The notes below the pieces were generated by a model that was given only the letters and a program-made list of their open reading frames with translations, was not told the origin of the DNA and did not search any database. A program made the translations under genes and the position numbers. A stretch of DNA of 63,856 nucleotides, counting the filler. It is 5 parts of 5 records of this genome, joined end to end, with 100 filler letters (N's around TTAATTAATTAA, not from the genome) between each part and the next. Parts side by side here need not be neighbours in the genome. Positions count along the whole stretch, not along the records: positions 58,563 to 63,856 come from SRR22947727_6005; 4 more parts are not named here. One strand, given 5' to 3'. Below are positions 1 through 63,856 of the stretch, one piece after another. Position 1 is the first letter of the stretch; each line of letters begins with the position of its first letter.

Positions 1-129
1 CTGCTCTTGAAGCTCCGCGGCGCGCACCACTTGAACATCAACGAGTCGGGACACCAACAATCCCGCCATGAGGAAGACAACAAGAAGCGCAATGCCCATG
101 CGGCGACTGGAAATGCGCTGATGTGCCAT
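1..129 (-). CDS. ftsI: Penicillin-binding protein FtsI/PBP3, N-terminal part (runs off window start)
   Basis: Read by hand: MAHQRISSRRMGIALLVVFLMAGLLVSRLVDVQVVRAAELQEQ. TM anchor plus RLxxxQ motif, and it follows mraZ-rsmH-ftsL in dcw order. Confidence 0.8.
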   Translation of the reverse strand, partial: MAHQRISSRRMGIALLVVFLMAGLLVSRLVDVQVVRAAELQEQ

Positions 130-139
130 CGTGCTCCGT

Positions 140-781
140 CTAGCGCGTCACCGGAGAGGGAATAGAACCACCAAACCGGGGCGCAGGCGCCTCTGCTACC
201 GCCACCGTCGAAGCCGTGGGCTCAGCAGTCTGGGGAGCGCCAAGGTCAGCGGTCGGGGGTGCCAAGACATCGGTCGCGTCGGCTTCGAGTGCTGTCGCCG
301 TGGAAATTGTGAGGAACACATCCTCCACAATCTCGGGCGCGACAACCGATTCGGTCCCTGCTGTCACCGCAAAAATTTGACCGCTCGCCGTTGCTTCCGC
401 AGGAATCGCTTCTCCCACCACAGCGCCATCAGAGACTCTGATGTAGGCGGGGTTGTTGTCCGGCACCATGCCCATGGAACCTGCCAAGGTGGCGAGGGTG
501 TCAGGGGCAACCAGGGCGCTAATTTCCTCGCCCACAATCTGTTGCTGCTGCTGACTGCCTCGAAGGTCAGTTTTCAGTGAGGCGATTTCATAAGCGCCAC
601 CTGACACCGCAATGGAGAGCAAGAGTTGTCCACCTAAAATCGCAAAAATACCGGCCAGCAGCACCACGATATAGCGGAGCTTGGGAACAGCGTCCGCCTT
701 CGTCTTCTGGCGTGTCGAGGACACTGCGCGGGGCTTCATTGCCCGAGGCGCGCTTCCGACACTGGGAGCTAGAGCAGTCAT
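140..781 (-). CDS. FtsL-like cell division membrane protein
   Basis: Single TM followed by a coiled-coil and a 'LA..MGMVP' motif; lies between rsmH and ftsI and overlaps rsmH (ATGA). Confidence 0.7.
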   Translation of the reverse strand: MTALAPSVGSAPRAMKPRAVSSTRQKTKADAVPKLRYIVVLLAGIFAILGGQLLLSIAVSGGAYEIASLKTDLRGSQQQQQIVGEEISALVAPDTLATLAGSMGMVPDNNPAYIRVSDGAVVGEAIPAEATASGQIFAVTAGTESVVAPEIVEDVFLTISTATALEADATDVLAPPTADLGAPQTAEPTASTVAVAEAPAPRFGGSIPSPVTR

Positions 782-1737
782 CGAGATACCTCTTTCACTT
801 TCTCCCCTGCCCGCAAACGGACAGAGGCACTTCGGGGGTTGGAGGCAATTTCCTCGGCGCTTGCCACCTCGGCGCCACGCGTAATCTCACGAAAACTTGG
901 AAGGTGTTCAGGGAGCTCTCGAGGTAGACCAGCGGGAGCGCTCGACACGGAGAGCTTCCGAAGCTCCCTCTTCACCAGGCGGTCCTCGCCCGAGTGGTAG
1001 GACATGATGGCTACCCGTCCCCCGATGGCGACGCGATCGAAAGCAACGGGCAGTGCTCTGGCCAATGAATCAAGCTCCTGGTTTACCGCCATCCGAAGCG
1101 CTTGAAAGACCCTCTTTGCCGGGTGGCCTTTGTCTTTCAGGGCGTAAGGCGTCGCTTCTTGAAGCACATCGACGAGATCACCGGTCCGGACAATTGGTGC
1201 CTGCAAGCGACGCTCAACAATCGCTCGCGCGTATCGCTTAGCCAGCTTCTCGTCACCCATGCGGAAGAAGAGGTCGGCCAGGTCAGCCTCCGTGAAGGAC
1301 TGGAGAATGTCGGCGGCGCTGACATCATCCTGAGGATTCATCCTCATGTCCAGCGGTGCGTCGTGCGAGTACGAGAACCCGCGTTCGGGCTTGTCCAGAT
1401 GCAGGGACGAAACACCTAAGTCGAACAAGATGGCACCCGGTGCCTGGTCAGGAACGTGCTCATCCAGCGCGGTGTCCAGCTCGTCGTAGCGACAGAGGGA
1501 GAACATCACCCGATCGCCGAAAGGCGCAAGGCGCTCGCGAGCTTGAGCCAGAGCTTCCGGATCGCGGTCAATACCCAAAACCCTCAGCGCCGGAAGTGAG
1601 GCCAGGAACATTTCGGTGTGCCCACCGAGCCCAAGGGTGGCGTCCACCAGAATGGGCGATTCCCCGTGGAGTGCTGGGGAGAGCAGTTCGAGAGCCCTTG
1701 GCGCAAGGACGGGTATGTGTGAGTAGGTAGCGATCAT
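778..1737 (-). CDS. rsmH: 16S rRNA m4C1402 methyltransferase RsmH (MraW)
   Basis: HIPVL, DATLGLGGH, DLGVSS, PLDMRM, FQALR, NPRSAS motifs. Confidence 0.97.
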   Translation of the reverse strand: MIATYSHIPVLAPRALELLSPALHGESPILVDATLGLGGHTEMFLASLPALRVLGIDRDPEALAQARERLAPFGDRVMFSLCRYDELDTALDEHVPDQAPGAILFDLGVSSLHLDKPERGFSYSHDAPLDMRMNPQDDVSAADILQSFTEADLADLFFRMGDEKLAKRYARAIVERRLQAPIVRTGDLVDVLQEATPYALKDKGHPAKRVFQALRMAVNQELDSLARALPVAFDRVAIGGRVAIMSYHSGEDRLVKRELRKLSVSSAPAGLPRELPEHLPSFREITRGAEVASAEEIASNPRSASVRLRAGEKVKEVSR

Positions 1738-1751
1738 GATTTACCCGGTCT

Positions 1752-1836
1752 CCCTGGAGTCAGATTCCCTTCCGTGTGATGACCTGGGACCGGGGAAGGT
1801 GACACAGGGCTCACGGAGGGGAGTCAGACTTCAGGG
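1752..1836 (-). ncRNA. mraW RNA motif (actinobacterial cis-element between mraZ and rsmH)
   Basis: Minus strand forms a long hairpin (CCCUG/CAGGG, UCCCCUCCGUG/CACGGAAGGGA, CCUG/CAGG) closed by ACC-UUCCCC-GGU. CUUCCCC loop and position match the known mraW motif. Confidence 0.85.
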
Positions 1837-2268
1837 CTACAAAAGCCCAGGAATCACCTCCTCTTCGGTGTCAGAGAAGGCTTGCTCGCGTTCTTCGTAG
1901 TACTGATCCCATGCGGTAGAGGACCAAATCTCAGCTCTGTTGCCGGCGCCAATCACTGTCAGTTCGCGCTCGAGCCCGGCGTAGTCGCGCAGCGCCGGAG
2001 GAATCGTGACCCGGTTTTGCTTATCGGGGATTTCGGAGGAGGCGCCTGACAGAAACAGACGCAGAAAGTCTCTACTGGCCTTCGAGGTCAGGGGTGCCTC
2101 TCGAAGCCGCTCAACGTGGGCATCGAAGTCTTTAGAGGTGAAGACGTAAATACATCTCTCTTGACCGCGGGTAAGAACCAGACCGTTCGCGAGCTCGTCG
2201 CGAAATCTTGCGGGGAGAATCACTCGGCCTTTGTCGTCGAGCTTGGGGGCGTGCGTACCCAAGAACAT
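1837..2268 (-). CDS. mraZ: Division/cell wall cluster transcriptional repressor MraZ
   Basis: [32 protein letters not shown]; 143 aa. Confidence 0.97.
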
Positions 2269-2305
2269 GGTGCCCCCCTTTCTTGTCCGGCCACGAGAAG
2301 GTATT

Positions 2306-2345
2306 CACCACTTTACTCCACTTTGCTCCAAATTCAACCACTTTT
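2306..2345 (-). promoter_or_regulatory. MraZ-binding direct repeats (dcw boxes)
   Basis: Four copies of CCACTTT/CCAAATT at 10-bp period (AAAGTGG on minus strand) just upstream of mraZ. Confidence 0.75.
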
Positions 2346-2415
2346 AGCTTTTTTCTTCCCCGCGATTTGTGGATCAGCTCCACCGGTAGAAACCAAGCAA
2401 ATACTGGGCGCACGC

Positions 2416-2445
2416 GAAAAAACCGGCCCAGAGGGCCGGTTTTTC
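2416..2445 (-). terminator. Intrinsic terminator (symmetric, possibly bidirectional) after DUF3040 gene
   Basis: AAAAACCGGCCC-AGA-GGGCCGGTTTTT perfect hairpin with A/T tracts on both sides. Confidence 0.85.
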
Positions 2446-2482
2446 GATTCCTAACGAAAGTGGGCTAGCGCTCCACTAAGGG

Positions 2483-2863
2483 CTAGAGGCCTTCTCCGCG
2501 CTCCCTGCGCTCCCACCGATCATTGAGTCGATCCATGAAGGACGACGAACCCGCAGGGCTCTTCGCCCGAGGTGCTGAGGGCGGAGTCGATCCGCCATCA
2601 GAAGAGGCGCCCGGAAACGCCACCGCCACCATGACGCCGCCGAAGAGAACACCGAAGCCCACAATCCCCACCAGCGTGATGTCGAGAGACACCCCCACCA
2701 CCATGGTGACAATACCGACTAGGCCCATCAGGACGCCTACCGCAATGGCAGTGTAATTCGGCGCCCTCCGGAAGTCCGAGGTGCTCATCACGTCGGCTTC
2801 GTTCTTGTAGAGGTTGCGCTCCATTTCTTCGAGCAGACGCTGCTCGTGCTCAGAAAGTGGCAT
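2483..2863 (-). CDS. DUF3040 family membrane protein
   Basis: MPLSEHEQRLLEEME start, two TM helices, C-terminal FMDRLNDRWERR; upstream of mraZ as usual in actinobacteria. Confidence 0.88.
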   Translation of the reverse strand: MPLSEHEQRLLEEMERNLYKNEADVMSTSDFRRAPNYTAIAVGVLMGLVGIVTMVVGVSLDITLVGIVGFGVLFGGVMVAVAFPGASSDGGSTPPSAPRAKSPAGSSSFMDRLNDRWERRERGEGL

Positions 2864-2934
2864 GGTGTCCTCCCCACGGGTGTGGCTGATTTTCTACAGA
2901 GTGTACGCAGATTTCCTGAGGATAGGCTAGGTGC

Positions 2935-4050
2935 GTGTCAGCGCAGATGAAACTTGTCGATGTAGTCGACGCCCGCATCACGTCCTTCCTCGAAGCCCGT
3001 TCAGAGGAGATGTCTCACATCTCCCCCGACCTCGAGCACATCCTGGCGTATGCCAACAGCATGCTTCGCAGCGGAAAGCGCTTCCGCGCTCGCTTCTGCT
3101 ACTGGGGCTGGAGGGCAATCGATCAGGAAGTTGAGGGTGACCCTTTCGGGGGTGTCGAGACACTGGAGGACGCATGGCCGGTCATTGCCCTCGCTACCTC
3201 GTTGGAGGTTTTTCACGCAGCGGCACTCGTCCATGACGACATCATGGACAATTCCGACACCCGTCGCGGACTCCCGGCAGCTCACAAAGCATTTGAGCGA
3301 GTTCACCGCGACCGCTCCTATTCCGGATCCACAGAGCACTTCGGCACTTCGACAGCTCTCTTGCTGGGCGACCTCCTGTTGGCGTGGAGTGACGACCTCC
3401 TGACTCATGCACTCTCCACGGTGCGCCCCGAGATTGTGGCGGCGACCCGTTCTCAGTTCTCGACCATGCGTCAGGAAGTAACACTGGGCCAGTACCTTGA
3501 CATCCACGAGGAAGCAGCGTGGCATCATCACGGTGAGAGCGAACGGCTGGAGAGAGCGCTCAGAGTCGTGACCTATAAGTCAGCGAAGTACAGCATGGAA
3601 GCACCCCTCCTGATTGGCGCTTCGCTCGCCGGTGCCACAGCCCAACAGTTGGAAGATCTCTCCTCCTTCGGCCTACCTCTGGGAATCGCCTTTCAGCTCC
3701 GAGACGATGTGTTAGGTGTCTTCGGTGACTCGGAAGTAACCGGGAAACCTTCAGGCGACGACCTGCGGGAGGGCAAGCGCACCGTCCTCATCGCCCGAGC
3801 AGAAGCTTCCATGCCCGAAAGCGCGAAGCGTGTTTTCAACGAACTCTTGGGAGACCGAACCCTGGACCCAGATCAGATCGACGTCATGCAGTCCACGCTC
3901 AGAGATACGGGTGCATTGGATGAAGTGGAAGAGATGATTCAGCATTACGCCGATACCGCCATGGCGGCACTCGAGAGCGCGCACATCACGGAAGGGGCTC
4001 GGGCCGAGCTCCGCCGCCTGGCAGATGCGGTCACGAGGCGAAACTCCTAG
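2935..4050 (+). CDS. Polyprenyl (geranylgeranyl) diphosphate synthase
   Basis: GKRFR, HDDIMD..RRG (FARM), GQYLD, KSAKY, FQLRDD (SARM), GKPSGDDLREGK. Confidence 0.93.
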   Translation: MSAQMKLVDVVDARITSFLEARSEEMSHISPDLEHILAYANSMLRSGKRFRARFCYWGWRAIDQEVEGDPFGGVETLEDAWPVIALATSLEVFHAAALVHDDIMDNSDTRRGLPAAHKAFERVHRDRSYSGSTEHFGTSTALLLGDLLLAWSDDLLTHALSTVRPEIVAATRSQFSTMRQEVTLGQYLDIHEEAAWHHHGESERLERALRVVTYKSAKYSMEAPLLIGASLAGATAQQLEDLSSFGLPLGIAFQLRDDVLGVFGDSEVTGKPSGDDLREGKRTVLIARAEASMPESAKRVFNELLGDRTLDPDQIDVMQSTLRDTGALDEVEEMIQHYADTAMAALESAHITEGARAELRRLADAVTRRNS

Positions 4051-4388
4051 AGGGCGAGGGTTTGCGCGAGTCTTCGAACTTCCGTCTTGCGCCCGTTCCT
4101 GATGGCATCGATGGGGCTGGTTCCCAAGACATCATGAGGTTCGATCAACCACTGGAGCGCGCTCTCAGGAGAGAAACCTCCATCAATGAGCACGAGAGCA
4201 GTGCCCTTGAGGTCTGCGACAGGGGAACCCTCATCCAGAAAGATGTCAGGAATCCGAAAAACCCCCTCTTCTTTTCGCCCCAGTAGCGCTCGGTCTTCGA
4301 CCAAACGATGCACTTTGCCGGGGGTGAGCGACAATCGCTCGCATACGTCAGGGACACTGAGCCAGGTGATGGCAGAGGGGCTTGTCAC
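4047..4388 (-). CDS. Rv2175c-family HTH DNA-binding protein
   Basis: WLSVPDVCERL HTH, C-terminal GRKTEVRRLAQTLAL; adjacent to polyprenyl synthase and near a PASTA kinase as in the mycobacterial Rv2173-Rv2176 locus. Confidence 0.85.
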   Translation of the reverse strand: MTSPSAITWLSVPDVCERLSLTPGKVHRLVEDRALLGRKEEGVFRIPDIFLDEGSPVADLKGTALVLIDGGFSPESALQWLIEPHDVLGTSPIDAIRNGRKTEVRRLAQTLAL

Positions 4389-4514
4389 GTTGATAAGGGT
4401 CCCACGTTCTGCTCCTCGAGCGCCAGTGGGGACGCAGGGGGTTTCCAGCCCTCATGTTTCCAACAGGTTAACTGCTGTAACATCTGTCACAGTGATTGAC
4501 GCAGGTATCATCCT

Positions 4515-6068
4515 GTGACACCGTTGTTGCACGGAGCGTCGCTACGCCCTTCAGCGCTGTGCCACGAAACGATGGAAGACATGACACACCAGGACCCCCA
4601 CGCTCAGACCACTGAGGCATTCGAGGAATCTCTCGAGCACTCAGTTTTTCGGGGTCTTTCTCCACGGCTCGAGACTTTTCAGGAATGCGAGAGTGCCTCC
4701 GGCGCTGTGTCTCGAGGACTCATGGGCGCGCTCCCCTTCGTGATGTCGGGAACACTCGCAACGAGCGCAATTGTTACACCTGGCCTCGTTCAACACTCCG
4801 CCCAGCCTGCGGAGCCAGGTGCCAGCGCTGATCACGCCAATGATCAGCGTCCAGGATTTGGTGAGCGACTCTCTGGAGCTTTTCTCCCCGTGGCCCATTC
4901 TGTTCTCTCGACTGTTCGACCCGACCTCCCCGCGACCTACGTGGTGCAAGGAGGCGACACTATTTCCTCTATTGCCGACAGCTTTGGAATCCCGACACCC
5001 GCCGTCTTGACCCTCAATGCGTTGAGTTGGAACGCTGTCCTTCACCCGGGACAGGTACTCAAGCTGAGTGCAGAGCCCACGAAAAAGGCAGCAGCGTCAC
5101 CTGCTCGAGTGGCAGGCAATGCATACCTTGTTCAATCTGGCGAAACAATGAGCACCATTGCCGATCGTTTGGGGATATCAACAACCGCCCTCACTCAGGC
5201 CAATAATTTGACGGAAGATTCCACCATTTATGTGGGTCAAATGATTCGCATCCCAGGCTCCACCGCTCCCGTCGTGGAGCGTGACGCTGAGCTCGTCATG
5301 CCGGCCCTAGCATCCGCCCCGACCATCATCCCCGCCTCCGTTGAATCCACTGACCAGGTGATGTCCAGCAATGACGAGAGCGAAGATCAAGAGCAAACCT
5401 CGAGTGATTCCCCCAAGGTTTTTGATGCTGCCGATGTCGAGCTAGCCGAAAAGCCCGCTCTGATTACCGTCAAGGTACCCACTCCTCAAGCCCCCGTTGC
5501 GGCAAAGAAGGTCACGCCCGTTGCCACTCCTGTCGCGAAGAAGGAGACGCCTGCGCCGAGCCCAGCACCGGTAACCCCTGCGGAATCTGAGCCTGCAGAG
5601 AGCGAAGAAGAGGCCGAACCCACATCTACTATCGGGCAACCTGTGACCGGCAGCGTGACACCACTCAACGATGAAAGACGGACCAACGCGCAAATCATTG
5701 TCAATGTTGGGCGGGAGATGGGAATCTCCGACTACGGAATTGTGATTGCGCTCGCCACCGCCATGCAGGAATCCTCGTTACGCAACATCAACTGGGGAGA
5801 TCGCGACTCTGTGGGTCTCTACCAGCAACGTCCCTCCTCCGGTTGGGGAACTGTCGAGCAAATCATGGACCCGGCATACGCAACGCGCCTGTTTTTTGGT
5901 GGCCCCAACAACCCCAATAAAGGTAAGACGCGAGGATTGCTAGACATCGCAGGGTGGGAGTCCATGGCCTTGACAGTTGCTGCCCAACGAGTTCAGATTT
6001 CTGCCTACCCCGATGCTTACGCAAAGTGGGAGCCCAGTGCGTGGGCTTGGCTTTATGAATTGACCTAG
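4515..6068 (+). CDS. LysM-domain peptidoglycan-binding protein with C-terminal lysozyme/transglycosylase-like domain (true start may be ~4572-4581)
   Basis: Two LysM repeats (YVVQGGDTISSIA, YLVQSGETMSTIA), Pro/Glu-rich linker, ATAMQESSL..DSVGLYQQRPSSGWG domain. Confidence 0.85.
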   Translation: MTPLLHGASLRPSALCHETMEDMTHQDPHAQTTEAFEESLEHSVFRGLSPRLETFQECESASGAVSRGLMGALPFVMSGTLATSAIVTPGLVQHSAQPAEPGASADHANDQRPGFGERLSGAFLPVAHSVLSTVRPDLPATYVVQGGDTISSIADSFGIPTPAVLTLNALSWNAVLHPGQVLKLSAEPTKKAAASPARVAGNAYLVQSGETMSTIADRLGISTTALTQANNLTEDSTIYVGQMIRIPGSTAPVVERDAELVMPALASAPTIIPASVESTDQVMSSNDESEDQEQTSSDSPKVFDAADVELAEKPALITVKVPTPQAPVAAKKVTPVATPVAKKETPAPSPAPVTPAESEPAESEEEAEPTSTIGQPVTGSVTPLNDERRTNAQIIVNVGREMGISDYGIVIALATAMQESSLRNINWGDRDSVGLYQQRPSSGWGTVEQIMDPAYATRLFFGGPNNPNKGKTRGLLDIAGWESMALTVAAQRVQISAYPDAYAKWEPSAWAWLYELT

Positions 6069-6080
6069 TGGAGTGGCAAC

Positions 6081-6103
6081 CGCAGGGCTGACTAAGCCCT
6101 GCG
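6081..6103 (+). terminator. Hairpin after LysM gene, directly followed by a TACAAT -10 box
   Basis: CGCAGGGCT-GACTA-AGCCCTGCG 9-bp stem; no U tract. Confidence 0.5.
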
Positions 6104-6116
6104 TACAATCCAAAGA

Positions 6117-8087
6117 ATGGATACTCCACCTACTGATCCGCTCCTTGGCAGGCTGGTGGATAAGCGCTATCTCATTGAGAGCAAAGTAGCTCGCGGTGGC
6201 ATGGCGACCGTCTATCAAGCGATGGATCAACGGCTCGAGCGTCCTGTGGCCATCAAAATCATGCACCCTCACCTCGCCGAGGATGGCGACTTCACGAAAC
6301 GTTTTATCCAGGAAGCTCGCCAGGCCGCGAGACTCGCCCATCCCAACATTGTCAACGTGTTTGACCAGGGGCAAGACGGTGCCATCACCTTCATCGTCAT
6401 GGAGTACCTTCCCGGCATCACCCTCCGGGAACTGCTGCAGGACTTTGGAGCTCTCACCCCTGCACAAACCGTCGACATTGTTCGCGCAGTCCTGCAAGGC
6501 CTCGACGCGGCCCATTCTGGAGGTATCGTCCATCGAGACCTCAAACCAGAAAATGTCCTCCTCGCCGATGATGGTCGCATCAAAATCGCCGATTTTGGTC
6601 TCGCTCGCGCCACAACCCACAACACCGCGACCTCGCAGGCCCTCCTCGGAACCATCGCTTATCTCAGCCCTGAACTGATCAGTCGTGGTGAGGCTGACTT
6701 GCGCAGCGATATCTACGCACTGGGCATCATGATGTTCGAGATGCTCACCGGTTCCCAGCCTTATCAAGGCGACCAAGCAGTCACCATCGCCTATCAACAC
6801 CAGAACGACATTGTCCCCCCGCCCAGCTCAAAGAACCCGGCGATACCGGCGCAATTCGATGAGCTCGTCGATTGGTGCACAAGGCGCTCACCTGACGAGC
6901 GTCCCCCTCACGCCAGGGCTGTCTTGGAGCACCTGGTCGAGGTTGAGAAACTTTTGGGTGCCGCGTCACTGGCCACCGCGACGATGGATCTAAATCAGAC
7001 AGTGGCCATGACTCAGAGACTGTCTCCGTTGGATGCCCAAGACACAGAAGTCTTGGATCCTAAATCTGCTGTCTTCGACGGCTTGGAGCCTGCGCCCACC
7101 CAGGCCATCGCCATAGACGAACTTCCCGCGCAAGAGCCAGTGCGTGATCGGCGACCGCCTCGCGGGAGGCGCCTCGCACTCCTCGGAACGCTTGTCCTAC
7201 TGCTGGTACTCGGTGGAGGCGGTGGGGCTGCCTGGTGGTGGTTCACAGGCCCCGGCGCGATGGTGAGCGTTCCCGACGTCTCCGGGACATCCGTTTTGGA
7301 GGCAACAGCGACTCTGGTGGAGGCGGAACTCACAGTCTCCGAGGCAGTCTTGGAGGAATTTGACCTCGTGCTCCCGGAGGGGACAGTGAAAGGCACAACA
7401 CCTCCTGCAGGCACTGAAATCGAGAAACAAAGCGAGATACGCCTCATCGTCTCGTTGGGTCCAAACCCCGTTGCTGTTCCAGCAATATCTGGACAAGCCC
7501 TGGACGAGGTACGTAGCGCTTTGGAGACCGTGAACCTGATTCTGGGAACAACAAGTCCCGAGTTCAACGACTTTGTCCAGAGAGGCTCAGTCCTGCGTCT
7601 CGTGGATGAGGCTGGCACCACTTTGGCAGCTGGATCGCAAGTGCTTGCCGGTTCCACGGTGAACGCAGTGGTCTCCGCAGGAGCGCTGCCCGATGTCACG
7701 GGGCTACCAGTCGATGAGGCCCGAGAGATTCTCCAAGACGCTGGCGTTACAGGAGTCGTCGGGGGTGACGGTGCCTTCTCTGACACTGTCCCCGAAGGCT
7801 ACGTCGTCGAAGTTTCTCTACCTGCGGGAGCAACACCGCGCCCCGGTGACACCCTCACTCTCATCGTCTCCCGAGGCCCAGAGCTCGTGATGGTTCCCGA
7901 TCTGGTCGGCGAGACCATTGCGGACGCCAAAGACATTCTGGAGGGACTGGGCTTTGAGGTCGAAGTGCGCTCAGAGTTTCCCGAATCCGATTGGGATCGC
8001 TCCTTTGCACGCGTCACCAGCCTGAGCCCGAGCTCCGGTCAGGAGATCGCCAAGGGCGCCCTGGTGATCATCCGTAGCTTCGTTTAG
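6117..8087 (+). CDS. Stk1/PknL-type Ser/Thr protein kinase with TM and PASTA domains
   Basis: GGMATVY, VAIK, HRDLKPEN, DFG, YLSPE; TM at ~aa 353-376; four PASTA-like repeats (VPDVSG, VPAISG, LPDVTG, VPDLVG). Confidence 0.95.
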   Translation: MDTPPTDPLLGRLVDKRYLIESKVARGGMATVYQAMDQRLERPVAIKIMHPHLAEDGDFTKRFIQEARQAARLAHPNIVNVFDQGQDGAITFIVMEYLPGITLRELLQDFGALTPAQTVDIVRAVLQGLDAAHSGGIVHRDLKPENVLLADDGRIKIADFGLARATTHNTATSQALLGTIAYLSPELISRGEADLRSDIYALGIMMFEMLTGSQPYQGDQAVTIAYQHQNDIVPPPSSKNPAIPAQFDELVDWCTRRSPDERPPHARAVLEHLVEVEKLLGAASLATATMDLNQTVAMTQRLSPLDAQDTEVLDPKSAVFDGLEPAPTQAIAIDELPAQEPVRDRRPPRGRRLALLGTLVLLLVLGGGGGAAWWWFTGPGAMVSVPDVSGTSVLEATATLVEAELTVSEAVLEEFDLVLPEGTVKGTTPPAGTEIEKQSEIRLIVSLGPNPVAVPAISGQALDEVRSALETVNLILGTTSPEFNDFVQRGSVLRLVDEAGTTLAAGSQVLAGSTVNAVVSAGALPDVTGLPVDEAREILQDAGVTGVVGGDGAFSDTVPEGYVVEVSLPAGATPRPGDTLTLIVSRGPELVMVPDLVGETIADAKDILEGLGFEVEVRSEFPESDWDRSFARVTSLSPSSGQEIAKGALVIIRSFV

Positions 8088-9460
8088 GAGTGGCTGAGTT
8101 CCTCTGCCACCAAGAACGCAAGCTCTAGGGACTGCTGGTGGTTGAGTCGCGGGTCGCACAAAGATTCGTATCGAGTTTCCAGACCCAACTCGTCGATGTT
8201 CTGGGAACCCCCCAAACACTCGGTCACGTCATCACCGGTCAGCTCAACATGGATTCCACCAGGGTGTGTGCCCACCTCGCGATGAGACTCGAAGAAGCCC
8301 TTGACCTCGTCGACAACATCATCAAAGCGGCGGGTCTTGTAACCGGTCTGAGTCGTGATGCCGTTTCCGTGCATCGGGTCGGTGACCCACAGCGGGGTGA
8401 TGCCTAGCTCTTGCGAGGCTTTCAACAGCGGTGGCAGTTTCTCGCGAATTTCTCCCGCCCCCATTCTGGTGATGAATGTCAAGCGACCTGGTTCACGCTC
8501 GGGATCCAGAAGGTCGGAGAGTTTCTTCAAAGTGTCTGGGGTGCTGGAGGGACCGAGTTTTACCCCGATGGGGTTTCTCACACGAGAGAAGAAGTCAACA
8601 TGAGCGCCGTCAAGATCTCTCGTCCGCTCCCCAATCCACAGGAAGTGACCAGAGGTCACGTAGGGCAGACCTGTCCGCGAGTCAATGCGCGTGAGGGCAC
8701 GTTCGTATTCCATCAGCAAACCTTCATGGCTCGCATAAAACTCGACGCGCTTGAGTTCATCAAAATCAGCGCCCGCGGCTTCCATAAACTTCACCGCTCG
8801 GTCAATCTCGCGGGCCAAACCTTCATAGCGAGCATTGGCGGGGTTTTCTGCGAAACCCTTATTCCAGCTGTGCACCATCCTCAGGTCAGCAAAGCCACCT
8901 TGGGTGAACGCTCTGATCAGATTCAGCGTCGAAGCAGCAGTGTGGTAACCCTGGAGCATTCTGGAGGGGTCTGGGGTCCTAGATTCTTCCGTGAAGTCAT
9001 ACCCGTTGACAATGTCTCCGCGGTAGGCGGGCAATGTGACACCGTCGCGCGTTTCGTCGTCGTTAGAGCGAGGCTTGGCAAACTGGCCTGCCATTCGACC
9101 CATCTTCACAATTGGAAGTGACGCGCCGTATGTGAGCACCACCGCCATCTGAAGGATTGTTTTGACACGGTTTCGGATCTTGTCGGCGGTGGCGCCAGCA
9201 AACGTCTCAGCGCAGTCGCCGCCCTGGAGCAGGAATGCTTCACCTCGAGCGACGCGAGCGAGCCGGTCACGCAACATGTCCACTTCACCGGCAAACACCA
9301 AAGGCGGCACGCTGGAAAGCTCAGCAACGACAGCCGCTGCCGCGCTGGGGTCTGGCCACTGCGGTTGTTGCTTAATGGGCAGGGAATGCCAATGATCCAA
9401 ACCCGCAACGACTTGGGGGTCTGGTGTCACGACGTTCTCGCTGTAATCCACGGTGTCCAT
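8084..9460 (-). CDS. Class II 3-deoxy-7-phosphoheptulonate (DAHP) synthase
   Basis: LQGGDCAE, GRMAGQFAKPRS, WIGERTR, DPMHGN, CDPRLN. Confidence 0.96.
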   Translation of the reverse strand: MDTVDYSENVVTPDPQVVAGLDHWHSLPIKQQPQWPDPSAAAAVVAELSSVPPLVFAGEVDMLRDRLARVARGEAFLLQGGDCAETFAGATADKIRNRVKTILQMAVVLTYGASLPIVKMGRMAGQFAKPRSNDDETRDGVTLPAYRGDIVNGYDFTEESRTPDPSRMLQGYHTAASTLNLIRAFTQGGFADLRMVHSWNKGFAENPANARYEGLAREIDRAVKFMEAAGADFDELKRVEFYASHEGLLMEYERALTRIDSRTGLPYVTSGHFLWIGERTRDLDGAHVDFFSRVRNPIGVKLGPSSTPDTLKKLSDLLDPEREPGRLTFITRMGAGEIREKLPPLLKASQELGITPLWVTDPMHGNGITTQTGYKTRRFDDVVDEVKGFFESHREVGTHPGGIHVELTGDDVTECLGGSQNIDELGLETRYESLCDPRLNHQQSLELAFLVAEELSHS

Positions 9461-9519
9461 TTCTCTAGCGGCTCGCGGCCGAAGAACAGCCTACTGGAGG
9501 CTTCGTGCGGGCTACTGTG

Positions 9520-10197
9520 TCAGGCCTGTTGGCTTCGGATGGTGGATGCATAAACATCCACATACTCCTGCTCGCTGAGCTTGTTCATCTCATAGATGAT
9601 CTCGTCCGTTATCGAGCGCAGGACAAAACGGTCGCTCTCCATCCCCTCAAAACGAGAGAAATCGAGTGGTTCGCCGATCACCACACCCACTCTGTGCACC
9701 TTCGGGATGTTGGATCCCAGAGGCATCACTTTCTCGGTTCCGATCACTGCTGCAGGAATCACCGGCACGTGAGCCTCAAGAATCATGCGGGCCACCCCGG
9801 TTCGCCCTCGATACATCCGACCATCTGGGCTCCTGGTCCCCTCGGGGTAGATCGCCAATACTCCGCCATCAGCAAGAACTTGAAGGCCCGCGTTCAGTGA
9901 TGCTTCTGACGCTTTCCCCCCAGAGCGATCAATGGGGAGCTGTCCTGCGGAAGTCATGAAGAAACGAATAAACCATCCTTTGATGCCCTTCCCGGTGAAG
10001 TAATCACTCTTGGCCAAGAACGCCATCTGGCGGTCGATCATCAACGGCAGAAAAACTGAATCCACAAACGACAAATGGTTACAGACGACGATCAGTGGTC
10101 CCGTGCGAGGAACGTTCTCGAGCCCCTTCACCCAGGGGCGGAACACCGTGGTCAGCAGGGGTCCAATGACCCAATGCTTCATCAACCAATAGAACAC
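9520..10197 (-). CDS. plsC: 1-acyl-sn-glycerol-3-phosphate acyltransferase (PlsC family)
   Basis: NHLSFVD (HX4D), YPEGTRS motifs. Confidence 0.9.
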   Translation of the reverse strand: MFYWLMKHWVIGPLLTTVFRPWVKGLENVPRTGPLIVVCNHLSFVDSVFLPLMIDRQMAFLAKSDYFTGKGIKGWFIRFFMTSAGQLPIDRSGGKASEASLNAGLQVLADGGVLAIYPEGTRSPDGRMYRGRTGVARMILEAHVPVIPAAVIGTEKVMPLGSNIPKVHRVGVVIGEPLDFSRFEGMESDRFVLRSITDEIIYEMNKLSEQEYVDVYASTIRSQQA

Positions 10198-10224
10198 ATG
10201 CGCCTCCGGAGTCGGACTTCCAGA

Positions 10225-11133
10225 CTAGGCCTCTGAAGCCACCCGCGCACGGGCAAGGTCTGCAGCCCCCACAACTCCGGCACTGTTCCCCATGGTGGCC
10301 ACAGCAATATCCGCAATCGGTCTCTTGTTTCCGGCCCCGTAGGTCTCCCTAAAACTCTCGCGAATGGGAGCCAACAAGAGCTCGCCTGCGCTGGCAACGC
10401 CGCCACCGATGACGATGCGCTGCGGGTCTGTCACCGCCACCAAGGAGGTGATTCCTCGCCCAATCGCCCGCGCAACGCCTTCCAGAGCACCAAGAGCGTC
10501 GGGGTTCCTCTGAACGAGCAATTCCGTGAGAGCTGCCTGCGTCAGAGAATCATCACCCAGGCGCTCTCTCGCGTCGCGCATTAGGGCTGTTCCCGACGCG
10601 TACTGCTCAAGGCATCCGTAACTGCCGCACCCACAAAGACGACCTCCCGGCTCAATGATGATGTGGCCAAGCTCTGCTGCCATCCCAAACCCGCCCACCA
10701 ACAACCGCCCATCATCAACGAGGGCTCCTCCCACCCCGGTCCCAATGGTAAGCATCAGCATGGACGTTACATCGCGCGCAGCACCGAATCGAAACTCACC
10801 CCAACCCGCCGCATTCGCGTCGTTTTCAAGAACAACGGGAACACCAAGACGTTCAGTCACGGCCGCTTTCAGAGGGAAATTTTGCCAGGCGATGTTCGGA
10901 GAGAAGAAGATGCTGTCGCGCTCGGCGTTGAGAAAAGCCGCCACGGCAACACCGACGGCCGAAAGCGTCTCCTTGCCCCCCAGCTCGTGAAAAATCTCAG
11001 CCAGGGCGTCCAGGATGCCCTCCGGATTATCGGGTGTGGTTGGGCGCGATGCCTGAGCGAGAACCTCGCCGTCTGGAGAGACTCGGGCTCCCGCAATTTT
11101 GGTTCCACCAATGTCTAACCCAAGCGCATCCAC
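10225..11133 (-). CDS. ROK-family glucokinase (start reassigned to GTG at 11133)
   Basis: GLDIGGTK, ENDANAA, GTGVGG, ELGH, CGCG..GCLE; the longer ORF start overlaps def. Confidence 0.9.
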   Translation of the reverse strand: MDALGLDIGGTKIAGARVSPDGEVLAQASRPTTPDNPEGILDALAEIFHELGGKETLSAVGVAVAAFLNAERDSIFFSPNIAWQNFPLKAAVTERLGVPVVLENDANAAGWGEFRFGAARDVTSMLMLTIGTGVGGALVDDGRLLVGGFGMAAELGHIIIEPGGRLCGCGSYGCLEQYASGTALMRDARERLGDDSLTQAALTELLVQRNPDALGALEGVARAIGRGITSLVAVTDPQRIVIGGGVASAGELLLAPIRESFRETYGAGNKRPIADIAVATMGNSAGVVGAADLARARVASEA

Positions 11134-11179
11134 AGCCGATAAGTCTAGGCGCTCCACGCCGGCTGGTAACGCGCCAGAG

Positions 11180-11680
11180 CTATGCGCTTCCAAACCACTC
11201 AGAGTCACGAATGGCCTGTAACGCGTGTTTCTTATGCTCCGGCGCAAGCCCCTGGAAGTAGAGAACTCCTTCGAGGTGATCAAGCTCGTGCTGAAGAGCC
11301 TGAGCCATGAGACCCTCACCTTCAACCTCGACACGGTCTCCCTCGAGGGTGAAACCTTCTGCCATCGCGTGCGGGTAGCGCTGGCGCGGGTAGGTCAAGC
11401 CGGGAACCGAAAGGCACCCTTCCGACATATCCTCGGGCTCACCCCACACTCTCACCAATCGAGGATTCAGGAGATAACCCACCGCCCCATCGATGTTGTA
11501 GCTAAAGGCCCGGAGACCCACACCAATCTGATTCGCGGCAACACCAGCCCTGCCCGGGATTTTGACAGTATCCAGGAGGTCAGTCACCAGTTCTCGACTG
11601 CGGGGAGACAAAAGATCCACGGGGTCCGTGGGGCTCGTCAGAATGGGGTCCCCAAAGAGCCGAATGGGACGCTCGGCCAT
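11180..11680 (-). CDS. def: Peptide deformylase
   Basis: GVAANQIG, EGCLS, QHELDHL motifs. Confidence 0.95.
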   Translation of the reverse strand: MAERPIRLFGDPILTSPTDPVDLLSPRSRELVTDLLDTVKIPGRAGVAANQIGVGLRAFSYNIDGAVGYLLNPRLVRVWGEPEDMSEGCLSVPGLTYPRQRYPHAMAEGFTLEGDRVEVEGEGLMAQALQHELDHLEGVLYFQGLAPEHKKHALQAIRDSEWFGSA

Positions 11681-12813
11681 TAGCGGACCGAAGAGTCCTC
11701 AGCCACTCCCTCGACAACAAGCGCCGCCAACTCGCGCGCGGCCTCTCGCGTGTAGGGGCTCAAGCGAGACCAGTCGACGATGGAACCGGCAGCCAAGTAG
11801 GGGTCGTAGGGAATACGGACAACATCCCTCACCCGAGACACAAAGTGCTGTTCAATTTCGTCGAGCTTCACGACGTTTGTGCCCTGCGTTGCCGTGTTCA
11901 AAGCCACGACAGCTCTGCGAACAAGCTCCCCGTAGCCGTTAGCTTCCAACCAGGTGAGGGTCTCCGAGGCGAGTCTCGCCTCATCCACACTTCCGCCCGA
12001 GACCACGACGAGTCCATCGGCGCGCTCCAACGTGGGTCGCATCACTGAGTGGACGACACCGGTTCCGCAGTCCGTCAGAACGATGGAATAGAACCGAGCG
12101 GCCTGGTCGGCAACAACGTTGTAATCGTCCTCATCGAACGCTTCTGAGAGCAGCGGGTCGGTGTCAGAGGCCAACACATGGAAACGTGTCTTGTCTTTTG
12201 AGACGAGCTCTGCAAAATCGGTGAAGGAGGAAATACCTGAGGCAAGATTTACGACATCGCGCACTGTGGCGCCGGTGGACCTGGCGACACGTTCGGCAAG
12301 GGTTCCCCGGTCCGGGTTCGCATCAATGCCGAGGACGCGATCGTCTCGCACTTCGGCGAGAGCCATGCCCAAGAGAGTGGTGACGGTAGTTTTGCCGACT
12401 CCACCCTTACGGGTGAGGACTGGAACAAAGCGAGTTCCCTGCTCAAAGGGGTGAGAAATTCGGCGATCCAACCCTTTTCGCTCACGGACCGCTCGGGAGT
12501 CCCCCACGTTGATGGAGTGGAAAGAGATTTCGTAGAGGAACCTTTGCCAGAACCCTTCGGGAACTTCGCGGTAGCGACCAGAGGAATCGATCAGGCGATC
12601 ATCAGTCAGCATCGCGGCCGGCTCAGGAGCATCCCCGCGTGCCTCAGCGCGACGGTGATACAACTCGTCACCTCCGGGCTTGACCGCGAGGGTGACGCTC
12701 TCATCCCCCATTACCTCCGGAGCACCCGCATCCACGGTCTCAGCATCCACTGAAACTTCCACCACCTCAGGCAGGTCCTCTGCTGAAGGAGTGGAGTCTG
12801 TTTTTTTGACCAT
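11680..12813 (-). CDS. Actinobacterial MinD/ParA-family ATPase with acidic N-terminal extension (start uncertain, 12813 or 12870)
   Basis: Deviant Walker A KGGVGKTT, DANPDRGTL, DCGTG, IPYDP.LA.G. Confidence 0.85.
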   Translation of the reverse strand: MVKKTDSTPSAEDLPEVVEVSVDAETVDAGAPEVMGDESVTLAVKPGGDELYHRRAEARGDAPEPAAMLTDDRLIDSSGRYREVPEGFWQRFLYEISFHSINVGDSRAVRERKGLDRRISHPFEQGTRFVPVLTRKGGVGKTTVTTLLGMALAEVRDDRVLGIDANPDRGTLAERVARSTGATVRDVVNLASGISSFTDFAELVSKDKTRFHVLASDTDPLLSEAFDEDDYNVVADQAARFYSIVLTDCGTGVVHSVMRPTLERADGLVVVSGGSVDEARLASETLTWLEANGYGELVRRAVVALNTATQGTNVVKLDEIEQHFVSRVRDVVRIPYDPYLAAGSIVDWSRLSPYTREAARELAALVVEGVAEDSSVR

Positions 12814-12885
12814 GGAGTGGATCCTTGTCTCACTTATGTGGGGGAAGACTGATTCTAACTGTTGGAGCACATAACCAAATGTGTA

Positions 12886-15800
12886 TTAGTCAGCCGCGAT
12901 CTCCAGAATGAGATCTCCCGCTTCCACTTGCTGAGTCTTGGGGATTGCCCAGCGGGCCACGACCCCTGAGACAGCTGCGCTGATTCCTGCTTCCATTTTC
13001 ATCGCTTCAATCGTGGCCACCACGTCACCCTCAGCCACAGCGTCCCCCACGTCTGCAGACACCGTGACAACTCCCGAGAAGGGGGCAGCAACGTGACGGG
13101 GGTTCTGAGGATCAGCCTTTTCGGCGTGAGTCACCTGAACATCTATTGACGTGTCACGAATGCTGATCGGTCGCATCTGGCCATTCAGCGCAGCGACGAC
13201 TGTCCGCATACCTCGGTCATCAGGCTCTGAGATTGATTCCAGGGACACATAGAGACTGACACCAGGCTCCACCTCCACGACCGATTCTTCACCGAGTGGG
13301 AGCCCATAGAGGTAGTCACGGGTCTTGATAACGGAGACGTCACCAAATGCTTCCTGAACTTCTCGATACTCCGCTGTAGGGCCCGGGAACAACAGGGCGT
13401 TGAGCATGTCTTGTCGGTCTCTGCCGGGCACAGCGAGTGCAGCTTCTTGCTCCTCCGTGAGATCGGTGAGAGTGGGCTTTCTGGTCTTTCCCTCGAGAAT
13501 CTTCGAGCGGAAAGGCTCAGGCCACCCACCTGGCAGGTCACCCAGCTCCCCCGCCATGAAGCCGACAACTGAGTCGGGTATGTCATAAGCGCCAGGGTTT
13601 GCTTCAAAATCTGCAGGGTCAACATCCATGGCCACGAGGTGAAGTGCTAGGTCTCCGACCACTTTGCTCGAGGGTGTGACCTTGGTGGGGCGACCCAGCA
13701 TTCGGTTCGCTTGGGCATACCAGTCTTCGATGTCTTCGAAACGATCCGCAAGACCCAAGGCGATCGCTTGCTGTCGGAGATTCGAGAGTTGCCCACCCGG
13801 AATCTCGTGGTGGTAAACGCGCCCTGTGGGCCCGGGAAGGCCCGACTCGAAGGGAAGATATGTCTTCCGTACTGCTTCCCAATAGGGCTCAAGGGCAGAC
13901 ACTGCACCCAGGCTCAGGCCGGTGTCCCGCTCGGTGTTCTCAAGCGCAGCGACGAGAGAAGACAGAGACGGCTGGCTCGTAGTCCCCGCCATGGCCGCGT
14001 TCGCGGCGTCGACAGCGTCCACTCCGGCGGCACTCGCGGCCAAGAGTGTCGCAAGTTGCCCGCCTGCCGTGTCATGGGTGTGTAGGTGAACAGGAGTGTC
14101 GAATCTTTCCCTCAGGGCGGCCACCAGTCGGGAGGCAGCTTCTGCTCGCAACAAGCCGGCCATGTCCTTAATGGCCAGGATGTGGGCCCCTGCCTCCACC
14201 ATCTCCTCGGCTAAACGTAGGTAATAGTCGAGGGTGTACAAATCTTCTGCCGGGTCTAGCAAGTTTCCGGAGTAGCACAACCCCACCTCCGCAACCGCGG
14301 TACCGGTCTCGAGCACAGCATCGATTGCGGGACGCATGTTGGTGACGTCATTGAGGGCATCAAAGATGCGGAAGATATCGACGCCGCCCGCTGTTGCCTC
14401 TTGAACAAAAGCGTCCGTTACTTGAGTGGGATACGGGGTATATCCCACGGTGTTTCGGCCACGCAACAACATTTGGATACACACATTGGGCAATCCTTCA
14501 CGCAATGCGTGGAGGCGGTCCCAGGGGTCTTCCCCCAGGAAACGCAGGGCAACGTCATAAGTCGCCCCTCCCCACGCTTCGATCGAGAACAACTGCGGAG
14601 TTGTCGCGGCCACTGCAGGAAGGACCTCGATGAGGTCTTTGGTCCGGACCCTGGTCGCAAGCAACGATTGGTGAGCATCACGGAACGTTGTCTCTGTGAC
14701 TGCCAGCGCACGAGAAGCACGGAGATCTTTCGCGAAACCTTCCGGACCCAACTCCATCAGACGCTGTTTTGATCCAGCGGGGGGCGTGCTCGCGGCAACT
14801 TCTGGCAACTTGGTGATCGGATCCACGACTAAGGGAGCATCTCCGTGAGGTTTGTTAACGCTCACGTCAGCAATCCAGGTCAGAAGCTTGGTGCCGCGGT
14901 CTTTACTCGAGTGCGATCGGACAAGATGGGGCCGCTCATCGATGAACGAAGTGGAGAGATCACCGGCGAGGAAGGCCTCGTCATCGACCACTGCCTGGAG
15001 GAAAGGAATATTGGTGGAGACTCCTCGAATCCGGAACTCTGCAAGACCTCTCCTGGCTCGAGAGACGGCTATGTCGAATGTTCTCCCTCGCGTGGTCATC
15101 TTGGCCAACATCGAATCGAAGTAGGGAGAGATTTGGGCTCCCTGGTTGACCGTTCCGCCGTCCAGTCGAATTCCTGCCCCGCCAGGAGAACGATAGGTCG
15201 TTATTTTTCCGGTGTCGGGTCGGAAGTCTGCTCCCGGGTCCTCGGTCGTAATGCGACACTGCATGGCAAAACCGCGCAGCACAATGGACTCTTGCGAGAG
15301 TCCGATTGACTCCAGGGATTCACCGGAGGCAACCCGGATTTGGGTGTGGACGAGATCCACATCCGTGACCTCTTCGGTGACGGTGTGCTCCACCTGAATC
15401 CGGGGGTTCATTTCAATGAAGACGTGTTGCCCGGCTCGTTCTCCTGCGGTGTCCACGAGGAACTCCACAGTGCCCGCATTCTCATAACCAATCGACTGGG
15501 CGAAGGCGATCGCATCCCTCAGAATGGCCTGCCGAATGGAGTCATCAAGGTTCGGAGCCGGGGCGATCTCAATGACTTTTTGGTGGCGACGTTGGACCGA
15601 ACAATCGCGCTCAAACAAGTGCAGCGTGGTCCCCTGCTTGTCCGCCATGATTTGGACCTCGATATGGCGTGGCCGAACCACAGCCTGTTCCACGAACATC
15701 CGGCCATCACCAAAGGCTGTCTCAGCCTCTCGCATGGCCGCTTCGAGAGCAGGCCTCAGGTCCTCTGGTGTGTCGACCCTGCGCATACCTCGGCCACCAC

Positions 15801-16250
15801 CGCCAGCTACAGCTTTCGCAAAAATAGGGAAGCCAATGTCCTTGGCCGCGGCGACAAGCACATCCAGGTCAGTTGTCGCTTCGCTGGAGGCCAAGACAGG
15901 AACGCCTGCCTTGATGGCGTGCTCCTTGGCGGTGACCTTGTTCCCTGCCATCTCCAAGACAGAGGCAGGAGGGCCCACAAAAACTATCCCTGCCTCTTCA
16001 CAGGCTCTGGCCAAATCAGGGTTCTCGCTTAGGAACCCGTATCCCGGGTAAATGGCATCGGCACCAGAGAGCTTCGCAACCCGAATGATCTCGTCAATGG
16101 TGAGGTACGCGCGCAAGGGATGGCCAGGTTCGCCAATCTGATACGCCTCATCCGCTTTCATGCGATGAAGGGAAAAACGGTCTTCAAAGGGATACACCGC
16201 AACAGTTTTGAGACCCAGTTCGACGGCAGCCCTAAAAGCACGAATCGCGA
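12886..16250 (-). CDS. pyc: Pyruvate carboxylase (5' end truncated at contig edge)
   Basis: Frame open to edge (IAIRAFRAAVELG...), PGYGFLSEN, RDCSVQRRHQK, RDAHQS, HTHDT, biotinyl EAMKME. Confidence 0.97.
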
Positions 16251-16350
16251 NNNNNNNNNNNNNNNNNNNNNNNNNNNNNNNNNNNNNNNNNNNNTTAATT
16301 AATTAANNNNNNNNNNNNNNNNNNNNNNNNNNNNNNNNNNNNNNNNNNNN
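16251..16350. other. Artificial contig linker
   Basis: 44 N + TTAATTAATTAA (stops in six frames) + 44 N. Confidence 0.98.
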
Positions 16351-17308
16351 AGCGATCCAAACAAACCTGCTTCATGTACTTACGAGCCGGCTTGTTGAAG
16401 TGCCGAGGGTCGAAGTTGGCAGGATCAGCCATGGCTGCTTCTCGTACGGCAGCCGTGAAAGCCAAACGGCAATCAGTATCGATGTTCACTTTGCGAACAC
16501 CATTACGGATGCCTTCCTGAATTTCTTCCACGGGAACACCGTAGGTCTCAGGAATCGCGCCGCCGTACTTGTTGATCATTGCCAACCATTCCTGGGGAAC
16601 GGAGGAGGAGCCATGCATCACCAGATGGGTGTTGGGGATGACTTTGTGAATTTCAGCGATGCGGCTGATGGCCAGCACTTCACCCGTGGGCTTGCGGGTG
16701 AACTTATAAGCACCGTGGCTGGTACCGATGGCGATGGCCAAGGCATCAACCTTGGTCTTGGCGACGAAATCAGCAGCCTCAGCAGGATCGGTCAGCAGCT
16801 GATCCTTGGAAAGCTCACCTTCAAAACCGTGGCCGTCTTCGGCTTCGCCTTTACCGGTTTCAAGAGAACCAAGACAACCCAATTCTCCTTCAACACTCAC
16901 GCCGATGGCGTGGGCCACGTCGACCACTTCCTTGGTGACGTTGACGTTGTAGTCGTAACTCGCAGGCGTCTTGGCATCAGCCTCAAGAGAGCCGTCCATC
17001 ATCACGGAGGTAAAACCGTTAGCGGCCGCTCCGAAGCAAGTTGCAGGGCTATTGCCATGGTCCTGGTGCATCACGACAGGGATGTCGGGATAGGTCTCAA
17101 CAGCCGCCAGGATCAAATGACGCAAGAAATTCTCGCCTGCATAAGCACGAGCTCCACGTGATGCCTGCAGGATCACAGGAGAGTCAGTCTCGTGAGCCGC
17201 CTCCATGATCGACTGCACCTGCTCAAGATTGTTGACGTTGAAAGCAGGGATGCCGTAGCCGTTTTCCGCGGCATGGTCGAGCAGAAGTCGAAGCGGAACG
17301 AGCGCCAT
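16351..17308 (-). CDS. fbaA: Class II fructose-bisphosphate aldolase (3' truncated)
   Basis: [51 protein letters not shown]. Confidence 0.96.
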
Positions 17309-17434
17309 AGTGAAGTCCTAACGAAGGCAGATAAACGGACATGTGTCCGTAGCCGCGCGACTTTACAGTTGAGTCGTGTGAATGTCACGACACTCCGTGG
17401 CAGAAAGCACGCCGGAGTGTCAGCAAATGATGGG

Positions 17435-18502
17435 TCAGTAGGTGTATCCAGCTACAAAAAGCTGCTCGTCCGATGACGGCTGAGAGCCGGGGACGTAACG
17501 CCCCTGTGAGGCCTCGGAGTTCGCTTTCGCCCGCGCAAGCAACGCTGCCTGGCCTGCCTCTTTGTCCTTACCAGCCCATGCCTTCAGGCAGGAATGCTGC
17601 AAGGCACGTCCATAGGAAAAGCCAAGATTCCATTGCGCTTTTCTTGAAATTGTATTCATGTTGTTGAGGTACACCGACGCCGCTTCTTCACTCAAACCAC
17701 CTGATAAAAAGACAATTCCAGGAACACTGGCAGGAACACAACGCTCCAGTGTTCTCACGGTCATTTCGGCAACGAGTTGGGGATCTGATTTCTGCGCACA
17801 ATCGGCTCCTTGAATCGTCATCGAAGGCTTGAGAAGAGTTCCCTCAAGAAGAACTCCGTTGAGCTGACAAGCGAAGTACACCTCCTTAAGGATTTGTTCT
17901 TGCACCGCTGACGTGACTTCAATGGAATGATCACCATCCATCAAGATTTCAGGCTCAATGATTGGCACAAGACCTGATTCCTGAACGGAACGTGCATAAC
18001 GCGCTAGGCCCCATGCATTTTCACGAATGGCCAGATCAGAGGGGCATCCATCAGCCGTGATCTGCAGTACGGCGCGCCATTTTGCAAAACGCGCACCTTG
18101 GGCGTAATAATCTGCCGCTCGTTCTACCAAACCATCCAGACCCGTACAAACGGTTTCTACGGACTGGGCACCAGGCAATGGGCGAAGACCCTTATCAACT
18201 TTAATACCAGGAACAATTCCCGCTTTGTTTAACTTCTGAACCATTGTTTCGCCATCGAGATGGCTCTGGAACAGGGTTTCTTCGTACAAGATTGCGCCAC
18301 TAATAAAATCACCAAGACCTACTGTTGTAAACAGCATTCCTCGATAGGCCTGGCGATTAGTCTCAGTATTTTCAACTTGGATTGCGCCTAGTCGCTTACC
18401 GATGGTCTTTGTGGACTCATCAACAGCAAGAATCCCCTTCCCCGATACTGCCAAAGCGTTGGCTGTTGCAATTAATTCTTTGGAGTATGTGGAAAGAGAC
18501 AT
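17435..18502 (-). CDS. Class I fructose-bisphosphate aldolase (eukaryote-like)
   Basis: GKGILAVDES, GIKVDKG, FAKWRAV, VPIIEPE, LLKP (Schiff-base Lys), FLSGG, FSYGRALQ, terminal Tyr. Confidence 0.95.
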   Translation of the reverse strand: MSLSTYSKELIATANALAVSGKGILAVDESTKTIGKRLGAIQVENTETNRQAYRGMLFTTVGLGDFISGAILYEETLFQSHLDGETMVQKLNKAGIVPGIKVDKGLRPLPGAQSVETVCTGLDGLVERAADYYAQGARFAKWRAVLQITADGCPSDLAIRENAWGLARYARSVQESGLVPIIEPEILMDGDHSIEVTSAVQEQILKEVYFACQLNGVLLEGTLLKPSMTIQGADCAQKSDPQLVAEMTVRTLERCVPASVPGIVFLSGGLSEEAASVYLNNMNTISRKAQWNLGFSYGRALQHSCLKAWAGKDKEAGQAALLARAKANSEASQGRYVPGSQPSSDEQLFVAGYTY

Positions 18503-18643
18503 AGGGACGACGCAACAACAAAGAAAGTCTCAGAATTTTACACACCTAATCGTGGTCAGAAACAAAAACTTATTACCCCAGCATGTATCAAAAACCCTAG
18601 AAAATACGATTACTTGTTGGTCAATCTGTTACATCTGATCGGA

Positions 18644-19723
18644 TCATTGAATCGATTGATCACATGCTTGCTGACTGATCAACCCCTCTGAAAGGCCAGG
18701 CACCATGGGAGCACCGGTTTGAATGCTGTGAGCCCACCAGCTCTGAATGCGGGCCACCGGTGCCACACGGCCATCACTCCAGGTCGTGGGGAAGATGAAC
18801 TCAGCGTCCGCTTCAATATTGCGGGTGGGTTCTCCCATGGGCGTATGCCACAGCCCAAAGCCATGGACATAATCCTTTTGGTTCGCGCTACCGAGAGTGA
18901 GGCTCCCATCAGATCCGTAGATCTCGAGCCAGCAGCCTCGGCCGTTGCGAGCCACAGACGCCAAATTGACCTGAGCTGGAACCCTCTGGTCCGTGCGGCC
19001 CTGCCAATCAAGTTGCATCTGAATCAGGGAAACATCTTCGGCATCAACGGGAGCCATGCCTCCGCTGGGATGAGGACGCTCCTTGATCGACACGCTATTG
19101 AGACCTTGGACGGATCGAATCGGTCCGACTAACCAAGCCAGCATGTCGAAGGCATGGGTACCAAGGGCACCCAGCACACCACCACCAGCATCCCGTTGGG
19201 AATACCAGCTCCAAGGTCGGGACGCATCCGCACGGCTGCTCATCAACCAGTCGAGTTTCACTAGCCAGGGAGTGCCGACAGCACCTGCCTCCAACATCCT
19301 GGCGGCCTGCATGAACAGAGGCACGGCACGGTACTCATAATCCACCGCAACACTGAGCCGGTTCTGGATGGCGACGCGTTGGAGCTCTGCCACCAATTCA
19401 GCCTTGAGAGCAACAGGCTTTTCAAGCAACAAGTGTTTGCCCGCTTTCAGCGCTTGAAGGGCCAAGGCAAAGCGTGGCTCCGGAGGGGTGGCAATGATCA
19501 CGGCTTGCACGCGAGGGTCGCTGAGCAAAGCCTCCCAATCGTCATAACCAGGGAGATTGTGCTCACGGCAGGCCTGATCTAAACGTTCCCGACGGGGATG
19601 CCAGAGCGCCACCGCCTGGAGATCAGGTTGAGAGGCAAGGGCTTTCAGATGAACCGATTCACCAAAGCCGAGACCCGCAATTGCCACTCCAATCGGGGAA
19701 GGGCTTGAGGATGAAAGAGCCAT
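18644..19723 (-). CDS. Gfo/Idh/MocA oxidoreductase
   Basis: GLGFG Rossmann motif, ATPP, LEKP, GGGVLGALGTH; start placed at ATG 19723. Confidence 0.9.
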   Translation of the reverse strand: MALSSSSPSPIGVAIAGLGFGESVHLKALASQPDLQAVALWHPRRERLDQACREHNLPGYDDWEALLSDPRVQAVIIATPPEPRFALALQALKAGKHLLLEKPVALKAELVAELQRVAIQNRLSVAVDYEYRAVPLFMQAARMLEAGAVGTPWLVKLDWLMSSRADASRPWSWYSQRDAGGGVLGALGTHAFDMLAWLVGPIRSVQGLNSVSIKERPHPSGGMAPVDAEDVSLIQMQLDWQGRTDQRVPAQVNLASVARNGRGCWLEIYGSDGSLTLGSANQKDYVHGFGLWHTPMGEPTRNIEADAEFIFPTTWSDGRVAPVARIQSWWAHSIQTGAPMVPGLSEGLISQQACDQSIQ

Positions 19724-19739
19724 AAGGGAAGCGTTGGGA

Positions 19740-20138
19740 TCAGGAAAGCGACAAAAGCTCGTCCGATGAGCACACACCGGAAAGAACACCGTCGATCAAA
19801 GGATCGGAACCAGAAGGTTGCCATTCGGCCCTGAATTGGGGCAATCCATTCTTTTGCTTGTCTCGATACAGCTGTTGGCTGCAGTCGATCTCCATCACGA
19901 CCAGCGTTCCCAACGCGGGGCTGTCATCCTCCTGACGCAAGCTGTAGCGGCTCAGCACTGACACGGTGCCATCCTTCTTCAGACGCAAACTCCCGGCGTC
20001 CCACCATTGCTGTCCCTCCGTACTAGATGGCACTTCGCGCCATTCAACCTGACCCGCAACAACAGGAGCGGTGCAAAGGATCAGAGCTAAAGCAACAGCA
20101 GCCAAGCTCCGAAAACATGAAGACAAAACCTGAATCAT
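19740..20138 (-). CDS. Secreted hypothetical protein
   Basis: Signal-peptide-like N-terminus, W-rich core, two Cys in mature part; overlaps accD stop. Confidence 0.7.
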
Positions 20139-21013
20139 GAGCTAGCGACCCGAGATTCACAGCCATGCAATCTGAGCAGACTCGCAAGAGTGGAACGCAA
20201 TTGCGTACGCGGAACAATCGAATCAACGAATCCGTGGTCTTGTAGATATTCGGCGGTTTGAAAATTATCCGGTAATTTTTCGCGCAGCGTCTGTTCAATC
20301 ACGCGACGCCCAGCAAAGCCAATCAGAGCTTTTGGCTCCGCCAAAATCAGATCACCAAGCATCGCAAAACTTGCTGTGACGCCCCCAGTGGTGGGGTGAG
20401 TGAGTAAGGGCATGTACAACACGCCAGCTTCACGGTGGCGTTCCAAAGCTCCGGAAATCTTGGCCATCTGCATGAGGCTGAGCATTCCCTCTTGCATCCT
20501 TGCTCCACCCGACGCACACACAATGAGGAGTGGCAGCTTTTTGGCGGTTGCTGCTTCCACCAAGCGAGTGATCTTTTCACCGACCACCGACCCCATCGAA
20601 CCGCCCATAAAACGGAAATCCATCACGGCAAGAGCCATAGGAATCCCCTCGACCTCACAGAGTCCAGTGATGACACCATCACGAAGCCCTGTACTGGCCT
20701 GCGTTTCGCGCAGTCGATCCGCATAGGCCCGGCGATCTTTAAAGCCCAATGGATCCGTGGGTTGAAGCTCTTGATCCATCGCCACAAAAGTGTTGGGATC
20801 CACCAACACCGCAATGCGCTCGGTGCTATCGATGCGGTGGTGATAGCCACAGTTGCTGCAAACGCTGGCGTTGCTCAGCAGATCCTTGCGATACACCACC
20901 TGACCGCACTCGGGGCACTTGCTCCACAGGCCATCCCCTTCATCGGGTTCTTGATTCACCTTGCCGACGTACTGACCCTTACGGCGGTCAGCGAACCAGT
21001 CGAACAAACTCAA
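20135..21013 (-). CDS. accD: Acetyl-CoA carboxylase carboxyltransferase beta subunit
   Basis: [11 protein letters not shown]4 zinc finger, [26 protein letters not shown]. Confidence 0.97.
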
Positions 21014-21209
21014 GGTTGATTACTCCTTAATGGCAACAGCAGATCTCAGTTGGCATTGGGGCTTTCGGTTTGTACGAGCGCCACATTGGGGAGATCCGAG
21101 GGAACAAATAATCAAGCCAAGGGCCTGAATCTTGCACCAACCACATCAGGCTAGGACAGGGATGTTGCAATCTCTCTGCACAACAGACATTGAGCTGATT
21201 TCTGTTCTT

Positions 21210-22073
21210 TTAAAGGCCACCAAACAGGCTGAACCATTGCTGCCCCCACCACTCAGAACCTCCGATCCAGGTCAGCCAGATGCCAAGGGCAATAAAAGGG
21301 CCAAATGGGAAGGGTTGTCTCGGCCCTAAGCGTCCAGAGAGACGTCCAACCGTGCCAAAGAATGCGCCGCTAAAAACGGCGATTGCTAAAGCAACCAAAA
21401 CACCTCCCAAGCCAAGCCAAGCGCCTGCGACAGCTGCCAATTTGGCGTCACCAAGTCCGAGAGCAGGTTGGCCAAGCATGCGCTCCGCGAGAGCGCTTAA
21501 TCCCTCGAGCGCCAGCAATCCCGCTGATGCCGCCAACAGATGATTGAGAAGCACGGAACTGGCTTCTGGAGCAGGGATCACCAGATAGAGAGCCCCGGTG
21601 AAGGCAAGGCCGAGCAACACGCCGATCCGGCAAAGAGGTTCGGGGAGCCAGAGATGGTCGATATCGATCAACACCAGTGGCAGCAGCACACTGATTAGAA
21701 CAATCCCCGCCAGCAGATTGAGCAACGCCAGGCCTAATTGATCCGAAGCGGCGAGCAATCCATGGCCCCACAACGCGCTCAACCAAAGGAGGGCGCTAAA
21801 AAATTCCACGAATGGGTAGCGGCTTGAGATGCCTTGGTGGCAATCGCGACAACGTCCCCGAAGCCAGACCCAGCCCAACACCGGCACATTGTCGTGCCAG
21901 CGCACCGCCTGACCACACTTTGGGCAGTGGCTGCCAGGCCAAACCACTGATTCTTCGCGAGGCAATCGCCAGGCCACCACATTGGCGAAACTGCCCACAC
22001 ACGCACCAGCCACCACAAGGATCAGACCCAGCACACTTGTCAAAGCCCCGACCCCCTGGGTCGGTCTCGCCAA
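21210..22073 (-). CDS. pilD: Prepilin peptidase (A24)
   Basis: GSFANVV, SHCPKC, GRCRDC, DID, GLGDAKL, PFGPF. Confidence 0.92.
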   Translation of the reverse strand: MARPTQGVGALTSVLGLILVVAGACVGSFANVVAWRLPREESVVWPGSHCPKCGQAVRWHDNVPVLGWVWLRGRCRDCHQGISSRYPFVEFFSALLWLSALWGHGLLAASDQLGLALLNLLAGIVLISVLLPLVLIDIDHLWLPEPLCRIGVLLGLAFTGALYLVIPAPEASSVLLNHLLAASAGLLALEGLSALAERMLGQPALGLGDAKLAAVAGAWLGLGGVLVALAIAVFSGAFFGTVGRLSGRLGPRQPFPFGPFIALGIWLTWIGGSEWWGQQWFSLFGGL

Positions 22074-22369
22074 CCACGCGGACGCCGCAATCGTCGACCG
22101 ATGAGATCGATGCTGATGAAATGTTCTTGAAGCAACAGTGTGGGGCTTGCGAACACAACCCTGCCCTCATCTAACCGCTCATTCACAACAACACCCATCG
22201 GTTCCAGCTGCTGCCCAGACTCAGTTAAGAAGCGGAAGTAGATCCGTCGTGCCAACGCGATCAGACGACGACTATCCACTCTGTCCCAACGCGGTGGAGC
22301 AGTTGTTGATCCACTGGCACCTGCAATCTCAAAGGAGGGAGAGGACAAAAAAAGGACCCACCTGATCAT
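22040..22369 (-). CDS. Hypothetical protein
   Basis: Fills prk-pilD gap on the co-oriented strand; no motif recognised. Confidence 0.55.
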   Translation of the reverse strand: MIRWVLFLSSPSFEIAGASGSTTAPPRWDRVDSRRLIALARRIYFRFLTESGQQLEPMGVVVNERLDEGRVVFASPTLLLQEHFISIDLIGRRLRRPRGWRDRPRGSGL

Positions 22370-22421
22370 TCAGATGAGTCCACGATAGATGTAATCGCTC
22401 GATGTGTATCAAGCAAAGCAA

Positions 22422-23324
22422 TCAGGAGAGTTTGCTTTGGTCTTCAATCATGCGATGAATGATGGGGGTCAAGATGAGTTCCATCGCGAAGCCCATTTTC
22501 CCTCCATTCACAACAATGCTGGTGGGACTGCTCATGAAGGAGTCATGAATCATGCTCAGCAGGTAGCTGAAATCAATGCCCCACTTCTCACGCGCTCCCT
22601 TGCGGAAGTGAATAATCACAAAACTTTCATCAGGCGTTGGGATATTGCGACAGATGAATGGGTTGGAGGTGTCAACCGTGGGCACCCGCTGAAAATTGAT
22701 GTCCGTGAGGCTGAATTGGGGACAGATGTGATTGATGTAGTCCGGCATGCGGCGCAGGATCGTGTCCACGATCGCTTCGGCTGAATAGCCACGCTCGGCA
22801 TTGTCACGCTGAATCTTTTGGATCCACTCGAGATTGGTGATCGGAACCACACCTACGAGGAGATCGGCGAGGGACGCCACGTCGTAGCCGTCTCCGACAA
22901 CGCCACCGTGGAGGCCTTCATAGAACAGGACGTCGGTGCCACCAGGAATGTCTTCCCAGGGGGTGAACTGACCTGGATCCAAGCTCACGCCAAGGCGAGC
23001 ATTGTGTTCAGCAGCTTCTTCTGGACTGTGGAGGTAATAACGCTTCTGACCTCCACCGGTTGCGCCATAGACGCGGAAGAGCTCTTCGAGCTTGTCGAAG
23101 AGGTTGGCTTCTGGACCGAAGTGCGAGAAATTCTCACCCTTCGCAAGCGATTCAGACATGGCGGTCTTCATCGCCATCCGCTCGAAGCGGTGGTAGCTAT
23201 CGCCCTCCACCACTGCAGGAGTGATGTTCTCCCGAGCGAAGATGTGCTCAAAAGCCCTCTTAACAGTGCTGGTGCCTGCACCTGAGGAACCCGTGACAGC
23301 CACGACGGGGTGACGCTTCGACAT
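22422..23324 (-). CDS. prk: Phosphoribulokinase (proteobacterial-type)
   Basis: MSKRHPVVAVTGSSGAGTS, EGDSYH, YEGLHG, INFQRVP. Confidence 0.95.
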   Translation of the reverse strand: MSKRHPVVAVTGSSGAGTSTVKRAFEHIFARENITPAVVEGDSYHRFERMAMKTAMSESLAKGENFSHFGPEANLFDKLEELFRVYGATGGGQKRYYLHSPEEAAEHNARLGVSLDPGQFTPWEDIPGGTDVLFYEGLHGGVVGDGYDVASLADLLVGVVPITNLEWIQKIQRDNAERGYSAEAIVDTILRRMPDYINHICPQFSLTDINFQRVPTVDTSNPFICRNIPTPDESFVIIHFRKGAREKWGIDFSYLLSMIHDSFMSSPTSIVVNGGKMGFAMELILTPIIHRMIEDQSKLS

Positions 23325-23398
23325 CGACGGAGGAAGATCTGGCCCGATGAGTTTGGCAGGTCAAAGGGCAAATTCCACATATTTCCTGCCAGGTTGCA

Positions 23399-24472
23399 TC
23401 ACAGTGTCTTGAGAAGTTCCTCCCCCATCGCCTGACAGCCCAGGGAAGTACAGCCTTCAGACATCAGATCTCCAGTGCGGAATCCGGCTGCCAAAACGCG
23501 ATCCACAGCATGTTCCAGATCGTCCGCAGCTGCGTTTTGCTTGAGACCAGTCCGCAACATCATCGCTGCGGAGAGCACCATGGCCATTGGATTGGCCTTG
23601 TCTTGACCAGCGAGATCAGGAGCTGAACCATGAACGGGTTCATACAAACCAGGCCCTTCGCTTCCCAAAGAGGCTGAGGGAAGCATGCCGATCGAGCCGG
23701 TGAGCATGGCCGAAATATCGCTGAGAATGTCTCCGAAAAGATTGCCCGTGAGCACCACATCGAACTGGCGAGGATCTCTCACCAGTTGCATCGCCGCATT
23801 GTCCACATACAGGTGACTGACATCTACTGCGGCGTACTCACCTTTCATGCCCTCCACGCGATCACGCCACAGTTGGCTGACATCGAGCACATTGGCCTTA
23901 TCCACCGAGCAAAGCTGCCCGCGACGCTCACAGGCGAGCTTGAACGCCACCCTGGCGATTCTGTCGACCTCTGAATCCGAGTAGGTCATGGTGTTGAACG
24001 CTCTCTCTTCGCCATCGGCCTGCACACGACCTTTCGGCTTCCCGAAATAAATACCTCCGGTGAGCTCCCTCACCACCATCAGATCCACCCCTTCCACAAC
24101 TTCAGGTCGCAGGCTGCTGGCACCAATGAGGGCTGGAACAATCTTGACTGGACGGAGATTGGCGAAGAGCTCCATTCCAGAGCGCAGGGCTAGCAATCCA
24201 CTTTCAGGCCGTTGTTCACGTGGCAAGGCATCAAATCGAGGGCTCCCGATCGCTGCAAGCAAGACGGCATCGGCTTCCTTACAAGCTTCAAGGGTGCTCG
24301 CCGGCAAGGGTTCACCAGTGGCATCGATGGCAGAGCCACCAATCGGCGCTTCACTGAACTCGAGCGTGAACCCATGTCGAGCCGACACGGCTTCCAGGAG
24401 CTGCCTCGCCACGGCAGTGATCTCTGGACCAATGCCGTCACCCGGAAGCAAAACAACGCGATGTTGTGGCAT
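23399..24472 (-). CDS. leuB: 3-isopropylmalate dehydrogenase
   Basis: GDGIGPE, RELTGGIYFG, DKANVL, NLFGDILSD, EPVHGSAPD. Confidence 0.97.
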   Translation of the reverse strand: MPQHRVVLLPGDGIGPEITAVARQLLEAVSARHGFTLEFSEAPIGGSAIDATGEPLPASTLEACKEADAVLLAAIGSPRFDALPREQRPESGLLALRSGMELFANLRPVKIVPALIGASSLRPEVVEGVDLMVVRELTGGIYFGKPKGRVQADGEERAFNTMTYSDSEVDRIARVAFKLACERRGQLCSVDKANVLDVSQLWRDRVEGMKGEYAAVDVSHLYVDNAAMQLVRDPRQFDVVLTGNLFGDILSDISAMLTGSIGMLPSASLGSEGPGLYEPVHGSAPDLAGQDKANPMAMVLSAAMMLRTGLKQNAAADDLEHAVDRVLAAGFRTGDLMSEGCTSLGCQAMGEELLKTL

Positions 24473-24500
24473 TGGGTTTCAGAGGGAGGAACCAGAGAGG

Positions 24501-25541
24501 CTACTGAGTGGCTTTCTTAAGTTCGCGAATCTGTTTCGCCATCTCAGGCAATTTGCTGAAGGCTGCTGAACAACGCAGCCAAAGCCTGTTGGGAATAGCC
24601 GGATAGCCACTCACCACTTCACCGGGCTCCACCTCACCATGAATCCCGCTCTTGGAACTCGCGATCGCACGATCACCAATCACCGCTCGGTTGGCCACAC
24701 CAACCTGTCCAGCCAAAATCACCCCATGTCCAAGGCGAGCGCCGCCCGCGATACCCACCTGCGAGGCCAGGGCACAGCCCCGGCCGGTGACAACGCCATG
24801 ACCGATTTGCACGAGATTATCGATCTTTGTTCCCGCACCAATTCGGGTTTCACCAACAGACGGGCGATCAATCGTGCTGCCGCAACCCACTTCAACACCC
24901 TCCTCAAGGATCACCAGACCGGTTTGAGGCATTTTTCGCCAACCACTAGCAGTCGGAACAAATCCAAACCCCTCTGAGCCCACCACCGCGTTGGAGTGAA
25001 CCACGCAATGGTTGGCTAAACGCACTCCAGGGTGAAGCACCGCATTGGCATGCAATTCGCAGGACTGACCGACCCTCACATCGCCATAAATCACAACACC
25101 GGCATGAATGGTGCTGTTGGCACTGATGCGTGTGTCATCGCCAATGCAAACGTGAGGGCCAATCGAGACCCCAGCATCGATCTGAACCCGGTCACCGATC
25201 ACCGCAGAAGGATGAATGGTTGCTTCTGATCTAGGCCGAGGATGCAGACGCTCGAGAGCTTCTGCGAAGGCCAAGCGAGGATCACGCATCACGGCCCAAG
25301 CCAGACCACGCTGCTCTGCCATGGCCTTGAGGTCATCCTGATTGGGAATCAAAACGGCGCCAACATGGCTGGTTTCTAAGCTCTGAATCAGAGCGTTGCC
25401 CTTCTCAAGGAAGCTGAGTTGATCGGCACCGGCTCTCTCCAAAGATGCAGCACCACGGAGCTCAGGATCACTGCTGAGCTGATGCTCAAGCAGACCTGCC
25501 TCTCCGTCCTTAAGGACGGCGATTAACTGGCTGAAACGCAT
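24501..25541 (-). CDS. lpxD: UDP-3-O-acylglucosamine N-acyltransferase
   Basis: Hexapeptide repeats, [22 protein letters not shown]; start placed at ATG 25541. Confidence 0.95.
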
Positions 25542-25545
25542 CGAT

Positions 25546-26661
25546 TCAGGGGTCTGGTTGGCGGATCGTAGGCGTGCTGAGGACAAGCACGTCTCGATGC
25601 ACCACAACAGGCGAGCCCCCTTGCCGATCAGTCCGCGCTGGCTCATGAACAAGACGTCGAAGCGCCTCACTGCTCAGGGAGCTCAAGCCACGGGCCATTT
25701 CATGGCCTTCCTGATCGAGGATCCGCACGGGTTGATTGGCCTGAAACTCTCCTGTTAAGTGCGTAATGCCAACCAAAAGCAACGAGGCGCCTTTGTCGCA
25801 CAGCGCTTGGCAGGCACCACCATCGATGTGAAGGCTGCCTTGGGGTTGCAAGGCATGGGCCAGCCAGCTTTTGCGATGACCCAGGGGCTGAGGATGGGGA
25901 TGAAAGACCGTGCCTCCACGCCCCCCAGCCAGCATCGTTTCAAGCGTGTGCTGATCACGACCATCCGCCAGATGCACGGTGATTCCACTCGCGGTGGCAA
26001 TCCGAGCGGCCGCGAGTTTGGTGGTCATCCCGCCAGTTCCCCAACGACCTCCATCTCCTGCGCCCTGTTCAAGCGCCTGCAAGTCTGCTGGGTGATGCAC
26101 GTCCGAAATCGGACGAGCGGAGGCATCACTGCGCGGATCAGCGGAATAGAGCCGGTCGATATCGGTTAATAGGATCAAATCATCCGCATCAATCGCTGCT
26201 GCCACCAAGGCTGAGAGCGTGTCGTTATCGCCAAAACGCAGCTCAGCGGAAGACACCGTGTCGTTTTCATTAATGACGGGTAAAACCTTCCATTCGATCA
26301 ACTGGTGCAGGGTTGCCGAAGCGTTCTGATAACTGCGACTGTCGGCTAAGTCAGATCGGGTGAGAAGAACCTGCGCAACGGGGATGCCATGGGCGGCCAT
26401 CGCGTCTTCGTAAAGAGCCATCAGATGGCCTTGACCGATCGCCGCAGCCGCTTGAAGACCTCTGAGCGTGGAGGGTCTTGTCTTCAGGCCTAGGCGCTGG
26501 CATCCAAGTCCAACCGCACCACTCGTGACTAAGACAACACGATCACCGCGCTGAAGACATTGGGCGAGATTCAGGCATAGAGCTGAAATGGCTTCAGCAG
26601 TGCTGCGAGCTTCCGTGCTGCGCAGCAAACTGGTTCCAACCTTTACGACCCGCAGGCTCAT
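25546..26661 (-). CDS. proB: Glutamate 5-kinase
   Basis: [34 protein letters not shown] domain. Confidence 0.96.
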
Positions 26662-27170
26662 GCCTGGCCTGCTCCCAGCCATCGAGCGAGTTGTCGCTCC
26701 AACACTTGAACGCGATCGTGACGACAGGGCGTTCCGTCTGCACTTAGGGGTCTCACCAAAACGGTATAGAGACCAAGACGGTTTCCTGCAAGAACATCCG
26801 TAAACACGCGATCCCCAACCATTGCGATCTGCTCTGGCTTGAGATCCAGGGTCTCCATCACACGTCGGATCGCACCGCGACGCGGTTTAGCTGCTGAGCT
26901 GGTGAAGCCAATTCCAAGCTGCTCAGCCACAGCCCCAATTCGCTCGCGGGAGGGATTGTTACTGATCAAATAGAGATGCGTATGGCGTTGAGCCGATTGG
27001 GCCCAGCGAAGGACAGAGGCAGGCAACGCCACATCACGTCCTGGAAGAAGGGTGCGATCAACGTCAAGCAATAAGGCTTTGATCCCTCTGCCAAGCAAGG
27101 GTTCCAACGGAAGATGGGCCAGTGTTAAGCCTGGATCCCAATCAGGTCGCAGCCAATCACGACGCATCAC
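26658..27170 (-). CDS. YqeG-family HAD IIIA phosphatase
   Basis: DVDRTL, SNN, KP, MVGDRVFTD. Confidence 0.9.
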   Translation of the reverse strand: MMRRDWLRPDWDPGLTLAHLPLEPLLGRGIKALLLDVDRTLLPGRDVALPASVLRWAQSAQRHTHLYLISNNPSRERIGAVAEQLGIGFTSSAAKPRRGAIRRVMETLDLKPEQIAMVGDRVFTDVLAGNRLGLYTVLVRPLSADGTPCRHDRVQVLERQLARWLGAGQA

Positions 27171-27712
27171 TCGGAGAGCTCACGCTCATCAAGCTCAGCC
27201 TCGATTCGAGGTTGAATTTGATCGAACTCATCCCCTTCCACCAAAACTGCAGCGCCATCATCCATTCGGGCTACAACAAAGAATGGATCTAAAGGGATGT
27301 AGAGCCCATATTCCAATTCATCGACCAAAAAACTCACCAGCAATTCATAGGTCTCCGATTCATCGTCACCCGCCTCATCCTCATCGAGATCTTCAGGATC
27401 GGGCTCATCGAGCTCACCATTCACCGTGAGGGTGACCGCGGAGCGGACAAGGGTGAGGTCATGCTCTTGAAGAACCACATCAGCCACCGAGAGAATCGGT
27501 TCATTGCTTGTGATGCTGTCGATGACTTCAGGCTCATCCCCATCCTTCAACCTGAACAAACAGACCGGAGTATCAACAGGGGTCAGTAACGCGTAATCCT
27601 TACCATCGAGTGGGATGAGCTGCTCTAGGAAACAAAGAAGATCACGGCCTTCACTGTCTTTAACCAGCAGCGTTGGCACGTCTCCGCTGTTATTAGGCCC
27701 GCTAGAACTCAT
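27167..27712 (-). CDS. DUF3727 domain protein
   Basis: Acidic; YALLTPVDTP, LVRSAVTLTV, YIPLDPFF; the longer ORF extension overlaps ruvX. Confidence 0.8.
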   Translation of the reverse strand: MSSSGPNNSGDVPTLLVKDSEGRDLLCFLEQLIPLDGKDYALLTPVDTPVCLFRLKDGDEPEVIDSITSNEPILSVADVVLQEHDLTLVRSAVTLTVNGELDEPDPEDLDEDEAGDDESETYELLVSFLVDELEYGLYIPLDPFFVVARMDDGAAVLVEGDEFDQIQPRIEAELDERELSE

Positions 27713-27731
27713 TGCTAAAGAATCAATACCC

Positions 27732-28208
27732 TCAGGATCCTTCATCGCCGTCCGTCTTGCTAGCAGACGGGGTCGCCATGTCGACCGGTTCAGGCTCTGG
27801 CCCATCAGCGAGCCATTGTTCAAGGAGGAGTGAAGCGGCAGCACTGTCAAGTCTTCCGCTGCGATCCCCATGCAAGCCATGACGTTCGGCCGCGGCCCAA
27901 CTACTGCTGTGTTCATTCACGAGCGCCAAAGGCAGTTTTAAAGCCACGGCCAGGCGCTGACCGTAACGCTGGCAGTGGGTTGCTTGCTCTGTGAATTGAC
28001 CTTCTGCATCAAGGGGTAAACCCACAACAAGGCCCTGCACGCGACGGGTCAGGCAGATCTGTTCCAAATGCCCAAGGTCTTGCTTAAACGCTCTGCGTAA
28101 AAGAGCTGGGAGGGGGCTCACCGTGATCCCCAGAGCATCACACCCTGCCAAGCCGATGCGCTTGCGCCCCACATCCAGGCTCAACATCGAACGGGGAGAT
28201 GGACTCAC
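27732..28208 (-). CDS. ruvX: YqgF/RuvX family nuclease
   Basis: LDVGRKRIG, VVGLP, NEHSSS, DSAAA. Confidence 0.92.
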   Translation of the reverse strand: MSPSPRSMLSLDVGRKRIGLAGCDALGITVSPLPALLRRAFKQDLGHLEQICLTRRVQGLVVGLPLDAEGQFTEQATHCQRYGQRLAVALKLPLALVNEHSSSWAAAERHGLHGDRSGRLDSAAASLLLEQWLADGPEPEPVDMATPSASKTDGDEGS

Positions 28209-29275
28209 GATGAGCTCTCACGACCCAGTGATGGCGTCGGCAAGGGCGGCTGCTGTGGTTGGAGACGACCCAGCATCGATTCCAGAGGACGGATACCACT
28301 GAGCTCTCGGCTACCAAGCTTGCGCCAGAGACTGCGGCCCAGGACGAGTTGGGTTTGCTGCGACTGGAATCCACAACGCTGAACGATGGACTGGAGACGG
28401 GCATCATCGTCATCAACCAGGAGTTCAGGGGTTGGTTGAAGTCGGGACAAACGCGCCAAAGCGGGAGGCAAGGCATCCTTGAGGCGGTCATCCCAGGCCA
28501 AACCTCGCAACAGCTCAAGCCTTGGTCTGGCAAAACCAGAGGGTCTGGCAACAAGTCCTGCCAGCACCTGATTTTGATCGAAATCGATCCGCTCTAAGAG
28601 GCCGCAACCCTTCGCGCGTTGATCGACAAGGTCCTGCCATTGGCGATCAAGAATTTGGCGATGATGCGTTGAACAACAGGCTTGCTCGAGAGCGAGCAGT
28701 TGTCTTGCGGTGCTGTTGTCGAGAGCGCTCCAACGACAATGAGGTGGCATCTCGGAGGTTGGTATCCCTGAGAGGGAGGAGGGATCAAGCCGCCAAACCC
28801 CAAACCTCCTGAGCGGTTGAAATCCCAGTTCACGAACCAAATCAAGCTGGTCTTGATCGTTGCTATCGCAGCGGATCAACCAACTCTGTGAACGGGCGAC
28901 CCCATCGCTAAGCGCTTCATGAAGCAACCTGCGGATCACAGAAATCCTGCTCGTGCCCGTTGGTTCCTGCCGTTCCTCGAGTTCGAGTTGCCAACAGCTG
29001 CTACGGCGGTTTAGCGAGCGCAAAACCACAAGAGAGAGCAATCGCTCAGCCCTTGCATCGTCTTGCTCCAGAGCGACCAGCACCCGCAACTTGCGGAGCA
29101 GCCAAGCCTGGGGAATCATGGCTTGCGGTTGATCGGCCCATTGGTTCGATGAACTGATCTGAGCAGATGTCAACAGCAAGCGCAAATGGGATGCGTTGAG
29201 AGCTTCCACCCGAGGAGAGCTGCCGGATGCTTGATCCACATCGCGTCCGCTGTAGATCATTAATGTATCGCTCAC
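28205..29275 (-). CDS. Conserved picocyanobacterial protein, possibly degenerate tandem GNAT fold
   Basis: Long co-oriented ORF overlapping ruvX start; two '..[LC]GFQ' GNAT-like endings. Confidence 0.65.
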   Translation of the reverse strand: MSDTLMIYSGRDVDQASGSSPRVEALNASHLRLLLTSAQISSSNQWADQPQAMIPQAWLLRKLRVLVALEQDDARAERLLSLVVLRSLNRRSSCWQLELEERQEPTGTSRISVIRRLLHEALSDGVARSQSWLIRCDSNDQDQLDLVRELGFQPLRRFGVWRLDPSSLSGIPTSEMPPHCRWSALDNSTARQLLALEQACCSTHHRQILDRQWQDLVDQRAKGCGLLERIDFDQNQVLAGLVARPSGFARPRLELLRGLAWDDRLKDALPPALARLSRLQPTPELLVDDDDARLQSIVQRCGFQSQQTQLVLGRSLWRKLGSRELSGIRPLESMLGRLQPQQPPLPTPSLGRESSS

Positions 29276-29292
29276 CTCGAGCAGCCGAGGAT

Positions 29293-30459
29293 TTAGGCAG
29301 GTCGAACCAACACAAGGGGGGTCCGTTCGTTGGCATTGCCAGCAGGGTTTGGCTTCAGGGCACGGTGAAGCAATGCTTCATCGCAACCACGACTGGAAGC
29401 CAGCACTTTGACCCGACCTAGATCATTGACATCAACGATCGCCACCGCAACGCCAAGCGTCTCAGCGGCAGCATTGCAAAGCTCTGCTGGAGAGTCCGGA
29501 CCAAGAACAATGGTTTGGTCATAGGGAGGTGTGGTGCCGGTGATGTCGTCAATCAGTCGTGCTTGGTCACCGGCAAGTCGATAGAACCAACCCTTCTGAC
29601 CCACAAGTTTTAAAACGAACCCCACACTCCAAGCCACCAAAACGCGAGTAGGACCAACCTGATCGATCAACGTTTGAAGGCCGCAGGCTGTTGCCAAGCT
29701 GCTCGTGGGATGAAACACACGGCACAGCAAGCGGGCAACCCAACTTGGCTGGACCGTGGAGGGATGAGCGTATCGGCCCTGAATCACAGCAACAGGAGTT
29801 TCCCCAATCGTGAGGACATCTCCGGGCTGAATCAGACCACCTGCGTAGTGCCTCAGCACATCAACCGTGTCATCTAAGGGACCCAGCAAGTGCGTTTTGA
29901 TGGGCAAAACCGCGCAGCCATCTCCTTGACGGAAGGAAGCATCAGCCAGCTGGAGCGGTTCGGGTTGACGGGTTGGAACAACCATCCCTTGACGGCGATG
30001 TAAGCGGCCAAACGGCCCGTAATTCACCCAGTGCACATCAACCCAAACGCTGTCGACGCGATCGTTGATCGCGACCTCTTGATCGGAACTGAATGTGAAT
30101 TGCACCTTCACCTGAGTGCTCTTGCAGCCTTTCACGATGTAAGCGGCCCAATATCCATCCGGGCGGGCCTCCTCATCGGGGTGATGCGGAGTGATTTTGG
30201 TCTGAACGTTGACAGAACTCAGGTCGCTATTCCCGAGCAATGTGGGGTCCACTCCAAGCTCTGGAACCATCACTTCCATGCGCTGATGCGGATTCGTGAT
30301 TGTCAACCAACCCTCAAGAACGAGGCTTTTTGGCGTGTGTTGCACTTGCCAATCGTGGGCGCGTAATTGAAGGGGTGACGAAGGCCTGAGCCTGTGCCGC
30401 GCCTCCATCCAAAGCACACCGATGCCGAGCAGGAGCAAGATCAGCAACAGCGTGCACAT
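29293..30459 (-). CDS. F420-0:gamma-glutamyl ligase (CofE)-like protein with N-terminal membrane anchor
   Basis: IKTH, IGETPVAVIQGR, IDD.TGT.PPYD, DVNDLG, NPAGNANE.TP. Confidence 0.75.
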   Translation of the reverse strand: MCTLLLILLLLGIGVLWMEARHRLRPSSPLQLRAHDWQVQHTPKSLVLEGWLTITNPHQRMEVMVPELGVDPTLLGNSDLSSVNVQTKITPHHPDEEARPDGYWAAYIVKGCKSTQVKVQFTFSSDQEVAINDRVDSVWVDVHWVNYGPFGRLHRRQGMVVPTRQPEPLQLADASFRQGDGCAVLPIKTHLLGPLDDTVDVLRHYAGGLIQPGDVLTIGETPVAVIQGRYAHPSTVQPSWVARLLCRVFHPTSSLATACGLQTLIDQVGPTRVLVAWSVGFVLKLVGQKGWFYRLAGDQARLIDDITGTTPPYDQTIVLGPDSPAELCNAAAETLGVAVAIVDVNDLGRVKVLASSRGCDEALLHRALKPNPAGNANERTPLVLVRPA

Positions 30460-30518
30460 AGGAAAACGGTCAGCTGACCGGAAACAATCAAGCAGCGTAA
30501 AGCGTTCCGGTGGATTGA

Positions 30519-31097
30519 TCAGCGCGACATCACTTCTGTATTGAGCTCGTTGAAGCTGATTGTGGTGCTGCCCTCGGAAGGTGCCTCAATTCCAGTGGCT
30601 GCACTGACGGCAGCATTGATGACTTCAAGAGGAACCTGTCCATCCTCATCGAGCAAAACGGTGCCTTTGCCATCAATGACGACGACCTGCGGAATGGTGC
30701 CATGCCAATAGGTCGCTGGATCGGATGGGTCTTGGCTGTCATCTCCCTGAAAGGCATCGGTGGTGAAGGGCAACAGTTCCACCTCTCGCCCCCACAAACG
30801 CTGCAGTTCAGACACAACAGGCGCAAAAATCTTGCTAGTGCTGCTGTCATCCAAATAGAAGACGATCACGCTGGTGCGTTCTTTGTCTAAAGCGTCCTTC
30901 AGGGTTGTAGCGGGTGGGACCAGTGATCCATTGCCTGCATACAACGCAAAAATATTGCCGTCGTAACTATCGGTGTCCCTGGCTGCCTCGGCTGGGCTTG
31001 CAATCAGCAGCAAGCACAATCCCGCAGCGAATAGAGAACGCAGGACCGGGCGCATGATGCTGAGCAAAGGCATGGTGCTGAACAGTGGATGCAGCAT
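30519..31097 (-). CDS. Thylakoid lumen thioredoxin-like protein (slr1796/PSI accumulation factor family); start may be 31055-31073
   Basis: Signal peptide ending AEA, YDGNIFALYAGNGSLVPP, IPQVVV. Confidence 0.75.
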   Translation of the reverse strand: MLHPLFSTMPLLSIMRPVLRSLFAAGLCLLLIASPAEAARDTDSYDGNIFALYAGNGSLVPPATTLKDALDKERTSVIVFYLDDSSTSKIFAPVVSELQRLWGREVELLPFTTDAFQGDDSQDPSDPATYWHGTIPQVVVIDGKGTVLLDEDGQVPLEVINAAVSAATGIEAPSEGSTTISFNELNTEVMSR

Positions 31098-31111
31098 TCT
31101 GACCGCTTGGA

Positions 31112-32812
31112 TCAGCTGCGGTTGAAGCTGCGGCCCATCCCTTGAGCGATACCTCGACCCACCAGTCCGATCGCACGACCAATCACTTGGGTCAGGACCA
31201 CCGCTAACAGATCACCCACTCTGCGGACCAGAAGTTGAACCTGAGGAGCCAAGGCATCCCGCGCTTCTAGGAGAAGAGCAACCTGTTGTTGCCACCAGCC
31301 AAGACGACGTAACTCTTCGTCTCTGGGTTCCATTAACAACAGCGGTGCGATCGTTCCGTCATTGAGCTGATACAGAAGACGCTGGCTTTCATACAGGCGT
31401 ATCGGACGTTGAATCCAAGCTTGCCAGCGAGACTGGGTGTTGAGTTGGTTGCGTAGACGTTCCAGCTCTCGGGTGGAAATCAAGCGTTGATCTAATAAGT
31501 AGCGTCTCAACTCAGGCCAGTCTCCGCAAACGCCAAGCAGCTCAGATCCAATCAGTTCGGCTGTGCGCACCAACCAATTGCTCACCAACGTTTCGAGCTG
31601 CAGCAACGCGCGGGGATCATCGGCAGGCAGCAATTGCCCATCGACCAAAACGGGCTGATCGTCAAGAAAAGGGGCAAGCATCCGCTTTGGATTCGGCAGT
31701 TCCTCATCGATGTCTTCCAGCTCTGTATTCAAAACCAGGTGATCGGCCACGCCGCTGAGTTCCTCTCCCATAGGAAGGCGCACGTAATGGCCCGCCATCG
31801 TGCACAACGCCTGCTTGCGCAATTCCGGTTGCAAAGCCTGCCAGTGCTCCGAGAGCGCGCGATCCGACCGCTTTTCAGCGGAAGCCTGCTGATCCAAGCG
31901 CAACCTTTGCAGCACAGCGTTGAGCTGTCGCAACAGGGCAAGCAAGAGCTCGCGTCGTCGCTCAGGGTGGAGACCTTCAATCGCCAGCATCTGACCGGTG
32001 GCGTTGCTTAAACCTCCCGTCACCGCCCTTTCAAGGCGTTGATGAATGGCATCCCACACCGCAGCACCATTTCTCTCTTTCAACTGAATCGATGTTCCTG
32101 ACGGTTCGTTGAAGGGAGACGATTGCTGGAGAGGAAGAGCACCTTCCAGCCCTAATTGCAGTGGGCCCCAAAGCCAAAGCAACAGCTGACGAGCACTGTT
32201 CAATTCACGACAGCGACCCTCCAGCATGAATCGCAACATCGGATTCTCTGGCGGTGGATTCAACAGGACCTCGATCATGCGCAGGTCGTGATTGATTTGC
32301 TGAAGACCAGTCATCAACAACCAGGGGCCCAGCCCTGGTGACTGAAATGATCCAAACGTCTCGGACGAAGCGTGCGCCGACAGTTCGACCACCCTGCCCC
32401 CAGACAGCAACGTTGCAATGCTCAGCTGCAATTGCTCAAGATCAGGATCCTGAAGCAATCCCGCACAATCCAGGGAAAGAAGCTCTGTGGGATCGCAAGG
32501 AAGTTTTGCAGGAAGCAACAACAACAGTGGAGCGGATCCCCAACGGCTTTGCAGTTTCAAAACCTCAAGCTGGAGCAGTGCCGGCGATGCAATCGTTTCG
32601 ATGGACCAGATCACAAGATCAGGTTGTCCATCCAGCTGATTCGCGGAAACAGATATTTCTAACTCTTTGTTGCCAGCGAGCCCCGACAAAAGAGATTCAG
32701 CAAGCAGATTCCTTGCGATAAGCAAAATCTTGTTTGGAATCCCGTTCACCGCTGTAATCCATCCCTCACGAATGATCGCAGGGAAATGGTGAAGGAGCAA
32801 ATGCTCCAGCAC
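31112..32812 (-). CDS. DUF3685 (Ycf55-like) protein with degenerate receiver N-terminus
   Basis: LISTRELERLRNQL, LEARDALAPQ, IGRAIGLVGRGIAQGMG. Confidence 0.82.
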   Translation of the reverse strand: MLEHLLLHHFPAIIREGWITAVNGIPNKILLIARNLLAESLLSGLAGNKELEISVSANQLDGQPDLVIWSIETIASPALLQLEVLKLQSRWGSAPLLLLLPAKLPCDPTELLSLDCAGLLQDPDLEQLQLSIATLLSGGRVVELSAHASSETFGSFQSPGLGPWLLMTGLQQINHDLRMIEVLLNPPPENPMLRFMLEGRCRELNSARQLLLWLWGPLQLGLEGALPLQQSSPFNEPSGTSIQLKERNGAAVWDAIHQRLERAVTGGLSNATGQMLAIEGLHPERRRELLLALLRQLNAVLQRLRLDQQASAEKRSDRALSEHWQALQPELRKQALCTMAGHYVRLPMGEELSGVADHLVLNTELEDIDEELPNPKRMLAPFLDDQPVLVDGQLLPADDPRALLQLETLVSNWLVRTAELIGSELLGVCGDWPELRRYLLDQRLISTRELERLRNQLNTQSRWQAWIQRPIRLYESQRLLYQLNDGTIAPLLLMEPRDEELRRLGWWQQQVALLLEARDALAPQVQLLVRRVGDLLAVVLTQVIGRAIGLVGRGIAQGMGRSFNRS

Positions 32813-32815
32813 GAA

Positions 32816-32965
32816 TCATCGCCGTCCATCTAATGCTGCTGGACGTCCACTGAGTTGAAGGGTGTAGGTCTCAATTGTGTAGCCAGTGCGCTCTTCGATT
32901 TCCCGCACGAGTTCATCAGGCAGTTGAACATCGAGGTCCTCGATTCGTCCGCTCTCGAGGCAAGT
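32816..32965 (-). CDS. Fur-family regulator, C-terminal fragment (5' truncated)
   Basis: Read by hand: ..TCLESGRIEDLDVQLPDELVREIEERTGYTIETYTLQLSGRPAALDGRR*. Confidence 0.7.
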   Translation of the reverse strand, partial: TCLESGRIEDLDVQLPDELVREIEERTGYTIETYTLQLSGRPAALDGRR

Positions 32966-32967
32966 GA

Positions 32968-33067
32968 NNNNNNNNNNNNNNNNNNNNNNNNNNNNNNNNN
33001 NNNNNNNNNNNTTAATTAATTAANNNNNNNNNNNNNNNNNNNNNNNNNNNNNNNNNNNNNNNNNNNN
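32968..33067. other. Artificial contig linker
   Basis: 44 N + TTAATTAATTAA + 44 N. Confidence 0.98.
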
Positions 33068-33068
33068 A

Positions 33069-36000
33069 TATCCTCGTCCTGGTATTGATCCTTTTGCAGG
33101 TCGTTCTATTCCTATTGCTGCAGTATCTGCAGATACAATTACTTTAAACGTTGGTGCTTCTGCTCCCAATCAATATTTCACCCCAACAACTGCATCTTAT
33201 GATGCTACAAATGGCGATTTGACTATCGCCATTGGACAGCATGGTCTTGGGGTTGGTAGAAGCATTGTTTTAGAAGATGAATCTATATCTTTCACCTGTG
33301 CTGACGACGGAAATCAAAGTGTTAATGCATATCCACGTCCATCTGACCCTGCATCTGGTCAATCTCTAACTATTACTGATGTCTCCGTTTCTCAACACAC
33401 AGCGACAGATGCTCCATATAATGCTGGAAGTGGTATTGTAACACTAACTGTTGCAGGTCATGGATTTAATAATGGTGATTACGTTAAGATTTCGGATGGT
33501 TCCCTTACATATACATGTGATTTAGATGGCAATACTGTTCAGAAGTCATATCCTCGTGCTGGATATGATTATCCATCTGGTCGCTGGTTATCAATCTTTA
33601 ATGTAACTTCCAATACTTTTCAAATTAATGTAGGAGATTCTTCTTACACTGGCAATCACGCTTTTGTAAGTGCAGCAACAAATGGAATTGAACGTCAAAC
33701 CGGTAACATTACTGTAAATGTTGGTGCATCTCCTGTAGGTCAGCAGTATACACACAATTTTGTAAGTGCTATTAATAATGCTGTTAAGCATGAACCACAA
33801 TCTGAGCATACATTTGTTGGTGCAACTGCTGGTTCTGTGAAGCATTTACCTCAGTCTACACATACATTTGTAAGAGTATCTAATAATGCAGTAACAGCAT
33901 ATCAATCATACTTAACTTGCCAGACTGAAGCAGGAACTATCAATACTCTGTTTGGTATTTTAACTCAGGCAATTGGTGATGACACTAATGGTGTTGGTAA
34001 TTTAACTGGAATCACAAGAACTCAACCTGTAGTATCAACAACATATGGTAGTGGAGCTTGTGCAAACGTAGTATCTACTGTATATACTCTATTTGATATT
34101 GTTCTAGACATTCTAGATGGAGGACTATCTCCAACTAGAACATTACCATCATCTGCACTAACTGATGAAGATGGTAATGTTGTTGCTGTTAGAGATCCTT
34201 GGGACGATCTTCCTATTATTGAAGTATCTCCATACATCTTCAACTCATCAGTAATTTCGTTTATTGGTGGCGGTGGTTGTGAGATTGATGGAACTAAAGT
34301 CGCTACACCAAACGTTCCTAGACCAAACCTACCTGAGCAAGGTAAGTCGATGGTTGCTGCTGCGTTTACGATTATTTCGTTTGGTGGTATTGGATACAAA
34401 GTTATCAAAGATGGATATACTCAGTTAGTTTCTTGCTTCGTAATCTTCTGCCAAGATGGTATTCTTGCGGACACGGGTGGTTATGCTTCTGTTACCAACT
34501 CCGCTACGAACTTTGGAACATATGCACTAAGAGCACAAGGATATAGAGACGAAGCATATAGTTTCAATGAAGGTATTATTCAAAACATCACTTTCGATGA
34601 AGTTGGTCGTCCAACATTTGAAGTTAATAGTCTTGGAGGAAGACCTCTAGAGCACTACGTCATGAAGGTTGGTGGTGTAGAAAACCACATTCAAGGTGTT
34701 TCTGGTGGTGGAGAATACTTCATTAACAAGGTAGTAGCATCTACTGCTAGTGCTCCATTTACTGTCGATCTTGAAATTGATGGAGCTCCAGATGTTAATA
34801 CTGGTGTTTCTCCAGTAATGAGAATTACTGGTAATAGTAACCGTTATACTGATGCTTACAATCTTCTATTCAATAATGGAAATTACATTGGAGATGAAGC
34901 GGTTGGTATTATTGAAAATTATACTACTCTTGCTACAGCATATACTTCAGGAAATACGTATGAAGTTGGTGATATTGTTTCGACTCCTGGTGGAGATTAC
35001 TACATTGCAACACAATATGTCGCAACTGCAGCTGCAACCTTAGATACAAATGAATTCCAATTAATTGTTAGTTCTAGTGAAACAATTGGATTCCAACCAG
35101 ATATTGAGAAGTGCCGTAGAGATACTAGACTAACAGTTCAATCTTGGGCAAAAGATTTGCTCCAAGATTCAAACTCAAATACTTGGGATGCAGCAAAGTT
35201 ATACATTGATGCTGTAAACGGCGGTGTAATTCATGTTAATGGATTTGAAGATGGAACGAAAGCAGTATTCCGTGTTGCTGCTGCACTCTCAAAACTTGCT
35301 ATCAATAACCTTTTAAGGAAGCCTGGTGTAACTCTCACCGCACAAGAAATACAAAATGGAAACTATGTAGCACAGTATACTGTTGAAACTCCTTACAGAG
35401 ATCTAACTATTACTGATAGTGATACTACAAATGGTGATAGTGATCCAAATAATTATACTACTGGTGATTGCACAGATGTTCAACAATCTATTGGGACGCT
35501 ACTAGCACTTACAGAAGAAATTCTAGATGAGACTGAAGTTACTAGTGGTCTAACAAGAAACGATGGTATCTTCAATCTTACCGTTCTAAACAGAGATAAA
35601 CTAATTGGTAAGATTGTCAAGTTCCATAGACCATCTATCGTTAACTCCTCTTCACATACCTGGGAATACGCTGGTTCTGGTAATGATTACAATGCACTAC
35701 CACAGAACGGTGGTCAGACTGGTAGCACAGCAACTAAAGACTTCGAGCAAGTTTCGCAGGCATATGGAAGAGTTTACTCTTCTGGAACCGATGAACTTGG
35801 TGACTTCAAGATTGGTTACTTTGCTAGGGTAGAAAACAGAACTGGTAACATCACCTTTGGTGGAACGGTTGAAATCTCCGAAGTTAGCTTCCTGAAAATT
35901 TCTGGTGGAGATATCACCATTGAAGGATTCTCTGCTGACAATACTTTGGGTGGTATTGATGCTGCTAATGAACTTCTACCAACACAAAAAGCAGTTAGAG

Positions 36001-39000
36001 ATTATATTACTAACAACCTTGGTAACTTCATCAATAAAACATATTCTACAAACCCAACTCCAAGAGCACTTGTAGAACTTGGTGACAACGGTCGTATTAA
36101 TATTGACCAGATACCAGCACTGAGACCATTCAACGTCTTCACCGTTGCAGATCAGGCAGAAAGACTTGCTCTAGAAGGAGCACTTGCTGGTGACATCGCA
36201 ATTCAGCAAGACATCAGTCTGTCCTTCATCTTGAACAACGACTCAGAGTTCCAAGTTCTTGAAATTGCACCTAACGCAGAGTATTCATTCTCAAATGGTG
36301 ATGTTATTACAGCATCTCCATCTACTTCGCAAGGAACTATTACTAGTTACACCGAAGGATATATCGATACTCTGTTTATCTCAGATCCTGGTAGTAACTA
36401 TACTGCTGTTCCAAGTATTCTCATCGGAACTTCAGCAAACTCAAAGATTAGTCAAAGAGTATACTCGGATGAACAAGTTGCTAATAATGGTAATCTCTAT
36501 ACCATCACCAATAGCACTACTTTGCCTGGTGGATCTGCAACTGAACCAACACATACGTCTGGTATAGTAATTAATGATAATGTTGAATATACTTATGTTG
36601 GCAGTGTTCCATGGGGAGTTGGCGCAGCATTTGTTATTGATGATATCGTCGTTAATACTTTAGGTGAAGTATATCGAGTTACTGCTGTAGATACATTAAC
36701 AACTGCTGGCAACGAACCAACACATACTGGTTTAAGACAAGTTGTAACCATGGGAGATACTTTTGCCTATGAATACATTGGAACTGTTTGGAATTCAACT
36801 GGCACGCATGGATATGGTGTTGCACTTAAGTATTATTCGCATTTAGATACTAACACTAGTAATGTCAATGTTTATACTACGAGAGCTACTGCAGTATCCA
36901 GCACAACACAACCATCACATACAAGTGGAACTGTAACACATGGTGTTATAACATATTTGTATGTTGGTGATCGAGCAACTGCCACTGCAACAATTGCTAA
37001 CAATCGTATCGCTTCTTTAGAACTTACAAATGTAGGTTCTGGATACAATAGCGATCCAGTTATTGTATTTACAAATGATCCAGGAGATTCTACTGGTGCT
37101 GGTGCATCTGCTACAGCAACTGCAAGATCCAGAATTGCAATTACCATTGAAAACAACATCAAAGTAAACAGTGGTGATACAATTCTAGACTTTACAGTTA
37201 CATCTGGAAATGATCAACCATTCACTGTTGCTGTTGTTGATGCGGTTAATACTTCTGCACAGAATATTAACAACTGGGTTCAGTTGACATCATCTAATAT
37301 TGATGCTTCCTTTATTACAACAGGAACAATTTCCACAGCAAGATTAGGTATTGCTGATACAAATTTCCCAGCAAACTCCAATTCATTCTTACGTGGTGAT
37401 CAAAAATACACACCAGTTACTCAATTTTTAAGAGTTGCTGATAATGATACTCCTATTCTTCTAGGATCTCAGTTCAGTAGAGGTTCTTACATTGAGGAAG
37501 TTTACATCAGAGATGGTGGTTCTGAATATCAAACAGGAACTTACTCTGATTCAGTGTTGCTTGGTGCTCAGTCAGGTGCTGGAAATCCCAACAGTGGTGC
37601 ATCTGGTGCAACAGCAAACTTTATTGTTGCTGATGGAGCAGTTCAAAAAATTGTTGTCACCAATGGTGGTGGTGGATACTTAGAACCACCAGTAATTTCA
37701 TTTGAAGATGCACAAGGATCACCAGTAGTTGGTCCAAGAGCAATCTCTGAGATTAGTGCAGGTGTAGTTACCGCAGTTTATATTCTTGATGGTGGCAATG
37801 GTCTTGCACAAGGTCTACAAGTAATATTCACTTCAGTTGGTGGTGCAGGTGCAAGTGCAGCAGCAACCGCTACAGTTGCTGATGGTGTTATTGTTAGAGT
37901 AACAATTACTGATGGTGGTGTTGGTTATGATACAGACTTTGATATTTCTCCACTGCCATCATCAATTACATCCACTCAAGGTGGAACTGGAGATGACGCA
38001 GATTTACTATCAAAACTTGCTACAAGACAATTAAACTTCGGAACAGTTGATGTTGATATCAAGAGACTGAGTGGTAATACTGTTTCTGCAAATAACTTTA
38101 GCACCGTTGGTGTTGTGAAAGTTTGGAAAGAACAGTTTAACTTCTTCGCTGATGGTGGAATTCAAATCAAAGAAGGTGATGGTGTCGGTCTGGACGCAGA
38201 CAAACTTGATGGTCAGGAAGGTCTATATTATCAAAATGGTGTTAATTTCATCGATGGAAGTGTCGGACCTACTAAGTTAGAAAGTGGAGAAGACTACGAG
38301 ATTAACATCACTGGATCTTCTGGTTCTGCAGGTCTACTTGAAATTGTTGACACCAAAACTGTTAATACTCAACCACAAGCAATTCCAGAAGGAGCACAAT
38401 ATGCATACAAAAATAACCTAACAGTTACTAGTATTCCTGAAACTAATTTAAAATATCAATTCCTAGATGATGGAGGAACACAGCATCAAAACTTGACATT
38501 CAGAAGACCAAGATCTTCTGCTACAGATTTCAGTAGTGGTGCTGTCAATGGTTTAGCATTTAGTGACAACAATAACTTGTTTATTAGAGGAACAGGTGGA
38601 AACTTTGTTTCTGCATTGACTCTTTCTGATGGTGGTAATGGATATGTCCAAGGAACATATGAAGACGTTTCTATTGGTGGTGGAGAAGGATCCGGTCTAA
38701 GAGCAACGATTGTTGTTAATAGCAATGGAAATATTTCTTCTGTTACCATGACGGATAGTGGTAATGGTTACAATGAATCTGGAAGTGCTTCAGGAACATT
38801 TGTAGCAATACTACCAGAATCTTATTTTGGTTTAGATAATGGTAGAACCAGATATACTCATTGGGAAGCAAATATAAATTATTCGTTTAATGATATTATT
38901 TACGTTGGTAACACAGGTGCAAGAGGATTCATTTATCAAGTAACTCTAGCAGGTAGTTCTGGAACAAATGTAAATGATCCACCATCGCATGAAGTTGGTG

Positions 39001-41294
39001 CAGCTACTGCATCTGGAGGAACCGCAGAGTTTACCTTTATTGGTTATACCAATGCAAGAATCGTTGCAACAGTTGCTTCGACATCAACTGGTAACTGGAA
39101 CACATATAAGAAAATGTGGTCCGCTGGTAACGATGGTCCATCTAGCGGACTTAATGCAGATCAACTAGATGATAAAGAATTATCTTGGGTAACTAATTCA
39201 CTCAATATAAATTCTGGAACTTTAAGCAATAGAAGACTTCCAGATCATCTATCGCAAAAAGATTTTAACAACAGAATTAGAGTTACTTCTCCAAATCCTG
39301 ATTCACAAACTATAAACAAAGGTCTATTCTATGACCTATATCTCGAAGGATTTGCTAATACAACTGAACTAGATGAATTAAACACACAAATTGCTGCTGG
39401 AGAAGTAAGACTAAATCTTTACACTGTTACTAATGTTAATCAAGGAACAATTAGTGTTATTAAATATACTGTAAATACTGAAGAGTCTGATTTCTATTGG
39501 GAAGAAAATACTGCTTATGTAAATGATAGACTTATTCAATATGGATATAATATCTACCGTTCTACTGCAGCAATTTCAAATTCTGGAACTACTCCACCAA
39601 ATCATGTTGGAGGAACTGTTAGTGACTTAGAGTTTGTAGGAAAAGTTACAAATCCTTGGACCATAGTTACTGCAGAACTAGTTTCTGGTGTTTTGGATGA
39701 AAATATTGTTAAACTTGGTAATGCAGTAAGACCAGCAACATACTATGATATTTCTGACTGGAGTATTACTAAAAATTCTGATTATAGTTTATCTAAGCAC
39801 AATCTGACTGTAGACAATACTGGAAATCCTTTATATCTTTTAGGAAACCAATCTCAAATTACATCACCTTCTATTAGATTTCTATCTAGCGGTAATACAT
39901 TTACTGATGTTTTTGGGTATGATGTTGCTATGACTATTACTGGTGGTAGCACCACCAGTGGAACCGGTAATATGAACATTGATTGTACCGAGTTACAAGT
40001 CGATGGTCAAGCAGTATGGCACGCAGGTAATGTTCAATTTATTCCTGGTATCTTCTATCCAGCGGCATGGGTAGCAGCTGCTCAATACAATGAAGGAGAT
40101 CGTGTTTCTGTTGATGGTAACAAGATCTACACTATTACATCTTCAGGTGCTGGACAAACAGCAGGATCAACTTCTCCTACACATCTATCTGGAACTGTAA
40201 CTATAGATGGAATTGATTATACCTACACAGATCCAGATTCATATGACACAAGTGCAAATAGCAAAGGTGTCCTAAGAGATCCTGATGGTAATGTTTCTTT
40301 CAATAATGTTATTGCAAATTTAAGAGGTGCTGCATCACTTAACGTTCTGAAGTCGGGTGATACAATGTCTGGGGATCTCCAGTTCAACCAGTCTAACACT
40401 GGCGTCAAGTGGACAATGAACACTGATGGTGCTGGCATCTTCTTTAAAAATGATAGCGATACGGATACAAATTCTTATCTTGAATATTACACCCAAGATA
40501 ATGGCGATGAGTATCATGTTTGGACAGTATATACACCATCATCTACAAGACGCGAACTTATGCGTCTTGAGCAAACAACAGTAGATCCAGATGGTGGCGG
40601 TCCACTCACCTCCACTTATGCTGGAAATGATCAAGCAAAACTAACTCTATCTGGTTACTTAGAATTCTCTGCTAATAGTGAATCTAAGATTACTACTGCT
40701 GGAACAAGAATTACCTTGTTGGCAGATTCACTTCTAACTAACTCATACGATTCTAGAATTATTCTTGCCAAAAGCACTGATGCAGACTATGCTGGTCAGG
40801 TAAGACTGCATATTTCAGAAAATGAAGAGGCATACTTCTTTGTTGGTAAAGAAGCAGGTGGTGCTGCAGTAACTCAGTTGATGCAAATCAACAAAGATGG
40901 AGATACTGTAATTGGAACAGGAACTCCAACCTCAAGTTACAAACTAAAAGTTGAAGGAACTCTTGCTGCAACCAGCAAGTCCTTCGTAATTGATCACCCA
41001 ACCAAAGAAAATTATCAACTAGTCTACGGATCACTTGAAGGTCCTGAGCATGGCGTATATGTCCGTGGTAAAACTAGAGATGATATTATTGAACTTCCAG
41101 ATTACTGGACTGAATTGGTCGATGCAAATAGTATCACAGTTCAACTTACTCCAATCGGTAATCACAATTCATGGGTAGATAGAATTGAAGATAATAAAGT
41201 ATACATAGGTGGTGGAGCTTCGTTCTACTTCATTCAGGCAGAGCGTAAGGATATTGACAAGTTACAAACAGAAGTAGAACTAACGGAGGAATGA
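33069..41294 (+). CDS. Giant cyanomyovirus virion structural/fibre protein (>2740 aa, 5' truncated)
   Basis: Frame open to contig edge (YPRPGIDPFAG...); Thr/Gly/Ser-rich, YPR repeats, KCRRD, GGxGY repeats, LDADKLDG fibre motifs; AT-rich phage codon usage. Confidence 0.85.
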   Translation, partial: YPRPGIDPFAGRSIPIAAVSADTITLNVGASAPNQYFTPTTASYDATNGDLTIAIGQHGLGVGRSIVLEDESISFTCADDGNQSVNAYPRPSDPASGQSLTITDVSVSQHTATDAPYNAGSGIVTLTVAGHGFNNGDYVKISDGSLTYTCDLDGNTVQKSYPRAGYDYPSGRWLSIFNVTSNTFQINVGDSSYTGNHAFVSAATNGIERQTGNITVNVGASPVGQQYTHNFVSAINNAVKHEPQSEHTFVGATAGSVKHLPQSTHTFVRVSNNAVTAYQSYLTCQTEAGTINTLFGILTQAIGDDTNGVGNLTGITRTQPVVSTTYGSGACANVVSTVYTLFDIVLDILDGGLSPTRTLPSSALTDEDGNVVAVRDPWDDLPIIEVSPYIFNSSVISFIGGGGCEIDGTKVATPNVPRPNLPEQGKSMVAAAFTIISFGGIGYKVIKDGYTQLVSCFVIFCQDGILADTGGYASVTNSATNFGTYALRAQGYRDEAYSFNEGIIQNITFDEVGRPTFEVNSLGGRPLEHYVMKVGGVENHIQGVSGGGEYFINKVVASTASAPFTVDLEIDGAPDVNTGVSPVMRITGNSNRYTDAYNLLFNNGNYIGDEAVGIIENYTTLATAYTSGNTYEVGDIVSTPGGDYYIATQYVATAAATLDTNEFQLIVSSSETIGFQPDIEKCRRDTRLTVQSWAKDLLQDSNSNTWDAAKLYIDAVNGGVIHVNGFEDGTKAVFRVAAALSKLAINNLLRKPGVTLTAQEIQNGNYVAQYTVETPYRDLTITDSDTTNGDSDPNNYTTGDCTDVQQSIGTLLALTEEILDETEVTSGLTRNDGIFNLTVLNRDKLIGKIVKFHRPSIVNSSSHTWEYAGSGNDYNALPQNGGQTGSTATKDFEQVSQAYGRVYSSGTDELGDFKIGYFARVENRTGNITFGGTVEISEVSFLKISGGDITIEGFSADNTLGGIDAANELLPTQKAVRDYITNNLGNFINKTYSTNPTPRALVELGDNGRINIDQIPALRPFNVFTVADQAERLALEGALAGDIAIQQDISLSFILNNDSEFQVLEIAPNAEYSFSNGDVITASPSTSQGTITSYTEGYIDTLFISDPGSNYTAVPSILIGTSANSKISQRVYSDEQVANNGNLYTITNSTTLPGGSATEPTHTSGIVINDNVEYTYVGSVPWGVGAAFVIDDIVVNTLGEVYRVTAVDTLTTAGNEPTHTGLRQVVTMGDTFAYEYIGTVWNSTGTHGYGVALKYYSHLDTNTSNVNVYTTRATAVSSTTQPSHTSGTVTHGVITYLYVGDRATATATIANNRIASLELTNVGSGYNSDPVIVFTNDPGDSTGAGASATATARSRIAITIENNIKVNSGDTILDFTVTSGNDQPFTVAVVDAVNTSAQNINNWVQLTSSNIDASFITTGTISTARLGIADTNFPANSNSFLRGDQKYTPVTQFLRVADNDTPILLGSQFSRGSYIEEVYIRDGGSEYQTGTYSDSVLLGAQSGAGNPNSGASGATANFIVADGAVQKIVVTNGGGGYLEPPVISFEDAQGSPVVGPRAISEISAGVVTAVYILDGGNGLAQGLQVIFTSVGGAGASAAATATVADGVIVRVTITDGGVGYDTDFDISPLPSSITSTQGGTGDDADLLSKLATRQLNFGTVDVDIKRLSGNTVSANNFSTVGVVKVWKEQFNFFADGGIQIKEGDGVGLDADKLDGQEGLYYQNGVNFIDGSVGPTKLESGEDYEINITGSSGSAGLLEIVDTKTVNTQPQAIPEGAQYAYKNNLTVTSIPETNLKYQFLDDGGTQHQNLTFRRPRSSATDFSSGAVNGLAFSDNNNLFIRGTGGNFVSALTLSDGGNGYVQGTYEDVSIGGGEGSGLRATIVVNSNGNISSVTMTDSGNGYNESGSASGTFVAILPESYFGLDNGRTRYTHWEANINYSFNDIIYVGNTGARGFIYQVTLAGSSGTNVNDPPSHEVGAATASGGTAEFTFIGYTNARIVATVASTSTGNWNTYKKMWSAGNDGPSSGLNADQLDDKELSWVTNSLNINSGTLSNRRLPDHLSQKDFNNRIRVTSPNPDSQTINKGLFYDLYLEGFANTTELDELNTQIAAGEVRLNLYTVTNVNQGTISVIKYTVNTEESDFYWEENTAYVNDRLIQYGYNIYRSTAAISNSGTTPPNHVGGTVSDLEFVGKVTNPWTIVTAELVSGVLDENIVKLGNAVRPATYYDISDWSITKNSDYSLSKHNLTVDNTGNPLYLLGNQSQITSPSIRFLSSGNTFTDVFGYDVAMTITGGSTTSGTGNMNIDCTELQVDGQAVWHAGNVQFIPGIFYPAAWVAAAQYNEGDRVSVDGNKIYTITSSGAGQTAGSTSPTHLSGTVTIDGIDYTYTDPDSYDTSANSKGVLRDPDGNVSFNNVIANLRGAASLNVLKSGDTMSGDLQFNQSNTGVKWTMNTDGAGIFFKNDSDTDTNSYLEYYTQDNGDEYHVWTVYTPSSTRRELMRLEQTTVDPDGGGPLTSTYAGNDQAKLTLSGYLEFSANSESKITTAGTRITLLADSLLTNSYDSRIILAKSTDADYAGQVRLHISENEEAYFFVGKEAGGAAVTQLMQINKDGDTVIGTGTPTSSYKLKVEGTLAATSKSFVIDHPTKENYQLVYGSLEGPEHGVYVRGKTRDDIIELPDYWTELVDANSITVQLTPIGNHNSWVDRIEDNKVYIGGGASFYFIQAERKDIDKLQTEVELTEE

Positions 41295-41295
41295 T

Positions 41296-42084
41296 ATGGG
41301 ACTTACAATAGGACCTAAAATTATCACAGAAAATCTAACACTACATTTTGATTCTGGCAATCCACTTGGGTGGAATAATACTGATGGTCAGTGGCACAAC
41401 TTTGCCACAAACACAGTTGGGGGAGCAAGAAATACTACCAATATTACTTACGATGCTGGAGAAGATGCTTTATTTTTTCCAAGTGCTACAAACTCAGATT
41501 GTCTTACAGTAAATGATATTAATTATATAACTGGTTCAAGTGATCAAATTATTAGTTTGACATTAGAAGCATGGGTAAAAAATAATTCTGGCACTACTAG
41601 CCATACATATGACGAAAGAATTATTCTTTCATTTGATAGAAGTTCTGTATTTAGATTTTCTATAGGATCTGATGCTATAGTTGGTTCAGAAGGCAAATTA
41701 TGTTTCGCATTTACAACAGGAACTGGAGTAACCGTTACGACTTTTGATATTGAAGCTCCAAATTGTCCTAACTTGAGAGATGATGCTTGGCATCAAGTTG
41801 GAGTTGCATTCACATCATCTCAAATCAATTTCTTCATCGATGGAGAAATTATAGGAACAACAACTGCAACATATGGTCCAATTAGTGGTCAAGACACCAC
41901 CGAAACTCCAAGATTTGGAATTATTGGTAATGGTTCAGAATCAACATCAGTTGGATCTGCGGTTGGACCAAACAATAATTTCTCTGGTTATATCAAGAGC
42001 ATCAAATATTATGATGGTAAAACATTTACATCTGATGAAATCAAACACAATTACAATGCTCAAAAAGCAAGGTATGGTCTTTGA
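41296..42084 (+). CDS. LamG/concanavalin A-like domain virion protein
   Basis: GPKIITENLTLHFD, TLEAWVK, WHQVG, FFIDG, EIKHNYNAQKARYGL. Confidence 0.8.
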   Translation: MGLTIGPKIITENLTLHFDSGNPLGWNNTDGQWHNFATNTVGGARNTTNITYDAGEDALFFPSATNSDCLTVNDINYITGSSDQIISLTLEAWVKNNSGTTSHTYDERIILSFDRSSVFRFSIGSDAIVGSEGKLCFAFTTGTGVTVTTFDIEAPNCPNLRDDAWHQVGVAFTSSQINFFIDGEIIGTTTATYGPISGQDTTETPRFGIIGNGSESTSVGSAVGPNNNFSGYIKSIKYYDGKTFTSDEIKHNYNAQKARYGL

Positions 42085-42086
42085 TT

Positions 42087-42094
42087 GATAAATA
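42087..42094 (+). promoter_or_regulatory. T4-like late promoter
   Basis: GATAAATA (cf. TATAAATA) 28 nt before ATG 42123. Confidence 0.7.
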
Positions 42095-42122
42095 CTCAAT
42101 AAACAAACAGTTATAAAGCAAG

Positions 42123-45100
42123 ATGGCAAATTCTGATAAGGATATTCTTATAACACCTAGTAATGATGCCGATCCAAAACCAGAGATTTTGTTTGTTGGA
42201 TTTAACAATTCTCCAATTAAGCTTCTGGTAGAAGATGATAACTCATTATCATATGAGGGTGGTGCTGGACTGCTTTCCAACCTTGATAATAATTTATCAG
42301 CGAATGAAATTTTTTCTGTAACGGACGAGTCTGGTGTTCCTGTTTTAGCATATAATGTAGACGGCACAGTATTACTATCTCCATTCTCAGGATCTACTTC
42401 AGTAGGAACTAAAAAATCTGTAAGTAGATTCCATGTAAAACCAGATGGAAACGCTCCTGCCATAGCACTTCCAGATGAAACCAACCCAAGATATTCAGTT
42501 GGTTTTGGATCTGTTAATGTAAGTGGTGTTGGGCAGAGACTAGATTTTTATACTGGTGATAGTGGAAGTAATGAGACTAATCTCGGAACAAATCAACTGA
42601 GAATGTCTCTGACTGCACAAGGAAAACTTGGTATTAATACTAATAATCCAGGAAGTTGGGTGGATGTTAGACCAATTACATATTCATCTAATCAACCATC
42701 GGAAGGTTATCAGTTAGGAACTACTGGTGGTCAGTGGATCTCAAAATTCTTCATGAGATCTGATTCTACTGGAGTTCCATTTACTGGTATTTCAACTCCA
42801 GCAGACGCAGAAGGTGATGTTCATGAAACATTCCAAATTCAGGGAAGTTCTTCTGCATATGTAAGAATACGTCCAGGTGGCACTGATAATATCCTAAGTG
42901 CATCTACACAGAGAGTAAACATTAATAGAGACATTGTTTCTGGAAACGATATTAGATCTGTCTTAGAAGTTGATGGTGGTATTAGAATTAGAGATACTCA
43001 AGGTGAAGAAGTAGTATCAAAACCAGGACATATTGGATTGTGGGAAGCTGGTATTAGTAGTTTATCTTTTGTAAACTCTAGTATTAGATACGGCCATAAT
43101 AATAACACTGCACTAATTAACAATGTTGCGCGTATTGATTACGACTCCTGGAATACAGCAGCCAGAACAAATTATTGGTTCAGAAATCAGTTGTTTGTTC
43201 GAGGAAATACCTTACCGACTGTTGCGGACAACACATCTGGAGGATATCCAAACTATAAACCAGTAAATAGTAGCCAGTGGGCTGGTGGTAGGTGGTATCC
43301 AGAAGAATTTACAATTTCTAGTTGTGTCGGAAATAATGGAAATATTAGCACTACTGATGGAACTACAACATCAGGAACTCCAACACAAATAATTTTAACA
43401 AATGATATTTCAAGAATTTATGGTCCATTCCCGATTACTAATGTAACTGGTTGGCCAACAACTGCTCCTACACCAAATGCAGAAGGAGTTTATCCTACTT
43501 ATAACGTATATCTTACACTTGGAACAAATTCTGACGGAGAAAGACACGCTTACGAATATGGAACAGGACTAAGAATAACTGGAGTTGGTGGTGGTCTTGA
43601 TGTAGCTACAAGTGTTTATAGAATGGTGGGCGATGGAAGGGTTAGAATTAGAGTTAATGGATCTGCATGGACTTCTGCTGCAAACACTACAGGAGGAAAT
43701 TGTTTCGGAAGGTGGGTAAGAACATCAATTTTTGATTGTGGCGGTGCCTCTACATCACAAAGTGTAAGCTGGAACTGGTATAGAACAATGTATTTTAAAT
43801 CAGATGCAGCGAACCCAGCAAGAACACTAACACTTAGTGGTGATTATTCCAACAATACTACATATCCAGATACAACATCAGGTGGTTTAAGAGTTTATAG
43901 AGATTGGGGAGACAGTCACTACCTGTCCAGAAATGACTACTGGATTGGTGAAAGTGATAGACAGAAAGGATGGGTGGACTACTGTCCAGGTCATATGGTA
44001 TATAATTACACTAGAACTGGAAATGAAAACAACCAGAGAATGGGTGTATCTAGAACTGATACTGCACAATCTTATAGAGGTCACTCATATAATCGATTTG
44101 GAGCATATATCAGAAGTTTATATGGATTCCATTCTTACAATCGTGTTTATCAAGGTGGAAGAAATGATAGACAATATGGATATTATAGTGAAATAAGAAA
44201 CGGATTATACAATTCTTCAAATGCTTATACTTCTCAAGGTTGGGCTTTCTATGGATTCTGTGCAAATAGAGGAACAGCAAGAACAAATGATATGCGAGGA
44301 TCTTATAATTATCTAAGAGCCGGAGAAAATACAACTGCTCACAGAGCAGTTGTAAATAATGCTCGCGGACACCATAGTTATATTAGAGCAGATGGTGGAA
44401 CAATTACAAATGGTTATTTGTTCTCTGGAGCATTTAGAACTGGGTCAAATAATCCAGATGCATTAAATGCAGATGGAGATCCAGCACCAACGCAAAGTAT
44501 TATTACAAATAGGTGGGGTCTATACTTAGATGATAATAGTGGAACCATGAAGAGCCGTATTGACGGTAGAGTAACTATCAATGGCGGAACAACAGTATAC
44601 ACGGATACAACCAATGAAATTTATCTTTATGTAAATGGATCGATCTATTACAATAACCATGCTATTATTGCATCAAGAGGTGGTGACAATAGTAATGTTG
44701 ACCATATTTGGCACGATGACGGAACAACCGATAATGCTCCTGGAACATGGAATTTCTGTTCAGATGTTGGTTATAAAGCTGCTGGAAATTCACGTATTAG
44801 AACTGGACAAATTGATTGTGGTCAAACAAATGGAACAAGCACATTTAGCGGAAACCTAACTGTAAATGGAACAAAGAACTTCCAGATTAAACACCCAGTA
44901 GATTCTCTAAAAGATTCACACTTCTTACTACATGCAACTGTTGAGAGTCCACAGTTAGATCTTATCTATAGAGGTTCTTCTACTTTATCAAATGGTTCTA
45001 TTTCCATTAACATCGATGAACAATTTGGAATGACTGCAGGAACTTTTGTTGCTCTAAATGGTGACATTCAATGTTTCACTACAAATGAAAGTGGTTGGTC

Positions 45101-45386
45101 TGCAGTAAGAGGAAGAGTTGAAAATGGTGTATTGACAATTGAATGTCAAGACGAAACATCATCTGATACTATTTCTTGGATGGTAGTTGGCAGAAGAATT
45201 GACAAAAAAGTTAAATCTGATAGATCTACAACTACAGATTCTGAAGGTAGATTAATTACTGAAATACCAGTAGATAGTGATATTTGGATTAAACCATGGG
45301 ATCATGAATTGGAAGGAACAACCAGTGGTGATGGAGATGATCTTGAGAATGTCAGAAAAATGGATGAAGTAATTTATTACGGTTGA
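42123..45386 (+). CDS. Phage tail fibre-like protein
   Basis: MANSDKDILITP start typical of cyanophage fibres; GKLGINTNNP repeat motif; C-terminal KNFQIKHP...ESP...YRG domain. Confidence 0.75.
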   Translation: MANSDKDILITPSNDADPKPEILFVGFNNSPIKLLVEDDNSLSYEGGAGLLSNLDNNLSANEIFSVTDESGVPVLAYNVDGTVLLSPFSGSTSVGTKKSVSRFHVKPDGNAPAIALPDETNPRYSVGFGSVNVSGVGQRLDFYTGDSGSNETNLGTNQLRMSLTAQGKLGINTNNPGSWVDVRPITYSSNQPSEGYQLGTTGGQWISKFFMRSDSTGVPFTGISTPADAEGDVHETFQIQGSSSAYVRIRPGGTDNILSASTQRVNINRDIVSGNDIRSVLEVDGGIRIRDTQGEEVVSKPGHIGLWEAGISSLSFVNSSIRYGHNNNTALINNVARIDYDSWNTAARTNYWFRNQLFVRGNTLPTVADNTSGGYPNYKPVNSSQWAGGRWYPEEFTISSCVGNNGNISTTDGTTTSGTPTQIILTNDISRIYGPFPITNVTGWPTTAPTPNAEGVYPTYNVYLTLGTNSDGERHAYEYGTGLRITGVGGGLDVATSVYRMVGDGRVRIRVNGSAWTSAANTTGGNCFGRWVRTSIFDCGGASTSQSVSWNWYRTMYFKSDAANPARTLTLSGDYSNNTTYPDTTSGGLRVYRDWGDSHYLSRNDYWIGESDRQKGWVDYCPGHMVYNYTRTGNENNQRMGVSRTDTAQSYRGHSYNRFGAYIRSLYGFHSYNRVYQGGRNDRQYGYYSEIRNGLYNSSNAYTSQGWAFYGFCANRGTARTNDMRGSYNYLRAGENTTAHRAVVNNARGHHSYIRADGGTITNGYLFSGAFRTGSNNPDALNADGDPAPTQSIITNRWGLYLDDNSGTMKSRIDGRVTINGGTTVYTDTTNEIYLYVNGSIYYNNHAIIASRGGDNSNVDHIWHDDGTTDNAPGTWNFCSDVGYKAAGNSRIRTGQIDCGQTNGTSTFSGNLTVNGTKNFQIKHPVDSLKDSHFLLHATVESPQLDLIYRGSSTLSNGSISINIDEQFGMTAGTFVALNGDIQCFTTNESGWSAVRGRVENGVLTIECQDETSSDTISWMVVGRRIDKKVKSDRSTTTDSEGRLITEIPVDSDIWIKPWDHELEGTTSGDGDDLENVRKMDEVIYYG

Positions 45387-45411
45387 CACGATAAAAAAGA
45401 TGATTTATAAT
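45383..45411 (+). promoter_or_regulatory. Consensus sigma70-type (early) promoter
   Basis: TTGACA (45383-45388), 17 bp, TATAAT (45406-45411). Confidence 0.8.
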
Positions 45412-45414
45412 CAA

Positions 45415-45422
45415 TATAAATA
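45415..45422 (+). promoter_or_regulatory. T4 late promoter
   Basis: Perfect TATAAATA. Confidence 0.8.
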
Positions 45423-45448
45423 TCATTGACTGAATTGCAATTCTAACT

Positions 45449-45664
45449 ATGGATTCGACACAACTTAAAGAAAATTTTGAAAAGCAACTTGCTGACGCAG
45501 AGAAGCAAATTGACGAACTACAACAAAATCTCGCAAAAGCAAACGAGTATCGCACCAAACTTCTTGGTGGTTTGGAAACTCTATCAATTTTATTTGAAGA
45601 TTCTAAATCCGAAGATGCAGATACTCCACCCGAAACATCACTTACTGAAGTAGTAGAAGAATAA
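45449..45664 (+). CDS. Small coiled-coil phage protein
   Basis: 71 aa, heptad pattern, KLLGGLETL; has its own promoters and terminator. Confidence 0.8.
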   Translation: MDSTQLKENFEKQLADAEKQIDELQQNLAKANEYRTKLLGGLETLSILFEDSKSEDADTPPETSLTEVVEE

Positions 45665-45669
45665 CTATC

Positions 45670-45709
45670 AAATCCCTTCTTCCTAAATAGGTAAGAAGGG
45701 ATTTTTTTT
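45670..45709 (+). terminator. Intrinsic terminator with late-promoter-like CTAAATA at its apex
   Basis: AAATCCCTTCTT/AAGAAGGGATTT stem followed by a T tract; CTAAATA at 45683-45689. Confidence 0.85.
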
Positions 45710-45714
45710 GTGTA

Positions 45715-46515
45715 ATGGCGTCTCCAAATTCAAGAGCTGATCTTATCACATATTGTAAGAGGCAACTTGGTGAGCCTGTATTACAAGTTAACATCGATGA
45801 CGAGCAAGTAAATAATGTTATTGATGACACGTATCAGTTCTTCCAAGAGAACTGCTATAACGGTATGGAGCGTGCATATTTAAGACACGAAATTACTGCT
45901 GAAGATATAACTCGTTTTGATAGCAAAGTAACTACATCATCTGGAACAACCAATTGGGAAGAGTCTACTAACTATATTCCTATTCCAGATCATATTGTTG
46001 GTATCAGTAAAGTTTATGGTCTAGTCAGCAACTCAATTAGATCCAATCTCTTTGGTGTTGAGTATCAGATGTTCCTGAATGATCTATATGCATTTGGATC
46101 TCTTGATATTGTCAACTACTTTATGAACAAACAGTATCTAGAAACTCTAGATATGATTCTGAATAATGGTTCTTTCCAGCAATTCAGATATACACAGCGT
46201 CGTGATCGTTTATATCTTGACATCAATAAAACATTTCTCAATGAAGATAGATTTCTTGTTATTGAGGCACATAGGATGATTGATCCTACAGATGCTACCG
46301 AGATGAATAATGATATGTTTGTCAAGAAATATGCTACTTCTCTTATGAAGAGACAGTGGGGTATGAATTTAATTAAATATAACAATGTTCAACTACCTGG
46401 TGGTATCACCCTTAATGGTAGAGAATTATATACAGACGCACTAGCAGAAATTGAGAAAATTGAATCAGAAGTTCTCAGTAAGTATGCAATTCCACCCATG
46501 GATATGATCGGATAA
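45715..46515 (+). CDS. T4-like neck protein gp13
   Basis: YCKRQLGEPVLQVNIDDEQ, KRQWGMNLIKY, LPGGITLNG, PPMDMIG. Confidence 0.93.
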   Translation: MASPNSRADLITYCKRQLGEPVLQVNIDDEQVNNVIDDTYQFFQENCYNGMERAYLRHEITAEDITRFDSKVTTSSGTTNWEESTNYIPIPDHIVGISKVYGLVSNSIRSNLFGVEYQMFLNDLYAFGSLDIVNYFMNKQYLETLDMILNNGSFQQFRYTQRRDRLYLDINKTFLNEDRFLVIEAHRMIDPTDATEMNNDMFVKKYATSLMKRQWGMNLIKYNNVQLPGGITLNGRELYTDALAEIEKIESEVLSKYAIPPMDMIG

Positions 46516-46516
46516 A

Positions 46517-47635
46517 ATGCCTACTAGTCCCTATTTTCCAACGTATTACCAAGGAGATTCTGGTGAGCAAGGGCTCTACCAAGATCTTGTAGACGAACAG
46601 ATTAAATTGTTTGGTTCTGACATTTATTATATGCCAAGAACTATTCTTCAAGACTACACCCTTGATGATATCATCTATTCAAAATATGAAAGTCAATTTC
46701 AAATCGAAATGCTTTTACAAAATGTAGAAGGTTTTGGTGATACTTCAGAATTTATCAGTAAGTTTGGTCTTAGAATTACTGATGAAGTAAAGTTTAGAGT
46801 GTCAACTAGACGATGGGATGAAGCGTCTACTGGTTATAGTCTGACTGTTAATGGAAGACCTAATGAAGGAGACTTATTATATTTTCCATTAACAAAAGAC
46901 TTATACGAAATTAAATTTGTAGAAAGAGAGCAACCTTTCTACCAGTTTGGAAAAATACAATATTATACCATGACTGCCGAAATTTATGAAATTGGTAGTG
47001 ATAATATTGATACTGGAATTGAAGAAATTGACGAGATTGAAACTCTATTCTCTAGTGCCATTAAACTAGTTATGGATCCTGGTGGAATAGGAGACTTTAT
47101 AGTTGGGGAAGAAGTTGTCGGAGATGAGTTTCTTGCTAAAGCAACTGCAACAACAGATGGTGATGCTGTAGATGGTATCACTATTACTGATAGCGGACTT
47201 CATTACAATCCAGCACTGCCACCTACAGTTACTATCTCAGGAGGAGGTGGAACAGGTGCTATAGCAACTGCAACTGTCAGTTCGTCTGGTCTTGTTACAA
47301 GTATTCTTATCACTAATGGTGGTAGTGGATATACATCTGCTCCTAATGTTGTTGTTGATTATTCACCTAAGGATAACAGAGCAGAAGTTAAATCTTGGGA
47401 TAATGCAACTAGAGATCTCCAAGTTATTAATAGAACAGGAACATTTACTACTGCTGAAGTAATCACTGGATTAACTTCAGGTGCTCAGTGGAGTCCCGAA
47501 TCTTATGACACTCTAAATAATACCAACAGTAACTACGATCAAAACAGAGTGATCGAAGATTCTGCTGATGAAATTATCGACTGGACAGAAGGTAATCCAT
47601 TTGGAGAATTTGGAAATAAGACAGGTAGCTTCTAA
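46517..47635 (+). CDS. T4-like neck protein gp14 (with inserted GGxGY repeat domain)
   Basis: EQIKLFGSDIYYMPR, SKFGL, RPNEGDLLYFP, FYQFGK, NPFG. Confidence 0.92.
   Translation: MPTSPYFPTYYQGDSGEQGLYQDLVDEQIKLFGSDIYYMPRTILQDYTLDDIIYSKYESQFQIEMLLQNVEGFGDTSEFISKFGLRITDEVKFRVSTRRWDEASTGYSLTVNGRPNEGDLLYFPLTKDLYEIKFVEREQPFYQFGKIQYYTMTAEIYEIGSDNIDTGIEEIDEIETLFSSAIKLVMDPGGIGDFIVGEEVVGDEFLAKATATTDGDAVDGITITDSGLHYNPALPPTVTISGGGGTGAIATATVSSSGLVTSILITNGGSGYTSAPNVVVDYSPKDNRAEVKSWDNATRDLQVINRTGTFTTAEVITGLTSGAQWSPESYDTLNNTNSNYDQNRVIEDSADEIIDWTEGNPFGEFGNKTGSF
47513..47519 (+). promoter_or_regulatory. Possible internal late promoter for gp15
   Basis: CTAAATA near the 3' end of gp14. Confidence 0.45.
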
Positions 47636-48438
47636 TGTTAGGATCACATTTTTATAACGAAATTACTCGTAAAAATATTATTGCTTTTGGAACCCTCTTC
47701 AACAATATTACATTGAAGAAAATTGATCCAGAAACAAGTAATGTTTTAGAGGAAGAAAAAGTTCCTTTGGCATATGGTCCAAAGAATAAATTCCTAACAC
47801 GTCTTGAGCAAAATCCAGATGTTGGTAGAAAGGTTGCTATTACCCTACCACGTCTCTATTTTGAGATGACAGGCATTGATTATGATCCTACCCGTAAAAC
47901 ATCACCAATTCAAAAATACAGAAACATCATTGATGATAATGGTAATGAAGTCAAAGTTCAATATGTTCCTGTTCCTTACAATATGAGTTTTGAATTAGGA
48001 GCTATTGCCAAATCTCAAGATGATGCTCTGCAAATAATTGAACAAATTTTACCATATTTTCAACCAGCATTTTCAGTAACAATTAATATGATTCCAGACA
48101 TGGATGAAAAAAGAGATGTTGCTTTTATATTGAATAATATTTCTTATGAAGATGAATGGGATGATAGTTTTATGAACAGAAGATACATAGTTTACACAAT
48201 GAACTTTACTGCGAAGACTTATTTCTATGGTCCATATACTCAGTCTGATGTCATTAGAAAAGCAATTGTATATGAATCTGTTGGAGATCTTTCTGTTAAC
48301 AAACGAAATATTGAAAGAACTTATTCACCAAAAGCAAAAGAAGATATTAATAATGATGGTCAAATTGATGCCGCTGATGATGCATTAGTAACAGCAGATG
48401 ATGATTTTGGATTTAATGAAGGGATTACTTACTTATGA
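47635..48438 (+). CDS. T4-like tail sheath stabilizer/completion protein gp15
   Basis: FYNE..RK..IAFGTLFNNI, VPLAYGP, LPRL.FE, EQILPYFQP. Confidence 0.93.
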   Translation: MLGSHFYNEITRKNIIAFGTLFNNITLKKIDPETSNVLEEEKVPLAYGPKNKFLTRLEQNPDVGRKVAITLPRLYFEMTGIDYDPTRKTSPIQKYRNIIDDNGNEVKVQYVPVPYNMSFELGAIAKSQDDALQIIEQILPYFQPAFSVTINMIPDMDEKRDVAFILNNISYEDEWDDSFMNRRYIVYTMNFTAKTYFYGPYTQSDVIRKAIVYESVGDLSVNKRNIERTYSPKAKEDINNDGQIDAADDALVTADDDFGFNEGITYL

Positions 48439-48845
48439 ATTTAGAAGATAATATGGAAGACATCCTCAATATTAGTGCTGAACCTGTTGAGGAATCTAAA
48501 CCATCCAAACCAGTTCCACCTAAGGTGGATGAGGAGGATCGTGAGAAGGATTATCGATATACACGCACTGAATTGTATTCCCTCATAGACAAGGGTCAGG
48601 AGGCGGTTAACGGTGCCTTAGAGGTCGCTCAGGAGTCAGGGCACCCAAGAGCATATGAAGTCGCTGTAGCGGCAATGAAGCACGTTGCAGACATGACTGA
48701 GAAACTCCAAGACCTACATAAGAAAATGAAGGATCTGGACGAAGAAAAGAAAGGTCCATCCAAGGTTACCAACAACGCTATGTTTGTCGGATCTACAGCA
48801 GAACTACAAAAAATGCTCAAGGATATGAGCGGTGGAAAACGATAA
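48435..48845 (+). CDS. T4-like terminase small subunit gp16
   Basis: DYRYTR, HPRAYEV, NNAMFVGSTAELQKML. Confidence 0.93.
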   Translation: MNLEDNMEDILNISAEPVEESKPSKPVPPKVDEEDREKDYRYTRTELYSLIDKGQEAVNGALEVAQESGHPRAYEVAVAAMKHVADMTEKLQDLHKKMKDLDEEKKGPSKVTNNAMFVGSTAELQKMLKDMSGGKR

Positions 48846-48848
48846 ATA
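48841..48848 (+). promoter_or_regulatory. T4-like late promoter
   Basis: GATAAATA overlapping gp16 stop. Confidence 0.6.
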
Positions 48849-48866
48849 ATAAAAAAGTGTGAGAAC

Positions 48867-49142
48867 ATGGCGATCAAACCATTAGCAGAAGCTGTTGATT
48901 TAGCAACACCATCAGATGTAGGTGCTGCTAGTATTGTATCAGTAATTAATACGAACAATACCGCTATCAGACTTTTAGTAGCAGAAGCAACTGCTGCTAC
49001 GGTTTGGGTTGCTGCTGGAGAGAGAGTTTCTATTGAGAAGACACCCGCCGTTGTTATTGCTGCTGATGATGGTGCTACACCAACTCCAGCAGCAGTTACA
49101 GCAGCAACTGTATTCGCAAGTAAAATCGCATACGGAAACTAA
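48867..49142 (+). CDS. Small Ala/Val-rich phage protein
   Basis: 91-aa ORF with phage codon usage downstream of late promoter. Confidence 0.75.
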   Translation: MAIKPLAEAVDLATPSDVGAASIVSVINTNNTAIRLLVAEATAATVWVAAGERVSIEKTPAVVIAADDGATPTPAAVTAATVFASKIAYGN

Positions 49143-49201
49143 TGGCACAATGGAACAAGGATGCTCAAGAATATAGAGCACAGGACACTACTAATTTTGA
49201 A
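49142..49201 (+). CDS. Phage hypothetical protein, N-terminal fragment
   Basis: TAATG overlap; MAQWNKDAQEYRAQDTTNFE open to contig edge. Confidence 0.6.
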
Positions 49202-49301
49202 NNNNNNNNNNNNNNNNNNNNNNNNNNNNNNNNNNNNNNNNNNNNTTAATTAATTAANNNNNNNNNNNNNNNNNNNNNNNNNNNNNNNNNNNNNNNNNNN
49301 N
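49202..49301. other. Artificial contig linker
   Basis: 44 N + TTAATTAATTAA + 44 N. Confidence 0.98.
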
Positions 49302-49331
49302 CGAGCACGTGGGTCGAGCACGTGGGTCGAG
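49302..49331. repeat. 13-bp tandem repeat at contig start
   Basis: CGAGCACGTGGGT x2 + CGAG. Confidence 0.8.
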
Positions 49332-49366
49332 AAAACCAGCACACCCATATAGAAGGGATCTTCGCG

Positions 49367-49876
49367 ATGAACTCGACCCGCCCTAGGACCAGCCCTGGGA
49401 CCCATTCTGGTGATGCTCTCCCCGCATCGAATCTCTGTGAGTTGACTATGACGCCGGTTGCCGCGGACGATTTGATCCACGGCGCTCAGCGCAGTTTGGC
49501 TCGTGCCGCGCTAGCGGGCACCCCGCACGAGCGATACGCCGCCGCACACCTTGCGGCCTTACGAGCAGCTGCCGCGGTTATCGCTGTTGTTGCCTCCCGG
49601 TCTTCTCAGGTGCGCGCCAACCGACCGGTGCGTCAGCAAGTGCGAAGCGCGTGGGTGGTGTTACGTGAGGTGTGTCCGCCGCTGTCGGAGTGGGCGGATT
49701 TCTTTGCCGCTGGCGCCCAGACCCGTGCCGCTGCCGAAGCCGGAATCCCGTGCGTCGGCGCGCGCGCAGCGGACGATCTCGTTCGCGATGCGCAGACGTT
49801 CCTGGCTCGAGTCTGTGACGTACTGGAGTTGACCCATCAGCCAGCGCTCGATCTACGGCTGCGTGCCGTCGGTTAG
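49367..49876 (+). CDS. SAV_6107-family HEPN-domain protein
   Basis: RYAAAHLAALRAAAAV, SAWVVL..V.P.LSEWADFFAAGA..RAAAEAG, ADDLVRDA..FL; AGAAGGGA RBS before ATG 49367. Confidence 0.8.
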   Translation: MNSTRPRTSPGTHSGDALPASNLCELTMTPVAADDLIHGAQRSLARAALAGTPHERYAAAHLAALRAAAAVIAVVASRSSQVRANRPVRQQVRSAWVVLREVCPPLSEWADFFAAGAQTRAAAEAGIPCVGARAADDLVRDAQTFLARVCDVLELTHQPALDLRLRAVG

Positions 49877-49878
49877 GC

Positions 49879-52800
49879 GTGGGAGTCTTTTCACCACCAT
49901 TCGCCCATTTGCACGTAGCTTCCAGCCATTCACTTCGGTACGGCGCCACTCTGCCGGAACTACTCGTGCAACGCAGTGCCGAACTTGGTCAGTCGATCGT
50001 CGCTCTTACCGACCGAGACGGCTTGTACGCGGCGGTCCGGTGGGTACGTGAGTGTTCCCGGCTGGGCATACGACCGGTACTCGGAGTGGATATCGCGGTC
50101 GAGGCAACCCAGGCGGCGCGGGTGCATCCGGACGTGCAGGCACGGACACCGGCGCGCGGGGGTCGGTGGATTGATGAGACACGTCCACGAGTCCTTTTGC
50201 TCGCGACGGGTTCGCGAGGGTGGGCATCACTGTGTCGTCTTGTGAGTGCTGCACACATCGGCGATCACACCGCGCGCGGTGAACCGTGGGTGCCGTGGTC
50301 GGCGTTGCGCGAGCACAGCGAGGGGATAGTCGTCATTCTTGGTGCGGACTCCGAGGTTGGTCGATATCTCGCAGATGAGCGAGCGACTCTCGCTGAGGCG
50401 GCGACGCGGCCGTGGCGTGCGGTGTTCGATCGGTATCTCGCTATCGGTGTCACGTCCCATCGGCAGCCGGGTTTTCCGCTGCGTCGTCGACATCGATACT
50501 CCACAGCGACGGCAGCGCGCATGCTGGGATGGGCGCGTGAGCAGCGGTTGCCTGCTGTTGTAACTAACGCGGTGCGATACGCCCATCCCAATCAAGCCGG
50601 TATCGCCGAGGTGCTGGATGCCTCTCGATTGCTTGTGCCGTTGAGTTCGCCACGGCTCGAGCGCCAGCAGGGAGCCCACGCGTACGTGAAATCAGGGCAG
50701 GAAATGGCGGAGATCGCAGCGGAGATCGCCCACGCGTCAGGGGGACAAGGCGAACGCGGTGGACAACGCCTACTAGAAGATACGTGGCATCTCGCGCAGT
50801 ACTGCGCACTCGACTCCGGGCGAGATCTGGGCCTAGGAGAGGTTTTCGTTCCCGAGCTCGACGTGCTGCTGGGAAGGGAGATTCCCGACCCGGTTGCAGA
50901 GGCCGCGACTTTATTGCGCCATCGATGTGCTGCAGCGATACCCGACCGCTACTCGAAAGAAGAAAGAAGCCAAGCCGAGCATCGACTCGACGCCGAACTG
51001 CGAACCATCACGAGTCTCGGTTTTTCTGGATATTTCCTCACCGTCGCCGAGGTGGTCGACATGGTTCGAGACCGAGGAATACGGGTGGCTGCGCGTGGAT
51101 CCGGCGCTGGAAGTCTCGTTACCCATCTCTTGGGGATCAGTGGCGTTGATCCCATTCGCCACGGATTGTTGATGGAGCGGTTCTTGTCACCGCTTCGACG
51201 AGTACTCCCGGATATCGATATCGACGTCGAATCAGCCCGACGATTGGAGGTCTACGACCTCATTCGCGATCGATTCGGTGATGACCGGGTCGCAAGCGTC
51301 TCGATGATGGAGACCTATCGCGTGCGACATGCCGTTCGAGATGTTGGTGCCGCACTCGGTATGGACGTGGGAGAAGTTGATGCATTCGCAAAGGCGTTTC
51401 CGCATGTTCGTGCTCGACAAGCTCGCAGTGCACTGAGTGATCTTCCCGAGTTGCGGAACTCTCACATAGGACAACTCGCGAATGATGGACAGCTCGACCA
51501 TTTCCTCGACCTCGTCGAAGGCCTCGATGGGTTACCCCGAGATATCGCCATGCACCCGTGTGGCGTGGTCCTCTCCGATGCCACGCTGCTCGATCGAACC
51601 CCCGTGGAGAGCAGCGCCGCGGGCTATCACATGAGTCATTTCGATAAACACGATGTTGAGCACATGGGCCTACTCAAACTCGATGTTCTCGGGGTTCGAA
51701 TGCAGTCGGCGATCGCGCACGCGATCGCCGAGGCTGAGAACAACACGGGGCAGAGCATCGAACTCGATGATCGTCAACTTGATGATCCGAAAACATTCGA
51801 GCTCATCCGATCGACCAAGACCTTGGGGTGCTTCCAAATCGAGTCACCGGGTCAGCGTGAACTTCTCGGCAAGTTCGCACCCGATCGTTTCTCTGATTTG
51901 ATCATCGACATATCGCTGTTTCGCCCAGGACCGGTCAAATCAGACATGGTTACGCCATTCCTTATGGCTCGGCAGGGGTGGTGTGCTCCGGAGTACCCGC
52001 ACTCCGATCTTGAATCGATATTGCATGAGACCTATGGAGTGGTGGTATTCCACGAGCAAGTGCTGCGCATCATCGCAACTATGACGGGATGTTCTCTCGC
52101 CGAAGCCGATGAATGCCGACGCAGTATGGGATCACCGGACGGGCAAGACGACGTCCGAGCGTGGTTCTACCCAACCGCCATCAACCACGGTTACGACGTC
52201 CCGACTGTCGAGCGAGTGTGGGAGATTCTTCGGGCATTCGCGTCCTTCGGCTTCTGTAAGGCGCACGCAGCAGCCTTCGCGCTCCCCACGTATCAATCTG
52301 CATGGCTCAAGGCGCACTATCCAGCGGCCTTCTATTGCGGAATATTGACGCACGATCCGGGTATGTATCCCAAAAGGCTCTTACTCGACGACGCACGAGT
52401 GCACGGAATCCGAGTCCTAGGTATCAACGTCAATATTTCGGGTGACGCCTATCAAGTGGAGGGAGCGGACGCACAAGCTATTCGAGTTCCCCTGACTGAA
52501 GTCGCGGGTATCAGTGAGCGTGAAGTCCAAAGGTTGATCGATCGGCGCCCTTTTTCCTCGCTCTCCGACGCGATAGGGCGAGCAGAGTTGTCGCGACCGG
52601 TTGCAGAAAACCTGGTGGTGACAGGGGCATTCGACGCATTGCATCCCTCACCCGTTACTCGCCGAGATCTGTTGCTGCAGGTCGCCGATATCGACAGACA
52701 CACACGGTCGACGGGTATCGATACGCAGTTGTCGTTCGATCTCCTCGGATCAACAGCTGAATACGTTCCGATTACGGGACTACCGGAAATGAAAGCAAGC

Positions 52801-53406
52801 GACCGAGTTCGATCGGAGATGTCGGTCCTGGGCTTGGACGTCAGCGCCCATGTGGTGGATTTCTACAAGGATCTATTGAGCGAGATGCGCGCCACTGCTG
52901 CCTGCGATCTACTGAAGCAAAGATCCGGTAGTGACGTATGGGTCGCTGGTGTCAAAGTCGCAATTCAAAGTCCCCCCGTGCGTAGTGGGCGGCGAGTGAT
53001 CTTCGTAACCCTCGATGACTCCACGGGCCCCATCGATGCGGCCTTCTTTGATGATGTCCAAGAGAACTACTCATCGACGTTGTTCAACTCCTGGTTGCTC
53101 ATCATTCGTGGGCGCCTTCGGCGATCCGGGCCGCGAGGAGTGTCGATGCGAGCCACTGGTTGCTGGGACCTCGGGGATGTGCGGCGACTGTGGAAAGACG
53201 AAGGGATGGATGCTGTGCGCTCGTTATTGACCTATGACCCTGCTTCCGAGCAGGCGCAGGATGTTCAAACAGGGCCACGGAAAGTGTTGGTGCATGCAAG
53301 TGGTTTCCAGCAATCTCCCTACGCCGACATCACTCCCGCCGGAGTTTCCGTGAATCGTCCGCCGGGGAAGTTTTGGCACTCCAGCCCGGGAGTGGGGGGT
53401 GGCTAG
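49879..53406 (+). CDS. dnaE2: Accessory (DnaE2-like) DNA polymerase III alpha subunit
   Basis: PHP (FAHLHVAS, LTDRDG), RGSGAGS, PDIDID, HPCG, LKLDVLG, FGFCKAHA, OB fold; C-terminal WHSSPG. Confidence 0.85.
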   Translation: MGVFSPPFAHLHVASSHSLRYGATLPELLVQRSAELGQSIVALTDRDGLYAAVRWVRECSRLGIRPVLGVDIAVEATQAARVHPDVQARTPARGGRWIDETRPRVLLLATGSRGWASLCRLVSAAHIGDHTARGEPWVPWSALREHSEGIVVILGADSEVGRYLADERATLAEAATRPWRAVFDRYLAIGVTSHRQPGFPLRRRHRYSTATAARMLGWAREQRLPAVVTNAVRYAHPNQAGIAEVLDASRLLVPLSSPRLERQQGAHAYVKSGQEMAEIAAEIAHASGGQGERGGQRLLEDTWHLAQYCALDSGRDLGLGEVFVPELDVLLGREIPDPVAEAATLLRHRCAAAIPDRYSKEERSQAEHRLDAELRTITSLGFSGYFLTVAEVVDMVRDRGIRVAARGSGAGSLVTHLLGISGVDPIRHGLLMERFLSPLRRVLPDIDIDVESARRLEVYDLIRDRFGDDRVASVSMMETYRVRHAVRDVGAALGMDVGEVDAFAKAFPHVRARQARSALSDLPELRNSHIGQLANDGQLDHFLDLVEGLDGLPRDIAMHPCGVVLSDATLLDRTPVESSAAGYHMSHFDKHDVEHMGLLKLDVLGVRMQSAIAHAIAEAENNTGQSIELDDRQLDDPKTFELIRSTKTLGCFQIESPGQRELLGKFAPDRFSDLIIDISLFRPGPVKSDMVTPFLMARQGWCAPEYPHSDLESILHETYGVVVFHEQVLRIIATMTGCSLAEADECRRSMGSPDGQDDVRAWFYPTAINHGYDVPTVERVWEILRAFASFGFCKAHAAAFALPTYQSAWLKAHYPAAFYCGILTHDPGMYPKRLLLDDARVHGIRVLGINVNISGDAYQVEGADAQAIRVPLTEVAGISEREVQRLIDRRPFSSLSDAIGRAELSRPVAENLVVTGAFDALHPSPVTRRDLLLQVADIDRHTRSTGIDTQLSFDLLGSTAEYVPITGLPEMKASDRVRSEMSVLGLDVSAHVVDFYKDLLSEMRATAACDLLKQRSGSDVWVAGVKVAIQSPPVRSGRRVIFVTLDDSTGPIDAAFFDDVQENYSSTLFNSWLLIIRGRLRRSGPRGVSMRATGCWDLGDVRRLWKDEGMDAVRSLLTYDPASEQAQDVQTGPRKVLVHASGFQQSPYADITPAGVSVNRPPGKFWHSSPGVGGG

Positions 53407-53492
53407 ATAGACCAGCCACCCCTCCGCCCTCGGCCTACACGAGTTCGCAGAAGCGCTGACTCGGCTCGGATGAACTGTTGTTGTGTTAAGGA

Positions 53493-53924
53493 CTATTCGC
53501 TTGAGGGAACGTTCGACCGAGAGTCGGCGTTCCAGTTGCGCAACCCACTGATGAAAAGGAGTGTCGCCAGAATGATGGTGAAGGGGATCCAAAATACCAA
53601 GCCGCCCAATTCCGCGTCATTGTTCAAAAAGACAACCACGGAACTTATGGGGAGAACGAGGAATCCGATCGTTATCACGGTCAAGATGCGAGCCCGGACC
53701 TGCCGTCCAGGAATAAAGATCAATGTGAACAAAGCCATGATGGGAAAAGCCAAGAATGCGAATTGCAAAGCCAACTCGTACGCGGCGTCATGCCCCAGGA
53801 CGTTTCCTGCGCCCCAAGTTTCTTCCGCGGTGGCCTCCGAATCAAACATTCCACCCAGGGATCCAAGTGCTACGACAATGATGAATACGGTCAGCCAGAC
53901 GGTTGGGTTAAAGACTTTTTTCAC
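53493..53924 (-). CDS. Four-helix membrane protein of unknown function
   Basis: GGAGGAGGAG RBS before GTG 53924; four hydrophobic segments. Confidence 0.75.
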   Translation of the reverse strand: MKKVFNPTVWLTVFIIVVALGSLGGMFDSEATAEETWGAGNVLGHDAAYELALQFAFLAFPIMALFTLIFIPGRQVRARILTVITIGFLVLPISSVVVFLNNDAELGGLVFWIPFTIILATLLFISGLRNWNADSRSNVPSSE

Positions 53925-54090
53925 GACTCCTCCTCCGTTGAGCGTCACAGGGATATGTGAAAGCTCCCAAACGTAGTGGTCGGATCCCGCTCAACGGCGC
54001 AAGAAAGACCACTCGTAGGTCACTCAAATTCAGGTATTCCAGTCCTGGTGTCTCCGGCTGGTAGAAGCGACAGGAAGGGATGATGCGGGT

Positions 54091-55308
54091 ATGAGCCGTA
54101 GCCAGGTTCGTCGGTCTCAAGGGTTGGGCAACTTCGGTGATGACGACACCGGAACGACGATCCTGCATGTGGATATGGATGCTTTCTACGCGTCCGTCGA
54201 ATTACTCAATTATCCGGAACTTGCAGGTACGCCCGTCGTCGTGGGGGCCAGCACCGGTAATCGCGGAGTCGTTCTGTCCGCCACCTATGAGGCCCGAGCG
54301 CTGGGAATTCACTCCGCGATGCCTATTTCTCGAGCACGACGTCTGGCACCGCAGGCAACATTTATCCCTCCGCACCACGATAAGTACGCGCAGGCGTCGC
54401 GAGAAGTGATGGACATCTTTGGATCCATCACCCCGATCGTTGAGCCGCTGTCTCTTGACGAAGCCTTTCTCGATGTCGCCGGGGCGATTCGTCGCCTGGG
54501 GAGACCCATTTCCATCGCAACGCTCATTCGAAATCGAGTCCGTGATGAGGTTGGCATTACGTGCTCTGTCGGGGTGGCGTCGAGCAAGTTCGTCGCCAAG
54601 CTCGCCTCCACGCACAGCAAGCCGGACGGACTGCTCCTCATCCCGCACGCCAAGGTCATCGAATTCCTTCACCCACTCCCCGTCGGCGCCTTATGGGGTG
54701 TGGGAGAGCGAACCGAAGAACAATTGGTGCGCCTCGGATTGGAAACCGTCGGCGACATCGCCGAGACACCCGTGGCCACCTTGGAGCGAGCCCTCGGCAC
54801 GGCACAGGGTCGTCATCTTCACGATCTCTCCTGGGGCACAGATCCTCGGGCCGTCATTCCCAATGAGCCGGAGAAAAGCATCGGGAACGAAGAGACATTC
54901 GATTCGGACACCGATGATCACGAGTGGATTCGCTCGCGGATCGCCGGACTCTCCGACCAGGTAGCGCGTCGCTTGCGGGCATCCCAATCGGTTGCCCGGA
55001 CCGTTGGTCTGAAAGTGCGTTTCGCAGACTTCACCACCATCACCCGGTCCCGGACCCTCGACGTGTCCACCGATGTCGGTGCCGACATCTACGCCACGGC
55101 CTGGTCGCTGTTCGGTGCGCTGGGTCTTCAGCGAGCGAGAATCCGACTCGTTGGGGTGCGAGTGGAGGGCCTAACGCCTACCGACGAGACCCCCACCCAA
55201 CTCGCCCTGGACACCCCCGACCGTGGCCATCGCGACGCCGAGGTAGCCATGGATCGACTGCGGCAGCGATACGGCCCCGGAGCGATTCGTCCGGGCCGGG
55301 TCCACTGA
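54091..55308 (+). CDS. dinB: DNA polymerase IV (Y family)
   Basis: LHVDMDAFYASVE, ATYEAR, SLDEAFLD, KPDG, RLVGV, QLAL clamp-like motif. Confidence 0.95.
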   Translation: MSRSQVRRSQGLGNFGDDDTGTTILHVDMDAFYASVELLNYPELAGTPVVVGASTGNRGVVLSATYEARALGIHSAMPISRARRLAPQATFIPPHHDKYAQASREVMDIFGSITPIVEPLSLDEAFLDVAGAIRRLGRPISIATLIRNRVRDEVGITCSVGVASSKFVAKLASTHSKPDGLLLIPHAKVIEFLHPLPVGALWGVGERTEEQLVRLGLETVGDIAETPVATLERALGTAQGRHLHDLSWGTDPRAVIPNEPEKSIGNEETFDSDTDDHEWIRSRIAGLSDQVARRLRASQSVARTVGLKVRFADFTTITRSRTLDVSTDVGADIYATAWSLFGALGLQRARIRLVGVRVEGLTPTDETPTQLALDTPDRGHRDAEVAMDRLRQRYGPGAIRPGRVH

Positions 55309-55448
55309 CGGCTGTACCTACCGGGGTGCGGGTTTCCCTCGAAGTCGATTGCCACTTATCCTGAGAGCGACCGCCAGGAGGCGTGGTCGAGGACCGTGGG
55401 GCACAATAACTGCAAGATACGACCACGAGATGTTGAGAGGGGGCCGCC

Positions 55449-55865
55449 ATGCCGCTGTCAGAGCATGAGCAACGTCTGCTTGAGCAGATGGAAAAAGCCC
55501 TCTACGCCGAAGACCCTAAGTTCGCGACGAGTCTGCAGTCTCGTGGTGGGGCCGCTAGTCGATCCCGAGCGGCGTTGGGTGTTCTCGCGATTCTCGGTGG
55601 CCTCGGCATTGTGCTGGCCGGCATGGCCGTTCCTCTCGCGATTCTCGGCGTGGTGGGCTTCGTGGTCATGTTGGCTGGAGCCGTACTCATTTACTTCGCC
55701 TTCACCCGGCGGTCATCGGCCGCGGCCGAGGACGGCGAAAAAGGCACCGACGATGCCTCTGCTGCAGCCCCACCCGCCGTTGACGACAAGCAAGGTGGAC
55801 GCTCAAGCGGCTTCATGGACCGGATGGAAGAGCGCTGGCGCAAGCGCGCCGATGGCGATCGCTGA
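55449..55865 (+). CDS. DUF3040 family membrane protein
   Basis: MPLSEHEQRLLEQME..LYAEDPKFA, two TMs, FMDRMEERW. Confidence 0.9.
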   Translation: MPLSEHEQRLLEQMEKALYAEDPKFATSLQSRGGAASRSRAALGVLAILGGLGIVLAGMAVPLAILGVVGFVVMLAGAVLIYFAFTRRSSAAAEDGEKGTDDASAAAPPAVDDKQGGRSSGFMDRMEERWRKRADGDR

Positions 55866-55877
55866 CATGATGGGACG

Positions 55878-56405
55878 ATGAATAACGTCGTTCCCGCCCA
55901 ACTGGGCCGCTTCTTCGAAGACTTCGAGGTTGGCACCACATACCAGCACCCCTTCGGGCGGACGATCTGCGAAGCGGACTCCACATGGTTCACCCTGCTG
56001 ACCTGCAACACCAACCAGAACCACTTCAACGCCGATCTCGCCCAGAGTAACCCCATCACCGAAGGACGGATCATCGTGAACTCGGGGCTCACCGTGGCCT
56101 TGGTTCTCGGCCTGTCGGTCATCGATATGAGTCAAAACGCCGTGGCCAATCTGGGCTGGACCGACATCAAACTCACCCACCCCGTCTATATCGGGGACAC
56201 GATCTACGCCGAGAGTCTGTGCTTGGAAGCGCGGGAGTCGTCGTCGCGACCCGAGATGGGCATCATCCGCATGAAGACTCGGGGTTTGAATCAGGACGGA
56301 GACGAGGTTGTTTCGTGGTTCCGCTCCGTCATGGTTCCCAAGCGGGCCAGTGGCATCGGACAGGACTACTTTCCGAAAGCTACGAACGGCCCTTTGACGG
56401 AGTAA
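55878..56405 (+). CDS. MaoC-family dehydratase (hot-dog fold)
   Basis: GRFFEDFEVG, D..WF..LT.N....H, ANLGW, HPVYIGDT. Confidence 0.88.
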   Translation: MNNVVPAQLGRFFEDFEVGTTYQHPFGRTICEADSTWFTLLTCNTNQNHFNADLAQSNPITEGRIIVNSGLTVALVLGLSVIDMSQNAVANLGWTDIKLTHPVYIGDTIYAESLCLEARESSSRPEMGIIRMKTRGLNQDGDEVVSWFRSVMVPKRASGIGQDYFPKATNGPLTE

Positions 56406-56414
56406 CGAGCCTGG

Positions 56415-57065
56415 ATGATGGTGGCTATGTCTGATCGCGAAGTGGTCGTTGTTTCTCGACCCTACGAGCCCGAGGGCGATTCGCTGTCGCTTGCTCGTGA
56501 TTTGGCGGCAAGCACGTTCGGCCTGGTGGTCTACAGCACTCAGACCGCCGTTGCCCTGACTGAGGCAACCTTGCGTTCCGTTGTCGGATCGGTTCTCGAC
56601 AAGACCGTTCCTGCCATCGCCGACGCCATCATCTCGAGGATCGATCTCACCGACATTGTCGTGCGGCAGGTGGATCTGCAGTCGATCATCCTTCGTGCTT
56701 TAGATGAGATTGACATAACGCAAATCGTGATGGACCGAGTGGATGTCGACGAGATCGTCGGAAAAACCGACCTTGACGCAGTGATCGATCGGATTCCTAT
56801 GCTGCAGATCGCGGACTACATCATCGAGGAGATCGACCTTCCGCAGATCATCCGCGAGAGCACGGGCGGCGTCGCCCTCGACGCTTTCACCACCACCCGC
56901 GTGTCGGCTATCCGGGCCGACGAGATCATCTCAACGATGGTGGACGCCGTCCTGTTGCGACGGCTGCGTCAACGTGAACGCAAACTCACGGTTTCCGGCG
57001 GCGAATCCGACTCCGAGTCCGAGCCCGATTCGCGAGCAGAAACGACCGAAGAGTCTGGGCGATGA
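56415..57065 (+). CDS. Hypothetical acidic protein with [IV]DLxx[IV][IV]xR repeats
   Basis: Co-oriented; ATGA overlap with RDD gene. Confidence 0.75.
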   Translation: MMVAMSDREVVVVSRPYEPEGDSLSLARDLAASTFGLVVYSTQTAVALTEATLRSVVGSVLDKTVPAIADAIISRIDLTDIVVRQVDLQSIILRALDEIDITQIVMDRVDVDEIVGKTDLDAVIDRIPMLQIADYIIEEIDLPQIIRESTGGVALDAFTTTRVSAIRADEIISTMVDAVLLRRLRQRERKLTVSGGESDSESEPDSRAETTEESGR

Positions 57066-57679
57066 CGTCTTTTGGGCAATACCGCGACCATCACGATGCG
57101 CAAGGACCGCCGGTCTTGGAGACCGTGCCCGCTGCCGGACGTCGTTATCAAGGCGACCGTGCGGGGTTCGTCATCCGGGCGATCGCCGCTGTCTTGGACG
57201 TCGTCTTCGTCGGCATCGTCGTGGTGCTCTTATGGGTGGGGCTGTGGTTATTCCTTCTCATTTTCAACCCCGTCATCAATCCCGATCTCACAGTAGAAGT
57301 CACTCCACCGTCGGGCTACTTCCTGCTCGCCGGATACCTCCTGATGTGGTTGTACTGGACATGGATGTGGGCGACGAACGGCCGAAGTTTGGGCCAATAC
57401 CTGATGGGGTTGAGGGTGGTCGGACGTCAAGGCCGTCACTTCGGGTGGAAGCTGGCGATGCTGCGGTCTGGATTCTGTGCTGTCTTCCCTCCAGGGTTGG
57501 TGTGGGCGATCATCAGTCCACGCAATAGGTCCGTCCAAGACGTCATGCTGCGCACCAGCGTGATTCACGACTGGTCATCTTCATCATCGGCGTCATCATC
57601 GTCAGAGTCATCATCGTCCGAGTCATCGCCCGCGCCATCGCCCGCCCCGACTTCGTCACCGTCGGACGCCGGTGAATAG
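57062..57679 (+). CDS. RDD-family membrane protein
   Basis: AGFVIRAIAAVLD, GRSLGQYLMGLRVV, RSVQD....TSVI; Ser-rich tail. Confidence 0.85.
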   Translation: MTSFGQYRDHHDAQGPPVLETVPAAGRRYQGDRAGFVIRAIAAVLDVVFVGIVVVLLWVGLWLFLLIFNPVINPDLTVEVTPPSGYFLLAGYLLMWLYWTWMWATNGRSLGQYLMGLRVVGRQGRHFGWKLAMLRSGFCAVFPPGLVWAIISPRNRSVQDVMLRTSVIHDWSSSSSASSSSESSSSESSPAPSPAPTSSPSDAGE

Positions 57680-58418
57680 AACGCGCCGTCATCGCACGGC
57701 GAGTGCGGCCCTCGCGTGTGTGTGCGCGTGTGTGTTCTCCTGGTTGGGCGTGCCCGCTCACGCGGAGATCGTTCAGAGCCCCGCCGGATCCACGGCGTCG
57801 GTCCAGGTGTCGGTGACGCTCGACAACGATTGGCAGTTCGTCGACGCCGAGTGCCTGTTCATTCCGCTACTGGTGACCTACGGCCGCGCGGATGACACGT
57901 CGATCTTGGGAGAGACGACGGTGACGAAAGTCGGTAGTGAGAGTGTTCGTAACGAAGGCACCTTTCTGGTGCTGCCGGGAGACGCCGTCTCGGGGCAGCT
58001 GCTGGACGAGATATTCGTCTGCCCCGCCGACGGCACGGGGGAGTATCGCCTCTCGACCGTTGTTCGTGCGATCGAACCGGCAAGCGAGGACAGCGTCGAG
58101 TTGGACCCCTTGACTTTCTGGGTGCGTCCGGCATCGTCCCGCCTCAGCCGAGTGACGGCCGTTTCTGTCCACGAGGGGACGCGTGTCCGCGGTCGCGCGA
58201 CGGCGAGCGATTCGGTCGGTAGGTCGGCGGCCACCGGCGTGGTGGAAATTCGGTTCGCCAAGAACCGGCGCTGGGGCGCGCCGTACTACGCATCCGTCAC
58301 CGACGGGCGCTTCGACCAGGTGATCCCGCAGTCGATTACCCCCGGAACGCGCATGAAGGCGACACTCACCCGATGCTCGTGGTGCTCACGGGCATCGCGA
58401 ACGGCCCGGGTGCGGTAA
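57672..58418 (+). CDS. Secreted hypothetical protein
   Basis: Signal peptide ending AHA, beta-rich Cys-containing mature part. Confidence 0.65.
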   Translation: MNRTRRHRTASAALACVCACVFSWLGVPAHAEIVQSPAGSTASVQVSVTLDNDWQFVDAECLFIPLLVTYGRADDTSILGETTVTKVGSESVRNEGTFLVLPGDAVSGQLLDEIFVCPADGTGEYRLSTVVRAIEPASEDSVELDPLTFWVRPASSRLSRVTAVSVHEGTRVRGRATASDSVGRSAATGVVEIRFAKNRRWGAPYYASVTDGRFDQVIPQSITPGTRMKATLTRCSWCSRASRTARVR

Positions 58419-58462
58419 GACGAGCGCGATAAGACGAGCGCGATAGGACGAGCGCGATAGGA
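58416..58462. repeat. 14-bp tandem repeat at contig end
   Basis: TA(A/G)GACGAGCGCGA x3 plus partial copy. Confidence 0.85.
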
Positions 58463-58562
58463 NNNNNNNNNNNNNNNNNNNNNNNNNNNNNNNNNNNNNN
58501 NNNNNNTTAATTAATTAANNNNNNNNNNNNNNNNNNNNNNNNNNNNNNNNNNNNNNNNNNNN
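58463..58562. other. Artificial contig linker
   Basis: 44 N + TTAATTAATTAA + 44 N. Confidence 0.98.
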
Positions 58563-59224
58563 TGCCGCCAATAGCGCGGCCAACCACCGGGAGGGTCAAC
58601 CGCCTCAAATAAAGTTCCAGTTGGCAAAAAGTTTGAATAATCAATTTGTTGATAAGTTTTCCCATCAGACCCCATCACCGCCAAGACCCAATCTTGCATC
58701 TGCCCATGCCATGCAATGCCACAAGCCGCATCCTCGCCCTGTGCTGTCGCGCAGGCTTCGATGACTGAGACCCGCGCGCCCAAAAGATCTGCAACCGAGG
58801 CGATAGCCTTGGCGCGCTGGGGGCTTGCGGTCCTGTCTGAGGGAGGGCGCATCCACATGCTGGCCGGCGCAGTTGTCACCTGCGCGCCCCAACCGGCCTC
58901 GCCCTGTGCAAACTCCTGAAGGCCGTAATAGCCATTCGCATCATCCGCGACCATGGCAACACCCTCACCTAAGCCCTTAAGATCTTGGGATTGGCACAGT
59001 TTATTGAAAAGATGACTCACACCGAGACCCAGCCAAATCTCTTGGCTCTTCTGTGAGAATACAACCATGTGATGAGAGTCTTGGAAGTAATCGGGATGCG
59101 CCTCATCAACCTGTTCGGACTGAGCAGAAAACCCTTGGCGCTCCAACCAATCCAGAGGCGCTGGCGCGCGCCATCGCCCCATCCAATCAAATCTTCGAAC
59201 CAAACATCCAATATTTAAGGACAT
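58563..59224 (-). CDS. Hypothetical protein (3' truncated)
   Basis: Open ~220-codon frame downstream of argF; no motif recognised. Confidence 0.55.
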
Positions 59225-59329
59225 GAAAGATCACTCTATGAGAAACGTCCCTCTCTCCTTAACCCTTAATCCGCAAACAACCAGAGCCAAGCAGCAACTT
59301 TACCTAAAATCATGCCCCAAGCGGCCTGT

Positions 59330-60253
59330 TTAGTCTAGACACCAGCGCATAATCGCTTTTTGCGCATGCAACCGGTTTTCAGCCTCATCGAAGACCACCG
59401 AATGCGGCCCATCCATGACAGAGCTGGTGACCTCTTCGTTGCGGTGTGCGGGCAAGCAATGCATGAAAAGAGCATCCGGCTTGGCCTGCGCCATCAACGC
59501 ATCATCAACCTGATAGGGGCGCAATTGATTGTGGCGCCGCTCGCGTGCGGTTTGGCTGTCGTGCATAGAGATCCAAGTGTCCGTCACCAACAGATCCGCG
59601 CCGCGCACCGCTTCGTTGACGTCCCGCTGGATCTCGATCTTCACACCTTTGGCCCGCGCCTTCTCAACAAATTCCGCCTCGGGATCCAGCGTCGCTGGGC
59701 CGGCAAAAACGAAATCAAAGCCAAATTGCCCGGCCGCATGGATGAAGCTTGCACAAACGTTGTTACCATCACCCGTCCAGACCACGCGCTTGCCCCGAAT
59801 AGAGCCGCGATGCTCTTCAAACGTCAAGATATCGGCCATGATTTGGCATGGATGGCTGCGGTTGGTCAGCCCATTGATCACCGGAACACTGGCATAATCG
59901 GCCATTTCCAGCAGGGTTGCCTCCTCAAAAGTGCGGATCATGATCATGTCCACATAGCGGCTCAAAACCCGCGCCGTATCCGCGATGGTTTCCCCATGGC
60001 CCAGCTGCATTTCGCTGCCGGACAAAACCATGGTCTGCCCACCCATCTGCCGCACGCCAAGATCAAAGCTCACGCGCGTGCGCGTGGATGGCTTTTCAAA
60101 AATCAACGCCACCATCTTGCCCTCAAGTGGCCGTTCAGCATCCAACATGCCTTTGGACAGGCCGGCACGCGCCGTCTTGATCCGCGCGGCCTCATCCAAA
60201 ATGCCACGCAAATTTTGGGGATCAACCTGATCAATATCGAGAAAATTCTGCAT
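59330..60253 (-). CDS. argF: Ornithine carbamoyltransferase
   Basis: [29 protein letters not shown]. Confidence 0.97.
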
Positions 60254-60324
60254 CTTTAAACTGTCCTATAGGCTGGCGGCGTGCAGTGCTGCACCATCCG
60301 CCGAAATGTGAAAAGCCACGCTGG

Positions 60325-61503
60325 TCATTGCGCAGATTGAACCGTTTGCGCCGCCGTCTCCAACCGCTCCAGCGCCTGAGCAATCTCCGCGTTTGAAATA
60401 GTCAACGCCGGAAGCACACGCACGACGTTTTCGGCCGCAGGGACGGTCAACACCTCGCAGTCATATCCGGCTGTGACCACATCCATATTGCTCGCCTTGC
60501 ATTTCAGACCCAGCATCAACCCCGCGCCCGTCACGCCCGCAAACACATCAGTATATTGCGCGACCAACCCTTCAAGACCTTGGCGCAGCGCCCCAGATTT
60601 GCGGCTCACCTCTGCCAGAAATTCAGGAGCAGCCACCTCATCCAAGACAGCACTTGCCACCGCACAACCCAAGGGATTGCCACCATAGGTCGAGCCATGT
60701 GTCCCTGCCCCCATTCCGCTTGCAGCCTCTTCATTCGCCAAAACCGCCCCGATGGGGAAGCCCCCACCAAGACCCTTGGCCACCATCATAATATCGGGAT
60801 CAATCCCTGCCCACTCATGGGCAAACAACTTCCCTGTCCGTCCCACACCGCATTGCACCTCATCGAAAATCAGCAAGATCCCGTGGCTGTCACAAAAATC
60901 GCGCAGGCCTTTCAAACAATGATCCGGCACAGGGCGGATACCGCCCTCCCCCTGGATCGGCTCGATCAATATGGCGGCGGTCTTTTCATTGACTGCCGCA
61001 TGCAGCGCGTCGTGATCTGCAAATGGCAATTGCACGAAACCGGGCAGCAAGGGCCCAAAGCCTTTCGTCAGCTTCTCCGCACCAGCAGCTGCAATCCCTG
61101 CGGAGGAGCGCCCATGAAACGCCCCCTCAAATGCAATAATTTCCACGCGCTCTGGCTGACCCTTGTCATAGAAATATTTGCGCGCCATTTTCACGGCCAA
61201 TTCACAGGACTCCGTCCCAGAGTTGGTAAAAAACACGGTATCGGCAAAGGTCAGATCCACCAGCTGATCGGCGAGTTTTTGTTGCGCGGGAATATGATAC
61301 AAATTGGAGGTATGCCACAATTGACCCGCTTGCGCCGTCAGCGCCGCCACCAGTTTCGGATGCGCATGTCCCAGGCTGTTGACCGCAATCCCAGCGCCCA
61401 AATCCAAAAATCGCCGACCGTCATCGCCGGTCAACCAGCTGCCTGTGCCAGAGACAAACGAAAACGGAGCGCGATTATAGGTGGGCAGAATCGAAGGGAT
61501 CAT
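60325..61503 (-). CDS. argD: Acetylornithine aminotransferase
   Basis: GIAVNSLGH, NSGTE, FHGR, EPIQGEGG, DEVQCG, AKGLGGG, HGSTYGGN; upstream of argF. Confidence 0.93.
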   Translation of the reverse strand: MIPSILPTYNRAPFSFVSGTGSWLTGDDGRRFLDLGAGIAVNSLGHAHPKLVAALTAQAGQLWHTSNLYHIPAQQKLADQLVDLTFADTVFFTNSGTESCELAVKMARKYFYDKGQPERVEIIAFEGAFHGRSSAGIAAAGAEKLTKGFGPLLPGFVQLPFADHDALHAAVNEKTAAILIEPIQGEGGIRPVPDHCLKGLRDFCDSHGILLIFDEVQCGVGRTGKLFAHEWAGIDPDIMMVAKGLGGGFPIGAVLANEEAASGMGAGTHGSTYGGNPLGCAVASAVLDEVAAPEFLAEVSRKSGALRQGLEGLVAQYTDVFAGVTGAGLMLGLKCKASNMDVVTAGYDCEVLTVPAAENVVRVLPALTISNAEIAQALERLETAAQTVQSAQ

Positions 61504-61604
61504 CGGAAAGCCTTTCTAACGAGGAGGGAGTGAGAAAACCAAAATTGAGAAACACGCATGGGAGCGCAGAAACACAAGGGGCCGGCCGCGGTGCAGCGGT
61601 CATA

Positions 61605-61649
61605 TCAGCGACGTCGGCGTCGCAAGGTGATTTCAATCATCGTTTTCAT
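61605..61649 (-). CDS. Putative arginine-rich leader peptide (MKTMIEITLRRRRR) of argD-argF
   Basis: ATG AAA ACG ATG ATT GAA ATC ACC TTG CGA CGC CGA CGT CGC TGA, ending 101 nt before argD. Confidence 0.75.
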   Translation of the reverse strand: MKTMIEITLRRRRR

Positions 61650-61655
61650 GCCCTT

Positions 61656-61684
61656 ACCATACCAAAGCCCCCCGGCCATGAAAA
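61656..61684 (-). promoter_or_regulatory. Candidate promoter for leader-argD-argF
   Basis: TTTTCA, 17 bp, extended -10 TG-N-TATGGT; leader ATG begins after 6 nt. Confidence 0.55.
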
Positions 61685-61712
61685 GTCCAAATATCCGCTG
61701 CGGCAAATCCCT

Positions 61713-62516
61713 TTAAGATTTCAACCGATAGCCCCGCGCCAACCAAAACCAGGCCAGACCAACCGCACAGATATTGGCACCGCAAATCACGGCCAAAGCC
61801 ATCCATGGGCTGCCATCGGAAACCCCCAAAACACTGTAACGGCCGCCGTCGATGATATAGAACATCGGGTTCACATGGATCAGTGGCTGCATCATTGAGG
61901 GCAAAGCTTGGATCGAATAGAAGGTCCCCGACAAGAAGGCCAAGGGTGTGATCACAAAATTTGAAATCGCGGCCATCTGGTCAAACTTATAGGCATAGAT
62001 GCTGCCCAAAAGCCCCAGCGCGCCCATGAACATCCCGCCCAAAACCACAAAAGCCAATGTCCAAAGCGGGTGGGCAACCCAAATGCCGAGGCTCAGCCCC
62101 ATCGACAGACAGAGCACCGCACCAATCACCAATCCGCGACCAATTCCGCCCGCCAAGAATCCCACGGTCATCTCCAAAGGCGACAGGGGCGGCATCAGCG
62201 TGTCGACAATGGAGCCCATGACTTTCGCCGAAAGCATGGAAGAGGAGGTATTGGCAAAAGAATTTTGTATCACCGTCATCATCAACAAACCCGGTGCCAG
62301 AAAGCTGACATAATCAAACCCCATCACATCCGAGCGCCCCGGCCCGATGGCAATGGAAAAAACCAATAGAAACAAACCTGCAGTGATCAATGGCGCAAAA
62401 ATTGTCTGCTGCCAAATCGCCAAATAGCGCATATTTTCGCGGCGAATGAGCGTCCAAAGGCCCAGCCAATTGACCCGTCCAAAGCGTCTGACGCCGAATT
62501 GAGAAACATTTGCCAC
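61713..62516 (-). CDS. ABC-2 type transporter permease (YadH-like)
   Basis: QTIFAPLIT, FLAPGLLMM..IQNSFAN.SSS, PLAFLSGTFYS, NPMFYIIDG. Confidence 0.9.
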   Translation of the reverse strand: MANVSQFGVRRFGRVNWLGLWTLIRRENMRYLAIWQQTIFAPLITAGLFLLVFSIAIGPGRSDVMGFDYVSFLAPGLLMMTVIQNSFANTSSSMLSAKVMGSIVDTLMPPLSPLEMTVGFLAGGIGRGLVIGAVLCLSMGLSLGIWVAHPLWTLAFVVLGGMFMGALGLLGSIYAYKFDQMAAISNFVITPLAFLSGTFYSIQALPSMMQPLIHVNPMFYIIDGGRYSVLGVSDGSPWMALAVICGANICAVGLAWFWLARGYRLKS

Positions 62517-62620
62517 AGTTTATCTCCACTTGGGTGGTTGTCCTTAGCCTCAGTTGAGCCTAAAGTAGGACGCTGCATGGGTATCACCCGTTATTGCTAC
62601 GAAATTCAAGGGGGGGCGTG

Positions 62621-63190
62621 ATGTCCTGGACTGATGAACGCGTCGAAGTTCTGAAAAAAATGTGGGGCGAGGGTCAATCGGCCAGTGTGATCGCCAAGGA
62701 ATTGGGCGGCGTGACCCGCAATGCGGTGATCGGCAAAGTGCACCGTTTGGGCCTGTCCAACCGTGTGACCTCGACCACGGCCAAGCCGGCCGCCAAGGAA
62801 AAGGCCAAGACGCAGGCCAAGGCAAAGCCCGCCGCGCCCACAACACCAGCCGCGCCGCCACAACCGGCCGCGCCTGCGCCCGAAACCATGCGGGTCACCC
62901 CGCCGGCGGTGCGCAAGATCATTCCTGCCGGCCAGCCTCTGCCGCCGCAGCCTTCGGCCAATGAGATCAGCCCGGAAGCCCTGGCCAAGGTCAGTGAAGT
63001 GGAAAAGACCGCCAAGAAGATCAGCTTGATGGAATTGACCGAAAAAACCTGCAAATGGCCAGTCGGTGATCCGGCGACAGAGGATTTTTGGTTCTGCGGT
63101 CTGGCGGTGAAGGCCGGAAAACCCTATTGCGAAGCGCATGTCGGGGTGGCCTTCCAACCCATGTCCAGCCGCCGCGACCGCCGCCGGTAA
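62621..63190 (+). CDS. gcrA: Cell cycle regulator GcrA
   Basis: MSWTDERVE.LKKMW.EG.SAS.IA, VTRNAVIGKVHRLGL, CKWPVGDP, FCG, YCEAH. Confidence 0.95.
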   Translation: MSWTDERVEVLKKMWGEGQSASVIAKELGGVTRNAVIGKVHRLGLSNRVTSTTAKPAAKEKAKTQAKAKPAAPTTPAAPPQPAAPAPETMRVTPPAVRKIIPAGQPLPPQPSANEISPEALAKVSEVEKTAKKISLMELTEKTCKWPVGDPATEDFWFCGLAVKAGKPYCEAHVGVAFQPMSSRRDRRR

Positions 63191-63257
63191 GCCAGCCCGC
63201 TTGAAATCCCCCAGCCTCTTGACATTCTGAAAAGAAAATTTTGAGTGTGGGGATTGC

Positions 63258-63856
63258 GTGGAAATTGTTTTAAAGCTGTTGGATTGGAGCCTGCGCCAAA
63301 ACTGGGCGCTCGGCGGGCCGATTGTCTGTTTCATCGTTTTGATGTGCATACCGGCACTTCGCAACACCGCAGATAACCCAAGTGATCGCGCATATTGGCG
63401 TGATCTGCTGCGCCACGATCGCCCGGCGGAACGCTACCGTTCGGTGATGCGCCGAGGATTGGATTGGCTCGACTCCCGGCTCTCCGCCCATGAGGCGCCG
63501 CAAGGCCCGGCGCAAAGGGCTTGGAGCTTTGGCCTGCTCAACGCCACCATGGCCCTCGCCCTTGCCTATCCTATTGTGGCCATCACAATCCAATGGCTCT
63601 GGGGCTCTGCGATTGATTTTGGCGGTCAGGAGGTGATTGCCGTCAGCCCGTCACAGGCGCGGATATTTACCGCGGTCTGGCTCGGATCTTCGTTATTCTT
63701 TTACCTTTTTGCCGGAGCGTCAAAATCCCGGTGGCGCTGGCCACTGTTCATCCTAGCCACCGGGATTTTGCTCTTGGGACCAATTTACGCCGATCGCTTT
63801 GCTGTGCCAGGGAATGTCGCAAGCGTAGGCGCAGTCGCATTCGCAGGCGCAGTCGC
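63258..63856 (+). CDS. Multi-pass membrane protein (3' truncated; missing from ORF track)
   Basis: Read by hand: GTG start, MEIVLKLLDWSLRQNWALGG... open to window end, several TM segments, ends in AVAFAGAVA low-complexity repeats. Confidence 0.65.
   Translation, partial: MEIVLKLLDWSLRQNWALGGPIVCFIVLMCIPALRNTADNPSDRAYWRDLLRHDRPAERYRSVMRRGLDWLDSRLSAHEAPQGPAQRAWSFGLLNATMALALAYPIVAITIQWLWGSAIDFGGQEVIAVSPSQARIFTAVWLGSSLFFYLFAGASKSRWRWPLFILATGILLLGPIYADRFAVPGNVASVGAVAFAGAV

Follow-up and report, generated by a model that had tools for sequence, protein, structure and literature searches.

On the minus strand of the 63.9-kb window (the window being the whole stretch of DNA that was analysed), the arginine-biosynthesis genes argD and argF are preceded by a short upstream open reading frame (uORF) that ends in a run of arginine codons (Table 1). 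The uORF, argD and argF are all carried on this strand, and the gap between the uORF and argD is exactly 101 nt, made up of 34 C, 22 G, 34 T and 11 A. A preliminary description of this DNA had reported a 14-codon ORF with five terminal Arg codons, lying on the same strand and 101 nt 5' of argD-argF, and its coordinates are confirmed. The ArgD of the window is 98% identical to its nearest match, the orthologue of Rhodobacteraceae bacterium IMCC1909; the next matches come from Planktomarina MAGs (83–96%), and the ArgD proteins of Sulfitobacter, Ruegeria, Leisingera, Phaeobacter and others are 72–79% identical to it. Assembled metatranscriptome contigs, which as assemblies carry no information on transcript starts, ends or levels, span the permease gene, the leader and argD. 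A Rfam scan of positions 60800–62400 returned no match at E ≤ 10; the sole gathering-level Rfam match in the 63.9-kb window is an mraW RNA at 1742–1842.

Table 1. Features of the argD-argF leader region (positions in the window)
Feature	Position	Strand	Remarks
Leader ORF (uORF)	61605–61649	−	14 codons + stop, MKTMIEITLRRRRR; ATG at 61649, TGA at 61607–61605
Five consecutive Arg codons, CGA CGC CGA CGT CGC (presumed sensing codons)	61608–61622	−	
−35-like hexamer TTTTCA of the putative leader promoter	61679–61684	−	read from the sequence
Extended −10, TG-N-TATGGT	61656–61664	−	last base 7 nt ahead of the A of the uORF ATG
Arg-codon hairpin, 6-bp stem and 4-nt loop	61608–61623	−	predicted fold
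Post-stop hairpin (candidate pause, terminator or antiterminator stem)	61582–61599	−	begins 6 nt past the stop codon
U-rich tract 3' of the post-stop hairpin	61568–61577	−	aligned tract in L036/L037 is six to seven U
Small second hairpin, 4 bp	61554–61567	−	−5.3 kcal/mol, z = −1.1
Pyrimidine-rich, G-poor tract (possible Rho loading site)	61518–61553	−	
Shine-Dalgarno-like AGAAAGG of argD	61511–61517	−	position kept in 8 aligned Planktomarina-type leaders
argD, acetylornithine aminotransferase (proposed first regulated gene)	60325–61503	−	ATG at 61503
argF, ornithine carbamoyltransferase (follows argD in the unit)	59330–60253	−	named from the preliminary description and the ORF sequence
Upstream gene, 267-aa membrane protein, taken as an ABC-2-type permease	61713–62516	−	from its own sequence alone

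Conservation and coding constraint of the leader ORF

Relatives were gathered through an ArgD search with one genome kept per species, which gave 80 Rhodobacteraceae loci. A scan recovered a short ORF with a run of at least three Arg codons, located 100–176 nt 5' of argD, in 76 of these 80 close relatives. The remaining four also carry a leader ORF, recognised by eye, with two or three Arg: R-C-R-R-S in L034, two Arg and then the stop in L035, R-R-G-R in L040 and two Arg in L082. Genomes drawn evenly from the family and considered through their best ArgD matches gave a leader with at least three Arg in 24 of 29 usable loci, a leader with two Arg in 3 more and none in 2. Among more divergent members of the family (ArgD 59–69% identical), the leader was found in 16 of 40 loci, and in 0 of the 8 where ArgD identity is at most 62%. 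At the level of the class (ArgD 52–60%), an ATG ORF ending in at least three Arg and a stop was seen in 1 of 40 genomes, and an outgroup of non-kin (ArgD 40–46%) gave no ORF with a C-terminal Arg run in 30 loci. All these conservation counts, like the codon counts given below, come from related genomes and do not represent independent events. The Arg-run uORF that the preliminary description had proposed to look for upstream of argD orthologues is present across the Rhodobacteraceae with its frame, its stop and its promoter-to-ATG spacing kept, which fits a translated, leaderless Arg-codon sensor.

The same comparison had been proposed for other arginine genes, and there the outcome was negative: no shared Arg-run uORF was found in the 350 nt before argG, argH, argJ, argB, carA and argC in five Rhodobacteraceae genomes (0 of 30 loci). 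The family-wide presence at argD, taken together with this absence at six other arg genes, makes the element a family trait specific to argD-argF. As a separate observation, six of these 30 loci hold unrelated Arg-rich ORFs, and at the argC gene of one genome (G044) an ORF ending in P-R-R-stop lies 105 nt upstream, which is absent in the other four genomes.

Arginine runs are not scarce as such in this DNA. A six-frame count in the 63.9-kb window gave 18 runs of at least four Arg and 5 runs of at least five; the locus described here is the window's sole short ATG ORF (at most 24 codons) that ends in at least four Arg with a stop within three codons. Similarly, none of the 13 other genomic copies of the 11-mer, found in two genomes, lies inside a leader-like ORF.

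We also looked at the reading frame in a manner that is blind to it. The Arg run was located by nucleotides alone, as (CGN)×3 or more, in 125 unique loci. An open frame starting with ATG reaches the run in the Arg frame in 115 of the 125 loci, vs. 36 and 5 in the other two frames, and a stop follows the run within five codons in 113 loci in the Arg frame, vs. 8 and 12. The number of codons between the ATG and the run varies from 3 to 17, by whole-codon changes only, and the run always lies 0–3 codons from the stop. Given its conservation at orthologous loci, the leader ORF is not a product of chance.

The choice of the arginine codons is strongly biased. Leader Arg codons (n = 560) are made up of CGA (45.5%), CGC (45.5%), CGT (5.9%), CGG (2.3%) and AGA (0.7%), while in the argD genes of the same loci (n = 1605) the corresponding values are 8.8% for CGA, 54% for CGC, 16% for CGT and 19% for CGG. 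CGA, described beforehand as typically rare, is indeed so in the argD coding sequences of the relatives; it is five-fold enriched in the leaders, where CGA, CGC and CGT together account for 97% of the 560 codons. These three codons are read by a single inosine-containing tRNA-Arg, and CGA is poorly decoded. The synonymous variation that had been anticipated within the Arg run turned out to be small, CGACGCCGACGC being found exactly in 67 of the 129 unique loci with a match. Substitutions relative to the 12-mer consensus number 67, 42 and 28 at codon positions 3, 1 and 2, respectively, values which are confounded by run-length variants and by sequences from loci that have no leader. The Arg run is therefore nearly fixed as nucleotides, which indicates that codon choice or RNA pairing is constrained as well.

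Promoter-like boxes and RNA structure of the leaders

The start of the uORF was analysed with 114 unique leaders anchored on its ATG. T is found at −36, −35 and −34 in 66, 96 and 70 of the 114 leaders, respectively, TA at −12/−11 in 64 and 58 of them, and C at −1 in 85. An SD-like tetramer precedes the ATG in only 13 of the 114 leaders, and no Shine-Dalgarno sequence is found ahead of the uORF of the window. Because promoter-like boxes stand at a fixed distance from the ATG, ending 6–8 nt ahead of it, and a Shine-Dalgarno sequence is missing, the uORF is probably leaderless, with a transcript that would begin at or beside the AUG. The extended −10 box proposed in the preliminary description (TG-N-TATGGT) is present in the window, with TTTTCA 17 nt upstream, and the orthologous promoter of L032 (TTCCCA-17-TATGAT carrying the TG, and ending 6 nt short of the ATG) was called by a consensus scan, but this type of scan called none in the window itself.

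In the window, the Arg codons are predicted to fold on themselves, as had been proposed, into a hairpin of −9.5 kcal/mol (z = −2.66) whose stability was reached by 3 of 200 shuffles; the AUCA/UGAU extension proposed for it can be drawn but is absent from the predicted minimum-energy fold. This Arg-codon hairpin, which stands where other genera have helix P2 (see below), is kept in the 8 leaders of the Planktomarina type, without covariation. These 8 sequences represent a shorter form of the leader: they have neither P1, nor the TTGAC motif, nor the last hairpin, and they keep the Arg-codon hairpin, a hairpin 6–9 nt past the stop, a U-rich tract and a pyrimidine-rich run to the Shine-Dalgarno sequence. 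The post-stop hairpin of the window (61599–61582) is unexceptional, at −7.9 kcal/mol (z = −0.57), and the window stem that is homologous to the terminator-like stem of its relatives reaches only −2.4 kcal/mol. The post-stop stem of L036 has −9.2 kcal/mol and a U run, and was called terminator-like, and the stem of L032 has −11.7 kcal/mol. For the small second hairpin, pairs 86/97 are altered on both sides in 2 of the 8 sequences. Taken as a whole, the predicted fold of the intergenic region of the window has no excess stability over shuffles (z = +1.36).

In the other genera, single-sequence folds and duplex scans suggested three helices around the uORF. P1 pairs the 5' end, i.e., the start codon region, with the stretch that directly follows the stop; in P2, the final Arg codons are paired with the region of the stop codon; and P3 is a GC hairpin, the next one downstream of P2. 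RNAalifold, run on 26 diverse leaders aligned with MAFFT alone, yielded three pairs that were spurious, and a more homogeneous set and then a covariance model were used instead. This model, R1, was built on 14 sequences with the P1-P2-P3 structure and finds 64 of the 80 relatives; the window is not matched at E ≤ 1. In the R1 alignment, 87.9% of the cells are paired vs. 80.3% in shuffles (none of 500 reaches the observed value), and slid partners give 29–39%. Double-sided changes are found in 20 of the 25 pairs of this alignment, which is fitted to the model and by this favours structure. Under this model, the three helices covary around the uORF in genera other than Planktomarina.

Downstream of P3, a C-rich, G-free stretch follows, with no U tract. 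Next comes a TTGAC, 55–73 nt from the argD ATG and invariant in the unique leaders outside Planktomarina (63 of 63), and 3' of it stand a further hairpin, AAAGGA and the start of argD. The mean z of this hairpin is −1.56 for a set of 64 sequences that includes L032, a Planktomarina-type leader brought in by a TTGAC within its uORF. An internal promoter at the TTGAC, by which the leader would be bypassed, is a possibility. Two readings of this motif were tried and rejected: as a −35 element of sigma-70 it has no conserved −10 downstream, and a sigma-54-like reading, GGCAC-N5-GGGC, fits some lineages and not, by eye, the Ruegeria-type sequences.

Candidate output steps

The preliminary description had placed the locus among attenuators, and we searched for the terminator and antiterminator pair that such a mechanism uses. 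No such pair is demonstrable in the window, and the general test for an antiterminator across relatives is negative. A terminator-like site was called in L036 and L063, and none was called in the leader of the window or in L064. Among 65 aligned leaders, 44 have at most two U in the 10 nt after the post-uORF hairpin. In L036, the terminator stem starts 6–9 nt past the stop; read as simple geometry, this could make read-through increase with fast translation, which is the opposite of the logic proposed below.

The antiterminator was approached by comparing each leader with exchanged partners. Over 67 unique leaders, the own partner of the downstream hairpin gives a mean of −9.38 kcal/mol and swapped partners −9.24 kcal/mol, with a median rank of 36 of 67, and an antiterminator-like pairing with z < −1.5 is seen in only 9 of the 67. 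When the strand that a ribosome would free was compared with anything downstream, it gave −17.8 vs. −19.0 for shuffled strands, i.e., no excess complementarity, and when folding was constrained by a masked ribosome footprint, neither the downstream hairpins nor the region of the argD start switched in a consistent way. A classical 2:3 antiterminator was hence rejected as a general feature on the swapped-partner and shuffle tests. One subset, similar to Phaeobacter and Leisingera, has a pairing of about 12 bp between the ribosome-freed strand and the 5' arm of the downstream stem. Since the antiterminator failed as a general feature and a terminator was called in some leaders only, we do not file the element as a classical attenuator.

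All leaders have in common, 3' of the uORF, a hairpin and then a spacer that is rich in C and U and poor in G. The C/G ratio of the spacer is 1.51 in the 114 leaders vs. 0.87 in a control upstream stretch, and it exceeds 1.2 in 108 of the 114. This C-rich, G-poor spacer has the composition expected of a Rho loading site and hints at Rho. We would give premature termination, of either kind, about an even chance of being the output. Within it, Rho-dependent termination is favoured over an intrinsic terminator: the former is a possibility that we put forward tentatively, and the latter appears rather improbable. The next option after Rho is a control of argD translation or of mRNA decay, for which Salmonella speF would be the model (PMC6386406) and which we regard as somewhat doubtful.

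Proposed arginyl-tRNA sensing and its alternatives

These results confirm the observation made in the preliminary description and support its interpretation in part. Its sensor half is well supported, its output half is not. We consider it likely that the uORF encodes a leader peptide, is translated, probably from a leaderless start, and acts in cis on argD-argF as a sensor of charged arginyl-tRNA; an arginyl-tRNA-sensing leader peptide is the most likely reading of the locus. Transcription would start at position 61649, the A of the uORF's ATG, or beside it, and at this 5' end a 70S ribosome would initiate. When Arg-tRNA, in the form of the isoacceptor for CGA, CGC and CGU, is plentiful, the ribosome would pass the five Arg codons and exit at the stop. 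The 5' RNA would then fold, in the window into the Arg-codon hairpin and the one after it and in the other genera into P1-P2-P3, and transcription or the transcript would end in the C/U-rich, G-poor spacer ahead of argD. When Arg-tRNA is scarce, the ribosome would stall on the terminal Arg codons and hold the 5' fold open, so that less premature termination would occur and more argD-argF would be expressed. We infer translation, stalling, the output step and the regulation by arginine itself from the leaders, and the direction of the response from pathway logic. Besides the terminator and antiterminator results and the geometry of L036, three observations count against this reading: the run is nearly invariant as nucleotides, natural variants with a weakened run occur (L034, L035), and the TTGAC may be a promoter downstream of the leader.

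A possible variant retains the leaderless poly-Arg peptide as the gauge of arginine in a whole family of abundant marine bacteria. In place of the textbook terminator/antiterminator switch, its output would be the closing of a "ring" helix, made by the 5' end and the post-stop stretch and coupled to Rho or RNA decay, or else the nascent chain would sense free arginine or ornithine in the ribosome tunnel.

The nascent poly-Arg peptide has to be considered in its own right as a sensor. With free arginine or ornithine bound in the exit tunnel, this chain, in which a His-Ile precedes the Arg run in many genera, would hold the ribosome at the stop or close to it, and the arrested ribosome would set the fate of the downstream RNA. 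Such arrests are known for TnaC with tryptophan, for SpeFL with ornithine and for the fungal arginine attenuator peptide (AAP) with arginine, and the resemblance to the mechanisms of SpeFL and AAP may speak for this reading. It is also consistent with the constant position of the Arg run next to the stop, with the M-I-K-x-x-H-I that many leaders share before the run, and with the geometry of L036, which fits a ribosome held at the stop. On the contrary, conservation of the peptide across the family is poor beyond the Arg run, as can be seen from MSTTHPFTLRRR..., MDNRAPLFVRRRR and the MKTMIEITLRRRRR of the window, which has no His, and the strong bias to CGA and CGC and against CGG is a signature of codons or tRNA for which a peptide sensor has no use. 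We consider a peptide sensor unlikely.

A structured non-coding RNA, i.e., a leader binding a protein or a ligand, or a small RNA, would make the reading frame incidental to the helices. The covariation of P1, P2 and P3, the near invariance of the Arg-run nucleotides and a 5' end that, like that of many small RNAs, lies in a helix (here P1) would all agree with it. It does not account for a frame, a start and a stop that are kept far above the level of the other two frames, nor for the shifts of the ATG-to-run distance by whole codons. Moreover, Planktomarina keeps the ORF without P1 or a match to model R1, and the leader corresponds to no Rfam family. Taken together, this makes a purely non-coding role improbable.

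The tandem CGACGC repeat could also be a DNA operator, bound by an unknown transcription factor acting on a promoter at the TTGAC, with the ORF as a by-product. Indeed, the run is a nearly invariant direct repeat of a hexamer, and the TTGAC, invariant in the 63 unique non-Planktomarina leaders, lies at a promoter-like distance from argD. But the window and its Planktomarina relatives have the ORF and no TTGAC, the TTGAC is followed by no canonical −10, and the repeat lies 60–110 nt upstream of it at a variable distance. An operator would, in addition, leave the constraints on the ORF and the RNA covariation unexplained. We regard this explanation as very improbable. Finally, an ORF arisen by chance within an intergenic palindrome rich in GC, which could be argued from a palindrome that reads RRRRR on both strands and from the five six-frame runs of at least five Arg in the window, is refuted, as far as comparative data can do so, by the presence of the ORF in all 80 close relatives and in many other members of the family, and we give it practically no weight.

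Among known systems, the nearest models for a sensor of charged arginyl-tRNA are the enterobacterial leader-peptide transcription attenuators, trpL, hisL, leuL, thrL, ilvL and pheL. Like them, the arg leader is a short ORF on the same strand, with cognate codons near its end and these codons within an RNA helix. Unlike them, it uses arginine, it is probably leaderless, and of the whole pathway only argD-argF is affected; moreover, neither a terminator made of a GC hairpin and a U tract nor a mutually exclusive antiterminator can be demonstrated in the window or in general. The C-rich, G-poor stretch after the leader ORF, which is a feature of Rho-dependent leaders (tnaC, mgtL, speF orf34), is present in the arg leaders.

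Several leaders described elsewhere come closer in one respect or another. The trpL/rnTrpL leader of Sinorhizobium meliloti is described as a 14-codon ORF translated from a leaderless mRNA that starts at the uORF AUG (PMC10117765, PMC6614838). It is thus alphaproteobacterial, of the same length as the window's uORF, and leaderless, as the arg leader probably is; it differs in that it senses Trp and is described as attenuating transcription with release of a small RNA (PMC10117765). In the Rhodobacterales, the uORFC-8-2 motif before cysS contains an AUG uORF with tandem Cys codons in the first of two stems; its authors read it as ribosome-mediated attenuation, and the second stem is terminator-like in some members (PMC8632094). 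This motif and the arg leader belong to the same bacterial order, and in both an AUG uORF with cognate codons in tandem is conserved, but the motif uses Cys codons and controls a tRNA synthetase gene, and argD is absent from the main text of that paper (PMC8632094). The polycysteine leaderless sORFs of mycobacteria, for which operon-level control by ribosome pausing is described (bioRxiv 10.1101/834739), resemble the arg leader by their tract of cognate codons, by a leaderless type that is probable for the arg leader and by their GC-rich hosts; the arg uORF, unlike them, ends 100–176 nt before argD.

Two other systems are reported to use Arg codons. In the Salmonella speF leader, two consecutive Arg codons in the 34-codon orf34 report the arginine supply (PMC6386406). 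This leader and ours have in common Arg codons, alternative folds and Rho, as a candidate in our case, and its ring-like structure recalls P1; it differs by controlling a polyamine gene, by an output that involves decay by RNase G, and by being gammaproteobacterial (PMC6386406). In Staphylococcus aureus, rare Arg codons of rbfL tie the expression of the next gene to the arginine supply (PMC13009471). There, pausing is described to occlude an adjacent ribosome-binding site and to repress a biofilm regulator under arginine limitation, which is the opposite logic and acts over a short distance (PMC13009471). As described in these sources, neither speF orf34 nor rbfL controls arginine synthesis (PMC6386406, PMC13009471). 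Our literature search, in which subscription journals and supplements were outside the scope, found no Arg leader for arginine biosynthesis.

Textbooks attribute the control of arginine biosynthesis to the repressor ArgR. Outside the Gammaproteobacteria this protein is stated to be missing (PMC5343134). In our own search, the C-terminal domain of ArgR (PF02863) was found in 0 of 5 Rhodobacteraceae genomes of the relatives vs. 8 of 14 control genomes.

In conclusion, the element appears to be a family-wide, argD-argF-specific, probably leaderless Arg-codon leader peptide with an apparently non-classical output. Since a search for the usual terminator logic was unsuccessful, the output step of the arg leader may prove to be of a non-classical kind. 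If the proposed mechanism is true, arginine would join the amino acids that are sensed by ribosome-mediated attenuation. Planktomarina, a member of the Roseobacter group, is one of the most abundant coastal lineages, and the conserved Arg-codon leader offers a concrete and testable answer to the question of arginine control in this group.

Possible control of the argD start region

In the eight Planktomarina-type leaders, RNAalifold pairs codons 5-7 of the uORF with codons 4-6 of argD, and this helix, whose position in the window is given in the table, could mask the argD start region. No covariation was seen in its 7 bp among these eight sequences. Type-B leaders (e.g., that of the related locus L064, at 2331-2515) carry the tetramer GATC four times in fixed roles, i.e., at the uORF start, in the strand following its stop codon, in the flank of the Shine-Dalgarno sequence, and at the argD start, ATGATC beginning both the uORF and argD. 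Because of these fixed roles, a local hairpin could sequester the Shine-Dalgarno sequence and AUG of argD in leaders of this type.

Features of the window, with strand and supporting evidence
Feature	Position	Strand	Evidence or location
mraW RNA motif (RF01746)	1742-1842	-	Rfam, 53 bits
uORF-argD helix	61630-61636 with 61487-61493	-	RNAalifold, 7 bp, conserved
Weak hairpin, then CTTTGG	61662-61686	-	Inside the leader-promoter spacer, directly 3' of the upstream permease gene

Another element precedes argD in the non-Planktomarina leaders. TTGAC is invariant in all 63 unique sequences (loci L038-L110 and L161-L178), 55-73 nt 5' of argD and at an almost constant distance from it, with an A-rich patch on its 5' side and a GCCC...GGGC hairpin on its 3' side. 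No canonical -10 was found after it in these 63 leaders, and the interval 61504-61604 of the window does not contain TTGAC. For this element, an internal promoter and an RNA element are both possible readings.

Upstream boundary and the rest of the window

The upstream operon may terminate at the weak hairpin and CTTTGG, at the point where the leader promoter starts; the counterpart of these elements in the Planktomarina-type locus L032 (2320-2337) was called terminator-like. The mraW motif is the only Rfam gathering-level match in the whole window. Among the genomes compared, the nearest, G001, has in common 27% of the sampled 31-mers of the window despite an ArgD only 42% identical. Another part of the window must be almost identical to DNA of a distant organism. 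This part is possibly mobile or highly conserved DNA.

Other Arg-rich ORFs and natural variants of the Arg run

In genome G044, a short ORF ending in P-R-R-stop lies about 105 nt 5' of argC (locus L209); it was not found 5' of argC in the other four genomes compared with G044. In genome G042, the CGACGCCGACG motif occurs within the same ~38-codon frame at two distant chromosomal sites (L213 and L221), and this frame is therefore a repeated element.

Weakened leaders are present in two Planktomarina MAGs. The first (L034:2355-2400) reads R-C-R-R-S through two non-synonymous changes and its -10 is altered too, and the second (L035:2352-2390) has a stop codon after two Arg. These natural variants could reveal what the Arg run is needed for.
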